From IMG/VR virus record IMGVR_UViG_2928503688_000006, positions 5,660 through 69,659 of that record: a DNA stretch of 64,000 bases. One strand, 5' to 3'. This DNA is from a virus. Taxonomy: Duplodnaviria; Caudoviricetes. Both the position numbers and the translations under genes were made by a program. Positions 1 to 64,000 of the stretch are shown piece by piece (the stretch's first letter is position 1; the number at the start of each line of letters is the position of its first letter). The notes beneath the pieces are model-generated. The model made no database searches, was not told the origin of the DNA, and saw only the letters and a program-made list of their open reading frames with translations.

Positions 1-23
1 CGTTTTGTGCAGGAGATTGCGAC

Positions 24-515
24 TCACGACTGATCTCCGGCAGATGCAGCGGCGTCGCGTTTTGCTTTGGCTTCATCGTAGTGCGCATCGCAGCAAAAGC
101 CCTGTCCCATCCACAGCATGTGCGAGGGATTACCGCAGAAGCACTTTGGAAAGGGTTCGGCCCGGTTCGCGTCAAACCAGAACTGAGCGTGCTTGCCGTA
201 GGGCGCATCGAAGTCAGGAAGATGGCCCGGTCCTTCCAGCGTGTTGACAATCCAACTGAGGCCGGCTTCTGCGCCTTTTCCATGCCGCCACTCGATGATC
301 GCCGACTGCATTGCGACCGTCTGATCGTGGATGATGTTCGCCAGTTCCTTGCTGAGTTCCCGCGCCCGCACTGCCTCTTCCTGCGCGGAGGGGGCGGGGT
401 CGAGAGCATTCGCGACTTCGAGCTTGAACGCGTCGAAATCGCAGCGGATCGCCGCCTCCCAAAGTTCGCCGGCTATATCGCGGGCTTTCATTGCTGCGTC
501 TGTATCGGTAGTCAT
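24..515 (-). CDS. Hypothetical phage protein with C-terminal Cys/His cluster
   Basis: 163-aa ORF with GGAG-like RBS; CFCGNP...CCDAH. Confidence 0.7.
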   Translation of the reverse strand: MTTDTDAAMKARDIAGELWEAAIRCDFDAFKLEVANALDPAPSAQEEAVRARELSKELANIIHDQTVAMQSAIIEWRHGKGAEAGLSWIVNTLEGPGHLPDFDAPYGKHAQFWFDANRAEPFPKCFCGNPSHMLWMGQGFCCDAHYDEAKAKRDAAASAGDQS

Positions 516-524
516 GTCGGGTTC

Positions 525-719
525 CTATTGTTCGATTGCTTCGCCGAATAGATCGGCCTGAGTCGGTTCTGGCTTACAGGCCATTGCTTGCAGACGCCGT
601 TTTGCTACCCACGACATCAGCGTTGCGTGCCATGCAGAATGCTGCGGGAATCGGCGTATATGCATGGCTTGGGCCAGATAGGTGCGCGCCATGCGTATGT
701 GCCATTCTCTTTCGCCCAT
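525..719 (-). CDS. Small hypothetical protein
   Basis: 64-aa ORF co-oriented with neighbours; ends QADLFGEAIEQ. Confidence 0.65.
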   Translation of the reverse strand: MGEREWHIRMARTYLAQAMHIRRFPQHSAWHATLMSWVAKRRLQAMACKPEPTQADLFGEAIEQ

Positions 720-807
720 TTCACTCTCAAAAAAGCGGGCCTGTACTAGCGCCCTTCAAAACGCCCCACGAGCGAGGGGACCGAAACGCCCGTGGATTGA
801 TGCTCGG

Positions 808-1503
808 TTAGACGTCGCCGACTGGCTGGGTCAGTTCGTACGGAACCGGCCTCGGAAACCATGTCGGCAACTGATCGAATACTTCGCGCATCTTCATGAT
901 TCCGCCGAACACTTCCAGATCACCCAGGCCGCTCACCACGAATACGAGCGCGCTATCGGCGTCCTTCGTGAAGAACAGGATCGCGCCGAAGTGCTGGCCG
1001 ATCGCGAGAGCGTCTTTCAGATAGGCCGGATTGATTGCGCCGGAAATCCCTTCGCTGTAACCGATCGCCGAGGCAACATTTTCGATGCGCGGGAAATTTC
1101 CCTCGATCAGCGAGTTGCCGGGCTGAATGAATTGCGCCTGCCCGTTCTCGTCATTGACCATCGCGGAGCCGTTCGACATCACATCAAGCGTGCTCTTGGC
1201 ATTACAGGTCTTGAGCCCGTCCTTCTTGATGGACAGGATCACTTCCTTCTCGGCGTAACCGTGCTGGTCACGGATAACCACATAACGATGACCATCCGTG
1301 GCAACGATCATCACTGCGCCATCCTCAAGCGGTCGGACATTGATCCCGTTCAGGTAATAGCGAATATCGTTCTGCGCCATGAAGGGAAATGCCACTTTGA
1401 TCGCCATCGCGTTCACGCGCGCTATCATGTGCGGGGCTTCGTTGGGATCGGCAGCCGCTACGCCGTCAATCGAAAGCTGCTCCTGCTCTGTCGTTGCGTT
1501 CAT
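808..1503 (-). CDS. DNA polymerase III beta-clamp-like protein (about two clamp domains)
   Basis: DIRYYLNGI...VATDGHR and IEGNFP motifs typical of DnaN; GAGG RBS before ATG 1503. Confidence 0.75.
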   Translation of the reverse strand: MNATTEQEQLSIDGVAAADPNEAPHMIARVNAMAIKVAFPFMAQNDIRYYLNGINVRPLEDGAVMIVATDGHRYVVIRDQHGYAEKEVILSIKKDGLKTCNAKSTLDVMSNGSAMVNDENGQAQFIQPGNSLIEGNFPRIENVASAIGYSEGISGAINPAYLKDALAIGQHFGAILFFTKDADSALVFVVSGLGDLEVFGGIMKMREVFDQLPTWFPRPVPYELTQPVGDV

Positions 1504-1590
1504 GCAATCCTCAAAATAAGAGGCTCCCACATCAGCCCGGAGAACACGCCGAAGCCAATTCCTGATAGCTGAGGGGAGCCGGTGAAGTGG

Positions 1591-2283
1591 TTAGGCGGCT
1601 TGCGACGGTGCAGGAAGGCCAAACGCGCGCAACAGGTAGGGATCGGGATCGGGCTGCCGGGCATACCACGCGCGATAATCGTATGGCACGTCGGCAATCG
1701 GTCTGCCAGCATGCTTGCCAAATGCCATATGCGTCGGGATACGTGATTTTTCAGAGAACTGGTAAACGTCTTCCCACGTCTTCAGGTCTTCTCCGCAATG
1801 CTCAATCACGGCATACAGAACGCGGACGCATAGGTAACAGTCTGCCAGCGCGTTGTGTGCGTCCCGAAGCTCAAGTCGCACCGCTTCGAGATTGCTTGCA
1901 AGCATGTAGCTCAGCGCGCCCAGCGTGTGAGACTCGGCATCCGGCCAGACCCGTCGTGCCATCGCCAACGTACAGATGCGCTTGACATTGAGCGATCCCG
2001 CAACCTCCCAATCAAAATCCACCTTGTGCCCGATCATGTATTGCATGTCGATCGGCAGGCGGAATTCCATGTTAGGTTCGCAACCCGCCAAATCAGACGG
2101 CAGGATATGATGGACTGCCATCGCGCCAAAACTGATTGCCTTGGTCGGTTGATAACGCTGGAGAAATGAATCTCGCGGCGCACTGTCGTTAAGATCGCCG
2201 CTCACCAGCAACCATGCCGCCTCGATAAGCTGCGGATCATCGGCGCTGGTAGTTTCGGTGTCGAAAATGTAGGCGGCCATCAA
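1591..2283 (-). CDS. DEDDh 3'-5' exonuclease (ExoX/epsilon-like) with C-terminal FGKH domain
   Basis: IFDTETT, GHKVDFDW, HNALADC motifs; MAFGKHAG tail. Confidence 0.85.
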   Translation of the reverse strand: MMAAYIFDTETTSADDPQLIEAAWLLVSGDLNDSAPRDSFLQRYQPTKAISFGAMAVHHILPSDLAGCEPNMEFRLPIDMQYMIGHKVDFDWEVAGSLNVKRICTLAMARRVWPDAESHTLGALSYMLASNLEAVRLELRDAHNALADCYLCVRVLYAVIEHCGEDLKTWEDVYQFSEKSRIPTHMAFGKHAGRPIADVPYDYRAWYARQPDPDPYLLRAFGLPAPSQAA

Positions 2284-2780
2284 CGGATCTCCAAACGGGT
2301 TTTTTGCTCAAGGCGAGCGCCCGGCACTACCTCGCCATTCTTCAGCGCCTCCTTTAACTTCGTCTTGTCCAGCATCGGGGGAGGCGGTTCGGGCGTTTTC
2401 AGGAATGACGGCGGCACCTTGGTTTCGTCGTCAAGCACGAGCGATGCCGGATTTTTCCTGATCGACAGCACAAAGAACGGCGATTCGATCTTCTGAAGCT
2501 TGGCGTGTTCCATGTTGGCCCGCAGATAATCCTTGATGTGATCGGCCTTCTTGCGGATCGCCTTGGAGCGCTCTTCCATCGATTCGATCTGCGTTTCGAT
2601 TGCTGCCGCGCTCGCTTCCAGATTGCGCACGAACATCGCGACATTAATGGACTTCTCTTCAATGTCGCCGCTGATCGATTCCAGCGTGTCCTGAAACGTC
2701 TGCTCGTCCAACCCCATTTGCTCAAGTTGGTCGAGTTGCTGGCGGTAATCACCCGCGATAGCGAAAAGACTCAGACTCAT
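2280..2780 (-). CDS. Siphovirus Gp157 family protein
   Basis: Coiled coil, then [10 protein letters not shown] and [19 protein letters not shown]; start coupled to ssb stop. Confidence 0.85.
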
Positions 2781-3118
2781 GATTGCCGGCCTCCTAGCAT
2801 TTGCATCGCATCGGCGATGATTTCGGTTGAATACTTGTCCTGTCCATCGCTGCCCTGCCATTTGCGGGTTCGAATGCGGCCTTCAATATAGAGTGACGAG
2901 CCTTTCTTGACGTGCTCCGAGACGATCTCAGCCAACTTTCCAAAGAAAGCTACGCGATGCCATTCAGTGACTTCTTTCGGCTCGCCGGTTGTCTTGTCCT
3001 TGTATTTATCGGACGTAGCGAGGCGTAGATTGGTGATCGCGTCACCACTAGACGCATATCGCGTTTCGGGGTCGGCCCCGACATTGCCGACGAGAATTAC
3101 TTTGTTGACCGATGCCAT
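2777..3118 (-). CDS. ssb: Single-stranded DNA-binding protein (OB fold, no acidic tail)
   Basis: [43 protein letters not shown]. Confidence 0.95.
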
Positions 3119-3738
3119 TACGCCGCCTTCTTCAGTTCGCCCATACGCCGGTTGAAAGTTTCGTTCACCGCCGCCTTTTGTTCCTTGGTCAGACCGTTCA
3201 TGATCTTGACCAACTCCGGCACAGAATCAACGCTGTTCATCTGCTCGACAATTGCCATATCGACCGGATCTTCGGGGGCATCTGAACCTTTCTTTCCGCT
3301 TGGTCTCGCCGAGCCGCCCGGCTTATTCGATGCAGTCCGATCTCCGACGCCAGAGCCGGCGTTGCCATCGTCGTCGTCCTGATACAAGCCGGTGATGGCC
3401 GCAAGGGCATAGCGACGCCCATAGGTCATGGCGCTGCCGTATCCTTGTGGGTCTTGCTTGGGCAAGGGCATCACTAGCGTGTCCTCAAGCCATTCGCCGG
3501 ATTCATGCAGCAGACGAGTCGTCAAGTGCAACTTGCCGTCATCCGATGGACTAGGAGACTGAATGTATGAGATTCCCGCATCATTCAATGCCGGTTTGAT
3601 TGCATCAACGACAGCCGGCAAATCGGCATACTTATTCTTGAAGTGGGGATTCGTCGCGTCCTTCGACGCGAACTTTATTGCCTTCTGGGCCGCCAGAAAG
3701 GCTGGGGCAAATTTCGTCTGACTTTCGCTTGTTTTCAC
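3118..3738 (-). CDS. erf: ERF-family ssDNA annealing protein
   Basis: [11 protein letters not shown] and [15 protein letters not shown]...DDDG; GGAG RBS before GTG 3738. Confidence 0.9.
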
Positions 3739-3828
3739 GTTGTGCTCCGAAGAGTTCATACCATTCGAGCCATTGCTGCTGCTCTTCCTGTTCCTGCTGC
3801 TGTCGCCATCCGGGTCCGTCATCCTCTG

Positions 3829-5028
3829 TCATAACGGCGCTCCCACCAGTTCCTCGCCGACGCTCACCAGCTTATCGAACAGGAACGTTTGCAGTTCGCG
3901 TGTCATATCCTTCCACCCGTGGCGCAAATGGATGTATTCCTCGATCAGTGTCGAAGCCAGTTGCTTCGTGCCGCCCATATGGATGACGCGCTCGGCGATA
4001 AAAATCGTTTCGTCCTGCGCCAACCCCAAGCCGCCCTCACCCAAGCTTTCCACGAACTTGATCGGGTAAGCGCCGCGAATCTGGAAGCCGATCCGTTCGC
4101 AGAAGTCCAATGCGCGGTCAACGCTCATTTGCTGTACGCGCGTCAGGGCGATTTCTCGCGGGCTGAACTCCTTACTTGTTGCCTCCTTCCAGACCTTCAT
4201 AGCCGTCCGGTTGACCTTCAGCATCCGATCAGCCATGCAATCGCCCACGACCTTCAGGAATGTGGCGCTGGGCGGAATTCCCCAACCATGAAAATCCAGT
4301 CCACCTTCCAGCGTGTTATCGCTGGCCGTGATGACCTCGCGTAGCATCATTTCGTCACTGGCTTTCAACAGCCCGCGCGCGATTCGGTAGGCGGGTTCCC
4401 ACTGATTTTTTACCGTGCGGTCCTCGGTCAACTCAATATGTGAATTGTCGTTGTAGGTGTACAGACCCTCCTTGCTGAAGTCCTGCACGCGCACGCCACG
4501 GTAGTAGAACGTAGAGCCAGGTCGGCGGCGAATCTCGATGTCTCCGACTACACACGCTGGTTTGTCTTCCAGCAGATAGAAACTGGACTGCGAAAACACC
4601 GCGTCGAATTCCTCTCCCTTGACGATAATCCGCGTCGTGCCGGGTTCCGGCTCAGGCCACGTCATCATGCGTTCGGTATTGCCGCCTTCATCCTTGCAGT
4701 TGCAGGCAATCTCGCGGTAGGCCATCCACAATTCCCATTGCTTGCCTAGTTCGGTCGTAAAGCCGATTGGCTGAGGTGGCGCCATATCAACCGACATCTG
4801 CACGAAAATGAAGTTCTTACCGCGAACCAGTTCGTTCGCCACGCTGAATTCGATGCGCTGCGCGCCAGAGAAAATCGTTACTTCGTGGCCGGTTCGCAGC
4901 AGAACGGCAATGGCGTACTTCAGGCCGGTTCCGAAAAACCCGATTGGCGTATCACCTTCCTTGACGCTGACGCCGAAGGTCGAGATTGAAAGTACGTCAA
5001 TCTCGCCGGGATTTGAAAATACGATCAT
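3829..5028 (-). CDS. GHKL/HATPase_c-like ATPase with C-terminal EExxH segment
   Basis: IGFFGTGLKYAIA (GHKL G2-like box); LIEEYIHLRHG near C-terminus. Confidence 0.65.
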   Translation of the reverse strand: MIVFSNPGEIDVLSISTFGVSVKEGDTPIGFFGTGLKYAIAVLLRTGHEVTIFSGAQRIEFSVANELVRGKNFIFVQMSVDMAPPQPIGFTTELGKQWELWMAYREIACNCKDEGGNTERMMTWPEPEPGTTRIIVKGEEFDAVFSQSSFYLLEDKPACVVGDIEIRRRPGSTFYYRGVRVQDFSKEGLYTYNDNSHIELTEDRTVKNQWEPAYRIARGLLKASDEMMLREVITASDNTLEGGLDFHGWGIPPSATFLKVVGDCMADRMLKVNRTAMKVWKEATSKEFSPREIALTRVQQMSVDRALDFCERIGFQIRGAYPIKFVESLGEGGLGLAQDETIFIAERVIHMGGTKQLASTLIEEYIHLRHGWKDMTRELQTFLFDKLVSVGEELVGAPL

Positions 5029-5054
5029 CGTCGTTCCCCTTCTCTATTCGTGTG

Positions 5055-5261
5055 TTAGGTGGCGCTCTTGACGTCACCGCCCGTATCCAGTGATTCCAAA
5101 TTAATCGTTGCGCGTACCTTGACTGGCAACGTCAATTGGTCGCTGAAGACCGAGGAAAGCGCATCCATCACGGCGATCATGTCGTCAAAGTCAGGGTCGC
5201 TGTTTTTGATGAAGGCCTGCACGCGCTCCCCGAGAATCCGTTTGTTGGCTATAAGGCTCAC
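5055..5261 (-). CDS. Hypothetical protein
   Basis: 68-aa ORF coupled to upstream gene by overlap. Confidence 0.6.
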   Translation of the reverse strand: MSLIANKRILGERVQAFIKNSDPDFDDMIAVMDALSSVFSDQLTLPVKVRATINLESLDTGGDVKSAT

Positions 5262-5500
5262 GGTTCCATCCTCAAGTACTCGTTCGGATTTGTGACTTCC
5301 TGCACCATTTCCAGATATCGCTCTGCTTCTTGCCGGGCGCCGAAGTAACCAGAGTCACGCGAACCAGGTTCGATAAAACCGTCTTCGTCGGTGTGGAGTG
5401 TTCCGACATAGAAGCCGGCCGCCGATCGCAAGACCTGAAGTTCGGAATAACGATCCTTGTCAGGTACGCAGTCCAGATTCGTGACCATTGGCGATTTCAT
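5258..5500 (-). CDS. Conserved small phage protein
   Basis: 80 aa; LQVLRSAAGFYVGT...SRDSGYF; ATGA-coupled. Confidence 0.7.
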   Translation of the reverse strand: MKSPMVTNLDCVPDKDRYSELQVLRSAAGFYVGTLHTDEDGFIEPGSRDSGYFGARQEAERYLEMVQEVTNPNEYLRMEP

Positions 5501-5670
5501 CGCACACTCCCATAAGGCACCGCGCGACGCTGCACACGGTTAGCCGGGTGAAGCAGGTACTTTTCGCCCAGTGCCTCAATCGCCCGCGCGCGGCGTTCTT
5601 CGAGGGAATCCACGTACTCCGCATACTGTTTGAGCATCGCCTTGCGTTGTTCTTCGAATTCGTCACGCAT
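5497..5670 (-). CDS. Small phage protein, 57 aa (absent from ORF track)
   Basis: Manual translation MRDEFEEQ...KYLLHPANRVQR...; GAGGG RBS; stop overlaps next ATG. Confidence 0.7.
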   Translation of the reverse strand: MRDEFEEQRKAMLKQYAEYVDSLEERRARAIEALGEKYLLHPANRVQRRAVPYGSVR

Positions 5671-5671
5671 C

Positions 5672-5860
5672 TCACCCTCCCAAAATCTTCAAAATCACAA
5701 GGCCAGCGATGCAGAGCAAACCTCCAGCCACAGTCCAGGTTAATATCTCCGCGCGCTGCTGATCGTGCTGAATGTCGCGTTGGTCGGCGGCAAGAGCGGA
5801 ATAGCCGGCGTCAGAGATGCAAGTCGTGCAGCCGTCGTGGTGTTCGAGTGTGGCGCTCAT
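5672..5860 (-). CDS. Small membrane protein
   Basis: C-terminal hydrophobic helix ILTWTVAGGLLCIAGLVILKI. Confidence 0.65.
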   Translation of the reverse strand: MSATLEHHDGCTTCISDAGYSALAADQRDIQHDQQRAEILTWTVAGGLLCIAGLVILKILGG

Positions 5861-6150
5861 GATTGCCTCGCTTTTAGCATGGCGTCGGCGTACTCATAGG
5901 ACAGCGCGCATCGAATCTCCACATCAGATCGAATTGGCGGCTTGTACGACTCGTTGTACGGGTTTCGATTCCGATCGCGCGACCTTTCCATATCCATTCG
6001 ATCTTTGGTCGGCTCCGGGGCTCGGATTGCGAAGTAATCGCGCATCGAAACCCCGCCGCCAGCTATTCCATAGGGCGTACTGGACGCGTAACCATTTTCC
6101 GTACAGGGCTGCGGAAACGCAGGGCCGCCATCTTTTAGATGCTCCATCAC
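5857..6150 (-). CDS. Conserved phage hypothetical (GGPAFP...SMRDYFA type)
   Basis: KDGGPAFP, GVSMRDYFA, YEYADAMLKAR. Confidence 0.75.
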   Translation of the reverse strand: MMEHLKDGGPAFPQPCTENGYASSTPYGIAGGGVSMRDYFAIRAPEPTKDRMDMERSRDRNRNPYNESYKPPIRSDVEIRCALSYEYADAMLKARQS

Positions 6151-6359
6151 TTCACCCCCATAAAGTACCGAACCTCGGCAGCGATACGCGCCATGTGTTC
6201 GGCGGCTGCGTCGTCTTTTTTCGTCCAGCGATCGTCATCGTATTCGGCGGCGCGCTCAAATTCGGCTAGCGGCGGTTCCGTGTCGAGCGAAGCCTCTTGT
6301 CTCTGGCGGTCAAGGCGCTCGAATTCGAGCCATGCTTTCTGATTCAGATTCTTTCCCAC
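6147..6359 (-). CDS. Hypothetical acidic protein
   Basis: 70-aa ORF with GAGGAG RBS. Confidence 0.65.
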   Translation of the reverse strand: MGKNLNQKAWLEFERLDRQRQEASLDTEPPLAEFERAAEYDDDRWTKKDDAAAEHMARIAAEVRYFMGVK

Positions 6360-6744
6360 GATGTGTACTCCTCAATTCGGTTGAAGGTGATTTGCCCTCA
6401 GGGGATGACGCTGCGCGGCCCCAAACGCGGCAGTGAGATGGGATTACGCGAACACTTCTGATCGCACAACGTCATCCGCTCAAGGCGCCGGTCTTTCCCG
6501 GCTGTCCGATGCATCACGCACTTCTTTACTAGCGACGGGGCACAGCTTTTTCCTCACCGGAGGGAGCCACGCCAAGCATTTTCAGAAGCCGGGAAAGGTT
6601 CGGGATATGAGCCCGCCCATTGCTGGGAAACCCGTAACGCTGCATCTGCCGATGTTTCAAAGCTACCTTCGGCTGAGCGCTATGTTCGTGGCGGCGTCTC
6701 ACCGCTGCGGCGTATAGAAGCTAAGAGCGGCCGTCGCTTGGAAA

Positions 6745-6993
6745 CTACTGAAACCGGATCGTTGCGCCCTTCATCCAGCCAGAGCAAACGACTCCGCTAA
6801 CGAACTGGCCGGATGGCCCGCGCGCTTCAAAGCCGGTCGAAAACGTATCGTGCTTGTCGCAACCGAAGTACGAATATCCAGTGATATTGATATCCGTAAA
6901 GCCAGAGCCGGCTAGCGCCTTACGTGCTGCCGTTTCGTCAGTGCATGCTGCGAGTAACGTCAGCACTGCCAGAACCATTGCAATTCGTTTCAT
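6745..6993 (-). CDS. Small lipoprotein
   Basis: Signal peptide with lipobox LLAA-C; further Cys in GCD and VVCSG. Confidence 0.8.
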   Translation of the reverse strand: MKRIAMVLAVLTLLAACTDETAARKALAGSGFTDINITGYSYFGCDKHDTFSTGFEARGPSGQFVSGVVCSGWMKGATIRFQ

Positions 6994-7163
6994 ATCCTCT
7001 CCCTCACCCTTCCGACTTCGGCACCGACAACGTGCGCTGCCGGTTTGTGTGTTTCATCCTGTCCGCCAGCGCACTAACCCGGCACATCGGCCATACAACG
7101 ATCAGCATGGCTAGGGCAAATACACCGTAGACGCACAGGATTCTGATTACTAGCGGGCTCATG

Positions 7164-7544
7164 TCAGTCCTCGATTTCGATGGGAACGGCGATGGCTGTC
7201 ACGCGAATACCGTTGCCATCTGCGTTGCTTCGCGCGCCTTCCTCGGTGTCGAATACGGCAGCGCAGTTGCCATGGTTGCGAATCGTATTCAGGCGGGTTT
7301 CGTAGACATTTACCCAGACTGTTCTCTTCTTCGGCGCCATGAAGAGGTCAGAGCCATGCTCTGCGTCTCGGGTATATGCGCCGCTCTCGTAGTGCTGTCG
7401 AGCGCTATCCACTCCTTCGATAGCGACAATAACGCGCGACGATTCTTCGAACTCGGGCGCGTGCCCGATAAGTCGGGCAGAACGCCCGTCGCGCGTCACC
7501 AGCGGATCGCCAGCAATTGCTTTTTTCAAATCAAACGGCTTCAT
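7164..7544 (-). CDS. Conserved phage hypothetical (MKPFDL...TRDG type)
   Basis: Likely start ATG 7544; the longer track ORF overlaps other genes. Confidence 0.7.
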   Translation of the reverse strand: MKPFDLKKAIAGDPLVTRDGRSARLIGHAPEFEESSRVIVAIEGVDSARQHYESGAYTRDAEHGSDLFMAPKKRTVWVNVYETRLNTIRNHGNCAAVFDTEEGARSNADGNGIRVTAIAVPIEIED

Positions 7545-7596
7545 CTTGCTTGCTCCATATATGAGTCGCGAATGGCGTTCGTGACTGGTTTGCGCT

Positions 7597-7815
7597 TCAT
7601 TTGTTGGGCTTGATGAGGCCGCGCCATTCTTTGCCCTGAATCCCTGTGTACAACCAGTCTCGGGTGCGAATTTCACTAGCTCGCCCTCTTTGGCTACTCC
7701 ATTTCCCATCCCGCCAGAGAGAAAATCCTTCTCCCAATCCATCTGCGCGAGTTTTGTATACGCCCTCGCGGACAGGTTTCATCCTGCTCGGAAACCACTC
7801 AGTCAACTTTTTCAC
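7597..7815 (-). CDS. Trp-rich small phage protein
   Basis: GTG start; KLTEWFP..KPVREGVY...WRGL. Confidence 0.7.
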   Translation of the reverse strand: MKKLTEWFPSRMKPVREGVYKTRADGLGEGFSLWRDGKWSSQRGRASEIRTRDWLYTGIQGKEWRGLIKPNK

Positions 7816-7973
7816 GCCGCCTCCCAAGACCGCACGCAATACACCGTTTCGCCACACCGGGAGCGCGCGATAACATCAGCCTCGCGCCCGGCAATATGAT
7901 GTTTCGCCGCACAAGTCATTGCCTCGATGTGCGTCGAAAAGAACTGCTGCTTGAACGGACCCATCACAATCTC

Positions 7974-8150
7974 CTATCGCGGCGCAATAAGCCGCCCACC
8001 AGAAAACGCCACCTGTATCCGCGCCTTCGGACAGTGCGCAAGCTCAAACAGCGTCATCACCATTGCCGTCTTGCCGACCTTGACCAGAAATCTCACATGG
8101 CCGTCTAGACTCTTCGCGGCGGCTCGGTGCAATGCTTTCGAAATGCGCAT
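7974..8150 (-). CDS. Small basic protein
   Basis: AGGAG RBS before ATG 8150 (MRISKALH...). Confidence 0.55.
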   Translation of the reverse strand: MRISKALHRAAAKSLDGHVRFLVKVGKTAMVMTLFELAHCPKARIQVAFSGGRLIAPR

Positions 8151-8206
8151 GGCTGTCTCCTGTCCGATACTTTTGACCGGATACGGCGTTGTGGCTGGTT
8201 TATTGG

Positions 8207-8668
8207 TTAATTGTCGAACCAGAAAACGACTCGCTCTGTGCCGCGCGCTGCAAGCGCCTGCAATTCCTCGATGAACCAATCGCCAAGGAACTCGCACCAC
8301 GTTTGCGTAATGCCCTGCCCGGGTTCACAAGTTGCCGCACCGGTCCATGAGTTGGCGCTGGTTTGTTTGGTGTAGCGCCGGTCTTCCATCATGGCCGAAT
8401 AGTCGAACTCAATCAGTTCTTTCATCGTCAGCCATGATGGCGTGTGAGCATCGCATCCCCATGATTCGAATGAGCCCGCAACCTCAGCGCATGCAGTGGT
8501 CGGAAACCCGCGCGGCGGTGCAATCGGAGCGATTGCCGAGTAATTGCGAATGCCGGCCAGAAACGCGAAAACTCCGTAGGACCGGAAGTCAAAGATGTCG
8601 CACTTGACCAGAACCCACTTGCCTTCTTCATCCCGCCTTTCAGCGAATGCGTGTATGTCGCAGCCCAT
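8207..8668 (-). CDS. Conserved phage hypothetical (MGCDIH type)
   Basis: MGCDIH start, VFAFLAGIRN, HTPSWLT, RVVFWFDN end. Confidence 0.8.
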   Translation of the reverse strand: MGCDIHAFAERRDEEGKWVLVKCDIFDFRSYGVFAFLAGIRNYSAIAPIAPPRGFPTTACAEVAGSFESWGCDAHTPSWLTMKELIEFDYSAMMEDRRYTKQTSANSWTGAATCEPGQGITQTWCEFLGDWFIEELQALAARGTERVVFWFDN

Positions 8669-9416
8669 GTCCACTCCCGTAAGTCGTCCTAACAGCCACC
8701 AATATGGCGACGCGTTGTTTGATGTTCGGTAAGCCGCCTAGCGGGCGGCATCCCCTATCGCTATGCCCAAATGGGCCGAGTGGCATTCAGCAGTTAGGGA
8801 AGGTGGCAGTGTGCGACCTCCACCACTCACGGATGGCGCTCTCTCGAAGCGATTACGGAAGTACCGGAGTCATCCGCGCTAGCTAGGCGCAATCATTCTC
8901 TTTCGTCCCTGCATCCCCTCGCCTACACGGCCCTCCGCGTCCGGCTGACCCATTCGGTATCTGAGCTACACCTTCCCAAACTGCTGTTCAGCACTTCGTG
9001 AATGGCGCTGCATCTGGTTACGAACTCCAGATCCCTGGACCCCAGCTTCAAAGCACTTAAGCTCCACCGGGTCATCTTTGGCTCCAACGCCACGCTAGCG
9101 ATCCATGTTGGTCGCAAGCGTGCAGCGCCTTCTACGCCTACTGTGCGTGTCTCTCCACGCCGCACAACGCCATTCACGAAAAACTGCATCACACGCGGCA
9201 CTGGCAACACCCGACTTGTCGGCTCCAGCTACCGCGTGTTCTTCTGCCGCGCCGTCCAGCTACTTGCCAGGCGACTACCGCAGGCGCTCCGATTACTTCG
9301 CGATCGGTTGCTTTGTTCCGCGCCCCGAAGGGAATGGTTCGATGTTCTGTATCTCGTGTCCACCATGAGGACAACGCCCGGTTGCTCGCTTTCGCGTCCC
9401 GGATCAAAAACTTCGG

Positions 9417-9429
9417 TTGTTAAAGAGCG
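9417..9429 (-). promoter_or_regulatory. boxA antitermination site (CGCTCTTTAACAA) followed by a GAAA-loop hairpin
   Basis: Matches the GCTCTTTAACA boxA consensus on the leftward transcript; CGC-GAAA-GCG inside a CCGG stem about 10 nt downstream. Confidence 0.75.
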
Positions 9430-9550
9430 GTGGCACTACCGGACTGGCACTCTGGCAGGGTCCGTATTTTTCCGTGAGAACTGCTGGTCTCGTCAGAGCG
9501 GACCTAATCCGCTTACCGGCCGCGATCCTCTGCGGCCTCGGTTTCGACCT

Positions 9551-9754
9551 TTATGCTGCCTGTGCCGGGCAACCCTCGTTCAACCACTCCCAACAACCAT
9601 CGGCGTTAAACGAGCCAACAACCTTGCCATCCAGCAGAATGTCTTTCACCCATTGATGCCGATCCGATGGGCGATGCGTCATTCCGAGTTCGGCCAGGGT
9701 CGCGGTCAGCGAAAGCTCTTTCGCGAGCGCCTGCTTGATTCGGTCTGCATTCAT
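9551..9754 (-). CDS. Small early protein
   Basis: GAGGGG RBS before MNADRIKQ. Confidence 0.6.
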   Translation of the reverse strand: MNADRIKQALAKELSLTATLAELGMTHRPSDRHQWVKDILLDGKVVGSFNADGCWEWLNEGCPAQAA

Positions 9755-9912
9755 CTCGCCCCCCCTCTCAACATCCCGGAATATTCGCCACACCTTCAAT
9801 ACCCTGCTCGCGCCAGCCCATGAACGTCGCCGAATCGATTCGCGACATGTAAAACGCGACGCGTTGGGCGTGGAGAAAATTTAGCCAGTAGGTCAGTAGC
9901 ATGGTTGGTCTC

Positions 9913-10035
9913 TTAAAGTCCGCGACGTTCGTCGGCGACGCCGGCGCTTATGAGGGCTGCACCTAAGCGCCGAAGCTCGATCGATTGCGGGCGGTCGATG
10001 CGGAGTTCTTGAAGATCGCGAGCGGCTTGGGACAT
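9913..10035 (-). CDS. 40-aa first ORF of the pL transcript (absent from track)
   Basis: GGAG RBS; MSQAARDLQELRIDRPQSIELRRLGAALISAGVADERRGL. Confidence 0.45.
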   Translation of the reverse strand: MSQAARDLQELRIDRPQSIELRRLGAALISAGVADERRGL

Positions 10036-10072
10036 TTGGGGCTCCGGTGGTGTGTGGCGTTGGGTTGAGAGA

Positions 10073-10124
10073 ACTATAGCGAATCGCTAACCACATCGCA
10101 AGTATTTTTTCACGCGATTCGCTA
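10073..10124 (-). promoter_or_regulatory. pL promoter with two OL operators
   Basis: TTGCGA-N17-TATAGT (10101 to 10073); operators TAGCGAATCGCTA 10077-10089 and ACGCGATTCGCTA 10112-10124. Confidence 0.85.
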
Positions 10125-10153
10125 AATGTCTTCCGGTAGTTTTTACGCAGACG

Positions 10154-10178
10154 AAAAAAAGCCCGCGCATGGCGGGCT
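10154..10178 (-). terminator. Rho-independent terminator after cI
   Basis: GCCCGC stem followed by T7 on the minus strand. Confidence 0.85.
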
Positions 10179-10201
10179 AGAAGGGTCAAATAGAGAGGAA
10201 A

Positions 10202-10984
10202 TCAGCGTCGGCGGTGGTGTTGCCGATGCTCGATCAGCACGCCAATGATGTGCAAATGATCGCGCTCGCTGTGGAGTGTTGCGAAGTCGTCATTGAGCGG
10301 CACGAGTTCGAAGACAGGATTGCCATACCCATCAACGCCGAGTGCCCGATATTTTTTGAACGTTGCCTCTTCTTCACTGTTCTTGGCGACGACGAATTCG
10401 CCTGGCTCGGGCTGTAATGTCGGATCGATAATGATCGTATCCCCCTCCTCAAACTTCGGCAGCATCGATTTTCCCTTGATGCGCAGGGCGAACGTGCTCT
10501 CGGACACGTCCCATTCTGTTACTACCGTCTCGAACCCGTCGCCGAGGGCATACGGGTCTATCGCCTCGGTCATCATTCCGGCCTGAACGTAACTTATCAC
10601 GGGGATTACACGTCGGCCCATAGCGGTCGGCGTAACGTTTTCGATGGACTCATTTGGCCCGTCGCCGTTAATACTATGCTTACTGACTGTAGGGAAATCC
10701 TGAGTCAAGCCCGGTTTTGGTGCGCTAATCACCAAATCGTCAAATTCAGAAGTGTGCTCGGTATCCATCCAGCCCAGGGATTCCCCTAAGGCTATCTCGA
10801 TCTTCCGTGCAACGTCATCGCCCATTGCCTTGGGCTTTCCTGTTTTGCTCTCTGGCGTCTGGTTCTTGATCTGGCTCAGATAGGCCGCGCTGACATCGGC
10901 TTTCTCTGCTAGGGCAACGGCTGTGCGCAGCCTTTTGATCGCGATCAGCAGGTTATCGCGGCGGATTTCATCGTTGGTCTTCAT
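10202..10984 (-). CDS. cI: CI-like repressor (HTH plus S24/LexA peptidase)
   Basis: N-terminal HTH; VQAG cleavage site; GKSM catalytic Ser and TFKKY Lys. Confidence 0.95.
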   Translation of the reverse strand: MKTNDEIRRDNLLIAIKRLRTAVALAEKADVSAAYLSQIKNQTPESKTGKPKAMGDDVARKIEIALGESLGWMDTEHTSEFDDLVISAPKPGLTQDFPTVSKHSINGDGPNESIENVTPTAMGRRVIPVISYVQAGMMTEAIDPYALGDGFETVVTEWDVSESTFALRIKGKSMLPKFEEGDTIIIDPTLQPEPGEFVVAKNSEEEATFKKYRALGVDGYGNPVFELVPLNDDFATLHSERDHLHIIGVLIEHRQHHRRR

Positions 10985-10998
10985 AGGTAGCTATTACA

Positions 10999-11063
10999 TA
11001 GCAAATCGCTAAACACATGAATGTGCGATTCGCTATTGCTTTCCGTTAGCGAATCGCTATAAT
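10999..11063 (+). promoter_or_regulatory. OR region: three 13-bp operators, pR and divergent pRM
   Basis: TAGCAAATCGCTA 10999, GTGCGATTCGCTA 11023, TAGCGAATCGCTA 11047; TTGCTT-N16-TATAAT 11036-11063. Confidence 0.85.
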
Positions 11064-11070
11064 GATTCCC

Positions 11071-11376
11071 ATGGACCTGAAAACTTACCTCTCTGGCGGT
11101 CGCGGACGGCTCACTTCCCTGAGCAAAGCGATTGGCGCCCACACCCCTGATGTTAGCCGTTGGGCGACAGGCGAACGACCGATTCCGATCCCGTTCGGCC
11201 TGCCGATCGAGAAGGCAACGAAGGGTCTCGTTACTCGCCGTGAAATGTTTCCCGAAGACACCATCAAAAAGGTTTGGCCGGAACTGATGCGCCAGAAGAA
11301 CGGAAAGGTTGATCGGCTCGCAGCCTCCGACGACGCACAGCCGCCCGTGGGTAGCGCCGACGACAGCAAGGATTGA
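11071..11376 (+). CDS. cro: Cro-like (YdaS-type) HTH regulator
   Basis: Divergent from cI; TSLSKAIG...DVSRWATGERPIP...IEKATKGLVTRREM. Confidence 0.88.
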   Translation: MDLKTYLSGGRGRLTSLSKAIGAHTPDVSRWATGERPIPIPFGLPIEKATKGLVTRREMFPEDTIKKVWPELMRQKNGKVDRLAASDDAQPPVGSADDSKD

Positions 11377-11496
11377 GTAGTTCGTTTTCATTTTTAGGCG
11401 TCCTTTGTGACGCCTTTAATTTCCTCCCCTTCCATCTGGGTAATCAAGATGGGAAGCATCAGGGGCCTGATGAATTTCTTCTAAGGAGTGTGCGCT

Positions 11497-11862
11497 ATGG
11501 AACAGTTTGAGATGCGAATGTTCGCGATGTACCAGGAGCCCGTACGCCTGCCTGACTCTCAGATTGAACCGTTGCCGTTTGAGCGCACGCTTTCACTGGC
11601 ACTAGAACTTGGCCTCAAGCGGTTCGATCGCAAGACGCTGGCGAAGCTGTGCGGCATTCACTACCCGCACTTCGGCGACCTGATTGCCGGGCGTCGCCCG
11701 TTTCCGGCTATCAAGTTGTCGCGCTTCTGCCTGCTGACGGCTTGCGACTATCCGCGCCAGTGGATCGAGATTCAGGACCGCCGCGAACTGGAAAGCTACA
11801 AGGCACAGAGCGCGCAGGTTGTCGGCGACTACATCCAGAAGGCTATGGGGAGGGCGGCGTAA
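11497..11862 (+). CDS. XRE-type HTH regulator in the cII position
   Basis: RKTLAKLCGIHYPHFGDLIAGRR; AGGAG RBS. Confidence 0.65.
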   Translation: MEQFEMRMFAMYQEPVRLPDSQIEPLPFERTLSLALELGLKRFDRKTLAKLCGIHYPHFGDLIAGRRPFPAIKLSRFCLLTACDYPRQWIEIQDRRELESYKAQSAQVVGDYIQKAMGRAA

Positions 11863-12155
11863 TGAACTGCAAACCTGGTGATCTGGCGGTAATCATCCGC
11901 TCTAGTTTTCCATCCAATATCGGCCATATTGTTGAGGTATTACGCCGTTGCCCTGCCTGTGAATTGATAGATCCTCTAGTTCCTGAATGGGAATGCAGAG
12001 AAATCGGAAGTCTCGAAAAAGAAGTTTGGGTCTTCGGCGAAGACGATACCCCGCCCAAAGATGGCGAGATTGATATAGCTGACCGCGATCTTCGTCCGAT
12101 CAGCGGCGTCCCCGTCGATGACGAAGTAACTGACGATCTGGAGATCACAGCATGA
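11862..12155 (+). CDS. Conserved phage hypothetical (MNCKPGDLA type)
   Basis: TAATG coupling; DRDLRPI motif. Confidence 0.75.
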   Translation: MNCKPGDLAVIIRSSFPSNIGHIVEVLRRCPACELIDPLVPEWECREIGSLEKEVWVFGEDDTPPKDGEIDIADRDLRPISGVPVDDEVTDDLEITA

Positions 12156-12319
12156 CCCCCGACGAACGCCGCCAATGGGCGCACACAGTCAGGTACGAGC
12201 CTGCTGGACGGTCGGCGTGGGATCGCGTGGTGGGCCACCCAGTTACCTTCTTTGTGTCTCTGCCGGCACTGCTCTGCCTGGTGCTGTGGGCGACGTTCGA
12301 AGCTTGTGGGGTGATTTGA
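12152..12319 (+). CDS. 55-aa membrane protein (absent from track)
   Basis: ATGA/TGATG coupling at both ends; hydrophobic C-terminal half. Confidence 0.55.
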   Translation: MTPDERRQWAHTVRYEPAGRSAWDRVVGHPVTFFVSLPALLCLVLWATFEACGVI

Positions 12320-12492
12320 TGGGCGCGCAAGAACCGATTCATTCCGACCCGCTACTGGCAGACGTTTTCGAACTTCTGTGCCGGATGGTGATTTGCCGGG
12401 AAGACACGCCCGCAACACGCATGGCTAGCGAAGCATTGCGCAAGCTGACGAAGTATGAAGAGAAAGTCAAGCAACAGAACAAGGGGAAGTGA
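12319..12492 (+). CDS. Small hypothetical protein
   Basis: Coupled start MGAQEPIH; stop abuts next ATG. Confidence 0.55.
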   Translation: MGAQEPIHSDPLLADVFELLCRMVICREDTPATRMASEALRKLTKYEEKVKQQNKGK

Positions 12493-12912
12493 ATGGCTTG
12501 GGGATTCGTTTATGTATTGGGTAACGATGCGATGCCAGGCATCTACAAGATCGGCATGACCGAGAAAGCCCCGATGGAACGGATGGAGCAACTGTCTATG
12601 GCGACGGCATGCCCTACACCGTTTTGGCTCGCCATGTTTATCCAGGTGGAAGACCCACGGGATGCTGAGCGAATGGTCCATAAAGAACTAGACCGGGTTC
12701 GCGTAAACCGGTCCAGAGAATTCTTCCGCGCCCCATTAGGGAAGATTTCCCTGGCTATTCGAGAGTGTTTTGGCGAAGACCCTCATTGGGAGGTTGACGG
12801 TCAATTCAAGGACTGGTCGGAAGAGAAGGACAACGATCGGGCGCAGAAAATGAATCACTTTTTCTCGCAGTGCGCCGATCCATTTGAATTCCTTGCGCGT
12901 GGCTTTGAATAA
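12493..12912 (+). CDS. GIY-YIG nuclease (T5orf172 type)
   Basis: GFVYVL...YKIGMT...ER...E..VH..L..VRVNRSREFF. Confidence 0.88.
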   Translation: MAWGFVYVLGNDAMPGIYKIGMTEKAPMERMEQLSMATACPTPFWLAMFIQVEDPRDAERMVHKELDRVRVNRSREFFRAPLGKISLAIRECFGEDPHWEVDGQFKDWSEEKDNDRAQKMNHFFSQCADPFEFLARGFE

Positions 12913-12921
12913 GGCGGCCGA

Positions 12922-13968
12922 GTGTCGGATGCATCGCCGCAACTCGAGAACGGTTACACGAGGCTCGCTAACGAGCTTTTGGACGCGCTCATCAGCGCGA
13001 AGCTAACAGCAAGGCAATGGGCGGTTTTTATGGCGGTGGTCCGTAAAACCTATGGCTTCAATAAAAAGGACGATGACATCGGCCTGAGTCAGCTTGCCGA
13101 AATGACCGGTATTGCGAAGGCTCATGTTAGCGTCGCCGTCCGGGAACTTGCAGCCCGTCGAATCTTGACGCGTTGCATGGGCAAGTTTGGTCACCGCCTT
13201 GGTGTCAACAAGAATCACAAATCGTGGATAGGGGTTACCGAATCAGTAACCCATATCGAAGCAGAAGTACCGCCGACTGACGGCGGAGATGAGCATGCGC
13301 CAAGGGTTACCGAATCAGTAACCCTTGAGACCTTTGGTAAGGGTTCCCAAATCAGTAACCCCGGGGTTACCGAAGTAGTAACCCCCCCCGTTACCGAATC
13401 AGTAACCACAAAAGACAACCCTTCAAAAGACAACTACCAAAAGACAAAAACCTTTCCTCGCTCGCTTCGCGAACGATTCGATATTTTCTGGGTTGCCTAC
13501 CCGAAAAAAGAGGAAAAGAAGGACGCCATCAAGGCGTTCGAAAAGATCAATCCCGATGACGATTTGCTCGCAACGATCCTGCAAGCCATCGAGACGGCCA
13601 AGAAATCGCAGAAGTGGCAAACCCGCAGGTTCATCAAACAGCCTCCCGTCTGGCTGAACAAAGCCTGTTGGCAGGACGAATTGGTAATCGCATATTCGGC
13701 CAAGCAAATCGCGGTGATCGCGGCTTACAACGAGGCGTTGGGCGGTTCGCTCGGCGAAATCGACCCAGCGACCTTCACCGAAGATCGGGCCGGCGCGATT
13801 GACGACTTTCTGACGTTTCATGCGAAAGACCAGAATTTCTGGCAGCGCTACTTCCCTTGGGTAGCCGCCAACGTGAATGTTCCGCCGCACTGCGGTCTGG
13901 ATTACCTCATCAGCCGCGATGGCTATAGCAAAGTCAAAGGTGGGCAATTCATGAAGGACAAGCAATGA
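12922..13968 (+). CDS. Lambda O-like replication initiator
   Basis: LENGYTRLANELLDAL, VVRKTYGFNKKDD; internal iterons; FDIFWVAYPKK domain. Confidence 0.92.
   Translation: MSDASPQLENGYTRLANELLDALISAKLTARQWAVFMAVVRKTYGFNKKDDDIGLSQLAEMTGIAKAHVSVAVRELAARRILTRCMGKFGHRLGVNKNHKSWIGVTESVTHIEAEVPPTDGGDEHAPRVTESVTLETFGKGSQISNPGVTEVVTPPVTESVTTKDNPSKDNYQKTKTFPRSLRERFDIFWVAYPKKEEKKDAIKAFEKINPDDDLLATILQAIETAKKSQKWQTRRFIKQPPVWLNKACWQDELVIAYSAKQIAVIAAYNEALGGSLGEIDPATFTEDRAGAIDDFLTFHAKDQNFWQRYFPWVAANVNVPPHCGLDYLISRDGYSKVKGGQFMKDKQ
13231..13451 (+). repeat. Replication origin: five iterons plus A-rich AAAAGACAA repeats
   Basis: GGGTTACCGAATCAGTAACC-like copies near 13231, 13304, 13341, 13364 and 13389, each with dyad symmetry; three AAAAGACAA copies at about 13410-13448. 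Confidence 0.9.
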
Positions 13969-15359
13969 ACGCACCCGACCGCATCCCCAACGAACACGGC
14001 CTGACCGTTCCTCCCCAGGCGATCGAAGCTGAGCAATCTGTACTCGGTGCCCTGATGCTCGACAACGATGCAATCGACCGTATCCCGGAATTGCGCGCCG
14101 ATCAGTTCTATCGCTATGACCACCGGATTATTTTCGAGTGCATCGCAAAGATGATCATGGCCGGTCGCCGTGCAGACGTGATTACCGTCTACGAATCGCT
14201 CGGCACTGCTGGCAAGGATCAGCAGGTAGGCGGCTTGGCGTACCTCAACGCCTTGGCGCAAAACGTTCCCGGTAGCGCTGGCATCCGCCGCTATGCCGAG
14301 ATCGTGATTGAGCGCGCCCAGCTTCGCGGCATTCTGTGCGCCGTCGATGAAATCGGGGCGATGGTGCATAACCGCGCCGGCAAGACGGCGTCTGAAATCG
14401 TCAGCGAAGCGCAAGCGAAGTTCGAGCCCTTGTCCGAGGCGCGGGCATTCGAGCCGCGTTTGCCGGGGATGGCCCTGACTGAAATCGTGACGGAGATTGA
14501 CGAGCGTTATCACGGCGCGGAATCCTCAGCGATCTCGACGGGCTTCCGCGATCTCGATCATAAGCTCGGTGGCGGCATGCGCGGCTCGGAACTGGTGATC
14601 GTTGCCGGGCGGCCGTCAATGGGAAAAACAGCTTTTTCCATGTGCATCGCCGGTTACGTCGCACAGGAAGTTGGCCCGGTACTGGTTATCTCGCTCGAGA
14701 TGTCCGAGAAATCCCTGCACCAGAGAAATCTTGCGCGAGTTGGCGGTATCCCGCTTGGGCACATTCTCGACGGCAAAAAGATTGTCGAAGAAGACTGGCC
14801 GCGCCTGACGCACGCCGTATCGGTGATGTCTGAACTGCCGATGCTGGTGGACGACACGTCAGGCCTGACTATGGCGGAAATATCGAGTCGCGCGCGCACG
14901 GTGAAGCGCCGCATGGGGCTAAGTCTGGTTGTTGTTGACTATCTAGGCCTGATGACTGGCGGAACGGACGAACGCCAGGATCTGAAAATCGGTAGCTATT
15001 CTGCTGGCCTTAAGGGCTTGGCGAAGCAACTCGATATTCCGGTGATCGCACTGGCCCAGCTTAATCGCGGCGTAGAGCAGCGTCCGAACAAACGCCCGAC
15101 GATGGGCGACTTGCGCGATTCCGGGGCCATTGAGCAGGACGCTGACATCATCCTCTTGCTCTACCGCGATGAAGTCTACAACCCGGATACGCCTGATCGC
15201 GGCACAGCCGAAATCATCGTTGGCAAGCAACGCAATGGGGAGACGGGCCCGGTTCGACTCGCATTCATTGGCGAGCATCAAAAGTTTGCAGACATGGCGC
15301 CGGGTTATGTGTCGGCGCCTCACAGGGCACCGGAAAGAGCCAGACGGGGTTTTGAATGA
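13965..15359 (+). CDS. dnaB: Replicative DNA helicase
   Basis: EAEQSVLGALM, GRPSMGKT, VVVDYLGL, AQLNRGVEQR, LRDSGAIEQDAD. Confidence 0.97.
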   Translation: MNAPDRIPNEHGLTVPPQAIEAEQSVLGALMLDNDAIDRIPELRADQFYRYDHRIIFECIAKMIMAGRRADVITVYESLGTAGKDQQVGGLAYLNALAQNVPGSAGIRRYAEIVIERAQLRGILCAVDEIGAMVHNRAGKTASEIVSEAQAKFEPLSEARAFEPRLPGMALTEIVTEIDERYHGAESSAISTGFRDLDHKLGGGMRGSELVIVAGRPSMGKTAFSMCIAGYVAQEVGPVLVISLEMSEKSLHQRNLARVGGIPLGHILDGKKIVEEDWPRLTHAVSVMSELPMLVDDTSGLTMAEISSRARTVKRRMGLSLVVVDYLGLMTGGTDERQDLKIGSYSAGLKGLAKQLDIPVIALAQLNRGVEQRPNKRPTMGDLRDSGAIEQDADIILLLYRDEVYNPDTPDRGTAEIIVGKQRNGETGPVRLAFIGEHQKFADMAPGYVSAPHRAPERARRGFE

Positions 15360-15520
15360 ATCCCGCCGAACTAGCCGAAGTCCTCGAAGAAATCGCTGAC
15401 TGGCCGCTAGACCGAAGACGCGAATACATCGCCAGCATACAGACGGCATTCGGCGAACAGGCAGCAGAGCAGATTCGGCAGGGATTGGGGGAGTTATGGA
15501 AAACAAGGGGGAAACGATGA
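15356..15520 (+). CDS. 54-aa hypothetical protein (absent from track)
   Basis: ATGA-coupled at both ends. Confidence 0.55.
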   Translation: MNPAELAEVLEEIADWPLDRRREYIASIQTAFGEQAAEQIRQGLGELWKTRGKR

Positions 15521-15882
15521 ATATGGCGAGTAGCACTACTAAGAGGGCACTTCAGGCGCTTGGTCGATTGAAGGTCGGCGCCATGAACAAGACGGAAACT
15601 GCATATGACGCCGCTCTCGCCGCCCGCAAGCATGCTGGTGAGATTGCCTGGTATCGATTTGAGGGCGTCAAGTTGCGCCTCGCCGATAACACGTTTTACA
15701 CGCCCGACTTCGCAGTGATGCTGGCTGACGGCGCGATGGAGTGCCACGAAGTGAAAGGGTTCTGGCAAGACGATGCGCGGGCAAAGATCAAGATTGCCGC
15801 CGATCAATACCCGTTTCGATTTATCGCCGTGACGGCCAAGCCAAAGAAGGCTGGCGGCGGCTGGAATGTGGAGGAATTCTGA
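15517..15882 (+). CDS. PD-(D/E)XK endonuclease (DUF1064-like)
   Basis: FYTPDF...HEVKGF motif. Confidence 0.8.
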   Translation: MNMASSTTKRALQALGRLKVGAMNKTETAYDAALAARKHAGEIAWYRFEGVKLRLADNTFYTPDFAVMLADGAMECHEVKGFWQDDARAKIKIAADQYPFRFIAVTAKPKKAGGGWNVEEF

Positions 15883-15883
15883 A

Positions 15884-16375
15884 ATGGCTAAATCGCAAAA
15901 ACCTCGCCGTCCCTACGACCCGACGCGCTTCGTGTCCCGCATCGTATCGAACGCCGAAAAGCGTCGCGACGCCAATCCGCTGACGGACGATCAGCAGCGC
16001 GATTTAGGCCTCGCCTACCACATCGCCTTCGAAAACATGCTCAAGCGTGGCGGCGAAGAGGATTGGTACGTTTTGGCGGGAAGTTTGAACGTCGCATTGG
16101 TCCTCGCCGAAAAAGGCTATGGCGAAGAATTCATTCCCGAAATCAAGGCGGCAATGGAAGCGCTGATGTCCGCCAAGTACCGCGCCGACCGCACCGGGAA
16201 ATGGGCGTTCGATGGTCCCGGAATCCAGGCCATGCGTACCGCTCTCGAGTTGCACGACCAGCAATGCGCGCTGGCGACGCGGGCGGAAATCAAGACTGTA
16301 TTACAGGCAATCGTGAAACGGGCGAACGAAGGTTTCATGTACTCGAATGAAGAGTGCGAATTGGAGGCAGCGTAA
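15884..16375 (+). CDS. Hypothetical phage protein
   Basis: 163-aa ORF in a coupled gene chain. Confidence 0.7.
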   Translation: MAKSQKPRRPYDPTRFVSRIVSNAEKRRDANPLTDDQQRDLGLAYHIAFENMLKRGGEEDWYVLAGSLNVALVLAEKGYGEEFIPEIKAAMEALMSAKYRADRTGKWAFDGPGIQAMRTALELHDQQCALATRAEIKTVLQAIVKRANEGFMYSNEECELEAA

Positions 16376-17106
16376 TGGGCGGCAAATTGTGGAAACTAAA
16401 CGAGGACCGCGCGTTGCGGAATCTCTGGCATTCGGACGTACCGAGCGATGAACTTTGTGCCGCCCTTCCCGGACGTTCCTCCGATGCGATTCGCAGTCGC
16501 GCTCAATTCATCGGTCTGGGTGCGCGATTCATTAAGTGGACTGATGCTGAGGATTCGATCCTGCGTGATATCTGGAGTGGCAATGGATCGCTCAAGTCGC
16601 ATCTTCACAGATTGCCTGGACGGACATGGCGCGGCGCTCTTCATCGTGCGAAATCCATTGGGTTGCGTGGGCGCAATCCTCAACAGTTTGTGTCGCATTT
16701 CTCATGGGTTGAGGTTGAAATTGTGAGCGCGTTATCACAATCGGTGCCTATGACTGCACGCGATATCGCATCAGTCTGTCAAGCGTCTTATGCTCGCATC
16801 ACACAGATTCTTGGCCGTCATGCCGAGACCAAATGGCATGTTGTTGACTGGCGCCATACGAGCGTATCGGGCTCTGGAAACTGGTCTGCTGTCTGGGTAA
16901 TTGGTGAAGGAAAAAATGTACCGAAGCCTGCTCTCAAGACAAAGGCCGAATGCTCCAAGACGTACCGCGTGAAGCGAGCTATCGCTAATGGGCGGATTGA
17001 CCCGTTCGGGCTGATGAGCGCGTCACATGAACTTAGCGGCGCACGTGGTCGCGTGTATATCCACCTGACCGATTCCAAAGACGATGAATTCGCGGAGGCC
17101 GCGTAA
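16375..17106 (+). CDS. Putative DNA-binding protein with two Myb/SANT-like repeats and an HTH
   Basis: WKLNEDRALR and WTDAEDSILR repeats; MTARDIASVCQASYARITQIL. Confidence 0.55.
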   Translation: MGGKLWKLNEDRALRNLWHSDVPSDELCAALPGRSSDAIRSRAQFIGLGARFIKWTDAEDSILRDIWSGNGSLKSHLHRLPGRTWRGALHRAKSIGLRGRNPQQFVSHFSWVEVEIVSALSQSVPMTARDIASVCQASYARITQILGRHAETKWHVVDWRHTSVSGSGNWSAVWVIGEGKNVPKPALKTKAECSKTYRVKRAIANGRIDPFGLMSASHELSGARGRVYIHLTDSKDDEFAEAA

Positions 17107-19601
17107 TGGGCGCTTACGAAGATTTCCTGAAGCGCAAGATCAAGATGGCGAACTTCAGTGGGTTCCACGTCGAGCCTTCGGCGTTGCATCCCTGCCTATT
17201 CGATCATCAGCGCGACATCGTCCGTTGGGCCGTCCTGGGAGGAAGCCGCGCGATCTTCGCCAAGTTCGGCCTTGGCAAGTCGGTCATGCAGTGCGAATGG
17301 TTGCGCCAGATCATTGCGGCAGCAGGCGGATTCGGTCTGATCGTCTGCCCGCTAGGAGTCCGTCAAGAGTTGATTCGCGACGCAAAGATGCTCGGCATTG
17401 AACTCCGGTTCATCCGCGGTCCATCGGAGATGACGAACGACCATGCGTTCTACTTGACGAACTACGAAACAGTCCGCGACGGAAAACTTGACCCGGCGCT
17501 ATTCATTGCGGTCAGCTTGGACGAGGCGATGGTACTCCGCAGTTACGGCAGCAAGACCTATCAGGAATTCTTGCCATTATTCGAAGGTGTCCGCTTCAAG
17601 CTGGTCAACACGGCGACGCCGAGCCCGAACCGTTTTAAGGAACTTATCCACTATGCAGGGTTCCTGGGCGTGATGGATACCGGACAGGCATTGACGCGCT
17701 TCTTCCAGCGCGACAGTGAGAAAGCTGGCAACCTAACTCTCTACCCGCATAAGGAAGAGGAGTTCTGGCTATGGGTTAGTTCGTGGGCTGTTTTCATCCA
17801 GTTCCCTAGCGACCTAGGTTACTCGGACGAAGGGTATGACCTGCCCGAGTTAGATGTGCGCTATCACGAAGTTCCAACTGACTACGCGAAAGCTGGCGCG
17901 GACAGAGACGGGCAAACGTTGATGTTCCAAGATCCGGCACTAGGATTGAGTGCCGCAGCAGCCGAGAAGCGCGAAAGCCTTCCGGCGCGCGTCGCCAAGG
18001 TTTCGGAAATTGTAGGCGCCGACCCTGCGGATCACTTCGTTATTTGGCATGACCTTGAATCAGAGCGGCACGCAATTCAACAGGAATTGCCAGAGGCGGT
18101 GAGTGTGTGGGGTAGCCAAGACCTTGAAGAGCGCGAGCAGCGTATCGTCGACTTCGGGGACGGTGCGTACCGCCTGCTTTCGACAAAGCCAGTGATTGCC
18201 GGCAGCGGTTGTAATTTTCAGCGCCACTGCCGCCGAGAAATTTTCGCTGGTATTGGGTTCAAGTTTGCAGACTTTATTCAGGCCGTTCATAGGTGTCAGC
18301 GTTTCCAGCAAAAGCATCGCGTAGTCATCGACATCATCTATAGCGAAGCTGAGCGCGAAGTCCTCCGCACTCTCCAGCAGAAGTGGGCACAACACGAAGA
18401 GATGGTACAGAACATGACGGAAATCATTCGCAAGTACGGGTTAAATCAGCTTGCCATGCAAGATAAACTCGCACGCTCGATTGGTATTGATCGAATCGAA
18501 GTTAGGAGCGATCGATTCGCAGTGGCGAATAACGATTGCGTTGAAGAAGCGAAGTTGCAGCCGGAAAACCATGTCGATCTGATTGTTACGTCGATTCCGT
18601 TCGCAAATCACTACGAGTACAGCCCAAGCTACAACGATTTCGGACACACTGAAGACAATGAGCACTTCTGGTCGCAGATGGACTATCTGACGCCTGAACT
18701 GCTGCGCATCCTGAAGCCCGGTCGTATCTATGCCTGCCACGTTAAGGACCGGATTCTATTCGGAAATGTGACTGGTACAGGCGTCCCGACGGTTAGCCCA
18801 TTCCATTGCGAGGCAATCATGCACGGCCGCAAGCATGGCTTCGACTACATGGGTCTGGTAACTGTCATTACAGATGTGGTGCGTGAAAACAATCAAACAT
18901 ACCGCCTTGGTTGGTCCGAGCAATGCAAGGATGGCACGAAGATGGGCGTTGGATCGCCCGAGTACATCGCTCTGTTCCGCAAGCCGCAGACCGACCGTTC
19001 GAAGGGATACGCCGATCTTCCGGTAAAGAAGTCGAAAGAGGAATACACGCGCGCGCACTGGCAGGTGGATGCGCACTCGTTCTGGCGCAGCAGTGGCAAC
19101 CGTCAGATCACAGCCGAAGAGCTGGCATCGCTCGGACCAGACAAGTTGGCCAGCATCTTCACAAAGTTCAGCCTGCAAAACGTCTACGACTATGACTTCC
19201 ATATTCGCATTGGCGAGGAACTGGAAGAGCGCGGTGCATTGCCTTCTACCTTCATGAGCCTGGCCCCCGGATCGCATCACCCGGACGTGTGGCATGACGT
19301 GACGCGCATGTTGACTCTCAACGGCGATCAGGCTAAGCGCGCAGTAGAAAAGCACGTGTGTCCGCTTCAGTTCGACATCGTTGACCGTCTGATCGATCGG
19401 TACAGCAACAAAGAAGAACTGGTGTATGACCCGTTCTGCGGCATTGGCACCGTTCCTTATCGAGCAATCTTGAAAGGCCGGCGCGGCGGAGGGTCGGAGT
19501 TGAATGCTGCTTATTTTATGGATCAGGTGCATTACCTGAAATCGGCCGAACGCGAATTCACGATGCCAACATTGTTTGATGCCTTGGAGGCAGCAGCATG
19601 A
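17106..19601 (+). CDS. SNF2-like helicase fused to an N4/N6 DNA methyltransferase
   Basis: FGLGKS Walker A, LDEA Walker B, TATPSPN; then VTSIPF (motif IV variant) and DPFCGIG (motif I). Confidence 0.85.
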   Translation: MGAYEDFLKRKIKMANFSGFHVEPSALHPCLFDHQRDIVRWAVLGGSRAIFAKFGLGKSVMQCEWLRQIIAAAGGFGLIVCPLGVRQELIRDAKMLGIELRFIRGPSEMTNDHAFYLTNYETVRDGKLDPALFIAVSLDEAMVLRSYGSKTYQEFLPLFEGVRFKLVNTATPSPNRFKELIHYAGFLGVMDTGQALTRFFQRDSEKAGNLTLYPHKEEEFWLWVSSWAVFIQFPSDLGYSDEGYDLPELDVRYHEVPTDYAKAGADRDGQTLMFQDPALGLSAAAAEKRESLPARVAKVSEIVGADPADHFVIWHDLESERHAIQQELPEAVSVWGSQDLEEREQRIVDFGDGAYRLLSTKPVIAGSGCNFQRHCRREIFAGIGFKFADFIQAVHRCQRFQQKHRVVIDIIYSEAEREVLRTLQQKWAQHEEMVQNMTEIIRKYGLNQLAMQDKLARSIGIDRIEVRSDRFAVANNDCVEEAKLQPENHVDLIVTSIPFANHYEYSPSYNDFGHTEDNEHFWSQMDYLTPELLRILKPGRIYACHVKDRILFGNVTGTGVPTVSPFHCEAIMHGRKHGFDYMGLVTVITDVVRENNQTYRLGWSEQCKDGTKMGVGSPEYIALFRKPQTDRSKGYADLPVKKSKEEYTRAHWQVDAHSFWRSSGNRQITAEELASLGPDKLASIFTKFSLQNVYDYDFHIRIGEELEERGALPSTFMSLAPGSHHPDVWHDVTRMLTLNGDQAKRAVEKHVCPLQFDIVDRLIDRYSNKEELVYDPFCGIGTVPYRAILKGRRGGGSELNAAYFMDQVHYLKSAEREFTMPTLFDALEAAA

Positions 19602-19777
19602 ACACCGAACCCACCCAGCTAGTCGCGGGCATGACGCACCGTGAAATGATCGAGATCATGCAATCCAGCGGCGTGTTCTGTTCAGTAGACAAGTTTGCTC
19701 GAATCCTCCAGGACGCACAGCGCCGCGCCATTGCGCATACACAGGTTACTGAGGAAGTGAAGGGAGAGACGGAGTGA
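19598..19777 (+). CDS. 59-aa hypothetical protein (absent from track)
   Basis: ATGA/GTGA coupling at both ends. Confidence 0.5.
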   Translation: MNTEPTQLVAGMTHREMIEIMQSSGVFCSVDKFARILQDAQRRAIAHTQVTEEVKGETE

Positions 19778-20088
19778 AAAAAGCTTATATCAGCGGGCCC
19801 ATGACCGGAAAGCCGGATCTAAACTTTCCGGCTTTTAACGAAGCGGCCGCCGCACTGCGCGCACTGGGATGGGTGGTCGTAAATCCAGTCGATGTGAACC
19901 CCGATCCGGGCGTCGATTGGTTGACATGCATCGTCGCCGATCTGGAGGCCATGCGCGGCTGTACTGCGATTGCGTTACTTCCCGGTCACGAAACATCGGA
20001 TGGTGCTGCTATGGAAAAAATCGCGGCTAAGCGCTTGGGCATGTCATTTCACAACATCGAAGACCTTCTTCAATCGGAGCCCGCATGA
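19774..20088 (+). CDS. DUF4406 (nucleoside deoxyribosyltransferase-like) protein
   Basis: YISGPMTG...NFPAF...VVNP...LLPG..SDGA..E. Confidence 0.88.
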   Translation: MKKAYISGPMTGKPDLNFPAFNEAAAALRALGWVVVNPVDVNPDPGVDWLTCIVADLEAMRGCTAIALLPGHETSDGAAMEKIAAKRLGMSFHNIEDLLQSEPA

Positions 20089-20222
20089 CTTCCCAAGGAA
20101 TCGGATTCGGCTGCGGACTCGCGATGGTGCTTGGCTATGCGCATCACCACAGCATTCTATGGACCATCCTCGACGGCGTGCTCGGATGGCTGTACGTCCT
20201 GTATTTCGCTCTTAGTTACTGA
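20085..20222 (+). CDS. 45-aa membrane protein (absent from track)
   Basis: HHSILWTILDGVLGWLYVLYF; ATGA-coupled. Confidence 0.6.
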   Translation: MTSQGIGFGCGLAMVLGYAHHHSILWTILDGVLGWLYVLYFALSY

Positions 20223-20233
20223 TCGGGGACAAC

Positions 20234-20428
20234 ATGACATTCCAATCCACCACCGCATCCGAGTTGCTAGTTCGCATCGGCATGCTTCAGCGTCAGATCG
20301 TGGAAAGCTCTGCCAAGGGCTTCGGCAACGGCGAGACTATCCGCGCTATTGGCGAGCTTGGTCACCTTGTGGAATCGCTTGAGGAAGAGGCGGTGAAAGA
20401 ACATCTGTCGGTGCGGGAGGTTGCGTGA
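20234..20428 (+). CDS. Hypothetical protein
   Basis: 64-aa ORF coupled to next gene. Confidence 0.55.
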   Translation: MTFQSTTASELLVRIGMLQRQIVESSAKGFGNGETIRAIGELGHLVESLEEEAVKEHLSVREVA

Positions 20429-20922
20429 GCGATCCGAAAAAGTCAAATCCTAAAGATGCAATCGGCGCGCGCAAGGCACCCATGAGCACGGTTCCTGCCG
20501 CAGTACTCGCTGAACTGGGCGTCGCGATGCTGGAGGGGGCGTGCAAGCATGGAAAGTACAACTATCGTGCAGTTGGCGTTCGCGCATCAATCTATTACGA
20601 CGCCACGTTTCGCCATCTCATGGCTTGGTGGGAAGGTGAAAGTATCGATCCTGATTCGGGGTTGTCACACATCACCAAGGCTATTGCCTCTCTTGTCGTG
20701 CTTCGTGACGCAATGATCCAAGGAAAAATGACCGACGACCGTGCACCCTCATCCATCGAGTTCTACGCTGCACTGAACACGATTGCGGCAGCGATTATTG
20801 ACCGCTACGCCGACAAGAAGCCGCGCCATTACAGCATCGCCGACACGAACGCCATGACCGAACACGCCGCACGCGAGGAAGATGCACGGCTAGTTGCTAT
20901 ATGCAATGCGGGGGCGGTATGA
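20425..20922 (+). CDS. dATP/dGTP diphosphohydrolase domain protein (DUF5664)
   Basis: SNPKDAIG..K.P, GACKHGKYNYR, RHLMAWWEGESIDPDSGLSH. Confidence 0.85.
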   Translation: MSDPKKSNPKDAIGARKAPMSTVPAAVLAELGVAMLEGACKHGKYNYRAVGVRASIYYDATFRHLMAWWEGESIDPDSGLSHITKAIASLVVLRDAMIQGKMTDDRAPSSIEFYAALNTIAAAIIDRYADKKPRHYSIADTNAMTEHAAREEDARLVAICNAGAV

Positions 20923-21332
20923 GCGCCGCCCTCTATAGAGAGTTCACACTGAAAAACGGCGGCGTCTGGAGCGCCGTCGTCGCCTTCATCAAGGCCAATG
21001 CACCTGTATTTGCAGACAAGGGCGAACCGCTGCGGCTGATCGTGACGGCAGAGGAACGCCAGCGCAATACGCAACAGAACCGATTCTATTGGGGCGCCGT
21101 CCTGAAGCAGATCGCCGAGAGCGCTTGGGTCGATGGAAGGCAATACGACAAAGACACATGGCACGAATTCTTCGCCAGGAGGTATGGCGTCATGGACGAA
21201 CTGACGCTTCCCGATGGCGAGATCATCACGCGCCGCAAGTCCACGACGCAAATGAGCGTTGGCGAATTCAGTGAATATTTGAATAGCGTGCAGGCATATG
21301 CAGGCGAAACGCTTGCCGTGGAGTTTTCATGA
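20919..21332 (+). CDS. NinB/Orf-like recombination protein
   Basis: RNTQQNRFYWG, WHEFF, STTQMSVGEFSEYL. Confidence 0.8.
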   Translation: MSAALYREFTLKNGGVWSAVVAFIKANAPVFADKGEPLRLIVTAEERQRNTQQNRFYWGAVLKQIAESAWVDGRQYDKDTWHEFFARRYGVMDELTLPDGEIITRRKSTTQMSVGEFSEYLNSVQAYAGETLAVEFS

Positions 21333-21456
21333 AATCCAGCCGATTCCTCGCCATCTGCGCGGCTATTTACGTCTCTCCGCACGTCTCTCCGATGGTAGGC
21401 ATAAGCGCCGGTATCTGGTTCTTGGCGTGGTCGTTCTATCACGCGTGGAGGGACGA

Positions 21457-21900
21457 ATGACCCTCGCCCGCAAAACACCCATGCGCCGTACCGCCTTCAA
21501 GCGCAAGGAGCCCAAGCCATTCGCCCTGCCCGACCGCCAGCAATTCGAGCGCAACCAGGAGGCGAAGGGGCGAGTATCGCGGAAGAAGGCCGCGACTGCC
21601 GCAGAGAAGCGCCACATGGATTCGGTTGTGCGCTTGGGCTGCATCGCATGCCGCAACCTCGGCATGGGCGAGACGCCATGTGAAATCCATCATGTCAGGT
21701 TTCTTGCTGGCGCCGGCCAGCGGGCTAGCCATATGGACGTGCTGGGCTTGTGCCCGAATCACCATAGGTTAGGAGGTTACGGAGTTGCCTTCCATGCAGG
21801 TCCAGAGGTTTGGCAGCAAACCTATGGACCTGAGGCCGATCTACTCGCGCAGACAAAGCGCGAGACGGGTGTTGAACAAGGAGAGAGGGAGGTCGCTTGA
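21457..21900 (+). CDS. Ref-like HNH recombination-enhancement nuclease
   Basis: GCIACR...EIHH...RASH..VLGLCPNHH. Confidence 0.82.
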   Translation: MTLARKTPMRRTAFKRKEPKPFALPDRQQFERNQEAKGRVSRKKAATAAEKRHMDSVVRLGCIACRNLGMGETPCEIHHVRFLAGAGQRASHMDVLGLCPNHHRLGGYGVAFHAGPEVWQQTYGPEADLLAQTKRETGVEQGEREVA

Positions 21901-22478
21901 ACATACTGATTGGCTGCGAGGAATCTGGAACCGTACGCGATGCATTCGCGGCACGCGGTCACAAGGTTCTCTCATGCGATCTGATGCCGACTCGATCGCG
22001 CGGCCCGCACTACGAGGGCGATATTTTCGACGTGATCGACTATCCGTGGGATCTAGCGATCTTTCACCCACCATGCACCCACACATCGGTAAGCGGCGCG
22101 AGGCATTTCGCAGAGAAGTGGATGGACGGCAGACAGGCGGCCGGCGTGGCGTTCTTCATGAACCTCGTGCGCCGATCCGCCCACATTCCCAAGACAGTCT
22201 TCGAGCAGCCTGTGTCGGTCATGAGCAGTCTTTACAGAAAGCCTGACCAGGTAATCCATCCTTGGCAGTTCGGCCACGGCGAAACCAAGGCGACGTGTCT
22301 ATGGTTGAGGGGCGTCCAGCCTCTTGTTCCAACGCAGGTTGTTGACGGGCGTGCGGATCGAATTCATAAGATGGCGCCCGGTCCCGATCGCGCAAGGGAG
22401 CGGTCGAAGACATATGAAGGTATCGCGAATGCGATGGCAGAGCAGTGGTCACTTTCAATCAATCAGGAAGCAGCATGA
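21897..22478 (+). CDS. Short C5-cytosine methyltransferase-like protein
   Basis: LIGCEESG (SAM motif I-like), SCDL, HPPCT catalytic PC, GETKATCLW. Confidence 0.75.
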   Translation: MNILIGCEESGTVRDAFAARGHKVLSCDLMPTRSRGPHYEGDIFDVIDYPWDLAIFHPPCTHTSVSGARHFAEKWMDGRQAAGVAFFMNLVRRSAHIPKTVFEQPVSVMSSLYRKPDQVIHPWQFGHGETKATCLWLRGVQPLVPTQVVDGRADRIHKMAPGPDRARERSKTYEGIANAMAEQWSLSINQEAA

Positions 22479-22699
22479 ACCTATTCAAGAAACTCTTTGG
22501 CCGCAAGAAGCCGGAACCGGCGACGGCTGCGGCAGTGTCGGCTATCCGGGCGCGGGTTTATTCGGGCGAACCCGTTCCGTTCGACCCGACGACCACAACA
22601 GTGGAGAGAAAGATCGAGGGCAACACGTTCGTGATCGATCCGTCATATGGCATCGTCATCGAGAATGTGCCGGTTCTGACTGGTGAGGAAATGAAATGA
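22475..22699 (+). CDS. Hypothetical protein
   Basis: ATGA-coupled ORF. Confidence 0.55.
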   Translation: MNLFKKLFGRKKPEPATAAAVSAIRARVYSGEPVPFDPTTTTVERKIEGNTFVIDPSYGIVIENVPVLTGEEMK

Positions 22700-22968
22700 A
22701 CAACCAATCGAAATTTACTATCCATGTTGACGCATCAGCTCTTGAGGAGCCGATTGCCAGATTGCAAAAGGTCATCGAGGATGTAGCGGAACGTGTCGGT
22801 ATCGTGGCCGATCAATTGGAATCGGGCATAGCTGCATCGCGTCTCGGTGTTCCTGACGCAATCCATGTCATCGGAATGCGTGGCGTTATGACAGAGGCCG
22901 CCCAGCAATTGCGCGTGCTGCTTGGTGCGACTGAGGAGCCGGAAGCGGAAATGGGATGCGCGAAATGA
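22696..22968 (+). CDS. Hypothetical protein
   Basis: ATGA-coupled ORF. Confidence 0.6.
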   Translation: MNNQSKFTIHVDASALEEPIARLQKVIEDVAERVGIVADQLESGIAASRLGVPDAIHVIGMRGVMTEAAQQLRVLLGATEEPEAEMGCAK

Positions 22969-23279
22969 TCGACATCGACGCATTGGAAGCGCTGGCGAAC
23001 GCTTCTCAATCAAAGGACGTCAGTGTTGACGAAGCGCTGTCATTCGTTGAGGCAACGATGCCTGAGTCGGTTCTCGCTCTTATCGCGGAGGTGCGGGCTC
23101 TGCGGGAGACGGTTTCTCGTGACGGGTGGCATCTCGCGCCGATCGAGCCGACGCCTGCGATGCTCGACACGGCGGTTGCGTTCGCTCTCAACGTAGCAAT
23201 TAGCAGCGAATACAACTGGTCGGCTTACATGCGCGACGTGTGGATGAACATGCTCAACGCCGCGCGAGGTGCCAAATGA
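22965..23279 (+). CDS. Hypothetical protein (ead/Ea22-like N-terminus)
   Basis: IDIDALEALA...PESVLALIAEVRAL; GWHLAPIEPTPAM. Confidence 0.6.
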   Translation: MIDIDALEALANASQSKDVSVDEALSFVEATMPESVLALIAEVRALRETVSRDGWHLAPIEPTPAMLDTAVAFALNVAISSEYNWSAYMRDVWMNMLNAARGAK

Positions 23280-23497
23280 CGGGCCTTGTCCCCGGCCTCC
23301 TAATAGGCTTTCTCCTCGGCCTGTTCGCCGTCTGCGCCCTTGTCGCCCTCTTCCTCCTACACCGCCCACGGTATGTAGCGCCGATGCGGTACAACCGGAA
23401 ATGGCGGGATAAGCCTGTGCCGGAGGTCGTGCCGGATTGGGCGAAGGGGGAAGGCGTGGATTACCGATTTATCAATTTAACCGGAGAGGAAAGATGA
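23276..23497 (+). CDS. Small membrane protein
   Basis: N-terminal hydrophobic helix. Confidence 0.6.
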   Translation: MTGLVPGLLIGFLLGLFAVCALVALFLLHRPRYVAPMRYNRKWRDKPVPEVVPDWAKGEGVDYRFINLTGEER

Positions 23498-23688
23498 GGA
23501 TATTGACTGTCAAGCGGCGGTTTCTTTGGATTTTTCCTTACTCCTACACCACGGAGAAACCGCATATTCGGCGGTCAAACGGCGGCCTGATTCCTTGCTG
23601 GGTTTGTGTCTCAGAAGGGACGACCACTGGATTTGGGCATACGCCGTTGCAAGCGTGGCACGATTGGGCGAATTGGGCTCTGCTTTAG
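23494..23688 (+). CDS. Small Trp-rich hypothetical protein
   Basis: ATGA-coupled; KPHIRR...GFGHTPLQAW. Confidence 0.55.
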   Translation: MRILTVKRRFLWIFPYSYTTEKPHIRRSNGGLIPCWVCVSEGTTTGFGHTPLQAWHDWANWALL

Positions 23689-23776
23689 TCGAAAATCCCC
23701 GATTGACAACTCCAAACATTTGTAGTTGTGCTTATTTGTTGGTAGAATATCGAAGCTAAATCAAGCGGGGTTTGTG

Positions 23777-24277
23777 ATGATTCGAGAGAAGATTGCAAGT
23801 GATGTGCATTCGTCAAATCTCGCATGGAACGAGCGCGAGGAAAAGTCGATTGACCGCATTACTGCGCTTGGTATGTCCGATGCGCTCGGCTCTGCACTTT
23901 TGCGGTTCAAGTTCGCCAATGATCGGTCTGCTGGCAAGCGCGCCCTTCATCTTCTTGCCAACAAGGCGGCCCAGCGGCTTAGGGTCGAATTGACGTACGC
24001 ACAGAGACTGGCGACGGCATGCATCAAGGAATATCTCATTGATACATGCGACACCTGCCACGGAACCGGATACACGATGGAATCCGGTCACTCCACCAAG
24101 TGCAACAAATGCGGCGGAACAGGAGCCAAGCGCTACTCAGATTCAGAGCGCGCATTGGCTGCTGGGCTGCCGGTCGAGTCGTGGAGCAAGCACCAGAGGA
24201 AATTCGATGGCGTGATGACTTGCATGATGGCATCGGTAGCCGACACGACTGGGCATGCGCGGGAATTGCTATCGTGA
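23777..24277 (+). CDS. Q-like late antiterminator with CxxCxGxG zinc finger
   Basis: CDTCHGTG...CNKCGGTG; lies at the end of the early operon before the late promoter. Confidence 0.75.
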   Translation: MIREKIASDVHSSNLAWNEREEKSIDRITALGMSDALGSALLRFKFANDRSAGKRALHLLANKAAQRLRVELTYAQRLATACIKEYLIDTCDTCHGTGYTMESGHSTKCNKCGGTGAKRYSDSERALAAGLPVESWSKHQRKFDGVMTCMMASVADTTGHARELLS

Positions 24278-25062
24278 GTACGTGGTTCCTTGGTTTCTCC
24301 AGTCTTCAGGAATGGATGGATTTCGCCGACGGATTGCAGAAGAATTGCCGACGATGCACTGAATGCAATCGACAAAAAACCATTTCCCAATTTGCCACTG
24401 ATAGCGATACGTGCAAGTCATGCGAACGTCATCCCCATCTATTAGGGGCGCTGCCGAAGTTAAGGACTTGCAAAACTTGTCGCATCGAATTGCCGAATAG
24501 ATTCTTCGGGGGTAGACGCCACGATCAATACCCCGCATGCATGAAGTACACAACTTGCGTCTTCTGCGAAGCTAAGACGGAAGATATGCGGTGGACGGGA
24601 AAGCGGGACGAAAGAAATCAGTTTGAAGCCGAAGAGATGCGGCGCAAAGAAGAATTGTGGTGGGAGCAAAATGCAGACAAGGTAGCGCAATGGGCACACG
24701 AGTATTCGCTTGATGGCATGGTCGAGAGACTGGCTGAGGAAGGTCGCCGGCGCGAGGCCGCCCAGATTCGGGCGACGCCACCATGGGCCGATCCGAAGAA
24801 GATCGCGGCAATCTATGCGGAGGCTGCGCGGCTTACTGCCGAGACGGGCATCCCGCACCATGTCGATCATATCGTCCCACTTCAAGGCCCAGTAGCCACC
24901 TACGGGCCGTTTAAAGGCATGCGGATTGTGTTCGGGCTGCACTGGGAGGGAAATCTACAAGTGATTCCTGCCAGAGATAATGTTTGCAAGGGCAACCGCT
25001 GGTGGCCCGACATGCCAGAAGAAGTGCGGGCGACACGCAAAATATTGCGCATCGCAGCTTGA
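24274..25062 (+). CDS. HNH endonuclease with N-terminal Cys clusters
   Basis: HHVDHIVPLQG...GLHWEGNLQVIPARDNVCKGN; several CxxC pairs. Confidence 0.9.
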   Translation: MSTWFLGFSSLQEWMDFADGLQKNCRRCTECNRQKTISQFATDSDTCKSCERHPHLLGALPKLRTCKTCRIELPNRFFGGRRHDQYPACMKYTTCVFCEAKTEDMRWTGKRDERNQFEAEEMRRKEELWWEQNADKVAQWAHEYSLDGMVERLAEEGRRREAAQIRATPPWADPKKIAAIYAEAARLTAETGIPHHVDHIVPLQGPVATYGPFKGMRIVFGLHWEGNLQVIPARDNVCKGNRWWPDMPEEVRATRKILRIAA

Positions 25063-25086
25063 CAAGCACAACGGATGGTGTATTCT
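25059..25086 (+). promoter_or_regulatory. Late (pR'-like) promoter
   Basis: TTGACA-N16-TATTCT downstream of Q and HNH. Confidence 0.65.
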
Positions 25087-25193
25087 GCAAACTTAGTCGT
25101 CGTAGTGGTGTGGGCGAAACAGAGACCGCGCCAGACGATAGAGCGAAAGCTCCAGTTCAGCCTTCGATGGCAGAACTCACCCTGAAATTCCTT

Positions 25194-25228
25194 AAAAGCC
25201 CTGCCAGCCAACGCTGCCGGGGCTTTTT
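25194..25228 (+). terminator. tR'-like terminator
   Basis: AAAAGCCC...GGGCTTTTT about 110 nt after the promoter. Confidence 0.75.
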
Positions 25229-25241
25229 GCATTCTGCCGCC

Positions 25242-25424
25242 ATGCACTCTCACGCTCAAGAATCCTACCTCTACGGCGATCCCGCAAAGGTGCTTGAGGC
25301 CAAACAGGCACGTGAATCTCGCCAGAAGAAACGCATCATCGAAGGCGACGACTGCAATAACTGGAGCCCGGCGCGGAAAGCAGCTGAGGCGCTGTTCGAT
25401 ATTCCTGCTGGGCGGAAGCTGTAA
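25242..25424 (+). CDS. Small hypothetical protein
   Basis: MHSHAQESYLYGDPAKVLEAKQ; TAATG-coupled to next gene. Confidence 0.55.
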   Translation: MHSHAQESYLYGDPAKVLEAKQARESRQKKRIIEGDDCNNWSPARKAAEALFDIPAGRKL

Positions 25425-25636
25425 TGGGACTGATAGCCGCAGACGACATGAGCCAGCGCGAGCAGGCAATACTTTTCGAATTCACGCGCGATGTTGCTGA
25501 TGCGGCGTTTCGTGCGGGCTATCTGATGAAAGCATGGCAACCGAACGACGCGATGTGTCTGCGGTTGAGAGGCTATCACCAGGCTGGATTGTCGCCAGAT
25601 GAAGCCGCCGACGGGCTATTTGCCGTACATCACTGA
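25424..25636 (+). CDS. Small hypothetical protein
   Basis: 70 aa; LRGYHQAGLSPDEAADGLF. Confidence 0.65.
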   Translation: MGLIAADDMSQREQAILFEFTRDVADAAFRAGYLMKAWQPNDAMCLRLRGYHQAGLSPDEAADGLFAVHH

Positions 25637-25639
25637 TCC

Positions 25640-26370
25640 CTCGCTTCCCGCGCCAGCCGGTAGGCCCGGCAAGATGTTACACGGGCGCGGGAAGCACCTT
25701 GCAGTATGGCGATTCATGACTCAGCGCCCGGCAGATAGTCGGGAAGGCGGTAAGAGTCGCTATTCTGGAGGGCGCGGTATGCCGACCGTTGCAGACCTCG
25801 GACCTGAAATCCGGCGTTGGTCGCTCTCCCCTATTTCGTACCTGACCGGATACGCCGCCAGCCAAACCGGCTGATAAACCGGCGATTCGGGCGCGAGCGG
25901 GAACGAATGTCGCTATCCAGCTAAACCGGATGCGAAAACCGGCGGAAATGTCGCCGGACAGCTTAAGTCGATTAAGCACGCTAATCGCCTCAGTGGGTGA
26001 GGCGCTTCACTCAACCAATCCAGACTGCGGCCAGAGCCGATAAATGCGCCCGCGCGGCGAACGGGTTGGGATTGGTTCAGTGAGGGCCGCAGCAGATGAA
26101 AAACCAGTAGCGTACGCCCGCCCATACCTTCGCGAAGGTCAATCGGTGACTACGTCTTAAGCTCTGCTGCCACCCTCAACGAGGAAAGCTCCGGTACGCA
26201 ATCCGGCAAGCTGGTGAGAAGCCAGCGCCTTCATGAATGGCGATTGCCGCGAAAGCGGTGCAGGCACCATCGGTGGATGACCAGCCTCAAGAACAATCGC
26301 CAGCCATGAAGGCGAAACAAGCATCGCGCGCGTCGATAGACGGCCACTGCGCCATGCGGATGCGAGAAAG
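25640..26370 (+). ncRNA. Putative structured RNA array (family unknown)
   Basis: Head-to-tail stem-closed domains with no credible co-oriented ORF; see findings. Confidence 0.5.
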
Positions 26371-26396
26371 TAGTCTTCGACCTTACTGGATGTGCC

Positions 26397-26678
26397 ATGA
26401 CTGAACGCGACTTTTGTTTCTGGCTGCAAGGTTTCGTAGAGTTGACCCAAGGCCAAACTCCGAACCCTGCGCAATGGAAGTCGATTCAGGAGCATCTCGG
26501 CGAAGTCTTCAAGAAGGTAACGCCGCCGGTCGGTGAGACCAAGATCAAGGTCCATGTCGATACAAAGGACGCTCAGGAGTCGGTCGAAAGCCTGACAGAA
26601 GCCATGAAGAAGTATTTCGAGGCGCATAAGCAAGCAACATATCCGTTCGACTGGACGCGAACCACCCTCATCTGTTAA
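26397..26678 (+). CDS. Conserved phage hypothetical protein
   Basis: MTERDFCFWLQGFVEL...QWKSIQEHL..VFKKVTP. Confidence 0.75.
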   Translation: MTERDFCFWLQGFVELTQGQTPNPAQWKSIQEHLGEVFKKVTPPVGETKIKVHVDTKDAQESVESLTEAMKKYFEAHKQATYPFDWTRTTLIC

Positions 26679-26706
26679 TTCCCCTCGTTTCCTCCACGAG
26701 ATTTGA

Positions 26707-26730
26707 AGCCGCCCCGCGCGGCTCTTTTTT
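26707..26730 (+). terminator. Rho-independent terminator
   Basis: AGCCGC-loop-GCGGCT followed by a T run. Confidence 0.65.
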
Positions 26731-26744
26731 ATTCCGGTGCCCAG

Positions 26745-27131
26745 ATGGCTCGCAAACCGAAAGCGACTCCTGGGTACTTCGAGATTCCCGTTTTCCCGAT
26801 CCCGATCTTTGGCGGGAAACTCCTTCTGTGCGTGACGCGCGAGGAATGGTCAAGCGTCGCCTACCAGTACGACAGCGACCCTGACACGGACGGCTGCAAG
26901 GGCCTCTCTATCCAGTACCGCACGCCGGAAGAGGGAAGAGTTTATTGCATCGGCGTGTTCGACGGCGCGATTGATACGTTCGTGCATGAGTTAGCGCACG
27001 CCGTGTTTCATATCCTCGGCGACGTCGGCATTCCGGTAGAAGACGGTGCCGCGAATGAGGCATTTGCCTACATCCAAGGCCATTTGATGAAGGAATCATT
27101 TCCCTCATTTCTCGCGGCAATCGCCGAATAG
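26745..27131 (+). CDS. Small HExxH (zincin-like) protein
   Basis: FVHELAHAVFH...NEAFAY. Confidence 0.65.
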   Translation: MARKPKATPGYFEIPVFPIPIFGGKLLLCVTREEWSSVAYQYDSDPDTDGCKGLSIQYRTPEEGRVYCIGVFDGAIDTFVHELAHAVFHILGDVGIPVEDGAANEAFAYIQGHLMKESFPSFLAAIAE

Positions 27132-27195
27132 CGCCACTTTTCTGGCACAAATAACCGATTCTGGCGCGCAAATCTGGCGCGATAAGGGGCCTTCT

Positions 27196-28416
27196 GTGGA
27201 AACCAACGACTTGTTGAAAGCCGTGAAGGACCACGGAAGCGTCAATGCTGCGGCAAAGGCGCTTGGAATGGCCGAAAGCACGTTGCGCGGTCGATTGCGC
27301 GGCGCGGTTCCTCTCTCCGAGAATCAGCGGAAATACCGCGAGGACTGGACGGCTGAGGACTGCATTAACGAACTGCAGCGCATCGCCAAGATTGACGAGA
27401 CGAAAGTCATATCGCGCAACTACTTCCGCGTGCATTCGGATATCTCTGAATCCACGTGGAATCGTTTCTACGGAACTTTTACTGAGTTCAAACGGCAGGC
27501 TGGAATCACCCTTTCCCGCCATGCGCACGGTCTCGAGCGGGCAATCGCCAAGCATGCCAGCAAGGACGTGCAACGCCGGATGAACGTTGAGAAGTCGGGA
27601 TGGGAAGACGCCTATCTGCGCCCCAGCTCGAAGCGCTTCCAGACTGTTCTGGTGGCGTCCGACATTCACGACATTGAGTGCGATCCATTCTGGCGCCGCT
27701 GTTTCATCGACACAGCCAAACGCGTACAGCCGGAGAAGGTAGTTATTAACGGCGACGCCCTGGATTTGCCCGAGTTCGGAAAATACGGCGTTGATCCGCG
27801 CGAGTGGGACGTGATTGGCCGCATCAAGTGGCTGCACGCCTTCCTGGATGATATTCGCGTGTCGTGCCCCGAGACGGAAATCGTCTACATCGAGGGCAAC
27901 CACGAAGCGCGCCTGATCCGCCACCTTGGCGAGGCAACGCCCGCGCTTAAGGTTGTGCTGTCCGACCTGCACGGCTTCACGGTGCCCAAACTGCTGGGCC
28001 TCGACGCCTACCAGGTGAACTACATCGCCCGGATGGATCTCGCCGCATTCAGCGAGCGGGACATGAAGCAGGAACTGGCGAAGAATTACCACGTCATGTA
28101 CGACTGTCTGATGGCGCATCACTTCCCGGAAGGGCGGAATATGGGTGTGCCAGGCTTCAATGGGCACCATCACAAGCACATCGTATGGCCGTTCTATTCG
28201 CCGCAGTTCGGCTCGAGCGAATGGCACCAGCTAGGATGCGGACACGCCCGCGCGGCGACGTACTGTGCCGGCGAGAAATGGGCGCTAGGCTTCATGCTGT
28301 GCCACGTCGATACGCAGAAGAAGCATACGCAATTCGAATACGTTGAGTTGCGAGATCACGCGATGATCGGCGGTCGGTTCTACGAGCGAAACCAATCGGA
28401 ATTGATGGGTGTCTGA
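27196..28416 (+). CDS. HTH plus calcineurin-like metallophosphoesterase
   Basis: SDIHD, NGDALD, GNHE, GHHH; N-terminal AAAKALGMAESTLRGRL HTH. Confidence 0.85.
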   Translation: METNDLLKAVKDHGSVNAAAKALGMAESTLRGRLRGAVPLSENQRKYREDWTAEDCINELQRIAKIDETKVISRNYFRVHSDISESTWNRFYGTFTEFKRQAGITLSRHAHGLERAIAKHASKDVQRRMNVEKSGWEDAYLRPSSKRFQTVLVASDIHDIECDPFWRRCFIDTAKRVQPEKVVINGDALDLPEFGKYGVDPREWDVIGRIKWLHAFLDDIRVSCPETEIVYIEGNHEARLIRHLGEATPALKVVLSDLHGFTVPKLLGLDAYQVNYIARMDLAAFSERDMKQELAKNYHVMYDCLMAHHFPEGRNMGVPGFNGHHHKHIVWPFYSPQFGSSEWHQLGCGHARAATYCAGEKWALGFMLCHVDTQKKHTQFEYVELRDHAMIGGRFYERNQSELMGV

Positions 28417-28488
28417 CGCCCTCCGGCCACAAAACCAGCGCGAACGGATGAAACGGTAGCCTTGGCGCTACAAACTACTGAGTAAAAA

Positions 28489-28839
28489 ATGGCCTTTCCG
28501 AATGCACAGAACAACCCGGCAGGCGCAATCCCCGTCTGGATTACCGCTGGACAAAGTGGCACAACGGGACCGACCAACGCTCAGGCTGGCGTAAGCACCA
28601 AAGGCACCGTCGGCACCACGTCTGCGGCAATCATCGCCGCAGGCCAGTTCACTGGCTGGGTGACTGTGCAGAATACGCACGCAAGCCAGACGCTCTACGT
28701 CTCGTTCACGGCCCCCGCGACCACGACCGATATCGCGATTCAGGCAGGCGCAGCCTTGACGCTGGCATTCGGACCTACCAATGCCCTGAATGGCATTGGC
28801 TCGGGCGCTGGGACTACGTTCGCCGCAGTGGGGTATTGA
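28489..28839 (+). CDS. Small Thr/Ala/Gly-rich beta protein, virion-like
   Basis: 116 aa; VTVQNT...LYVSF pattern. Confidence 0.6.
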   Translation: MAFPNAQNNPAGAIPVWITAGQSGTTGPTNAQAGVSTKGTVGTTSAAIIAAGQFTGWVTVQNTHASQTLYVSFTAPATTTDIAIQAGAALTLAFGPTNALNGIGSGAGTTFAAVGY

Positions 28840-29574
28840 ATGCGCAGGATCATTTTCCTTCTCGCGCTCCTGCCGTCGCTCGCCGTGGCGCAACTGTCGA
28901 TTCCCTACAATCCCGCGAACGTCAAGATTACGGGCGGCACCGCAGCCTTTACGGGAACGGTGAGCACGACTGGCAATGTGAATGTCCAGGGCAACGTCAG
29001 CTCGGCGTCCAATACGCAACCGGCCAGCCCGACGAACTCCGGTGTAGCACTCAACGCAACGCCGAACATCGCTGATGTGCAGATGTTCGACTCGACGCAG
29101 ACAGCGAATAACCGCACCGCTGAATGGATTTTTTGGAGCGGAACCGCGTCCCTACGGTTTGCGAACGATGCTCACAGCCAGGTGGCTACCCCGTTTTCCG
29201 TAACAGGAGGCCAAGCGTCTGGAATTACGGCGATCAACTCGAATAGCGGAACAGGATCGTGGACCCATACCGGCAACATGGCTGTATCGGGCACCCTCCT
29301 CGCCGGTAACGGAACCCTGAACGTCTATTCCGCAAGCGGCGTGGCTGTTACCACTCCCCATGTGGTGACTGGCACGGTGACGCTCGCGTCAGGAAATGGA
29401 ACGGCCACTTTCACCGGCAACGCCGTGTTTAGCAACACGACTTCTTACGTATGCACGGCGACGAACACCACCACGAATAGCGCCGTGCGCGCTACGAACG
29501 CATCTGCATCGTCCATCACGTTTAACTCAGGCGCCGGCACGGACGTTATCGCGTATCAGTGCGTAGGCAACTAA
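28840..29574 (+). CDS. Signal-peptide-bearing fibre-like protein
   Basis: MRRIIFLLALLPSLAVA|Q; G/T/N-rich beta repeats; C-terminal Cys pair. Confidence 0.65.
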   Translation: MRRIIFLLALLPSLAVAQLSIPYNPANVKITGGTAAFTGTVSTTGNVNVQGNVSSASNTQPASPTNSGVALNATPNIADVQMFDSTQTANNRTAEWIFWSGTASLRFANDAHSQVATPFSVTGGQASGITAINSNSGTGSWTHTGNMAVSGTLLAGNGTLNVYSASGVAVTTPHVVTGTVTLASGNGTATFTGNAVFSNTTSYVCTATNTTTNSAVRATNASASSITFNSGAGTDVIAYQCVGN

Positions 29575-29605
29575 ACGCGGATGTCGCGGCATAACGAATC
29601 TGGAG

Positions 29606-29815
29606 TTGCCTATGTACGATCCAACGAAAACGTATCCAAATACCGGCGAGCGCGGCAATTCCACCATTCAATCGGTGGAGATGGAAATAGACAAGACCGG
29701 GCTAGAACACTATCCGGGCCTAACGACCCGTTTCCGAATCACCATCAGCCCTACGTTGGCGCAGGTACGTGAGTTGATCCGGGTAATGCCGGAAGCATTC
29801 GATAGCGCGGAATAG
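29606..29815 (+). CDS. Hypothetical protein
   Basis: 69-aa ORF after GGAG. Confidence 0.45.
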   Translation: MPMYDPTKTYPNTGERGNSTIQSVEMEIDKTGLEHYPGLTTRFRITISPTLAQVRELIRVMPEAFDSAE

Positions 29816-29831
29816 GCATTCAGGGAAAGAT

Positions 29832-30026
29832 ATGGATAAGTTCGTTGATGTAACGGTGCGTATTCCAGTGCCTCCCAATGCTCCAAATGCCCAAGACATA
29901 GGGCTTGCAGTGTATGTGGCCTTTCAATTATTCAATGGCGTGGTACCAAAGCCCTTCGGAAAGAAGGTGTATTTCTTTCTTGACAAAGCTGAGGTGATAA
30001 ACATCAGCGAATCGGCAGAAGATTAG
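29832..30026 (+). CDS. AT-rich small hypothetical protein
   Basis: 64-aa ORF with GGGAAAG upstream. Confidence 0.5.
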   Translation: MDKFVDVTVRIPVPPNAPNAQDIGLAVYVAFQLFNGVVPKPFGKKVYFFLDKAEVINISESAED

Positions 30027-30088
30027 GAAATTCTTCCGGTAATTTGCGTAGGCATCCAATGAGAAGGGCCACGTGCCCATGAGTGGGT

Positions 30089-30601
30089 ATGGCACGACCT
30101 TCAAAACTAACAGATGCCCAGTGGGAATCAATCGGGAAACGCCTGCTTGCTGGTGAATCAGCCGCAGCGCTATCCCGCGAATTCGGCGTTAGCAAGGCGG
30201 CCATATCGGTACGCTTTTCGAAACGCACCGAGGCGGTAAAAACCGTTGCGAAACAGATAGTTGAGACGGAGCGAGCCCTTTCGTTTCTGAACGTTTCTGA
30301 ACAAATCGCCGCGCGTTCACTTGCCGACGATCTGAAGGCGATCAGTGAGCATCTTGCCGGCGCCGCACGTTTCAGCGCTGCTACCTCACATCGACTAGCG
30401 GGAATCGCGCACAACAAGGTAGCCCAGATAGACGACGCCATGCCATTAGACGAGACGAGCCTCGCGTCACTCAAGGGCATCGCCGTACTGACGCGCATGG
30501 CAAACGATGCCAGCGAGATCGGTTTGAACCTGCTGCGCGCAAATAAAGACTCGAATATCGATGATGGCAAGGTAATTATCCAAGGCGGATTGCCTGACTA
30601 G
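30089..30601 (+). CDS. Terminase small subunit-like HTH protein
   Basis: MARPSKLTDAQW...GES...LSREFGVSKAAIS; directly upstream of terL. Confidence 0.75.
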   Translation: MARPSKLTDAQWESIGKRLLAGESAAALSREFGVSKAAISVRFSKRTEAVKTVAKQIVETERALSFLNVSEQIAARSLADDLKAISEHLAGAARFSAATSHRLAGIAHNKVAQIDDAMPLDETSLASLKGIAVLTRMANDASEIGLNLLRANKDSNIDDGKVIIQGGLPD

Positions 30602-30648
30602 AAAAATGAAATGAAAGTCGCTGGTACGCGGCGAAGTGAAATCTACTC

Positions 30649-31926
30649 ATGCCCGTTATCCAGTTGCCGACCTTGCACAGCGGTCAGGTAGAAATCTATA
30701 AGAATCGCGCTCGCCTGAATGCGGTTCGGTGTGGTCGCCGTTGGGGCAAGACCAAACAGATGGTCACTATGGCCTGCGATGCCGCAGCCAAGGGGCGCCT
30801 GGTTGGCTTGTTCACCCCAGAGCATAAGCAGCTTGATGAGCCGTACGACGAGATTACGGACATCCTGAATCCGATCAAGAAGTCATTTGATCGATCGAAA
30901 GGGAAAGTACGGACCACAACCAGCGGCAAAGTAGACCTTTGGACGCTGAATGATAACGAGTTGGCCGGGCGCGGCCGGGAATATGACCTTGTCATGGTTG
31001 ACGAGGCTGCATTTACCAAAAATAGCCAGATGATGAAGATATGGGAGCGGTCAATCAAGCCGACCCTCCTGACTCGTCGCGGCTCGGTTTGGGTGTTCTC
31101 GACGCCAAATGGCATTGCTGAAGACAACTTCTTCTACAAAATTTGTCACGACGAAGGGTTGGGCTTCAAACAGCACCATGCCCCCACGAGCAGCAACCCA
31201 TATGTCCCCGCAGACGAACTCGAGCTGGAGCGCTTAAAAAGCCACCCGCTCGTTTTCAAACAGGAATTTCTTGCTGAGTTTATCGACTGGTCGGGCGTCG
31301 CGTTCTTCGAGCTAGACAAGCTAACCGTCGGTGGAAAGGGCGTTCCTTTTCCGGCGCAATGCGATGGCGTTTTTGCTGTTATTGACAGCGCCATGAAGGA
31401 CGGGAGCGGGAACGATGGCACGGCAGTTGTCTATTGCGCCCTTAACAAGCACGTAGGCCACCCGCTCATCATCCTAGATTGGGAAATCGTTCAGATCAAC
31501 TCGGATTTGCTGGTTACATGGTTGCCAAACGTATTCAAGCAACTTGAGTACTACGCGGAAATTACGCGCGCACGCGCTGGCTCTCTCGGCGCATTTATCG
31601 AGGACAAGGCATCTGGCATTACGCTGAATCAACACTCGGCGCGTGTTGGCTGGCCTGCTCAGGCAATCAACGGCGACATCACAAGCATTGGAAAGGATGG
31701 TCGAGCCGTCGCATGTTCAGGTTCTGTCTACCGTGGCGAAGTCAAGTTTTCTGCCAATGCCTTAGATAAGGTTACCGAATACAAGGGTCAAACGAAGAAT
31801 CATCTCGTTTCCCAGGTGGTCGGCTACCGCATTGGCGATAAGGATGCCCATAAACGCGCTGACGACTTGGCGGACGGGTTCATGTACAGCGTAATCATCG
31901 GTCTGGGTGGGCCTGATGGTTTCTAA
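30649..31926 (+). CDS. terL: Terminase large subunit
   Basis: RCGRRWGKT Walker A, VMVDEAAF Walker B, STPNG, IDSA, DDLADG. Confidence 0.95.
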   Translation: MPVIQLPTLHSGQVEIYKNRARLNAVRCGRRWGKTKQMVTMACDAAAKGRLVGLFTPEHKQLDEPYDEITDILNPIKKSFDRSKGKVRTTTSGKVDLWTLNDNELAGRGREYDLVMVDEAAFTKNSQMMKIWERSIKPTLLTRRGSVWVFSTPNGIAEDNFFYKICHDEGLGFKQHHAPTSSNPYVPADELELERLKSHPLVFKQEFLAEFIDWSGVAFFELDKLTVGGKGVPFPAQCDGVFAVIDSAMKDGSGNDGTAVVYCALNKHVGHPLIILDWEIVQINSDLLVTWLPNVFKQLEYYAEITRARAGSLGAFIEDKASGITLNQHSARVGWPAQAINGDITSIGKDGRAVACSGSVYRGEVKFSANALDKVTEYKGQTKNHLVSQVVGYRIGDKDAHKRADDLADGFMYSVIIGLGGPDGF

Positions 31927-31940
31927 CTCACGGTATCCAA

Positions 31941-33356
31941 ATGGCTGAAATCACAATCGAAGGCTCCAAGCTTTCATCGAGCCTGGTCGATCTGCTGATG
32001 GCCGATGATCTGGTGCCGGGAAGCGAGCCCGGATACCAACTGGCAAAGGTGATCTATGCTTTCCATCCCCTCGGCGGGAAGATCGTAGATCAGCCGATCC
32101 AGTTGGCGATGAGCCAGCCGCGCAAGGTATCGATCCCGAACAGCCCGGAAGAGCCGGTGCGCGATGCGTTCGAGCGCAAGTGGCGCGAAATCAATGCCGA
32201 TACTTACATCGCAAACACGGCGCGGCTTGGCAAGATTTATGGCGCATCGGCGCTCATCTGCGGCGCGAAGAACGTTGACACACAGACGCCTCTTGACCTG
32301 AAGACCATTAACAAGCAGGAGTTCTATTTCAATGCGCTTGACCCGCTCAACACGGCGGGGTCGCTCGTACTGAATCAGGATCCTAACGCGCCTGATTTCC
32401 AGAAGCCCACAATGGTGACGGCGGCCGGCACGGAATATCACCCGTCCAGAACGTGCGTATGGTTCAACGAGGCGCCGCTGTACATCGAGTACACGAATTC
32501 GGCGTTCGGCTACACAGGACGCTCGGTGTTCCAACGCGCCCTGTTCCCGCTCAAATCGTTCGTTCAGACGATGATTGCGGACGATATGGTGGCGCGCAAG
32601 GTCGGCGTACTCGTCGCCAAGATGAAGCCGGCAGGATCAATTGCTGATCGCGCGATGGCGGTTCTGCAGGGCGCCAAGCGCAATGTGGTCAAGGAAGCAC
32701 AGACCAACAACGTCATCAACATTACGCCGGAAGAAGACATTGAAACACTGAACCTTCTGAACGCGGACGGCGCATTGACGACTGCGCGCAAGAACGTTCT
32801 CGAAAACATCGCCGCAGCCGTACCGCAGCCAGCCAAGATGCTCAATTCGGAGTCGTATGCCGAGGGCTTCGGAGAAGGCACTGAGGATGCGAAGGAGATC
32901 GTTCGCTACATTGATCACGAACGGCTGAAGATGCAGCCGCTGTACGACTACTTCGACAATATTGTCATGCATCTGGCCTGGACGCCGGAGTTCTTCGAGA
33001 CGATCCAGAACACGATTCCCGAGTACAAGAACGTCACGTACGAGCAGGCGTTCTATCAGTGGAAGAATGCATTCTCTGCCGAGTGGCCTTCCCTGCTGGT
33101 CGAGCCGGAATCGAAGCTCGTTGAGGTCGAGGACGTCAAACTGAAGAGCATCATCGCGGCGATGGAAGTGCTGATGCCGCAACTGGACCCTGACAACAAG
33201 GCGCGTCTCATCGAATGGGCGGCGAACAACCTCAACGAGTCGAAGCACCTGTTCACGAATCCGCTGGTGCTCGACTATGAGGATCTGAAGAATTACGTTC
33301 CGCCCGAGCCCGCCAAGGAGCCTGAGGAGCCGGCACCGTTCAACTCGAAAACCTGA
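31941..33356 (+). CDS. Portal protein (DUF1073-like)
   Basis: Follows terL; size; KIYGASAL, HPSR motifs. Confidence 0.85.
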   Translation: MAEITIEGSKLSSSLVDLLMADDLVPGSEPGYQLAKVIYAFHPLGGKIVDQPIQLAMSQPRKVSIPNSPEEPVRDAFERKWREINADTYIANTARLGKIYGASALICGAKNVDTQTPLDLKTINKQEFYFNALDPLNTAGSLVLNQDPNAPDFQKPTMVTAAGTEYHPSRTCVWFNEAPLYIEYTNSAFGYTGRSVFQRALFPLKSFVQTMIADDMVARKVGVLVAKMKPAGSIADRAMAVLQGAKRNVVKEAQTNNVINITPEEDIETLNLLNADGALTTARKNVLENIAAAVPQPAKMLNSESYAEGFGEGTEDAKEIVRYIDHERLKMQPLYDYFDNIVMHLAWTPEFFETIQNTIPEYKNVTYEQAFYQWKNAFSAEWPSLLVEPESKLVEVEDVKLKSIIAAMEVLMPQLDPDNKARLIEWAANNLNESKHLFTNPLVLDYEDLKNYVPPEPAKEPEEPAPFNSKT

Positions 33357-34189
33357 TGGCCCAATCCTTCTACCAGTTGATCAGCGAGGCTATCCGCGAG
33401 TTCGAGGCGTTCGGCTTTGACTCGGTAGAGCGGCTGAGCTACTGGGTTGAGAAAATCAGGGGTGCGGCAATCAGCACCCTGACGCCCGAAAGCGTGTTGA
33501 ACAGCGAACTGAGCCGTGCGCTGAGCGGTATCTACAAGCGCCTGATCGATGACGGGCAAATCCTCAAATCGCATCCCGGCGTTCCGCGCTTCACGGTTGA
33601 GCGGCTGCAGCCGAAGCTTCGTACCGAACTGGACCGTCGCATGATGGTCTCGCGCAGCCTGATCAAGCTCAACCGCGAGCAGATGGTCGATAAGACCGTG
33701 CAGCGCTTCGCTGGCTGGGCTTCTTCCGTTCCGGCTGGTGGTAGCCGCGCGATTGAAACGAAGGACGTCAAGGAAAACATTCGCAAGGCGTTGACGTCGC
33801 TCCCGTTCGAGGAGCGGCGCGTTGTTGTGGATCAATCCCACAAGTTCGTCGGTTCGCTCAACGAGATTGTCGCGGTGGATGGCGGTGCGATTGCCATGCG
33901 CTGGAATTCTCAGTGGCGCAGGCGTGGCTACGGTTATCGCGTCGAACACAAGGAGCGCGACCAGAAAGTCTATCTGCTTCGAACAAGCTGGGCGAAAGAG
34001 AAGGGCTTGGTGAAGCCGGGAGACGCTGGTTACTACGACGACATCACGAAGGTCGGAGAGGAAGTCTACTGCTCGTGTTTCGCGACGTGGATCTACAACC
34101 TGCGCGACCTGCCCGACGACATGCTCACCGCTGCCGGAAAGAAATCCCTGGAAGAAGTCCGCGCCAAGATCGCCGCAATGAAGAGATAA
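33356..34189 (+). CDS. Head morphogenesis protein (gp7/Mu F-like)
   Basis: Follows portal; RVEHKERD...GEEVYCSC. Confidence 0.75.
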   Translation: MAQSFYQLISEAIREFEAFGFDSVERLSYWVEKIRGAAISTLTPESVLNSELSRALSGIYKRLIDDGQILKSHPGVPRFTVERLQPKLRTELDRRMMVSRSLIKLNREQMVDKTVQRFAGWASSVPAGGSRAIETKDVKENIRKALTSLPFEERRVVVDQSHKFVGSLNEIVAVDGGAIAMRWNSQWRRRGYGYRVEHKERDQKVYLLRTSWAKEKGLVKPGDAGYYDDITKVGEEVYCSCFATWIYNLRDLPDDMLTAAGKKSLEEVRAKIAAMKR

Positions 34190-34192
34190 ATT

Positions 34193-36070
34193 ATGCCGCT
34201 TGAAAAAGGATCGTCACAGGAGGCGATTAGCGAGAATATCGCAACCGAAATCCGCGCTGGCAAAGATCCGAAGCAAGCAGCAGCGATCGCCTACAGCGTT
34301 GCGGGCGAGAGCAAGGCCGACTCCGAACCCACGAAAGCCGCTGGCGTACTGATCGTTGCTGATGAGGCGGTTCTGTTTCTGCGTCGCGGAAATGGCGGCG
34401 ATCACCCCGGAGAGTGGGCGTTCCCCGGAGGCCACACCGAACCGGGTGAGACCGCCGAAGAATCCGCCCGACGAGAGACGCTTGAAGAGGCCGGATATGA
34501 GCCGCACAAGCTGATCAAGCTCAGCTTGATCAGCGAAGGATCGGTCGAGTTCACGACGTTCTATCACGAGTGCCGGCCATTCGAAGTCGCGCTGAGCGAT
34601 GAAAGCACGGAATGGGCATGGGCGCCGATCGGTTCGTGGCCCGAACCACTGCATCCCAGTTGCCGGTTCGTGCTCGAGTCTGATGCCTTCAGGGCGATCA
34701 AGAAAGCGCACATGACGGAGACTGAGGTAGCTCAGGCAATGATGATGGGCGAAATTACCTCGCCGCAGTTCTGCCGCAATATGTGGCTGTTCGATATCCG
34801 CATCACTGGCACGGGAACATCGTACCGGTCCAAGGATGAAGAATATGTCTACCGGCCGCCCGAGCATTATCTGAACGACGAATTCCTGGCGCGCTGCAAT
34901 GGCTTGCCGGTCATCGTTGACCACCCGGAAAAAGCGACGCTCGACTCAAAAGAATTCAATGATCGCGTCGTAGGTTCAGTCCTGCTGCCCTACATCAAGG
35001 GTGACGAAGTATGGGCGATCGCCCGCATTTATGACGAAGCAACCGCGACGCTGATGTCGAACGAACAACTATCGACGTCACCCTCTGTCGTGTTTCGCAA
35101 CCCCGCAGTAGAGAATTCCACCGCCACTCTAGACGGTGGGCAAACCCTCTTGATTGAGGGAAAACCGATCCTGCTCGACCACATCGCGATTTGCGAGGCT
35201 GGCGTGTGGGACAAAGGCGGCCCGCCAACCGGCGTATCCACCAACCACGTTCAGGAACCTGAGATGACTGAAGAAGAGCGTAAGGCCAAGGCGGACGCCG
35301 AGGCGAAGCAAGAACTCGAAACGCGCGCCAAAGCCGACGCTGAAGAGAAGGCGAAAGCTGACGCGGAAGAAGAAAAGGCCAAGGCCGATTCGGAAAAATG
35401 GGACAAGCTGATGTCGGCTGTCGATTCCATCGCCAAGCGCATGGACTCCTTCGACAAGAAGGCTGATGAAGTGCCTGCCGAAGAATTGCCGGTTGGCGAC
35501 AAGAAAGCCGACGCCGAGAAGGAAGCCGAGGAAAAAGCCAAGGCTGACGCAGACGAGAAGGAAAAGGAAGAAGCCGCCAAGGCCGATGCCGAGAAGTCCG
35601 CCCTGCTCGACCGCGTCAACCAGCTCGAAAAGATGCTGGTGCAGACCGCGCAACTGGCTGTGAAACCCCTCACCGACGCTGACCATGCTGCATTTGCCGA
35701 CGCTCAAGCAAAGGCTGATGCGGTGTATCAGGCGTTCGGTAAGCAGGCTCCGCGCGCGTTGAATGGCGAAGATCCGCTGGCGTATCGCAAGCGCCTTGCT
35801 GCCGGCGTGAAATCGCATAGCGAGCAATGGAAGGGTATCGATATCAGCAAGGTCGATTCCCAGGTGTTCGAAATCGCCGAGTCGAAGATCTATGCCGACG
35901 CGATGGATGCCGCTATTCACCCCGAAGCCTCGCCGGAAGGTGGTCTGCGCGCCGTGTCCAAGACCACGGACAGCGGCCACAAGATCACGACCTTCTACGG
36001 CAAGCCGGGGGACTGGATGGATGACTTCCGGGCGCCGCGAATCAAGGCTGGAATCCGCAAGAGCCACTGA
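34193..36070 (+). CDS. NUDIX plus DUF2213-like prohead protease plus scaffold fusion
   Basis: Complete Nudix box [22 protein letters not shown]; [16 protein letters not shown]; KAKADAE-rich coil. Confidence 0.85.
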
Positions 36071-36089
36071 GGTTCTTAGTCACAACATG

Positions 36090-36115
36090 AGGCCCGCCAC
36101 TGAGCGGGCCTTTCT
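36090..36115 (+). terminator. Terminator-like hairpin
   Basis: AGGCCCGC/GCGGGCCT followed by TTTCT. Confidence 0.6.
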
Positions 36116-36135
36116 CATTTCTGGATAAGATAATC

Positions 36136-37020
36136 ATGGCAATTTCTGGTGTTCCTTTCAATCCGTACGGAACGACGAACGCTGCAGGCTCGTTCTCCGT
36201 ACAAAGCGCTGGCTATGTGCAGGGCGTATATCAGGACGACCCGGCACTCCGCTGGGCGCTTGCATCCGGCACGCTTTCGGCTTCGGCAACGCTTCCTCTG
36301 TGGGGCGGCGTGCCGATCTCGGAAAGCATCGCTGCTGCAACGGCTGATGCAACGATGGGCGGCTCGATCATTCAGGCCTCGGCCATCTCGAATATCACCG
36401 GCTTCTCGGTGTTCAACAACGCATACTCGTGGGTCGGATCGCCGTCCAGCCCGGTTCCGCTGGCCGCAAGCGCCGGCGCATCGGTCGCGTTCTTCCGTCT
36501 CGGTTGCGGCATCCGCATTCCGGTCGCAATGGACCCGTCGCTTGTTTCGCTCAATGGCGGGCTGATCTCGCAACAGGTTTCGTGGGACTTCAACAACCAG
36601 GTCCTGCAACCGTATGATGCGGCAACCGCGACGTATTCGGTTACCTCAATCACGTCGTCTTACGCGAGTGGCGTCTACACGTTCGCCGTGGTCATGGCGG
36701 CGGCTTCCCCGGTTGCTGCCGTGGGCGACTTCATCAACGTCAGCGGCGTGACCGGTACGGGCGCAGCGCTCGTCAACGGTAATCAGGTCGTGACGTCATT
36801 CACCGACAACCAGCACTTCAGCTTCCAGGTCACCGCCGCTTCGGGCGCGATCGCCACTGGCGCGCTGACGGGCACGATCGTACTGAACTATGGTACGGGC
36901 GCTTTGCCGGTCAAGGTTCTCGCTATCAGCCCGGGCAACAGCATGACTGTTTCCTACAACTCCACCACCGGCGCAGCTACCTGGAATCGTCAAGGTTACG
37001 CGGCCCTCATCCAGATCTAA
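36136..37020 (+). CDS. Head decoration/cement protein with inserted beta domain
   Basis: Between scaffold and capsid; LPLWGGVPISE, FFRLGCGIRIPV. Confidence 0.7.
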   Translation: MAISGVPFNPYGTTNAAGSFSVQSAGYVQGVYQDDPALRWALASGTLSASATLPLWGGVPISESIAAATADATMGGSIIQASAISNITGFSVFNNAYSWVGSPSSPVPLAASAGASVAFFRLGCGIRIPVAMDPSLVSLNGGLISQQVSWDFNNQVLQPYDAATATYSVTSITSSYASGVYTFAVVMAAASPVAAVGDFINVSGVTGTGAALVNGNQVVTSFTDNQHFSFQVTAASGAIATGALTGTIVLNYGTGALPVKVLAISPGNSMTVSYNSTTGAATWNRQGYAALIQI

Positions 37021-37032
37021 GGACGAAATAAC

Positions 37033-38052
37033 ATGGCCAATATCGTACCGGCACAGATTCGGGTTAGCCCGCACTATGTGATTCCGGAAATCCTCCTTCC
37101 GTATCAGCAAGCATCTGGCGCGTTCGACCTCATCGCAACGGGTGACCCGCTCGTGCGCCTCGGTGACGGCGATCTCGCTGTCTACATGAAGCGGATGGAC
37201 GTACGCACCGAAGTTACCACCAGCCAGTTCGCGCCGAACTCGTTGCCTAGCTGCACGGTGGCCTACAGCGAAATCAGCACGCCGACCTACCTGATCCAGT
37301 CGCGCGCTGAATACGATCACCACGACACGGCGGCTCTCGGTCGCGTCGGTGCTTCGACGGTTGAAGCACACCGCCTGGCAATGCGTCAGGGCACGTTCCA
37401 GCAGCAACGGAATCTGCTGCTGTATGGCGCTAACCCGGCGAATGGTGAAGGTCTGTTGAACACTCCGGGTGCAACGGCATTGAATCTGCCGGCCGACTCG
37501 AACGGCAACACCACTGTCGTGACGTATGACAACGGCCAGTTCGCGCTCTTCCTGTCGCAAACGATCGGCTCCATCAAGTTCCGCACGAACCAGATGGGCA
37601 TGCCGGCGAAGTTCTCGATCACCACGACCCAGCGCGTGCTTGAGAACATCAGCTACAACGTCGTGCAACTCACGCAGTTCCAGCGCTCTGGCGCCGGCAC
37701 GGATTCGGGTCGCGGCCTCGTTGACAACGTGATGGACCGGAATGAAGACGAAATCACGTGGTCGTGCGACGACACCCTGATTGGCAAGGGTGCAGGCGGT
37801 ACGGATCTGATCATCATCTCCATGCCCGAAGTCAAGAAACCGAAGGGCGGCAAGATCAACACCAACGCGTTTGCCGAACTCACCCCCGGTTCCGCAGCAT
37901 GCGCGCTTCAGTTGGTCGATCGTGCAGCGCCGACCGAGATTATGGCGCCGCTCCCGCGTGGCGCTGTTGACGTCGTCTCGGAACTGCGCAGCACGTCTGG
38001 CTGGTCGGTCCGCCCGGAAGCAATCACCCTTCTGAGCGTCCAGTACCAGTAA
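37033..38052 (+). CDS. Major capsid protein
   Basis: 339 aa; LLYGANPANGEGLLN typical of HK97-fold MCP; position. Confidence 0.85.
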   Translation: MANIVPAQIRVSPHYVIPEILLPYQQASGAFDLIATGDPLVRLGDGDLAVYMKRMDVRTEVTTSQFAPNSLPSCTVAYSEISTPTYLIQSRAEYDHHDTAALGRVGASTVEAHRLAMRQGTFQQQRNLLLYGANPANGEGLLNTPGATALNLPADSNGNTTVVTYDNGQFALFLSQTIGSIKFRTNQMGMPAKFSITTTQRVLENISYNVVQLTQFQRSGAGTDSGRGLVDNVMDRNEDEITWSCDDTLIGKGAGGTDLIIISMPEVKKPKGGKINTNAFAELTPGSAACALQLVDRAAPTEIMAPLPRGAVDVVSELRSTSGWSVRPEAITLLSVQYQ

Positions 38053-38152
38053 TTGCAGGTCAGTCTGCGGATAGATTGCGCAATCGACAAGCGCGCCCCC
38101 TGTCGCGTTTCCGCAGACTTCTACACAGGGATAACCGTCACAGGGAAGAATC

Positions 38153-38668
38153 ATGGCTCTCTACATCGCAAATTGCTCCAAGCAACAGTTTGAAATTCAT
38201 TACTGGGTAGAAGGATCTCCGAATAAGCCAGTGGTCACAAAGATCAGGCCGGGCGCCCAGGAGAACATCTATCCGCAAGGCAGCAAAGTTGATCATCAAC
38301 GAATTATCGATCAGCACAAGCCCTATGGATTGATCCCCGTCTCCGAAGTCGATCGACACGATGGGTTTGTCGGTCAGTGCTATCAGTACGACACACCGAT
38401 TCCCTTGGACCGGCTTCAGTCCACGATGAAGCGCAATGAGGACGAACTCTATGCGCAGGCTCAGGAGCGCCGCAAGGAGGCTGCCGCCGCAACTGACGAT
38501 ACGGTTCGACGGGCCGCGCAGGAGTCGGAAATGAAGGTTGACAACTTCGAGGTCGAGATCACCGAAGTCGAACAGAAGGGCGTCGATCAGAAGGTTCATG
38601 AGGTCATCAGCGTCGGCGAGAATGGGCAGCAAGAGCCCCGCCGTCGTGGTCGCCCCCGTCGCAGCTAG
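38153..38668 (+). CDS. Head-associated hypothetical protein
   Basis: 171 aa after capsid; ends RRRGRPRRS. Confidence 0.65.
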   Translation: MALYIANCSKQQFEIHYWVEGSPNKPVVTKIRPGAQENIYPQGSKVDHQRIIDQHKPYGLIPVSEVDRHDGFVGQCYQYDTPIPLDRLQSTMKRNEDELYAQAQERRKEAAAATDDTVRRAAQESEMKVDNFEVEITEVEQKGVDQKVHEVISVGENGQQEPRRRGRPRRS

Positions 38669-38676
38669 GAGGTCAT

Positions 38677-39180
38677 ATGTGCACGCCCTGCTTTCCACCG
38701 CTTCCCGGCATGGGCGTGCTCGCCCCCTGGCAGACACAGAAGACGCCAAACACCACCGACCTGTACACGTTCCTTCAAACGATCGTGGGCGTTCCTGCTG
38801 CTGCATTGCCGTCGAATAGCCCCTATCTCGCGTGGGCATTAAGCTACGCCGAGGAAAAGACGCTGCTGGTCCTGTATGCGATCGGACAGGACTATTACTG
38901 CTTCGCTGTCTATCTGCTGGCGACGTCGTTTCTGATCAACTGGTGCCCGGATCAACCAGGGCAAACGTTCTTCGCGGACTTGCGCAAGACGTGGAATCTC
39001 ACAGGTTTTGTGGGCGGGACGATTCAGTCCAGTGCCGATGAATCAACGTCGGAATCGTTGTTGGCTCCGGATTTTCTAAAAGGTCTCACGATCGGCCAAT
39101 TGCAGGCGCTCAAAGACCCTTACGGGCGTCAGTGGCTCGGAATGATGTCCGACAATGGCCCGATCTGGGGTATTAGCTGA
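38677..39180 (+). CDS. Head-tail adaptor (DUF4054-like)
   Basis: SSADESTS and DPYGRQWL motifs; position. Confidence 0.7.
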   Translation: MCTPCFPPLPGMGVLAPWQTQKTPNTTDLYTFLQTIVGVPAAALPSNSPYLAWALSYAEEKTLLVLYAIGQDYYCFAVYLLATSFLINWCPDQPGQTFFADLRKTWNLTGFVGGTIQSSADESTSESLLAPDFLKGLTIGQLQALKDPYGRQWLGMMSDNGPIWGIS

Positions 39181-39188
39181 GGTGAACG

Positions 39189-39779
39189 ATGGCAGCCGCC
39201 AGAGACTATGCGACAGAACAGGCCGATGGCGGCGGCAGTTATTCGGCACCCAAGGTTTTCGTTCGCAACGCGCCGCATCGCCTTACGCTGAACTTGGGAA
39301 TTATCGACCTACCGTATGCCAACGAGGCGAAGCCGGAAAAGGTAGCAAAGCCGCGCAAGGGTAAGGCGAACAAGCCTGTCAAGCCAAAGTCAACCGCAGG
39401 CACGCAAACGACCGGCGACATCGCTGAAATCCTTGAGGCGAAATACGGCGTGATGGATACGTTCGCGTTCGCCCATTTGCCTGACATCGCGAAAGAATTG
39501 GAGACGTCGATGGCTGGCGCGCTCGAGACCCTGATGATGGGTGGCGCACCGAGCGCCAATCCGTTCGCCACCGCCGAATCCGCGATTACTGCGATGTTCA
39601 AGAAGTTTCTGGCGACTGGCGCGATCGAGCATATGGGCGTCGAAGGCGTGCCGACTCAGGCAGCTATAAGAGGTGTAAATCACCGCCTGAAGCATCCTTA
39701 TGTCAAGGGCAATCCGCGCAGAGAGTCGTTCGTAGATACCGGCATGTATAGCGCCCACTTTTTAGCCTGGATGTCGTAA
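39189..39779 (+). CDS. Neck protein
   Basis: C-terminal FVDTGMY motif; position. Confidence 0.6.
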   Translation: MAAARDYATEQADGGGSYSAPKVFVRNAPHRLTLNLGIIDLPYANEAKPEKVAKPRKGKANKPVKPKSTAGTQTTGDIAEILEAKYGVMDTFAFAHLPDIAKELETSMAGALETLMMGGAPSANPFATAESAITAMFKKFLATGAIEHMGVEGVPTQAAIRGVNHRLKHPYVKGNPRRESFVDTGMYSAHFLAWMS

Positions 39780-40720
39780 TGCCGTCGATTGCTGAGTCAC
39801 TTGGAAACCAGTCACAATTAGCAAGCACGTTGGCAGCGGGCGTCAATACGCTCTCGCTCAACCAGACGGTCGAATTTACGCAGTACAGCCAGATCGTTTT
39901 GCCTGCAGACGGCTATGTCTTCTGGGTAAATACTGGCGTCGTGACGTCGGTCCAGGGCTCGCTGCACTACTCGACCGACCAGCAACAGAATGAAGATGAA
40001 ACGCTGAATGTCAATCGCGTCATCTTCACGGCACTAAGCCAGATCGACAGCTTCAACGAAGCCGCACCGACCGACCTGTTTATCGGCACGTTCGAAGGAA
40101 TCCGGTTCGCGTTCAATGCTCGCGGTTCGTTCTACGAGCAGGCGAATCTTTTCCATTACCTCGGCAACGCGGTCTATCCGGCGCTTTCGTCACAACTGAT
40201 CGACAGCGCGGCAGACTTGCCGACCGAGCCGATTGTCTCGAACAGCTTGCCGATCTGGCTTGGTCAGAATAGTTTCGCGCCGGTCTATCCGTCGTTTCTC
40301 GTGCCGGCGAACGTTGTGCCTCCATACATCACGGCACACATCGAACCCGACATGACGGAGGTCCCGTCATTCCCGGAGTATGGCTGGCCCGGTACAACCG
40401 AAGCTGGCTCGCCCGCTCCGCTGCACGACTTACCCAGTACGCAACTCGCAAAAGATCACGTGCGGCTGACGCTGTACGGCTTCAACAATCAGAAGGCGAT
40501 CCAGTATCTGGTGTCGCTGATTGAGTACTCGATGGACGGCAACGAATTCGGATTTGGCAATTCGCCGGCCATCAAGGACCAGAAACGCACGCAATCCGAA
40601 ATGAACGTGATTGCGATGAAAAAGACGATTGACATTGACGCCTGGTATTTCCAGTCCACGGCGGATGCGATCGCGCGCCGGCTGATTCTCTCTGCCGGAT
40701 TCAGTTCTATTACCACCTAG
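39779..40720 (+). CDS. Head closure/tail terminator-like protein
   Basis: Position before sheath; 313 aa. Confidence 0.55.
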   Translation: MPSIAESLGNQSQLASTLAAGVNTLSLNQTVEFTQYSQIVLPADGYVFWVNTGVVTSVQGSLHYSTDQQQNEDETLNVNRVIFTALSQIDSFNEAAPTDLFIGTFEGIRFAFNARGSFYEQANLFHYLGNAVYPALSSQLIDSAADLPTEPIVSNSLPIWLGQNSFAPVYPSFLVPANVVPPYITAHIEPDMTEVPSFPEYGWPGTTEAGSPAPLHDLPSTQLAKDHVRLTLYGFNNQKAIQYLVSLIEYSMDGNEFGFGNSPAIKDQKRTQSEMNVIAMKKTIDIDAWYFQSTADAIARRLILSAGFSSITT

Positions 40721-40745
40721 CGGGCATTCCCGACTAGTTCTTATT

Positions 40746-40767
40746 GCCCGCCTTGAGCGGGCTTTTT
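40746..40767 (+). terminator. Rho-independent terminator
   Basis: GCCCGC/GCGGGC followed by T5. Confidence 0.75.
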
Positions 40768-40782
40768 CTTTTGGAGTCTCGA

Positions 40783-41151
40783 ATGCCCCAAAACCCGCTT
40801 CAGGCAAACGTAGCAATCAACACGTCGAACAAGAGCGCCCCGCTTCAGATGGATGCCACCGGCAATCTGCTGACGGGCTGCGGCTCGGCAAACCGGTTGA
40901 ACGTCACCGCTATCACCGCAGTTAAGGCCAGCGCTGGTCGCGTTGGCAAAGTTGTCATCAACGCAGCGAACTCGACTGCAGTGAAAGTCTACGACTGCGC
41001 AACAACTGGTGCCGCAGCCGCTTCCAATTTGATCTATGCAGGCCCCGCTACCGGCGTAGTGGGCACGGTTGTCCCGCTGGATTTCCCCTGCGCGACCGGC
41101 ATCGTTGTTGATCCCGGCACGGGTGGTGTTGTCGCCGTCTCGTTCGATTAA
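40783..41151 (+). CDS. Small virion beta protein
   Basis: GGAG RBS; MPQNPL...; A/T/G-rich. Confidence 0.65.
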   Translation: MPQNPLQANVAINTSNKSAPLQMDATGNLLTGCGSANRLNVTAITAVKASAGRVGKVVINAANSTAVKVYDCATTGAAAASNLIYAGPATGVVGTVVPLDFPCATGIVVDPGTGGVVAVSFD

Positions 41152-41169
41152 TCCCCAGAGTCCGCCCAC

Positions 41170-42492
41170 ATGGCTACAACGATCACTCCGACGATTGTCA
41201 CGGTCAATACGACCGTCACGCGCGCGCCGACCGTCTCCCAACTTCAGCAGAGTGGTGCGATTGTGTCGGCGGGCGGTACTACTCTCACCGCTGGCACGTA
41301 CCAGTATTGCGGCAACCTGTCGCAAGCCCAAGCCATTCTCGCTGCGCCTCTCGCGCTGACCGGTATTTCGTGGTCTAGCGGCACGGCCACGGCCACGACG
41401 ACCGCCGCACTTTCGCTGGCAATCGGCCAGTCGTTCACCACGACGATTACTGGTGCTGTGCCCGCTGCATACAACGGCACCTACATTGCGACCGTGACAG
41501 GCGCGAATACCTTCACGTTCGCTATCGCCACGAATCCCGGCACCGAAACCACGCCGGGCACGTACACGCCGCCCGGCTCAGCATTCGTCAACACGTCTGC
41601 GACGACGTTCTTCGCGCAGGGTCAGACGGTCGGCGTTTATGTGCTTGAGTTGGGCAACGCGACCACCGCCGCAACGTCGATCACCGCCCTGAATACGTGG
41701 ATCACCGGCAACAGCAATCCGCAGGTGTTCTACGCGTACCTGATCCCGCCCGCATGGGATCTGGCTTCGTCGGCTGCGCTGAATACGATGACGGCGAACT
41801 ACGAAAGCCCGAGCGGCCAGACGTATTTCTTCATCACGACGACCGTATCGAATCTGCCGAACTACGCCGTGAATAAAGCGGTCTTTGCGGTTGTGTCGAG
41901 CCCGACTGCTGCCAGCACGGAGCAGCAGGCAGCAGCCTGCTTCTATCAGTGGTTGGTGAATAATCCGGGCCCGGCCAATCCTCTGGCGCCGATGGCGTTC
42001 CGCTGGGTGTATGGCGTTACGCCATGGTCGCAGAACGGCAACCAGACCAGCATCAACACGGTCCTGACCGACTACGGCAACCTGATTCTGACGGGCGCTG
42101 AAGGCGGTGTATCGACTGCCTCGCAGTTCAAGGGCACGTTCATGGACGGCGAGCAGGCCTCGTGGTGGTATGGCATCGACTGGTTCCGCATTCAGGTCAA
42201 ACAGGCGCTTGCAAACGCCGTCCTGAATGGCTCGAACAGCAATCCTCCGCTGCTCTACAACCAGGCGGGCATTAACACGCTTCTGGCTATCGCACAGAAC
42301 GTTGCTGATTCGGCTGTCAAGTTCGGCTGCGCCCTCAGCGCTGTTGTGTCTGCGGTGCCGTTCGCGACGTACACCACGGAGAATCCGAGCGACTACAACA
42401 ACGGGATCTATAACGGATTCTCGGCAACGGTTGTTGGTCAGAATGGATTTTTGACATTGCAATTTAACCTAGACGCACAGCAGTTCGTCTGA
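41170..42492 (+). CDS. Tail sheath protein (DUF3383-like) with beta insert
   Basis: Precedes tube; WYGIDWF, LLYNQAGIN C-terminal sheath motifs. Confidence 0.8.
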   Translation: MATTITPTIVTVNTTVTRAPTVSQLQQSGAIVSAGGTTLTAGTYQYCGNLSQAQAILAAPLALTGISWSSGTATATTTAALSLAIGQSFTTTITGAVPAAYNGTYIATVTGANTFTFAIATNPGTETTPGTYTPPGSAFVNTSATTFFAQGQTVGVYVLELGNATTAATSITALNTWITGNSNPQVFYAYLIPPAWDLASSAALNTMTANYESPSGQTYFFITTTVSNLPNYAVNKAVFAVVSSPTAASTEQQAAACFYQWLVNNPGPANPLAPMAFRWVYGVTPWSQNGNQTSINTVLTDYGNLILTGAEGGVSTASQFKGTFMDGEQASWWYGIDWFRIQVKQALANAVLNGSNSNPPLLYNQAGINTLLAIAQNVADSAVKFGCALSAVVSAVPFATYTTENPSDYNNGIYNGFSATVVGQNGFLTLQFNLDAQQFV

Positions 42493-42507
42493 TAAGGAGA
42501 AAACTAA

Positions 42508-42951
42508 ATGGCTAATCCTTATCTCATTGCTGGCCCGCTGAACCGTGTCCGTTGCCATGTGGTTGTGGCCGACACTCCGACGCTGAACATCCAGGCGCAG
42601 AGCATGGGAAAGAGCTTCGCGCATATTGAACTGGAAGGCGACTTCGTTCACCAGATCGAAACGGCGACAGGCGTAGTCAACTCGCCTGAGCCCTACGTGA
42701 TGGCAAACATCACCATCGGCCTGTTGAGGTCTCAGCCTCTGGCGGCTGCGTGGCTGGCTCAGGCGCAAGACACTGGCGTAATCGGAGATGTGACGATTCA
42801 CAGCGACACGTCAGCTTTTCCGGCTATCACGCTCAACGATACATCGATCCGATCGATTGCTCCCGGTGCTTATGACGGCACCGATCCTGTCGTGCGCCTG
42901 ACGCTGCGCGGAACGTTCAACATCAACTCCGACCTGTGGTCATTCACCTGA
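42508..42951 (+). CDS. Tail tube protein
   Basis: 147 aa between sheath and chaperone. Confidence 0.8.
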   Translation: MANPYLIAGPLNRVRCHVVVADTPTLNIQAQSMGKSFAHIELEGDFVHQIETATGVVNSPEPYVMANITIGLLRSQPLAAAWLAQAQDTGVIGDVTIHSDTSAFPAITLNDTSIRSIAPGAYDGTDPVVRLTLRGTFNINSDLWSFT

Positions 42952-43045
42952 TGTAGTGCTCTGCTGCGGCTAGGGACGCGACCCGAAACGCCGGCACCTT
43001 ACCGGCTGCCGCAGCACCTTCCTTAAGGGTCAAAAAAGGATTGAC

Positions 43046-43684
43046 GTGAAAATTGATGAGAAGCGGAATCTCTGTCTGCCGATCGTGACGGAAACTGTCA
43101 CGAAGAAAGTGGACGGCAAGGACGTGACTGAAGAAGTCGTGAAACTCTGGGCTTTCCATAGCCCGATTTCGCGCGAAGTTTTTGAACAGAACTACCGCGT
43201 GCTGTCGGCCACCAAGTCCGCACTCGCCAGTAGGGGATCGCATTACCTGATGTCGTCGGGACCGCGCATCGCGGCATTGACACTTCGCGACGAAGGCCGG
43301 AAGGATGCGGCGTCTCGCGGTTCGTTTGATGAGACCGGCAATGTCCGCGACGAGGAAACGCCTGCACTTTTCGCCGAACTCAGACGCCTGACTATGGTTC
43401 TTTGCCCCGGTCAACACGGTTGGGACATGCTCCCCATCGACACCGCAATCTCTGCCGAAAAGATCGACTCCGAAGATTGGGAGGAGGCACTTTCGGAGGT
43501 TGTTTTTTTTACCTGTCACTTAGCGATGGCCCGCAAAGCCGATCGCGAGACGACGGCGAGGGCAATCGCTTCCATGCTGGGTGCGTCGATTACATCATTG
43601 GCACCTATGGCGTTCGTCGCCTCCTTGCCGAACTCGACGCCGGCAGAACCTACGAGACCGGCAGCATCCTCGATTCCGTCCTGA
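43046..43684 (+). CDS. Tail assembly chaperone G
   Basis: Between tube and tape measure; T8 slippery run near 43503-43510. Confidence 0.7.
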   Translation: MKIDEKRNLCLPIVTETVTKKVDGKDVTEEVVKLWAFHSPISREVFEQNYRVLSATKSALASRGSHYLMSSGPRIAALTLRDEGRKDAASRGSFDETGNVRDEETPALFAELRRLTMVLCPGQHGWDMLPIDTAISAEKIDSEDWEEALSEVVFFTCHLAMARKADRETTARAIASMLGASITSLAPMAFVASLPNSTPAEPTRPAASSIPS

Positions 43685-43793
43685 GCTACATAACTGGTGA
43701 GGGATTTGTCGAGACCTTCGAGCGATATGAAACGCCCTACCGGTCGGCGCTGGAATACCGGCAAAGATATCTAATCGAATCTGCGAAACGACA

Positions 43794-45407
43794 ATGACTG
43801 CAAAAAGCGTTATCCAGATCGACGTTGACGACTCGAAATTCCGCGAGTTTCATGGGCTCTTTCAGGAGTACCAGAAGAAGCTTGAGGGAATGCCGGAGGA
43901 TTGGGCTAAGGTCGTTGGCGCAATCGATGATGCCAACGACCCCATGGACCACTTTTCGAAGTCGTCCAAGTCGTCCAAAGAATTTATGATGATCGCAGCC
44001 ATTCAGGCTGACGCCATCTCGAAGGCGATGGCGCGCGCAACCGGCGTGCAGGACAAGTTCAACACGAAGGCCAAAGACGGCGCGATACAGATGACCCGGA
44101 TGCAGAAGGCATCTGCGGCCATGCACAAGTCGATCTCTGGCATGGGCTCGGTGCTTCTCAAGCTCGGCACGGTCAGCGCAAGTGGCATTGGTTCGGCTAT
44201 CGCAGCAGTCTACGGGGCCACGAGTGCGCTGTCTAAACAGAATCTCCAAGGCCGGAGTCTCGGTCTGCCAATCGGGCGTACACAAGCTTTTGATGCGAAC
44301 TTTGGAACGAAATTCGGGCTAGATTCCTCAGTGCTGGGGAGCGTGCAAAGTATGGTCGGTGATCCGTCGGCGTTCGCTACTTTTGCGACTGCTGGCATTG
44401 ATCCGATGACGACGCAAAACCAAGACGTCGATAAACTGACCTTCGATCTTTACCGAAGGGAAGTATCGCAATACAGGCAGTGGCAGAAGAGCGGGCAGAA
44501 TGCCGCGATGATGTCGAGGATAATGTTTCCAAGCAGCCCATTTTCGGTGCAGCAATTAAACGCTGGTGCCAGCCACAGCGATGCCGAACTGGTGCAAACA
44601 TGGGCAAAAGATCAGGCCGACGCTAAAAAGAACGCTATCGATCAAGGAACGGCAGACAAGGCCTCAGACGTCAAGGCGCATCTTCTGTCGGACTGGGACC
44701 AAGTAGCAAATGCATTCAACGACCAATTGGCAAAAGCATCCCCTGAGTTGCAAAAAATGGGAGATGCAGCAGCAGCCGCCGCAGTCAGCCTTATCAAGGT
44801 AGCCGGCCCGCAAGCAAAGGAGCTACTTCACGCTCTATTTGATGAGCCATTTGCAAAGCCAAAGGACGGGAAATATCCGAATACAGTCGCTGGCGGCCTG
44901 GCAAAAATGGGATATGGATTACGAGACTTCTTTTCTGGGTCTTCTGAGTCTATGAATAACGGCACGCTAGGAGCACCGACGCTATCCGCAATCATTGACT
45001 CGCAATACACAGTTGAATCGGCGCGCGGCAAGAAACTGCTGTCGCCCAAGGGTGCTCAGGGTCCGATGCAGTTCATGCCCGACACCTGGAAGGAGTGGGG
45101 GCGCGGAAACGTCAACAATCTCGCCGATTCTCAGGATGCCGCGCGGCGGTATGACAGTTTTCTGTTGAAGCGATACGGCGGTGATGTCCGCAAAGCCCTC
45201 GCCGCCTACAACTGGGGCATGGGCAATCTGGACAAGGATATTGCCAAAAACGGACAGAACTGGGAGTCGCATGCACCTCGCGAGACACGCGACTACATCG
45301 CGAAGATTACCCAACTCATGTTGCGGCAAGGTCAGAACGTCAACATCAACATCACCAACTCGACGGCCGCCAACGTGGCGACTTCAATGAACGCGGCGCC
45401 GCACTGA
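43794..45407 (+). CDS. Tape measure protein with C-terminal lytic transglycosylase
   Basis: VES..., SPKGAQGPMQFMPDT, ALAAYNWG SLT motifs. Confidence 0.88.
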   Translation: MTAKSVIQIDVDDSKFREFHGLFQEYQKKLEGMPEDWAKVVGAIDDANDPMDHFSKSSKSSKEFMMIAAIQADAISKAMARATGVQDKFNTKAKDGAIQMTRMQKASAAMHKSISGMGSVLLKLGTVSASGIGSAIAAVYGATSALSKQNLQGRSLGLPIGRTQAFDANFGTKFGLDSSVLGSVQSMVGDPSAFATFATAGIDPMTTQNQDVDKLTFDLYRREVSQYRQWQKSGQNAAMMSRIMFPSSPFSVQQLNAGASHSDAELVQTWAKDQADAKKNAIDQGTADKASDVKAHLLSDWDQVANAFNDQLAKASPELQKMGDAAAAAAVSLIKVAGPQAKELLHALFDEPFAKPKDGKYPNTVAGGLAKMGYGLRDFFSGSSESMNNGTLGAPTLSAIIDSQYTVESARGKKLLSPKGAQGPMQFMPDTWKEWGRGNVNNLADSQDAARRYDSFLLKRYGGDVRKALAAYNWGMGNLDKDIAKNGQNWESHAPRETRDYIAKITQLMLRQGQNVNINITNSTAANVATSMNAAPH

Positions 45408-45408
45408 T

Positions 45409-46152
45409 ATGAGCACACAAGCCGACGCTACGAGGTTCGCCTATGACCTCGCGTTCCAGGTGAGTCCCATAATCCTGGTTGACGGGATCGCGTCGAATAC
45501 GCTGGGTGGAATGCTACCTATCATCGCTCTTGTCGGGCAATCGGCGGCATTCCTGCAAGGTGCGTTGTCGAACGGCTTTTCGAGCAGCGATTTCTTTGCG
45601 CGCTTCGTTCCGATTCCGGGATCAACGTTGATCACCCAGCAGGTTGCGACGTATCCGTTTGCTAACCAGACTGTGGCGGCCAACGCGACAATTCAGAATC
45701 CGCTAAACATCAGCTTGCGCATGATCGCGCCAGTGAAGGACGATGCCGGCTATCTGACGAAGCTGGCAATCTTCACGTCGCTGCAAAACTCGCTAGTGGC
45801 GCACAATGCCAGCGGCGGGACGTACCACATCGCGACTCCCTGGTACATCTACAAGAATTGCATCTTGCAGTCGATCACGGATACGACTGGCGGAGAAGGC
45901 CGCCAACAGCAGATCATGGCTCAGTGGGATTTTATCCAGCCGCTGATCACCGGTCAGCAGGCGACGACCGCCTACAACAGCCTCATGTCGAAGCTGTCGG
46001 GCGGCGGTCAGGTCATTGGCAACAATCTGAGCGCCAGTTCGTCAATCTGGTCTAACGCCGCTGTCGCGGTGGGCTCGGCGGCGCAAAACGCGGTATCGAA
46101 CGTGACTAGTGTTGTCGGCGTGGTGAATTCTTATCTGAGTAGCGCACTGTGA
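45409..46152 (+). CDS. Baseplate/tube initiator protein
   Basis: Position after tape measure; YPFANQTVAANA. Confidence 0.65.
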   Translation: MSTQADATRFAYDLAFQVSPIILVDGIASNTLGGMLPIIALVGQSAAFLQGALSNGFSSSDFFARFVPIPGSTLITQQVATYPFANQTVAANATIQNPLNISLRMIAPVKDDAGYLTKLAIFTSLQNSLVAHNASGGTYHIATPWYIYKNCILQSITDTTGGEGRQQQIMAQWDFIQPLITGQQATTAYNSLMSKLSGGGQVIGNNLSASSSIWSNAAVAVGSAAQNAVSNVTSVVGVVNSYLSSAL

Positions 46153-46424
46153 CGAAGATCCCATTCACGCCCAATAACCTGTCGTCGCCGCCCTTCTCAG
46201 CCTCGTTGACGCTTGATGGCGCGAGCTATGCGGGGAATGTGACCTGGAACATCACCGGCCAGCGCTGGTATCTCACCATAGTCGATTCTTCGGGAAACGT
46301 GAAATGGTCGGGCGCAATGGTCGGCTCGCCGTTGAGCTATGACATCTATCTTGCGCCGGGTGTGTTTTCCACTTCAACGATTTTGTATCGCGAAGATACC
46401 GGAAACTTTGAGATCGTACCGTGA
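46149..46424 (+). CDS. Small baseplate protein
   Basis: LTLDG..Y...VTWN..GQRWYL. Confidence 0.7.
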   Translation: MTKIPFTPNNLSSPPFSASLTLDGASYAGNVTWNITGQRWYLTIVDSSGNVKWSGAMVGSPLSYDIYLAPGVFSTSTILYREDTGNFEIVP

Positions 46425-47383
46425 GCCGCTATTACGAAATCACGCTCACCCCGCAAGGCAGCACGACGCCAATCCGAACGTGGACATCGCACCCTGGCGG
46501 GATATATGATCCTGCCGCGTTGCAGATTGACTATGACGCACTGATCGCACCGTATGGAACGCCTTCAGGCGCTTCGACCGTCTCCATCCACGGCATATCG
46601 CTGAAAGACCTGACGCAGCCGCAGCAGTTCGCGGGCATGAATCTGGAACTGAAGGCGGGCATGAAAGCGGGTCTTCCGCTAGTCAATCCGGCTCAGGCTG
46701 GAACGATCATGAAGGGCCAGGTATTCCAGTGCTTCGGCAACTGGGAAGGCCTTGAGCAGACACTGGACTTCGTTACCATCCCGGCTGCCTACACGGTGGA
46801 TAATCCGGGGAATTTCGTCCTGAACTGGCGCGCCGGAATGTCGCTGTCCGATGCACTGCTCCAGACGCTTGATGTGGCGTATCCGAACACGCCTATCACG
46901 ATGAATATCAGTGCGGACCTCGTTCAGGCTTATGACGAGATTCACGTCTGCGGCACGCTCGACCAGCTCGCGCAGATGGTCGGCGACATCACCGAAGGTG
47001 TCTTTGATAACCGCGTCAACATCGGGATTCAGGGTGGCAAGATAGTCGTATTCGATACGACTTATTCGCCCGCGCCGATACAGCTTGTTTTTACCGATTT
47101 TGTCGGCCAGCCAACATGGATCGCGGTCAATACGATCCAGTTAAAAATGGTCGCTCGAGCCGATCTCGTCATGGGCGGACTCGTCAGAATGCCAGAGGGA
47201 TTGCAGAACCTGCCGGGCTTCGTGACGACGGGGCAAAGCGCCTCTCCCTCGACTGTCAAGTACGAGACGACGTTTCAGAACAATTTCATCGTCAATGAAC
47301 TGCGCCAGATCGGCAATTTCCGGTCCGCCGATGCGTCGCAGTGGGTGACGATTGCCAACTGCATCATGAATCCAAATGGCTAA
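46421..47383 (+). CDS. Baseplate hub protein
   Basis: 320 aa; LKAGMKAGLPL; DFVGQPTW. Confidence 0.7.
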   Translation: MSRYYEITLTPQGSTTPIRTWTSHPGGIYDPAALQIDYDALIAPYGTPSGASTVSIHGISLKDLTQPQQFAGMNLELKAGMKAGLPLVNPAQAGTIMKGQVFQCFGNWEGLEQTLDFVTIPAAYTVDNPGNFVLNWRAGMSLSDALLQTLDVAYPNTPITMNISADLVQAYDEIHVCGTLDQLAQMVGDITEGVFDNRVNIGIQGGKIVVFDTTYSPAPIQLVFTDFVGQPTWIAVNTIQLKMVARADLVMGGLVRMPEGLQNLPGFVTTGQSASPSTVKYETTFQNNFIVNELRQIGNFRSADASQWVTIANCIMNPNG

Positions 47384-48032
47384 CAACTACGCGAAGCTAT
47401 GGGTTCAGAAGAACGCGAACCAGTTGGCGATCAACCGGGCGCAGCAGGCAATCCAGAATACTGGCCGGGCGCTGCCGTGCCGTGTAGTAGGCGTAGATGG
47501 CGCGATCGTCACGGTTGCGTTTGAAGTGAATGCGGCACCGCTCACGCTGCCGAACATCACCATCCCGAAGGCGGAGAGCCCCTGGATTCGCATGCCTACC
47601 CAGGTGGGCGACAAGGGCGTTACTATGCCGGCCGATGCATATCTCGGCGGCGTCTCAGGTCTTGGTGGTGGTGTCGCGAATCTGACGCGCCCCGGCAATC
47701 TGAGCGCCCTTGTGTTTGTGCCGGTGAGTAATGCTGGCTCCGGCCCCGTTGATCCCGATGCGGCGCAGGTGCAGGGGCCGAATGGCGTAATCGCTCAAAC
47801 GACAGAGGGCATTACTTCGTCGGCGGTCGTCAATCAGCAGGGCGTGACGCTGACATACGGCACGACGTCGCTAGTGCTGGACGCTACCGGCATAACGATG
47901 ACATTCGGATCACAGACTATCGTGCTGAACGGCTCGGGCCTGCTGATCAACGGTGATAGCTACGAGGACCATACGCACGGCTATTTCCCTGGTCCTGGGG
48001 CCAAGGTACAGACCGATCCGCCGATCAACTAG
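47376..48032 (+). CDS. Baseplate central spike (gpV/Gp138-like)
   Basis: N-terminal OB fold, QVGDKG; beta-helix; terminal HTH (His-Thr-His) metal site. Confidence 0.8.
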   Translation: MANNYAKLWVQKNANQLAINRAQQAIQNTGRALPCRVVGVDGAIVTVAFEVNAAPLTLPNITIPKAESPWIRMPTQVGDKGVTMPADAYLGGVSGLGGGVANLTRPGNLSALVFVPVSNAGSGPVDPDAAQVQGPNGVIAQTTEGITSSAVVNQQGVTLTYGTTSLVLDATGITMTFGSQTIVLNGSGLLINGDSYEDHTHGYFPGPGAKVQTDPPIN

Positions 48033-48361
48033 CGCGCCGAATAGGTGCCCTTGAGTCCGCCGTAACGGTCCTCCCACATGCTGAATTTGTGCATGAAGTC
48101 CACCGTGCCATTGCTCCAGTGCACGGTCACGTAGCAATCAATCCTGTAGAGCCCCGGAAGGTATTCGTACGCAGGCGTGCCCGCCACGTTCTCGATGCGC
48201 GTGATTTTCGCCGACTGCGGTCCTAATTCCAGCAGATAGGGAATGTTCGACATTTCCATGTCGTGCGCGAGCGGGGCCTGACAGTTCTGCGGAACGCCAG
48301 CCGGGAACGCTTGCGCGCACGTGGCGGCGAGGAATAACAGGGAAGCAAACAGGTTTTTCAT
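48029..48361 (-). CDS. Secreted hypothetical protein, antisense within the baseplate operon
   Basis: GAAGGG RBS; MKNLFASLLFLAATCAQA signal peptide; two Cys in the mature part. Confidence 0.7.
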   Translation of the reverse strand: MKNLFASLLFLAATCAQAFPAGVPQNCQAPLAHDMEMSNIPYLLELGPQSAKITRIENVAGTPAYEYLPGLYRIDCYVTVHWSNGTVDFMHKFSMWEDRYGGLKGTYSAR

Positions 48362-48406
48362 GATGCCCTTCTTTAGATTAAATGGCGCATTCGCCGGGAG
48401 ATGACA

Positions 48407-48811
48407 ATGCGCACGTGGGGAAGAATTTCCAATCAGGATGGCACAAAAACGTGGGTCGAAGTAAGCACGGATTCGGCTGGATATGACGATAACTGTTGGC
48501 TTACTACTCTGGCTCAGGCATTGAAGCTGAATTTGGGAGAATCGCCATTTTTCAGTAATACCGGAATTCCGTCTTACCAAACAATCGTCACGCAAGTGCT
48601 TCCCGATTTCTATGTGAACAATATCCAGCAACAGTTCGCACCGTATTTCTCGTCTCTGACCATTACTCGCCAGCAGAACACTTTCCCGCCTGTATATCAG
48701 GTCACGGCTGTTTGCCATAACGGCGCGATCCTGACGCCCTACGTGGACTCGTCAATCGTCGCTCCGCAACTCGATAGCACGTTCATTCTCGGAACATCGA
48801 CACTAGCATGA
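48407..48811 (+). CDS. Baseplate wedge subunit (gp25-like position)
   Basis: MRTWGRI...LKLNLGESPFF..GIP. Confidence 0.7.
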   Translation: MRTWGRISNQDGTKTWVEVSTDSAGYDDNCWLTTLAQALKLNLGESPFFSNTGIPSYQTIVTQVLPDFYVNNIQQQFAPYFSSLTITRQQNTFPPVYQVTAVCHNGAILTPYVDSSIVAPQLDSTFILGTSTLA

Positions 48812-49956
48812 TAAGACGCCTTGCATTCCTGTTGCTGTTCGCGTGTTCTGCGGCTCATGCACAGTTCAATCCCGGCCAGATTCTGACCGCAGCCCAATTG
48901 AACAGCGCATTTGCGAACGTTCTCGGTATCTCTGGCGGCACGTTGACAGGGCCGCTTACCGTTCCCGCATTGACTGTCACCGGCACGCTGACCGCACCGG
49001 ATATCACGATTAGCGGCGGCACGGTCACTAGCGCAACGATCACCAATAGCACGATCACGAACACGCCGATCAGCGGATCGACCGGTGCATTCACGACGCT
49101 TTCTGCGAGCGGACTGGCGTCTCTCAGTGGCGGCGCGACGATTACCGGCAGTCTCACGGCGACGGGTCTGGTTACGCTTCCCGACCTAGCGGCGCAAGCC
49201 GCAAATACGATGGTGGCAAACGTCACCGGCTCGACGGCATCGCCCACTGCAGTAGCGATTCCGAGTTGCAGCACGGCAAATAGCGCCCTGCAATTCACTA
49301 GCGGAACCGGGCTGGCTTGCGGCACAACGTTCGCCCTCACTGGCGGCACGCTTGCACAATTCGCCGCTACGACTTCGGCGCAACTGGCCGGCGTTATCTC
49401 AAACGAAACCGGTTCCGGCGTACTTGTATTTGGCACGAATCCGACGCTTGCAGGGCCAACCGTTACCGGCACGCTTGCGGCTTCCGCGATTACCGCATCC
49501 AGCACGATCACGCCGTCAAGCACGGCGGGAATTGTCGGCACGACGACTAACGATAGCGCGAATGCTGGATCAGTCGGGGAATATGCCACAGCCACGACCG
49601 CCTCGACATCTGTCACCACGTCGGTTACTGCAAACGCGGCCAGCATTAGCCTGACCGCTGGTGATTGGGAGGTAGAAGGTCTTGTGCAGACGGTTCCCGC
49701 TGGCACGACCGTAGTATCGGGGCGCACGGTTGGCATCAGCACCACGTCGGCCACCATCGCAAACGCAGCACCCGGCGTCTATGACGCGTCAACCACTTGG
49801 TCCAGCGACCCCGCAGGATTTGTAGGGACGATTATTGCTCCCCGAACTCGCCTTAAGTTGGCATCGACTACCACTGTGTATCTGGTAGCGAACATCGCAT
49901 TTTCCGTTAGCACATGTTCCGTGGCCGGGTTCATTCGCGCGACACGAGTTCGCTAA
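48808..49956 (+). CDS. Signal-peptide-bearing fibre-like protein
   Basis: MIRRLAFLLLFACSAAHA|Q; (I/L)SGGT(L/V)T repeats; beta-sandwich-like C-terminus. Confidence 0.7.
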   Translation: MIRRLAFLLLFACSAAHAQFNPGQILTAAQLNSAFANVLGISGGTLTGPLTVPALTVTGTLTAPDITISGGTVTSATITNSTITNTPISGSTGAFTTLSASGLASLSGGATITGSLTATGLVTLPDLAAQAANTMVANVTGSTASPTAVAIPSCSTANSALQFTSGTGLACGTTFALTGGTLAQFAATTSAQLAGVISNETGSGVLVFGTNPTLAGPTVTGTLAASAITASSTITPSSTAGIVGTTTNDSANAGSVGEYATATTASTSVTTSVTANAASISLTAGDWEVEGLVQTVPAGTTVVSGRTVGISTTSATIANAAPGVYDASTTWSSDPAGFVGTIIAPRTRLKLASTTTVYLVANIAFSVSTCSVAGFIRATRVR

Positions 49957-49991
49957 ATCTGCGCCAGTCTCGCGCTGGCACCCCATTTCCA

Positions 49992-50014
49992 AGCTCGCTA
50001 CGGCGGGCTTTTTT
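49992..50014 (+). terminator. Rho-independent terminator
   Basis: AGCTCGC/GCGGGCT followed by a T run. Confidence 0.7.
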
Positions 50015-50028
50015 ATTGGCCCGACCAG

Positions 50029-51453
50029 ATGGCTTCTACCATTAGCCCGACGACCGTACCTTTGGTCATGACGAGCGCAGGGCCGATTGCTACCCCGGCT
50101 GCGACGCTGTACCAGAACCTGATTAACTATGTCGCCTCGCAGTCACCCGGATACACGGTCCTTCCGGCCGGGCTCATTGACGACATTTCTGGTACAGACG
50201 TTGGCGCGCTTATCACGATCGACCAGGCGCGCGTCGATTGCATAAACTCTGTCACCCCTTACGGGGCCAACGCGTTTGTTCTTGCGCAACTCGGCGCGCA
50301 GGCTGGAGTGCCCCAAGGTTCGGCGGCAAACGGTAGCGTCTATGTGCAATTCTCCGGGCCAGCAGGATATGTGTTTCAACCGGGCTTTCTGGTAGGCGAT
50401 GGTTCGAATCAGTACCGCTTGCAGGATGGCGGGGTAATCGAAACGGGCGGTATCAGCCCCCTCCTGTTTGCTGTCGCTACGACTAGCGGAACGTTCGCCA
50501 TTCCTGCCGGCACGGTCACGAAGATTGTCACATCCGTCCCAAGCGCCTACGCCGTCACGGTGACGAACCCGGAAGCGGGCACGCCTGCAACGACGACCGA
50601 GAGCCCACAGGACTATCGCGCACGTGTTCTGCAAGCGGGCATCGTCGCGTCTACGGGCACGCCCGCGTATGTGAAAACGCTGCTTGGCAAAATCATCGGC
50701 GTTCAGCAACGCCTGGTGTCGATCAATCAGTTATCTGGCGGCTGGCAGATCGTTTGCGGCGGCGGCGATGCCTATTCGGTGGCGACCGCAATCCTTCAAA
50801 GCGTTCCCGATATCGCAGTGCTTCAGGGCTCGCAACTTGGCATCACGACGATGACGGCGGCGAATCCCGTCGTCATCACGACGAATCTGCCGAGCGGCTT
50901 CGGAATCGGACAGACTTTCACGGTGACGGGCGCAACGCCGGGCGCATACAACCTGACCTATACGGTTGCGTCGATTGCTGGCGACACGATCACCACCACG
51001 ACGAATGGCGCAGGCTTTGGCGCCTACACAAGCGGCGCGAAGTTCACACCAAACCCGCGCAATGTGGCCGTCTCGCTTTACCAGAATCCAGACACGTATT
51101 CAGTCACGTTCGTGAATCCGCCGCAGCAGACTGTGACGGTTGCAGTGACGTGGAACACCACGTTGCCTAGCTTCACGGCGGGAACGTCAGTAGCGCAACT
51201 CGCATCGCCAGCGATCCAGTCGTACATCAATTCCATAGCTGTGGGTCAGCCGATCAACCTGCTTGAAATGAGTTCGGTATTCCGGGATGCCGTGGCCTCT
51301 GTGATTGCTCCACAAAACGTGACCACGCTGCAGTTCGTGATCACGGTTAATGGTGTAGTAGCCAGCCCGACCGCAGGGACAAGCATCGTTCCGTCTGACC
51401 CGGAAGGCTATTTTCAGATTTCGGCTACAGGCGTCACAGTGACACAAGGGTAA
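50029..51453 (+). CDS. Baseplate J-like protein with beta insert
   Basis: GYVFQPGFLV, NPEAG...ES..DYRARV J-like motifs. Confidence 0.82.
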   Translation: MASTISPTTVPLVMTSAGPIATPAATLYQNLINYVASQSPGYTVLPAGLIDDISGTDVGALITIDQARVDCINSVTPYGANAFVLAQLGAQAGVPQGSAANGSVYVQFSGPAGYVFQPGFLVGDGSNQYRLQDGGVIETGGISPLLFAVATTSGTFAIPAGTVTKIVTSVPSAYAVTVTNPEAGTPATTTESPQDYRARVLQAGIVASTGTPAYVKTLLGKIIGVQQRLVSINQLSGGWQIVCGGGDAYSVATAILQSVPDIAVLQGSQLGITTMTAANPVVITTNLPSGFGIGQTFTVTGATPGAYNLTYTVASIAGDTITTTTNGAGFGAYTSGAKFTPNPRNVAVSLYQNPDTYSVTFVNPPQQTVTVAVTWNTTLPSFTAGTSVAQLASPAIQSYINSIAVGQPINLLEMSSVFRDAVASVIAPQNVTTLQFVITVNGVVASPTAGTSIVPSDPEGYFQISATGVTVTQG

Positions 51454-51457
51454 GGGC

Positions 51458-52360
51458 ATGCAAATAGAGTCATTCAGCACTGCTCCGCTTCAGCAGATCA
51501 TACCCAGTTACCTCTATGCCCAGTACAGCGATGACGAGAGCCTTCAGGCTTTCGTGGCTGCATATAACTCGCTGTCGCAAGGTTATCTTGAGTGGTTCAA
51601 CGGCACGCCGCTGGGGCTTTATACATCGCCCAATATTTCGGGGCCTCTGCTGGACTGGATCGGTCAGGGAATCTACAACATTCCCCGCCCCGTTCTTTCG
51701 ACTCAGACAAGCTTCACGCGCGCCGGATACAACGAGTTCCCGTACAACGAAATGGAGCCGTATAACGGGCTCTCGCACTCGACCTCGGGCACTGCTCAGA
51801 TCGCATCGGACGACATCTACAAACGGATGATGACGTGGAATCTGTACCGTGGAGACGGTCAGATGTTCACTATCGGATGGCTCAAAAACCGCGTGAACCG
51901 CTTTCTTAATGGCGCGAACGGAACTGATTACACGGTTCTCGAGAATCCACCGTCGATCACGGTATCGGGTAACACGTTCACGATCGCGTCATTCGATAAC
52001 ACGGTATTCACAGCGCTTCAGGAGTTGTTGAATGCGCGCCTGATTGCCTTTCCGTTTCAGTACAACGTCGCGTTCAACAGCGTTGGATTCTTCAACGATG
52101 GCGGCGTGCTGTGGATGACGGCCCCATTGAACTATCCGACCGATCCGGGTGGCCTGTCTGCGGGTGACGTCTGGTACAACGGCGGCACTATCGCGGTCGT
52201 GCCGGGCGGCTCTGGAGCCGGAGCGCCAGTGTATTTCGGAGTTATCACCGCATCGGGCCTGCTTGCGCTCGGTGGTGGCGGATTGCCAACGTCGGATCCG
52301 GTCAATACAAACCAGCTTTGGAATAACTCCGGGCTAATTTCCATCTCGGCAGGCCCATGA
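51458..52360 (+). CDS. Baseplate wedge (DUF2612/gpI-like)
   Basis: GPLLDWIG..IY..PRP; SDDIYKR. Confidence 0.72.
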   Translation: MQIESFSTAPLQQIIPSYLYAQYSDDESLQAFVAAYNSLSQGYLEWFNGTPLGLYTSPNISGPLLDWIGQGIYNIPRPVLSTQTSFTRAGYNEFPYNEMEPYNGLSHSTSGTAQIASDDIYKRMMTWNLYRGDGQMFTIGWLKNRVNRFLNGANGTDYTVLENPPSITVSGNTFTIASFDNTVFTALQELLNARLIAFPFQYNVAFNSVGFFNDGGVLWMTAPLNYPTDPGGLSAGDVWYNGGTIAVVPGGSGAGAPVYFGVITASGLLALGGGGLPTSDPVNTNQLWNNSGLISISAGP

Positions 52361-53175
52361 CAGTTTTCATTTTTGCCAACAACATCAATACGACGTTGGC
52401 GGGATCGGTGTCGAATAGCGCAGGAACGATAACGCTATCCAGCACGCAGAATCTGCCGACATCGATTCCTGCCGGGAAAGTGCTGGTTCTCACGCTGAAC
52501 GATGCAGCCACGCGTGGGAATTACGAGATCGTCTATGCGACGGCTATCTCTGGCGCAACGCTGTCGGTATTGCGCGGGCAGGATGGGACATCGCCGCTCG
52601 CATGGCTGACTGGAGACTTCGCATTCAGCCCGCCCACTGCCGGTCAGCAGGCATCGTTCGGGCAACTGGCGGACAACAATACCTATACTGGAAATAACAT
52701 CTTCAGCAATCCGGTTGGCGTTGGAACTGCCGTTGCTTCCGGTCAGGCGATCACGCTCGGGCAGGCCGATGCGACCTTCGCATTGCTGGCGGGCCTCTCG
52801 ACACAGAAATTCGATGTAGCCGCCGCTACCGCATCTACGAATGCGGTGAACCTTGGGCAGTTCGTCGCCTCGCTCGGCGGCACCGGGTATTTCCAGATTC
52901 CCGTTATCACCGCTGGCATAAAACGGAATCTGCTAATCCAGTACGGCACGGCAGCGCTTATTTCGTCGGGCATCGGCAATACGTCAAGCACGTTCAATCT
53001 GCCAACCCCATTTCCGAATTCCCATTTGTGGGACATAGCCAGTTTCGGCGGGACATCTCCGCCGATCGACGGGGCACCATCTGCGGCACCCTCGGGTCTC
53101 TCGCAAGTCCAGTTGTCCCTCTATACGCAATCATCCGGCACGTTCGCGCTGGTGTATCTCGCCATTGGATTCTGA
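52357..53175 (+). CDS. Tail fibre protein
   Basis: EIVYATA..G..L.V.RGQDGT anchor; GYFQIP...LIQYG...P..FPN tip. Confidence 0.8.
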   Translation: MTVFIFANNINTTLAGSVSNSAGTITLSSTQNLPTSIPAGKVLVLTLNDAATRGNYEIVYATAISGATLSVLRGQDGTSPLAWLTGDFAFSPPTAGQQASFGQLADNNTYTGNNIFSNPVGVGTAVASGQAITLGQADATFALLAGLSTQKFDVAAATASTNAVNLGQFVASLGGTGYFQIPVITAGIKRNLLIQYGTAALISSGIGNTSSTFNLPTPFPNSHLWDIASFGGTSPPIDGAPSAAPSGLSQVQLSLYTQSSGTFALVYLAIGF

Positions 53176-53176
53176 T

Positions 53177-53389
53177 ATGCACATTTATGGTTTGCCGCAG
53201 CCGATCAATGGTGAAGAGCTTGTGACGATTTACCAGATGCAAAACGGCCAACTCGCCAAATGTTCAATGCCGCTTGCGCATCTCGCGTCCATCCTGAGTT
53301 CGACCGCATGGGCTGCTGGTCTGCCGACTACGGCGCCGACCACGCCCGGCATCGTCTGGAATAACGACGGGGTTGTCAGCGTAAGTTGA
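53177..53389 (+). CDS. Small tail-associated protein
   Basis: LPTTAPTTPGIVWNNDGVVSVS resembles the WNNSG repeat in the 51458 protein. Confidence 0.6.
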   Translation: MHIYGLPQPINGEELVTIYQMQNGQLAKCSMPLAHLASILSSTAWAAGLPTTAPTTPGIVWNNDGVVSVS

Positions 53390-53408
53390 CCCGCAATAGC
53401 CGATCAAT

Positions 53409-53433
53409 AGCCGCCCACTGAGGCGGCTTTTTT
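53409..53433 (+). terminator. Rho-independent terminator
   Basis: AGCCGCC/GGCGGCT followed by a T run. Confidence 0.8.
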
Positions 53434-53447
53434 ATTGTCTGGAATAA

Positions 53448-55478
53448 ATGAAAAAGCTCATCACCGCTCTTGCGACGGCCCTGTTGGCATTCCCGACACT
53501 GGCGCAGACCTACCCATCGCCGACGTTCAATTCACTGACGCTGCAAAACCCGCTCACGCCGGAAAACGGCGGTACGGGCGCGTCTACGTCTACGGGAACC
53601 GGCTCCGTGGTGCTGTCCAGTTCGCCCGCGCTGACGACGCCAACGATTGCATCGCCGACGTTCACCGGCAGTTTTACCGCAACCGGCCTCGTCACGATTT
53701 CGGCTCTGGCGGCGCAGGCGGCGAATAGCGTCATTGCCAACGCAACTGGCTCAAACGCATCGCCTACCGCTTTCGCGATGCCGTCCTGCTCGACGTCCAC
53801 GAGCGCGCTGCAATGGACTAGCGGCACCGGATTCACCTGCTACACGAATTCCGCTTCGCTGACGGGTGCGACTTTTACTGGCGCTATCTCGGCTCAGGGC
53901 GTTACGACCACAACCTTCGCAGCCGCGACGTCAGCGACCGCGCCCACGCCGACCGCTGGCGATAACTCCACGAAGGTGGCGACGACTGCTTTTCTGGCAT
54001 CGAAAGGGTTTGCATATCAGCAATCGAACATCATTGCGATCGCTGCGAATACGACGCTGACAACCTCGCAACTTGGAGGTACAGCGCAATTCCAGGCAAA
54101 TGCAGCCATTGCGACGTTACCCGCTCTGTCTGGCGTCACGTTCGGTTCCACCATGACATTCATGGGGGGTGTGACTGGCGGGACGATCAAAGGCAATGCT
54201 GCTGAAGTCATCATCAACGCCGCCAGCACGTCTGCCAATACGCTATATGTTCCTCCTGGGCAGACTGTCACCGTCGTCTCGAATGGGTCAGGCAACGGAT
54301 GGTATGTCACCTCGACCGGAAAAGGAATCGTTCCTAGCAATTGCCAGAATGTAGCCGACTTCGGTGGAGACAATACTGGCGTTCGTGATAACTCGACGGC
54401 TGCGACCGCAGCCATTGCTGCGTCTCCGACTAGCAAGGCATGCATCTACTTCGGGCCGGGACTCTGGAAATTCACTAGCCAGATCACGTACTCATTCCCG
54501 GCATCGGCGGGCTCTATCAGCATTCTGGGCGCTGGTGCCGATACCACGGAATTGCAATTCGCGTCAGGCATCAATGGCATTGCCCTGTCGCTGCAAGGTT
54601 CGTCCTCGTCTTCCGGGACCGCCACGAGTTTTCATATCCGCAACCTGGCATTGACTACGACGGGGGCTGGTGCGGGCGGCGCTGCTATTGTCGCCGCGCA
54701 GCTTACGGGGACGATCCCTAACCCGGCTCCCACGGCACTCTCCGATATCACGGACGTCACGATTCGAGGATCGGACGGTTACTTCCAGTCGAACTACTGG
54801 AGTAACGCTATCGTTCTGAATCAGGTGTCCAATGTGAACTTCCGGGGGATGAATATCATCGGAAGCACCGCACAGTTGGGAGCAGGTGTAACGATCAACA
54901 GCACGAGCACCGCGCCCGGAGTGCAGTACAACTTCTCCGAGAGCAATTTCTACTCGATGGCAAGCGGCCTGATTCTTGGCACGTACACACAAGGCGTGAC
55001 GGTCAGTCAGTGCAATTTCACGGCGCAGAGTTATTCGGGGATTTATGTTCCGGCCGGCGAGACCGGAATGGACCAACTGACTATCGTTAATAGCCAGTTC
55101 GCCTCCCTGGTGGGTATCCGTATTTTATCGCAGTACCAGAATCTGATGGTGGCGCACAACCTATTCATCATCTTCAACACTGCTGGCAACGTCGGGATTT
55201 ACAATAGCGCCGCCGTGCTTTTCTCGTACATCGGGAATACGTTTCAGAACGTCAACGCCCCGACGCAGGGTAGCGCGCAGGGCATTTACGTCAACAACAC
55301 TTTCGGCGTAGGAGGCGTTATCAGCGGCAACGTATTCCGATATATGGCCCCGGCGATTTATCTGGACACTGCCGCATCGGGTGTGAACGTTCAATCGAAT
55401 TCGTACTTCAACAACAACACGAACGTCAGCAATAACGGCTCCGGGAACTGCCTGGGTTCGGTATGCAACTCTGATTAA
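53448..55478 (+). CDS. Signal-peptide-bearing tailspike-like beta-helix protein (putative depolymerase)
   Basis: MKKLITALATALLAFPTLA|Q; NVADFGGDNTG..D...A..AI...IYFGPG pectate-lyase-3-like start; N-rich helix repeats. Confidence 0.78.
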   Translation: MKKLITALATALLAFPTLAQTYPSPTFNSLTLQNPLTPENGGTGASTSTGTGSVVLSSSPALTTPTIASPTFTGSFTATGLVTISALAAQAANSVIANATGSNASPTAFAMPSCSTSTSALQWTSGTGFTCYTNSASLTGATFTGAISAQGVTTTTFAAATSATAPTPTAGDNSTKVATTAFLASKGFAYQQSNIIAIAANTTLTTSQLGGTAQFQANAAIATLPALSGVTFGSTMTFMGGVTGGTIKGNAAEVIINAASTSANTLYVPPGQTVTVVSNGSGNGWYVTSTGKGIVPSNCQNVADFGGDNTGVRDNSTAATAAIAASPTSKACIYFGPGLWKFTSQITYSFPASAGSISILGAGADTTELQFASGINGIALSLQGSSSSSGTATSFHIRNLALTTTGAGAGGAAIVAAQLTGTIPNPAPTALSDITDVTIRGSDGYFQSNYWSNAIVLNQVSNVNFRGMNIIGSTAQLGAGVTINSTSTAPGVQYNFSESNFYSMASGLILGTYTQGVTVSQCNFTAQSYSGIYVPAGETGMDQLTIVNSQFASLVGIRILSQYQNLMVAHNLFIIFNTAGNVGIYNSAAVLFSYIGNTFQNVNAPTQGSAQGIYVNNTFGVGGVISGNVFRYMAPAIYLDTAASGVNVQSNSYFNNNTNVSNNGSGNCLGSVCNSD

Positions 55479-56507
55479 CTACGCTACCAGTCTGCGCACG
55501 ATTGGCAGCCTGGTTGCCACCAGGCTGATTGCGGTGACGGCCCAGACCGGACATTGCGTCAGGATGAACGTCGTCACCGCCAGCTTGGTCTTATGGCGTC
55601 GCCCGGTATAGCGATTGGCAAGCACCATGCTCGTGTACTGCTTCAGGATGGATGCGACCTCCGTGCGATGCTCAGACCTGTCCTTGACGGCTTTCAGAGC
55701 GTCTCTGATGAATGCCCGGCCAAAGCGCGGAATCAGACAATCCCGGAAGTAGTATCGGGCACGGTCCTTGTCGTCGGGGAACATGCCAGCCAGTTTCGTG
55801 AAATAGCGGAACCGGCTGCGGCTCATGCGAACCGTGTACGAGGTGCTTTCCGGGTGGATGCACCAGACATACACCGATCGGTCGATGAAATAGTTGCTGT
55901 AGCCTTTGCGGAAGATGCGCAGGAAAAGATCATCATCTTCATAGCCCATGAACTGGGGATCGAAACCGCCCACCGATTCAAAAGCGATCCGCGAAATGAG
56001 GGCCGATCCGGGCGTGACGAACATGTCGTGACGCAACAGATCGACAATATCGTGCTTGGGGTGCGTCGCGTGTTCCTTGACCATGCTGGTACGAACGATA
56101 TTGCCGTCTCCATCCGCTTCCATCGCGTCGCCATAAACCCAGCCAAAACGGTGGTCATTCTTCGGAATGGCATGCGTCAATAGTTCGATGTGGTTGCGCA
56201 GATAGAAATCATCCTGATCCAGAAAACAGATGAAGTCAGACGTTGAGGCGGCCACGCCCGCATTACGTGCCGACCCCTGGCCGCCGTTTTCCTTGTCGAT
56301 GATGCGAAATGGGTAGTGCTCGGAAAACACCTGAAGCGCGGCCCGCTCGTCGGCATGGGAGCCGTCATTAACGACGATTACTTCATCAGCCGGCACGGTC
56401 TGATCGTAGATGCTTTGCAATGCGCGATCGATCCAGCGTGAACCGTTATAGAACGGCACGACCACGACGACCGTAGGCCTCGGAGCCTTGATTGTTTTCA
56501 GATTCAT
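55479..56507 (-). CDS. Glycosyltransferase family 2 (GT-A)
   Basis: VVVPFYN, VNDGS, NGGQGSARNAG, FLDQDD, YEDDDL. Confidence 0.93.
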   Translation of the reverse strand: MNLKTIKAPRPTVVVVVPFYNGSRWIDRALQSIYDQTVPADEVIVVNDGSHADERAALQVFSEHYPFRIIDKENGGQGSARNAGVAASTSDFICFLDQDDFYLRNHIELLTHAIPKNDHRFGWVYGDAMEADGDGNIVRTSMVKEHATHPKHDIVDLLRHDMFVTPGSALISRIAFESVGGFDPQFMGYEDDDLFLRIFRKGYSNYFIDRSVYVWCIHPESTSYTVRMSRSRFRYFTKLAGMFPDDKDRARYYFRDCLIPRFGRAFIRDALKAVKDRSEHRTEVASILKQYTSMVLANRYTGRRHKTKLAVTTFILTQCPVWAVTAISLVATRLPIVRRLVA

Positions 56508-56528
56508 GTTTCCCCCAAATTTGCCGCG

Positions 56529-56537
56529 ATTCTAGCA
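56529..56537 (-). promoter_or_regulatory. Extended -10 promoter for the GT2 gene
   Basis: TGC-TAGAAT about 20 nt upstream of ATG, with GGGGG RBS. Confidence 0.5.
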
Positions 56538-56564
56538 GAGCCGAGGCGACCAAAAACAATGCGG

Positions 56565-56867
56565 TCAGGCTGCGGCAGGATGCGCGCGCGGGATTTTGTC
56601 AAGCACGGCTGCGAGAGAATCCCTTGCCATTGCCGTGTCATGGTCCAGTTGAAGCCCGGTCCAGAATTCGTCGTTCACGCCGAAATAGCGCGACAGGCGC
56701 AGACCCGTATCGACCGTGATTGCGCGCGTACCAGCGATGATCTCGCTAATGCGCCCTTGCTGCACGCCAATATCCTTGGCGAGGCGGTAGGCGGTAATCC
56801 CCATCGGCCCGAGAAATTCCTCTTGCAGAATTTCTCCTGGCGTTGGGTACATGACTTCTCGCGTCAT
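56565..56867 (-). CDS. higA: HigA antitoxin (XRE HTH)
   Basis: PTPGEILQEEFL.PMGITAYRLAK...AITVDTGLRL...FW..LQ. Confidence 0.95.
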   Translation of the reverse strand: MTREVMYPTPGEILQEEFLGPMGITAYRLAKDIGVQQGRISEIIAGTRAITVDTGLRLSRYFGVNDEFWTGLQLDHDTAMARDSLAAVLDKIPRAHPAAA

Positions 56868-56880
56868 GATGTTTCTCCGG

Positions 56881-57159
56881 TTAGTGATAGTCAACAATCT
56901 CGACGTCAAAAGCGTTCCCGTTTTCGAACCGGAAGCAGACGCGCCATTGTCCGTTAATGCGGACACTGAACTTCCCCTTCCTGTCGCCCTTAAGTGCCTC
57001 AAGGCGGTTGTTCGGCGGAACGCGCAGATCATTCACGCTTGCTGCGCGGTTCAGCATTGCCAGTTTGCGCATTGCGACAGTTTCGATGTTGGCGAAACGG
57101 GCGATCCGCTTGCCAGCGAACATCGCTGAAGTGTCTGGGCATTTGAAGTTCGAGATCAT
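56881..57159 (-). CDS. higB: HigB toxin (RelE/ParE family)
   Basis: DLRVPPNNRLEALKGDRKGKFSVRINGQWRVCFRF...VEIVDYH. Confidence 0.95.
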   Translation of the reverse strand: MISNFKCPDTSAMFAGKRIARFANIETVAMRKLAMLNRAASVNDLRVPPNNRLEALKGDRKGKFSVRINGQWRVCFRFENGNAFDVEIVDYH

Positions 57160-57165
57160 GTAGAA

Positions 57166-57195
57166 GATAGTATCGCATAGCGTTAGTATCGTCAA
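57166..57195 (-). promoter_or_regulatory. higBA promoter with palindromic operator
   Basis: TTGACG-N17-TACTAT; imperfect 25-bp dyad GATAGTATCGCATAGCGTTAGTATC. Confidence 0.75.
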
Positions 57196-57257
57196 GCAAT
57201 ATCAAAAAATTATTTGGCCCTCTGCGGAGGGCTTTTTCATTTTCATCCGGGATTTTC

Positions 57258-57587
57258 ATGGATTACACCGCCGTAGTTGAGGTTGGTTGCGCAGGGTTCG
57301 CGGTCGTCAGCGGTGTTTTCGGGTGGCTCTGGCAGCGCTCAGAGGGTCAGCGCGACAGGACAATTCACGAACATGGCGAAGCCATCAAGAGCGTCACCAA
57401 TGCGCTCAGTGCTTACAAGCTTCACGTGGCCGAACACTACGTCACGCAGACCGAGCTAACCAAGGCGGTAGGTAGCCTAGAGAAGTCGATTGAACGCCTG
57501 ATTGAAGCGGTGAACCAGAATTCGAAAGAGACGCGGGAGGGTTTCGCTGAAATCCATCGGCGTATCGATACCAAGGCGGACAAATGA
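57258..57587 (+). CDS. Holin-like protein (one TM plus coiled coil)
   Basis: N-terminal TM; directly before endolysin. Confidence 0.55.
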   Translation: MDYTAVVEVGCAGFAVVSGVFGWLWQRSEGQRDRTIHEHGEAIKSVTNALSAYKLHVAEHYVTQTELTKAVGSLEKSIERLIEAVNQNSKETREGFAEIHRRIDTKADK

Positions 57588-58030
57588 CCCCCGACGACTT
57601 CATCAAGGCTGTTTCGCCGGCCGCTAAGACATCCGCCAAGACGACCAAGATTCCTGCCAGCTTCACCGTGGCTCAAGGCGCGCTTGAATCCGCGTGGGGA
57701 GCGCATGCGCCCGGTATGAACCTGTTCGGCATCAAGGCCGATCCTTCGTGGAAAGGTCCGGTCACAACGCAGATTACTCATGAAGTGGTCAACGGGAAGA
57801 CCATCATGATTACGGCCAAGTTTCGTGCGTACACCGATTGGCTAGGATCGATCAATGACCACGCACAATTCCTGTTGACGAACAAGCGATATCAGCCCGC
57901 GTTCGCATACACAACTGGCGCCCTCTTCGCCCAGGCAGTCGCGGCAGCCGGTTACGCGACCGATCCCCTCTACGCTCAAAAGATCGTGTCGATTATCAAG
58001 GCGCACAACCTCGGCATGTTGGACGTTTAA
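57584..58030 (+). CDS. Endolysin, GH73 (FlgJ-like glucosaminidase/muramidase)
   Basis: AQGALESAWG, NLFGIKA, GYATDPLYAQK. Confidence 0.9.
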   Translation: MTPDDFIKAVSPAAKTSAKTTKIPASFTVAQGALESAWGAHAPGMNLFGIKADPSWKGPVTTQITHEVVNGKTIMITAKFRAYTDWLGSINDHAQFLLTNKRYQPAFAYTTGALFAQAVAAAGYATDPLYAQKIVSIIKAHNLGMLDV

Positions 58031-58088
58031 CTGCCACGCGCATAAACGCCAAAAATCAGCCACACAAATATCAACGCCCAAAGGAATC

Positions 58089-58517
58089 ATGGCGACTACG
58101 ACTCCATTAGACATTCCGACATGGAACTTCACAATCAAGCAGAACGCGGACTGGTCGCCGGTTCTCACGTGGCGCAATGACAACGGCAGTCCGGTGGATC
58201 TGACCAACTACGCGATGAAGTTGGCGATCAAGGCGTATGCGAACAGTCCCATTTCGATTATCGAACTGGATAGCGCAAGTTCGTCCGGGAGCCGGATTGT
58301 TCTGGGCGGCACAGCCGGAACGATTCAACTCGTCTTTGCCCATGCCGATACAAAGACCATCACGCCGATAGGCCTGCCGCTGCCGGGCTCATCATTGACT
58401 GGCGGGGGTCGCACTTATTCCCTGGGTGTCTACGATCTTCAATACGTCGATCCGCTCGGCGATATCGGGTATCTGGTTCAGGGCAACCCATCTATCAGCC
58501 TGGCGGTAACGATATGA
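58089..58517 (+). CDS. Ig-like/BppU-type tail adaptor
   Basis: FTIKQNADW, PVDLTNY, G.I.L, YDLQ pattern. Confidence 0.6.
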   Translation: MATTTPLDIPTWNFTIKQNADWSPVLTWRNDNGSPVDLTNYAMKLAIKAYANSPISIIELDSASSSGSRIVLGGTAGTIQLVFAHADTKTITPIGLPLPGSSLTGGGRTYSLGVYDLQYVDPLGDIGYLVQGNPSISLAVTI

Positions 58518-58891
58518 GCACGCTGGAAATTAGCGTAGACGGAACAAGCCAACTCATCCAGATCGGCTCGCTCAGCGCTGCCGTGAATCAGCAGATTACG
58601 CAGGCGGTGGCTAGTGCTAGTGCTAGTGCGGCGACGGCGACGACGCAGGCTGGCATCGCGACTGCTGCGGCATCGTCTGCATCAGGGTCTGCGGGCACGG
58701 CCACATCAGCAGCGACCACAGCAACTGCAGCAGCCGATACGGCAACTACGGAAGCGGGGATTGCGACGTCCGCTGCTAATTCAGCCGCCGCAAGCGCGGC
58801 ACTCGCCAATCTGTTCTCGGCAGGCGTGACCGATCTCGGATCAATCACTTCCGCTCCGATTCAAACCTTCGATATGGGCTCCATCACATGA
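58514..58891 (+). CDS. Ala/Ser/Thr-rich linker protein
   Basis: SASASAATATTQAG repeats; DLGSIT/DMGSIT end. Confidence 0.6.
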   Translation: MSTLEISVDGTSQLIQIGSLSAAVNQQITQAVASASASAATATTQAGIATAAASSASGSAGTATSAATTATAAADTATTEAGIATSAANSAAASAALANLFSAGVTDLGSITSAPIQTFDMGSIT

Positions 58892-59319
58892 GTAATGCAT
58901 TGCAGTTGCGACGCGGCACGGCAGCGCAGACCGTGACATTTACCGGAGCAGTCGGAGAAGTGACGGTTAGCACGGACGATCATGTCTTGCACTTGCATGA
59001 CGGAGCGACAGCGGGCGGCTGGATTGTTCAGAGCCCGCTCACGCAGCGCCTGTTGCAATGGGCATATACGAGCGCCTTCCAATTAGTGTCCGCAACTCGA
59101 GATGCCAATGAGGCAATCGTGACCGCATCAATCGTATGGCCGGACGGTGCGACGGGGACATTCACAACCGACGTCGCCAGCACCGCTTTTCCCGGCGCGA
59201 TCGACGCGTGGCACGCGACATACGTGCTTGGCGGCGTCACAAAGACAGTCACGCAACCAACCGTAACACGAGACGCCAACGGCGCAGTAACGGCGCAACC
59301 AGCAATCACAATCGCATAA
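58888..59319 (+). CDS. Mtd-N/hyaluronidase-N-like anchor domain protein
   Basis: LQLRRGT.....FTGAVGEVTVSTD...L.LHDGATAGG. Confidence 0.75.
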   Translation: MSNALQLRRGTAAQTVTFTGAVGEVTVSTDDHVLHLHDGATAGGWIVQSPLTQRLLQWAYTSAFQLVSATRDANEAIVTASIVWPDGATGTFTTDVASTAFPGAIDAWHATYVLGGVTKTVTQPTVTRDANGAVTAQPAITIA

Positions 59320-59328
59320 GGCCAGACA

Positions 59329-61077
59329 ATGGGAATTCTTGACGCACCTGGCATCGCTAACCGTGACCTTCCTGGGGCGAATGCCGTTCGAGCAGGTATC
59401 GACAATACGGGTGTAGCGGCTGCCAATACAGCGCTCTATAACCTGCTTTATCTGACGGGGAATGTCTATTTACCACCCGGCACGTACCTCCTTCCCAGCA
59501 CTTTTCAGCCACCGTCAAACTGCGTTTTAACTGGTGTGCGGCCAACATATACGATGGATGGTTCTGGCGGGGGCACCTTCTCGGGTGGCAGCGTCCTGAA
59601 AGGCAGCGGCGCGGCCGTCATCGACGTAGGCGGCAAGCAGAACGTGACCCTGCGCGGCTTCGGAGTATGGGCCACTAACGTAGCAGGAAATGGGGTGCAG
59701 GGCATTGGCCCAACCACGCAGTCCATACACTGCGATGGGCTGATCACGTTCGCCGCGAACCACAACTATCTCTTCGAGCAAAGCGGCAGTGATCCGAACG
59801 GCGCGATGGGTGGCGGCCATCTGATCGAGAACGGGGAAATGCACGGCGGCCCGAACGGTGTCGCTATCAAGGCCCTGAATACGGTTGTGCGCAACATGAT
59901 CGCCCACGACATCACGTCGCAAGCGTACGTCGCAGTGTCGGACAATATCAACGGCAATGCGCTGTACAGCCGCGCCCAGAATGTAGTGTTTCAAAATTGC
60001 GTTGTGGGGCAGCGCGTGGCCTATGGCGCTCACGTCTACAGCCGCGACACGCGCAGCATCACGAACGCGAATGGTGTGCTGCCGGCCAAGAATATCCGCT
60101 TCATCGGAGGCAGCTATTCAGGCGCCCTGCAACATGGGCTGATGATCGGCGACGAGGTGACGATCGAAACCACAGTGTTGCCCGGCTCCGGCGCAGCGGG
60201 GCAAACTCGCCTGCTCACGCAAGACGTGCTCGTTGATACCGAGTTCTCGACGAATGCATGGAACGGTATTCGCGTGGTCACCTGCGGCAGCCTGCGCATT
60301 CGCGGCTCGACGGGCGGCAACGGCACGGCGGGGACCGTGAGCGGCACCAACTATACGAACAACAACATCAGTGCCGATACGACAGGAAGCCTGCAACAGG
60401 GCGGTTTCGCCGTGCAGGACATGCAGATCAGCGCCGATCTGATTGTTGGCGGCACGGCAGTTGGCCTTGAAATCCAGTCGCTGACGATTCCAGCGGCCAC
60501 GGCCACGGTTAATGTCTCGGCGCGCGCTCAGGTCTACAAGACCACCAACACCGGCGCATTCAATATCACCGGCGTGACGGGTGCGAAGCTCGGGCAGGAG
60601 TTCTGGGTTCAGATCAACGACAACTTCTCGACCGTGCAGCTTGCCACGAATACGCCCCAGTTCGTCGGCATTGGAACGCTTGTCCGGTATCGTTGCGTCG
60701 ATAGCAGCGGAACCATGCTGCTCATTGGCGCGTTTGAGCCGCTTGGCAAGACTGAGGTGAACCGTGCATACAACGCAGCGTTCAGCCACAACACGACAAT
60801 CGGCCAGCAAAACCAGTTCGTCAACGTGACCGGGAATATCGCGTCGATAACGCTATTCCAGCCGCTCGTGCCGCTGGGACGACCGGGCTTTACGTTGAGA
60901 CTGGTCAATAGCACTGGCGGCGCATTCACGATCGGCACATGGGACGTGAAATATAAATGGCCGGCCAAGCAATTCCCAACTGGCGCTCCAACGTCCATCC
61001 CGGCTAATTCGACCTTGTTAGTCGAGTGGTATTGGGATAGTGGCTCTATGGTCGGCAAGGATTCCTGGGTGTATTAA
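59329..61077 (+). CDS. Second tailspike-like beta-helix protein
   Basis: DNTG..A...AL...VYLPPGTY start; G/N-rich parallel beta repeats. Confidence 0.75.
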   Translation: MGILDAPGIANRDLPGANAVRAGIDNTGVAAANTALYNLLYLTGNVYLPPGTYLLPSTFQPPSNCVLTGVRPTYTMDGSGGGTFSGGSVLKGSGAAVIDVGGKQNVTLRGFGVWATNVAGNGVQGIGPTTQSIHCDGLITFAANHNYLFEQSGSDPNGAMGGGHLIENGEMHGGPNGVAIKALNTVVRNMIAHDITSQAYVAVSDNINGNALYSRAQNVVFQNCVVGQRVAYGAHVYSRDTRSITNANGVLPAKNIRFIGGSYSGALQHGLMIGDEVTIETTVLPGSGAAGQTRLLTQDVLVDTEFSTNAWNGIRVVTCGSLRIRGSTGGNGTAGTVSGTNYTNNNISADTTGSLQQGGFAVQDMQISADLIVGGTAVGLEIQSLTIPAATATVNVSARAQVYKTTNTGAFNITGVTGAKLGQEFWVQINDNFSTVQLATNTPQFVGIGTLVRYRCVDSSGTMLLIGAFEPLGKTEVNRAYNAAFSHNTTIGQQNQFVNVTGNIASITLFQPLVPLGRPGFTLRLVNSTGGAFTIGTWDVKYKWPAKQFPTGAPTSIPANSTLLVEWYWDSGSMVGKDSWVY

Positions 61078-61111
61078 GGCCGCATCCACATAACTCCCCC
61101 CCATTCCACCC

Positions 61112-61135
61112 AGCCCCGCCACGTGCGGGCTTTTT
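61112..61135 (+). terminator. Rho-independent terminator
   Basis: CCCGC/GCGGG stem followed by T5. Confidence 0.7.
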
Positions 61136-61151
61136 CGTTTCTGGAGTACTC

Positions 61152-61367
61152 ATGAACGCATCAACTGCCTTGAATACCGGTGGCATCACCGTAAGCGCCG
61201 CCACGCTTGAACCTGCTGTTAGCTGGGCGCTCTCCGCACTCGTGCATGTTCCTGTGCCGGAAAGCGTATCCGTGCTGGTGACGGGCCTGCTCGGTGCGGC
61301 TGTCCATGCTGGTATCGACTTCATCAAGAATCGTGCTGCGGCTAAAGCTGCGCCTGCTGCGCAATAA
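61152..61367 (+). CDS. Small two-TM protein (second holin-like)
   Basis: GGAG RBS; two hydrophobic segments; basic tail. Confidence 0.55.
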   Translation: MNASTALNTGGITVSAATLEPAVSWALSALVHVPVPESVSVLVTGLLGAAVHAGIDFIKNRAAAKAAPAAQ

Positions 61368-61430
61368 CTGTCCATTTTCCTGCGCTGTTCGTTTTCTACG
61401 GACAACGTTCAAAACCATACAAGGATCGTC

Positions 61431-61856
61431 ATGAAACGTCTTTCCATGCTGCTCGCGGCAGGCCTAGTCGCGCTCGTTTCCGGCTGCGCCACCAATGGCA
61501 CCGTCAAGACTCCCGCGCAGATCGCCGCTCAGGTGTGCCCTCCGACGACTACGGCTATCACGTCGCTGCAAGCCGTGGTCGGTCTGAGTGACGAAGCCAA
61601 GGCCAAGCTTGCCGAAGCCGCGCCGATCGTCGCCGCCGTCTGTTCTGCTGGCTCAAGCGTGACTGTCGTTGATCTGAAGTCGCTCGGCGCAACCGCTCTG
61701 CCTGCCGTTATGGCAGTCGTCAATGCTTCGCCGCTGTCGGATCAGGACAAGACGAAGATTGGTATCGACCTGACCGTTGCGCAAATCGTGCTGTCTAGCG
61801 TGCTGGCTTCGTTGCCTGCTGCGGCTGAGCCGGCCTCTGCTGCATCGGGTGTGTGA
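61431..61856 (+). CDS. Lipoprotein (possible lysis accessory)
   Basis: Lipobox LVSG-C; further Cys pair. Confidence 0.75.
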   Translation: MKRLSMLLAAGLVALVSGCATNGTVKTPAQIAAQVCPPTTTAITSLQAVVGLSDEAKAKLAEAAPIVAAVCSAGSSVTVVDLKSLGATALPAVMAVVNASPLSDQDKTKIGIDLTVAQIVLSSVLASLPAAAEPASAASGV

Positions 61857-62110
61857 TGATCGGGCGCCGAGTCTATAACAAGTCTCCGCATGAGCTTGAG
61901 CCGGGCGATTATGGCCGATGGGATGCCGACAAGGACAACTGGTATGCATGCGTGCCTGATGGCAAGCTTGCGAACCTGACCGCCCATGCAGTTGTTGAGC
62001 ACCAAGACGGTTCGATTACGGTCAGTCCGTCAATCCTCGTTACGCAGTCGAATGAATCTCCGCCCGAATGGCATGGCTGGCTGGAGCGCGGCGTCTGGAG
62101 GTCGGTATGA
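61853..62110 (+). CDS. DUF6527-like small protein
   Basis: GSITVSPSILV...WHGWLERGVW. Confidence 0.55.
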   Translation: MMIGRRVYNKSPHELEPGDYGRWDADKDNWYACVPDGKLANLTAHAVVEHQDGSITVSPSILVTQSNESPPEWHGWLERGVWRSV

Positions 62111-62487
62111 GCGCGTTTTTGACCCCGATGGAAGTCGAAAACGCAACCGGTATGGATGATGGCAAGTGGCGCTTGACCGCGCCGCTGGTCTATCAGTCCG
62201 ATGTGGCCGGGATGACGTTCACGGTTCCGGCCGGAACGATTTCCGATTTCGCCTCCGTTCCGCGATTGCCTCTCGCCTACATGCTCTTTGGCGACCGGGC
62301 CAGCGAGGCGAGCGTGGTGCACGATTTTCTGTACGGTTCGCACCTGGTGCCGCGCTCGGTTGCCGATGCTGTTCTGCGCGAAGCATCGTCTGTGACTGGC
62401 GTTTCGTGGTTTGCGCGTAACGCGATGTGGCTCGGGGTGCGGTTGTTTGGGTGGTCGCACTGGAAGCCGAAGCCTGCAACTGCTTGA
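62107..62487 (+). CDS. DUF1353 family protein
   Basis: VPAGTISDFASVPR...VVHDFLY...AD..LREA. Confidence 0.88.
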   Translation: MSAFLTPMEVENATGMDDGKWRLTAPLVYQSDVAGMTFTVPAGTISDFASVPRLPLAYMLFGDRASEASVVHDFLYGSHLVPRSVADAVLREASSVTGVSWFARNAMWLGVRLFGWSHWKPKPATA

Positions 62488-62524
62488 AACTACGTCCGAG
62501 GCTCCGGTCTCGGGCGCACCCATC

Positions 62525-62710
62525 TTAGCCAGCCTCGCGCTGCGCATCCAGAATCAACTTAACCATCTCTTGATCCGTCATTGGCTTCTCGCCAATCAGA
62601 TGCGCAACGAAGCGCTCTGCGAGTTCGTCCGATGTGCCTAACATTTTCGCCCCTTCAACCATATCCTTACGAATTTCTTCGGGTGTCTTCTGTCTCAGCC
62701 AGTCTTCCAT
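62525..62710 (-). CDS. Small hypothetical protein
   Basis: 61-aa ORF overlapping the upstream stop region. Confidence 0.45.
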   Translation of the reverse strand: MEDWLRQKTPEEIRKDMVEGAKMLGTSDELAERFVAHLIGEKPMTDQEMVKLILDAQREAG

Positions 62711-63032
62711 TTCGCCTCCTATTGATTCGCCAGCACAGCATCGCGAACGTGGTTCTCGATCGGTTTTGGATCGTCGGTACAGTAGTCTTGCTGTCCATCG
62801 GGCCGCGCCATTCGTGGTCGATCAGCAATTGGTCGAGGTAGTCACCCATGGCAATTGTGGGCGACTCCACTATGAGACTATGGAGCGCCCCGATCGACTT
62901 TTCCCATTCTTCCGACTGGGTGCGCATCAACCTCACGAACAGACTCTTGTCCGCTTCATTCAAACCCATCGCAGTTAGTTTGCCCTCGTACTCCTGAAGC
63001 GCCTGCTCGATTATCACTTTCTCGAAACCCAT
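62667..63032 (-). CDS. Hypothetical protein
   Basis: GGAGG RBS before MGFEKV. Confidence 0.55.
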   Translation of the reverse strand: MGFEKVIIEQALQEYEGKLTAMGLNEADKSLFVRLMRTQSEEWEKSIGALHSLIVESPTIAMGDYLDQLLIDHEWRGPMDSKTTVPTIQNRSRTTFAMLCWRINRRRNGRLAETEDTRRNS

Positions 63033-63059
63033 CCCGCCTCCCGCGCCCACTGGCGCACA

Positions 63060-63374
63060 TCAATCAGCTCGCGTTAGCGGCGCGCCCACTTTCTTCCCAA
63101 TCTCAGCAGCAGCGCGAGTAATCGCCCGTCGAATATCCATCTTGCCGACTGCGATCAGTTCGCCGCGCGGATTGCGCACAGTGCCCTCGTTGAAATCGAC
63201 CGTTAGGCATAGTTTCCTGGCGAGGCCAAATGCGTCGCCGTCGTTTGTCAGCGGATCCCAAGGACGACGCAGCCTGTCTGGACCGCGCACCAGCAGCCGA
63301 TCCATGCCGTCCGTGGTTGAATAATCCAGCCCTGCCGCCCTAGCCGCTAGCATCATCAATTCCCTGTCGTCCAT
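63060..63374 (-). CDS. Conserved phage hypothetical protein
   Basis: MDDRELMMLAARAAG...WDPLTNDGDAF.L...RRAITRAAAEIGK. Confidence 0.8.
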   Translation of the reverse strand: MDDRELMMLAARAAGLDYSTTDGMDRLLVRGPDRLRRPWDPLTNDGDAFGLARKLCLTVDFNEGTVRNPRGELIAVGKMDIRRAITRAAAEIGKKVGAPLTRAD

Positions 63375-63457
63375 CCCAATCCCCTCGCCTACTTCGGTAG
63401 CGCTCCGTTAGCCGAATCCGGCACATCATCCCCAAACTTCCGTCCATCGCATAACCA

Positions 63458-64000
63458 CTACACCACCATCATCGTCGCCCGAAATCCGACTTCGTAAATC
63501 GGGTTGATGCATTCAATGGTATCTGCCACAACTCCGAATAGTTCCATTACTGTCTCGGCATCTATGTCAAATAATTCCCGATTGGACAAGATGCGCTTGT
63601 CGTAAAGGTGTGCGTGGATAGTGCCCTCGGCGGCCAGAGGGCATCGTACCTTAACGCTGCCAATCTCTACCCATGGCTCGGTCGCGGTTACGTTGAAACT
63701 ATTGATGCGTTGTCTGATGTTTCTTCGGGTCATCCCGATCTTGACCGGCCCGGCACCGCTATTCGCCATGGCGGCATAGATCCATCCCTGTCCCTTAGAG
63801 TCATCTGGCAACGCCAGCAATCGCTCCCTCAAGCTCCGGTATGGGTCATACGGCTCCTTCATGCGTTTCTCGATGGCGAGAGCCGTATTGATGTCCACGC
63901 CGCGTGGCATGCGTTTCGTTTTGCGGATGCGCCTGCCTTCGGCCCACAACTCGAACCGGATAACGTAGCATTCTTTTTCCTGATTGTATTCAACTGACAT
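63458..64000 (-). CDS. GIY-YIG (T5orf172) nuclease with integrase-arm-like N-terminus
   Basis: GWIYA...VKIGMT...R...E..IH..L...RI..RELF; start codon at the window edge. Confidence 0.8.
   Translation of the reverse strand: MSVEYNQEKECYVIRFELWAEGRRIRKTKRMPRGVDINTALAIEKRMKEPYDPYRSLRERLLALPDDSKGQGWIYAAMANSGAGPVKIGMTRRNIRQRINSFNVTATEPWVEIGSVKVRCPLAAEGTIHAHLYDKRILSNRELFDIDAETVMELFGVVADTIECINPIYEVGFRATMMVV

Follow-up and report, generated by a model that had tools for sequence, protein, structure and literature searches.

A 760-nt non-coding gap in a phage genome is the template for a chain of structured RNA modules linked to phage tRNA genes

Lambdoid phages carry tRNA clusters behind the Q antiterminator gene, as with ileZ-argN-argO of the Stx phage 933W, and phage tRNA clusters are usually seen as a codon supply or as a reserve of tRNAs against anticodon nucleases. 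The T4 tRNA cluster ends with the stable RNAs species 1 and 2 (RNAC and RNAD), which are co-transcribed with it and whose release is attributed to its processing enzymes. The mascRNA of MALAT1 is a tRNA-like processing signal, and the C4 RNAs of phages P1 and P7 are processed by RNase P. Plant mitochondrial t-elements are also tRNA-like processing signals (PMC1920247), and RNase E can generate CCA ends by taking off a downstream hairpin in a single step (PMC5291269). Theta ribozymes, which are minimal HDV-like ribozymes, adjoin gut-phage tRNAs, and only 4.5% of the theta-associated tRNAs encode CCA (PMC10879173). GOLLD and ROOL are large structured phage RNAs often found beside tRNAs (PMC5737381; bioRxiv 10.1101/2024.12.08.627333).

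Here we analysed a gap of 760 nt (25636-26396) in a 64,000-nt stretch of the Caudoviricetes record IMGVR_UViG_2928503688_000006, hereafter the window. The gap occupies the same genome slot, in the same orientation, as the 933W-type clusters, but neither ARAGORN nor the Rfam tRNA model finds a tRNA in the window, and the modules encoded there lack anticodon arms and carry conserved non-tRNA structures. An initial annotation had read the gap as six tiled stems at the front of a late transcript, lying after Q, where lambdoid phages often carry tRNAs. This placement agrees with the surrounding sequence, where a weak Q-like match (ORF 23726-24277, phrog_127, E 3e-5), a promoter-like site and, after it, a conserved terminator hairpin may represent a lambda-type late leader, and the analogy is apt since real tRNAs (Trp; Ser, Ser; Asn-Gln-Trp; an array of 8) occupy the slot in syntenic relatives. 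The slot, which follows the Q-like region and two small ORFs and precedes the packaging genes, is syntenic in relatives, with downstream genes varying by locus. The features flanking the RNA are:

25059..25086, + strand: promoter-like site TTGACA-16-TATTCT, directly 3' of a 338-aa ORF; consensus match only (scan, 10/12 positions)
25194..25233, + strand: terminator-type hairpin followed by UUUUUG (tR'-like), ~100 nt past the promoter-like site; fold -21.3 kcal/mol, z -2.7
25242..25636, + strand: two small ORFs, ~60 and ~70 aa, lying past the terminator hairpin and ahead of the RNA region, with coding periodicity
26397..26678, + strand: 93-aa ORF (phrog_28500), outside the RNA, between it and the terminator
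26707..26733, + strand: intrinsic terminator closing the unit, found by scan; kept in loci L010 and L012, there directly 3' of the RNA

On its sequence the promoter-like site is a candidate late (pR'-like) promoter. The terminator hairpin region (25185-25282) is 82% identical in loci L062, L063 and L065, and tblastn found homologues at syntenic loci for residues 68-143 of ORF 24984-25424 and for the entire 70-aa ORF. The 93-aa ORF is missing from L010, L012, L017, L022 and L067. A link to the downstream metallophosphoesterase gene was rejected as inconsistent, since besides the window just L010 has this gene and L013 part of it.

The 760-nt region folds at -319.9 kcal/mol compared with -293.0 +/- 6.9 kcal/mol for 20 shuffles (z -3.9; reverse strand, z -2.6). 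Coding periodicity is absent from the gap, where the spread of GC across codon positions is 0.02-0.20 vs 0.25-0.42 in the flanking genes. G-U pairs indicate that the RNA is read from the + strand, as the other strand would give C-A mismatches. The gap is thus a non-coding, + strand template for a chain of structured RNA modules, as the initial annotation had supposed. All six of its stems were located in the sequence and recovered in the minimum-energy fold, and the covariation across related prophages that it had proposed as a check is seen in stems 3, 5 and 6, which are kept in relatives with compensatory changes; stem 4 extends, in the window alone, a family-conserved helix, GAGGG/CCCUC. 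From 5' to 3' the chain consists of:

25643..25698, + strand: first domain of the 5' part, a perfect 12-bp helix (stem 1, 25643-25654/25684-25695) with apex sub-hairpin GCCGG/CCGGC, then ACC; z -3.6
25699..25766, + strand: hairpin domain closed by UAUGGCGAUUC/GAGUCGCUAU, from the whole-region fold
25767..25829, + strand: second domain of the 5' part, closing helix GGAGGGCG/CGCUCUCC (stem 2, 25767-25774/25822-25829), identical in L067
25830..25985, + strand: further small hairpins, predicted only, including CCGGCG-GAAAUGU-CGCCGG
25986..26004, + strand: hairpin CGCCUCA-GUGGG-UGAGGCG just 5' of module A, read from the sequence; identical in L067
26005..26085, + strand: module A, a long hairpin (stem 3, 26005-26021/26069-26085) with the family's conserved base CUUCACU.../...AGUGAGG
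26082..26180, + strand: tRNA-like domain 1, GAGGG (26082-26086) with CCCUC (26173-26177), extended by GCAGCAGA/UCUGCUGC (stem 4, 26089-26096/26163-26170), then AAC; z -3.2
26181..26226, + strand: core motif, GAGGAAAGCU, hairpin 1 (CCGG-UACGCAAU-CCGG), CAA, hairpin 2 (GCUGG-UGAGAAG-CCAGC)
26226..26314, + strand: module B, long hairpin CGCCUUCAUG-AA-UGGCGAUUG/CAAUCGCCA-GC-CAUGAAGGCG (stem 5, 26226-26246/26294-26314)
26308..26382, + strand: tRNA-like domain 2 (the 3' module), closing helix GAAGGC/GUCUUC, stem GCAUC/GAUGC (stem 6, 26321-26325/26359-26363), hairpin GUC-GAUA-GAC, tail GACC

The 5' 370 nt are common only to one close relative, L067, which was found only through a structure-based pattern scan and is the sole comparator for this part; neither the 5' half nor the minus-strand gap at 8600-9600 matched any of the fetched loci by blastn. 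L067 is 89% identical to the window in the 5' half and 97% in tRNA-like domain 2, with other hairpins in the middle. Its stem-1 arms are identical and enclose a different apex hairpin, GCUGCG/CGCAGC. In the hairpin domain at 25699..25766 a G-U pair of the closing helix becomes G-C, with matched deletions on both sides of the inner helix, and at 25830..25985 (~95% identical) one C-to-U change turns a G-C pair into G-U. The stem 2 domain taken alone does not exceed its shuffled copies in stability (z -0.8). The hairpin at 25986..26004 is paired differently in the whole-region fold, which joins its GGGUG with CACCC at 26171-26175; at its position L012, L013, L007 and L006 have a hairpin GCCUC-ACGAAAC-GAGGC (CCGC/GCGG in L006).

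The 400 nt at the 3' end fall into a modular RNA family of phages and prophages of Burkholderia, Paraburkholderia and Bordetella, whose structure and strand, covarying helices and tertiary pairs, and link to tRNA genes are seen directly in the homologous loci. Matches by blastn fall in gaps left unannotated in Ralstonia phage UAM5, Burkholderia phage CSP3 and Bordetella phage PHB04, in the last of these inside a 2.7-kb island that also holds three tRNAs and a permuted tmRNA. The base motif of module A (CCYUCAYR/YRUGARGG) recurs in L002, L004, L006, L010, L013, L022, L039 and L049, and in L013 the apex of this module is a tRNA without its anticodon arm (Rfam tRNA model, 29.7 bits). Module B has the same fold in 10 loci with compensated changes (e.g. 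CAGAAGG/CCUUCUG in L021) and is 83% identical to phage UAM5. For tRNA-like domain 2, 93.9% of cells are paired in an alignment of 10 loci (A3), 8 pairs are changed on both sides and the covariation score was reached by 0/500 shuffles. Modules are present without the core in L061 and L062, and the loci nearest by the 70-aa ORF (L060-L066) have no core, what they share being limited to the terminator hairpin, domain 2 or the distal terminator. As judged from sequence comparison, the modules are separable and are swapped in the manner of cassettes. Low-scoring pattern matches in other contexts (L011, L015, L023 and L031) and a CRISPR spacer (L016/L036) were set aside as not being RNA elements, and a scan of viral contigs with a second conserved pattern, GGCGATTGCC...GCAGGCACC, gave 0 matches.

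The tRNA-like domains are bounded by acceptor-like helices, with a 7/7 complement found 65-156 nt upstream in most loci. Covarying types are GAGGGUG/CACCCUC, GAGAGUG/CACUCUC, GAAGGUG/CACCUUC, GAAUGCG/CGCGUUC and GAUGGCR/YGCCAUC, and the 7-bp helix homologous to that of tRNA-like domain 1 is among the helices that covary across loci. The window retains 5/7 of the family pairs in domain 1 plus an 8-bp extension, with the step U26081|G26082; a second upstream partner, GUGGGUG at 25993-25999, is possible. A 7-bp acceptor-like helix, G at +1 with U at -1, and a hairpin at the T-arm position, which are features of an RNase P-type signal, were all found in the family. The tails are AAC (26178-26180) and GACC (26379-26382) in the window, and in relatives ACCA (L006), GCCA (L012), ACCC and AAA also occur; most are AAC, AAA or ACC rather than CCA. 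An acceptor-like helix stacked on a hairpin, with the G+1/U-1 step as a putative signal, resembles the RNase P/RNase Z punctuation of t-elements, mascRNA and C4, whilst in the window family the tails are mostly not CCA and an upstream pairing competes. Specifically, GARGG, the 5' strand of the acceptor-like helices, has a second possible partner in CCYUC at the 5' base of the long hairpin before it, so that tRNA-like closure competes with another fold and may not form.

The core consists of a single strand GWGGAARGCY, hairpin 1 of 4 bp with an 8-nt loop, and hairpin 2 of 5-6 bp with a 7-nt loop. Pattern scans and the covariance model R1 yielded 33 distinct homologues, including 14 copies found after the model was built (55.9-80.9 bits). 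The window has a single copy (26169-26232, 83.4 bits, E 7e-22), which was among the 19 sequences used to build R1, so that its own score is partly circular. The 5' single strand is nearly invariant across phages that otherwise share little, each of the five pairs in stem 2 has changed on both sides, and the covariation score was equalled by 0/500 shuffles. In L017, L028, L042, L043 and L050 the core starts at the base following the CCA of ARAGORN-called tRNAs, and in syntenic phages the tRNA concerned is the last real one of an array. Two tertiary pairs join the Y before hairpin 1 with loop-2 position 5 (column 22: U-A 18, C-G 14, U-G 1) and the last base of loop 1 with loop-2 position 3 (columns 34/51: G-C 24, U-G 3, U-A 2, other 4); in the window these are U26190-A26219 and U26202-A26217. 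The loop contacts covary in a manner that resembles the D-loop/T-loop elbow of tRNA, and five copies combine ...GG in loop 1 with UUCGAAG in loop 2 (compare G18-U55 and G19-C56 of tRNA), a similarity that is one of resemblance only. A closing helix for the core (GAGG with CUUC past hairpin 2) was rejected, as the A-to-U change at core position 2 has no compensating change in any copy.

The Rfam scan that the initial annotation had called for was run with Rfam 15 at three stringencies on the window, its sub-regions and 8 homologous loci, and it assigned no known family to any module; weak matches to CRISPR-DR10, MIR918 and isrG (E 5-7) were set aside as chance, and a literature search found no published description of the family. 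ARAGORN finds no canonical tRNA in the window, RF00005 none at E <= 10 in 25200-26800 or 26075-26396, and the Rfam tRNA model has no match on the core of L012. No tmRNA, including the permuted form, was detected in the window by ARAGORN or Rfam, methods that do catch this class since they detect the permuted tmRNA beside the PHB04 core. A bacterial Y RNA (YrlA) with Ro was excluded, there being no TROVE or RtcB protein in the 69.7-kb provirus and no Rfam match. RNase P RNA was likewise excluded: although GAGGAAAG in the core recalls a P4 strand, it has no P4-type partner, and Rfam gives no RNase P match. By description only, the family is like RNAC and RNAD of T4, being non-tRNA RNAs co-encoded with phage tRNAs; the host clade differs, and the window modules have their own conserved core and chain grammar.

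We favour the explanation, to which we would give an even chance, that the gap is a derivative of a tRNA cassette in the late leader and is processed into anticodon-less tRNA mimics. The chain would be transcribed together with the late genes from a slot that holds ordinary tRNA genes in relatives and, in the window, what may be tRNA-derived look-alikes, namely modules A and B, tRNA-like domains 1 and 2 and the 46-nt core, preceded by ~370 nt of lineage-specific hairpin domains. It is probably cut by host tRNA-processing enzymes, and maturation by these would give several stable RNAs of roughly 50-150 nt, with RNase P cutting the U|G step 5' of each acceptor-like helix and RNase E or exonucleases working at the NCC-like tails. 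The multi-product precursor of the initial annotation fits the separable modules, which are independent and reordered in other phages, and processing itself is at the level of inference; its RNase III cutting drew no specific support, the tRNA-like punctuation (acceptor-like helices, G+1/U-1, NCC-like tails) suggesting instead RNase P and tRNA 3'-end enzymes. Lacking anticodon arms, the products would be unable to decode and may act via tRNA shape, the likeliest partners being elbow- or acceptor-end-binding proteins, such as enzymes of tRNA processing or modification, or defence or toxin proteins directed at tRNA. By analogy, we propose a function as tRNA mimic or decoy.

An unlikely alternative is that the structures act in cis as a leader of the late transcript, serving terminator read-through, nuclease protection or translation control with no separate RNAs. 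The position between the promoter-like site with its terminator hairpin and the late genes suits this, purine-rich GAGG and pyrimidine-rich CCUC strands allow alternative pairings that could be switches, and in L019 and CSP3 the core lies shortly 5' of a ribosome-binding site. Against it, the same core ends tRNA arrays, sits alone after tRNAs or between them, and occurs in the RNA island of a lytic phage; downstream genes vary between loci; and a terminator stands directly 3' of the RNA in L010, L012, L017 and L022, so that the RNA there is its own unit.

That the region is one large RNA acting whole, a scaffold or multimeric particle like GOLLD or ROOL in which the junctions form a single tertiary core and the variable tips a periphery, we consider quite unlikely. 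The RNA is large, with conserved helix bases and variable apexes, and in PHB04 it lies near tRNAs and a tmRNA, as GOLLD and ROOL adjoin tRNAs (PMC5737381; bioRxiv 10.1101/2024.12.08.627333). Its parts are found alone or reordered, however, with the core after tRNAs, domain 2 without the core (L061 and L067) and module B preceding a domain-1-like unit in UAM5, and the entire middle is swapped in the nearest relative, L067; this is a chain of separable modules, not one fixed architecture. Models of GOLLD, ROOL, HEARO and other large Rfam RNAs gave no match at the gathering score, nor at E <= 10, in the window region and 8 homologous loci.

Two further readings centre on the core. In one, which is very unlikely, the core would give the upstream tRNA or tRNA-like domain its 3' end, as a ribozyme cleaving at its own 5' edge or by positioning a host endonuclease (RNase E or RNase P) after the CCA, and the rest of the chain is cargo. 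The core abuts CCA in at least five independent tRNA contexts, and the three preceding bases are otherwise unconstrained (CCA, AAC, AAA, GAC, GAA, GCC); the nearly invariant 5' segment and the compact fold with two tertiary pairs also speak for it, and precedents exist in theta ribozymes abutting phage tRNAs (PMC10879173) and in RNase E (PMC5291269). The likeness to theta ribozymes lies in a small conserved fold that starts at a phage tRNA 3' end after unconstrained upstream sequence; unlike theta, the tRNAs upstream of the core encode CCA, the hosts are Burkholderiales rather than Bacteroidota or Bacillota, and the HDV-like double pseudoknot cannot be drawn. An HDV-like fold is impossible because no strand 3' of hairpin 1 pairs with bases 1-7, the core alignments offering only CRR and no complement of GAGGAAR for an HDV-like P1, and no Rfam ribozyme family, HDV-like, hatchet, pistol and twister included, matched at E <= 10. 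More simply, the core may be a degenerate member that closes a densely packed tRNA array at a distance of two bases from its neighbour; in L050, an array of 8 tRNAs, the real tRNAs are 3-7 bases apart. In the other reading, itself quite doubtful, the core would be a new functional RNA class capping phage tRNA arrays, an elbow mimic that is self-cleaving or nuclease-recruiting and makes an exact CCA 3' end, and the surrounding chains would be anticodon-less mimics titrating tRNA-directed host factors.

It is highly improbable that the region is the functionless, decaying remains of a tRNA gene cluster. Such decay would suit the real tRNAs in the relatives' slot and the tRNA fragments spread through the family, including T-arm-like GGUUCGA hairpins and a D-arm plus T-arm remnant in L013, but it is the non-tRNA features that are best conserved, above all the core 5' strand; compensatory changes maintain stems and tertiary pairs, and the stem 1 apex hairpin of L067 was replaced by another hairpin, not lost. 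Unrecognised small protein genes are barely credible as occupants of the gap, since ORFs of 31-100 aa exist on both strands but GC by codon position carries no signal, the sole long co-oriented ORF (25599-25874, 91 aa) has a GC pattern wrong for coding and 0 Pfam and 0 PHROG matches, helices and not reading frames are kept in homologous loci, and G-U pairs with compensatory changes point to selection on RNA.

Under the favoured explanation of a tRNA-cassette derivative, the tRNA cassette slot of Burkholderiales phages also carries conserved RNAs with tRNA architecture (elbow-like contacts and acceptor-like helices) from which the anticodon has been lost, suggesting selection on tRNA shape, not decoding. 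The core was found in 3/151 sampled host genomes, a rarity that fits a phage-borne accessory RNA. With its defined sequence, two covarying tertiary contacts and fixed place at the tRNA CCA end, it is a compact and testable object; the covariance model can be used to annotate gaps that are blank in the GenBank records of CSP3, UAM5 and PHB04, and the core may bear both on how phage tRNA 3' ends are made and on the role of tRNA mimics during infection.

The RNA region (window 25637-26396, 760 nt, + strand) belongs to a 69.7-kb provirus record and is a gap in a run of + strand features, in which a Q-like ORF, a 338-aa ORF, a promoter-like site, a terminator-type hairpin and two small ORFs come before it, and a 93-aa ORF, a terminator, a phrog_1365 gene, a metallophosphoesterase and terminase genes come after it. 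This gene order, from the Q-like ORF to the terminase genes, makes plausible the proposal of the initial annotation that the gap stands at the front of the late transcript.

Features in and around the RNA region (window positions, strand)
Upstream of the 338-aa ORF, +: Q-like ORF (phrog_127, E 3e-5, weak)
Between the Q-like ORF and the promoter-like site, +: 338-aa ORF
25059-25086, +: promoter-like site, a consensus match only
25194-25233, +: predicted terminator-type hairpin with a U run, 82% identity in relatives
Between that hairpin and the gap, +: two small ORFs
25643-25654 / 25684-25695, +: stem 1, 12 perfect pairs
25767-25774 / 25822-25829, +: stem 2
26005-26021 / 26069-26085, +: stem 3
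26089-26096 / 26163-26170, +: stem 4
26226-26246 / 26294-26314, +: stem 5
26321-26325 / 26359-26363, +: stem 6
Between the gap and the terminator, +: 93-aa ORF
26707-26733, +: terminator, a consensus match

All six stems described in the initial annotation were located where it had placed them on reading 25000-27200, and each is also present in the MFE fold. The gap folds at -319.9 kcal/mol, compared with -293.0 +/- 6.9 kcal/mol in 20 dinucleotide-preserving shuffles (z -3.9), and its reverse complement gives z -2.6 in the same test. The earlier view that it holds no credible co-oriented ORF was borne out, since the codon-position GC signal of the flanking genes (spread 0.25-0.42) is absent from it (0.02-0.20) and its longest co-oriented ORF (91 aa) has no match in Pfam or PHROGs. 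The region is a non-coding, + strand member of a modular RNA family whose helices and tertiary contacts are backed by covariation, the structural evidence being computational throughout.

Among GenBank phages, blastn matched only 26169-26312 of the RNA region, and the matching sequences of Ralstonia phage UAM5, Burkholderia phage CSP3 and Bordetella phage PHB04 all lie in gaps that carry no annotation; the PHB04 match belongs to a 2.7-kb RNA island that also has three tRNAs and a permuted tmRNA. That unannotated PHB04 island holds over 1 kb of further GC-rich sequence (L003:1760-2240, 2575-3500) with no Rfam match and just one tiny annotated CDS. Pattern scans of viral contigs, species genomes and metagenomes added further copies, and a covariance model of the core (R1, with rough E-values) scores 33 distinct copies at 56-85 bits, one per locus, the single copy in the window being 26169-26232. 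By tblastn with the window's proteins, many copies share the same slot, with homologues of the Q-like ORF, the 338-aa ORF and the small ORFs before them and phrog_1365, phosphoesterase or terminase genes after them. Few host genomes carry the core (three of 151 sampled, family of Paraburkholderia elongata), a floor value as scoring was limited to 35 candidates in each genome. No description of this RNA family was found in the literature searched, which was incomplete, and its novelty is thus unproven.

The core (26181-26226) comprises a nearly invariant single strand, G-W-GGAARGC-Y, then hairpin 1 (CCGG, an 8-nt loop, CCGG), three bases, and hairpin 2 (5-6 pairs with the 7-nt loop U-K-C-R-R-A-G). 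Conservation of the first strand and hairpin 1 is partly circular, both having been fixed by the search pattern; hairpin 2 was unconstrained and all five of its five pairs change on both sides. Mutual information yielded two extra pairs that hold on the 33 sequences, one between the Y before hairpin 1 and loop-2 position 5 (U-A 18, C-G 14, U-G 1) and the other between the last base of loop 1 and loop-2 position 3 (G-C 24, U-G 3, U-A 2, other 4). None of 500 shuffles reached the core covariation score, and slid controls collapsed. Loci that are otherwise similar show a mixture of the U-A and C-G states (L013 vs L007, L014 vs L017), so these changes arose more than once. This loop-loop pattern has the index arrangement of G18-U55 and G19-C56 in the tRNA elbow, a resemblance only; five copies combine GG in loop 1 with a canonical UUCGAAG loop 2, and the core is not recognised by the Rfam tRNA model.

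A link to tRNAs comes from the seven loci listed here, where ARAGORN calls a tRNA with an encoded CCA and the core begins at the very next base.

tRNAs directly preceding the core
L017: tRNA-Trp ends at 7594, core starts at 7595
L028, L032, L048: tRNA-Ser, then core
L042: Asn, Gln, Trp, then core
L043: Ser, Ser, then core
L050: eight tRNAs, then core

A Trp-like tRNA and tRNA-Met flank the core of L014, L027 and L053, and the core of L055 and L058 is preceded by T-arm/acceptor/CCA ends not called by ARAGORN. Genuine tRNAs in core-bearing arrays are spaced by 3-7 bases. Most simply, the core would be read as the final, anticodon-less member of the array. The family is tRNA-derived in character and occupies a tRNA-cassette position. 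The tRNA-Trp(CCA) before the core (L017:7522-7594; homologues in L014, L042 and L058) may itself be a tRNA look-alike: it is called by ARAGORN in some loci only, the L017 copy is missed by the Rfam tRNA model, and this tRNA combines a short D arm, which puts the anticodon at position 30, with three acceptor-stem wobble pairs. The tRNA-like/core/tRNA-Met segment is identical in L014, L018, L027, L033 and L053, from assemblies of unrelated organisms (a 971-nt Desulfocarbo indianensis contig, a 655-nt Chromohalobacter contig at ~1x coverage and several metagenomes), which suggests one widespread or contaminating phage.

Beyond the core, tRNA-like domains alternate with long hairpins (module A, 26005-26085; module B, 26226-26314). 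In window-type loci the strand CACCCUC plus AAC precedes the core, with its perfect complement GAGGGUG 65-156 nt upstream, immediately 3' of the 3' arm of a long hairpin, and this pair covaries across loci.

Variants of the GAGGGUG/CACCCUC pair
L009/L022: GAGAGUG/CACUCUC
L039: GAAGGUG/CACCUUC
L006: GAAUGCG/CGCGUUC
L007: GGGGGUG/CAUCCUC
L024, L025: GAUGGCR/YGCCAUC
L021: GAGGGAG/CUCCCUC

The 5' strand of these acceptor-like (closing) helices begins with G and is immediately preceded by U; in several loci a 5-bp hairpin stands immediately 5' of the 3' strand, at the T-arm position, and in L039 this is a true UGGUUCAAAUCCA arm. The arrangement is repeated 3' of module B, where GAAGGY/RYCUUC pairing surrounds a 3' module (26308-26382) with the tails ACCA (L006), GCCA (L012), ACCC (L022) and GACC (window). 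Across ten loci 93.9% of cells in the 3' module are paired, with eight pairs changed on both sides and a score that none of the shuffles attains. Covariation across relatives, which the initial annotation had proposed as a check, is present in core pairs, acceptor-like strands and the 3' module. Modules A and B share the conserved base CCYUCAYR/YRUGARGG and have variable tips, that of module A in L013 being a D-arm plus T-arm tRNA remnant (29.7 bits, Rfam tRNA model). The GARGG strand could pair upstream, with the 5' base of the hairpin before it, or downstream, with the CCYUC strand; some compensation exists for both, with clearer cases for the downstream pairing (L006, L039), and the two options may represent a switch, an intermediate of folding or a by-product of recurring purine and pyrimidine strands.

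The 5' half (25637-26000) had no blastn match in any fetched locus, and its one comparator, the close relative L067, was recovered by a scan for the stem-1 arms. Identity of L067 to the window is 89% over 25634-26011, 97% over 26307-26382 and 96% over 26727-27200. Its stem-1 arms are identical, and the hairpin GCUGCG/CGCAGC stands in place of the apex GCCGG/CCGGC. In the domain that follows, an inner helix is deleted on both sides together and a G-U becomes G-C, and farther downstream a G-C pair has become G-U through a C-to-U change. Other hairpins occupy the middle of L067, where the window has module A, the tRNA-like domain 1 (26082-26180) and the first part of the core up to its midpoint; module B, domain 2 (the 3' module) and an arm resembling hairpin 2 are retained, and the 93-aa ORF is missing. 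Modules that follow the same grammar occur without the core in L061 and L062, and in UAM5 module B precedes a domain-1-like unit. The modules are therefore separable and exchangeable, and module swapping has occurred.

Several neighbouring features were also recorded. The metallophosphoesterase (27196-28416, 406 aa; phrog_20266, E 4.5e-146; N-terminus weakly HTH-like) also follows the RNA unit in L010 (93% identity), which is not so in most other family members. An int-alpA RNA (Rfam) match at 42963-43029 (+; 54.6 bits, above the gathering score) lies in the tail region between two + strand ORFs with no adjoining integrase, and L004 has a weaker copy. A second gene-free tract, of ~880 nt (8675-9550, minus strand), belongs to the leftward early unit. 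It contains a long hairpin with the base UUCGUGAAUGGCG/CGCCAUUCACGAA, similar to that of modules A and B, plus a core-like CUCCGGUAC stretch and a D-arm-like GUAGCUCAG; R1 found no core in it, and blastn no homologue among the fetched loci. In the syntenic relative L022 a GIY-YIG-type homing-endonuclease-like ORF (4689-5610, N-terminus GIYAITSASGKQYVGS) is inserted directly upstream of the RNA array. One pattern match, in Bordetella genomosp. 13 (L016 / L036:1081-1890), is a 32-nt spacer of a CRISPR array (repeat GGTTCCTCCGCATGCGCGGAGATAGACCC) that starts with the core motif GAGGAAGGCTCCGGTACGCAAGCCGGCG; a Bordetella host has thus acquired immunity against a phage via this RNA gene.

Rfam 15, a scan of which the initial annotation had suggested, gave no family at the gathering score or E <= 10 for the RNA region or eight homologous loci. 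The window encodes no tRNA or tmRNA, and the provirus no Ro/TROVE or RtcB gene. Theta ribozymes likewise adjoin phage tRNAs (PMC10879173), but their HDV-like fold cannot be drawn for the core, as nothing 3' of hairpin 1 pairs with bases 1-7.

Cleavage by RNase III, the initial candidate, may occur in the 17-22-bp stems of the region; no observation specifically favours it. The chances are about equal for and against the chain being diced by host tRNA-maturation enzymes: RNase P would cut the U|G step ahead of each acceptor-like helix (26081|26082 and 26307|26308) and 3' enzymes would act on the NCC-like tails, for which one-step RNase E maturation at CCA offers a precedent (PMC5291269). The products of such processing would be unable to decode; our guess, an improbable one as it stands, is that they would serve as tRNA-shaped ligands of elbow-binding or acceptor-binding proteins.
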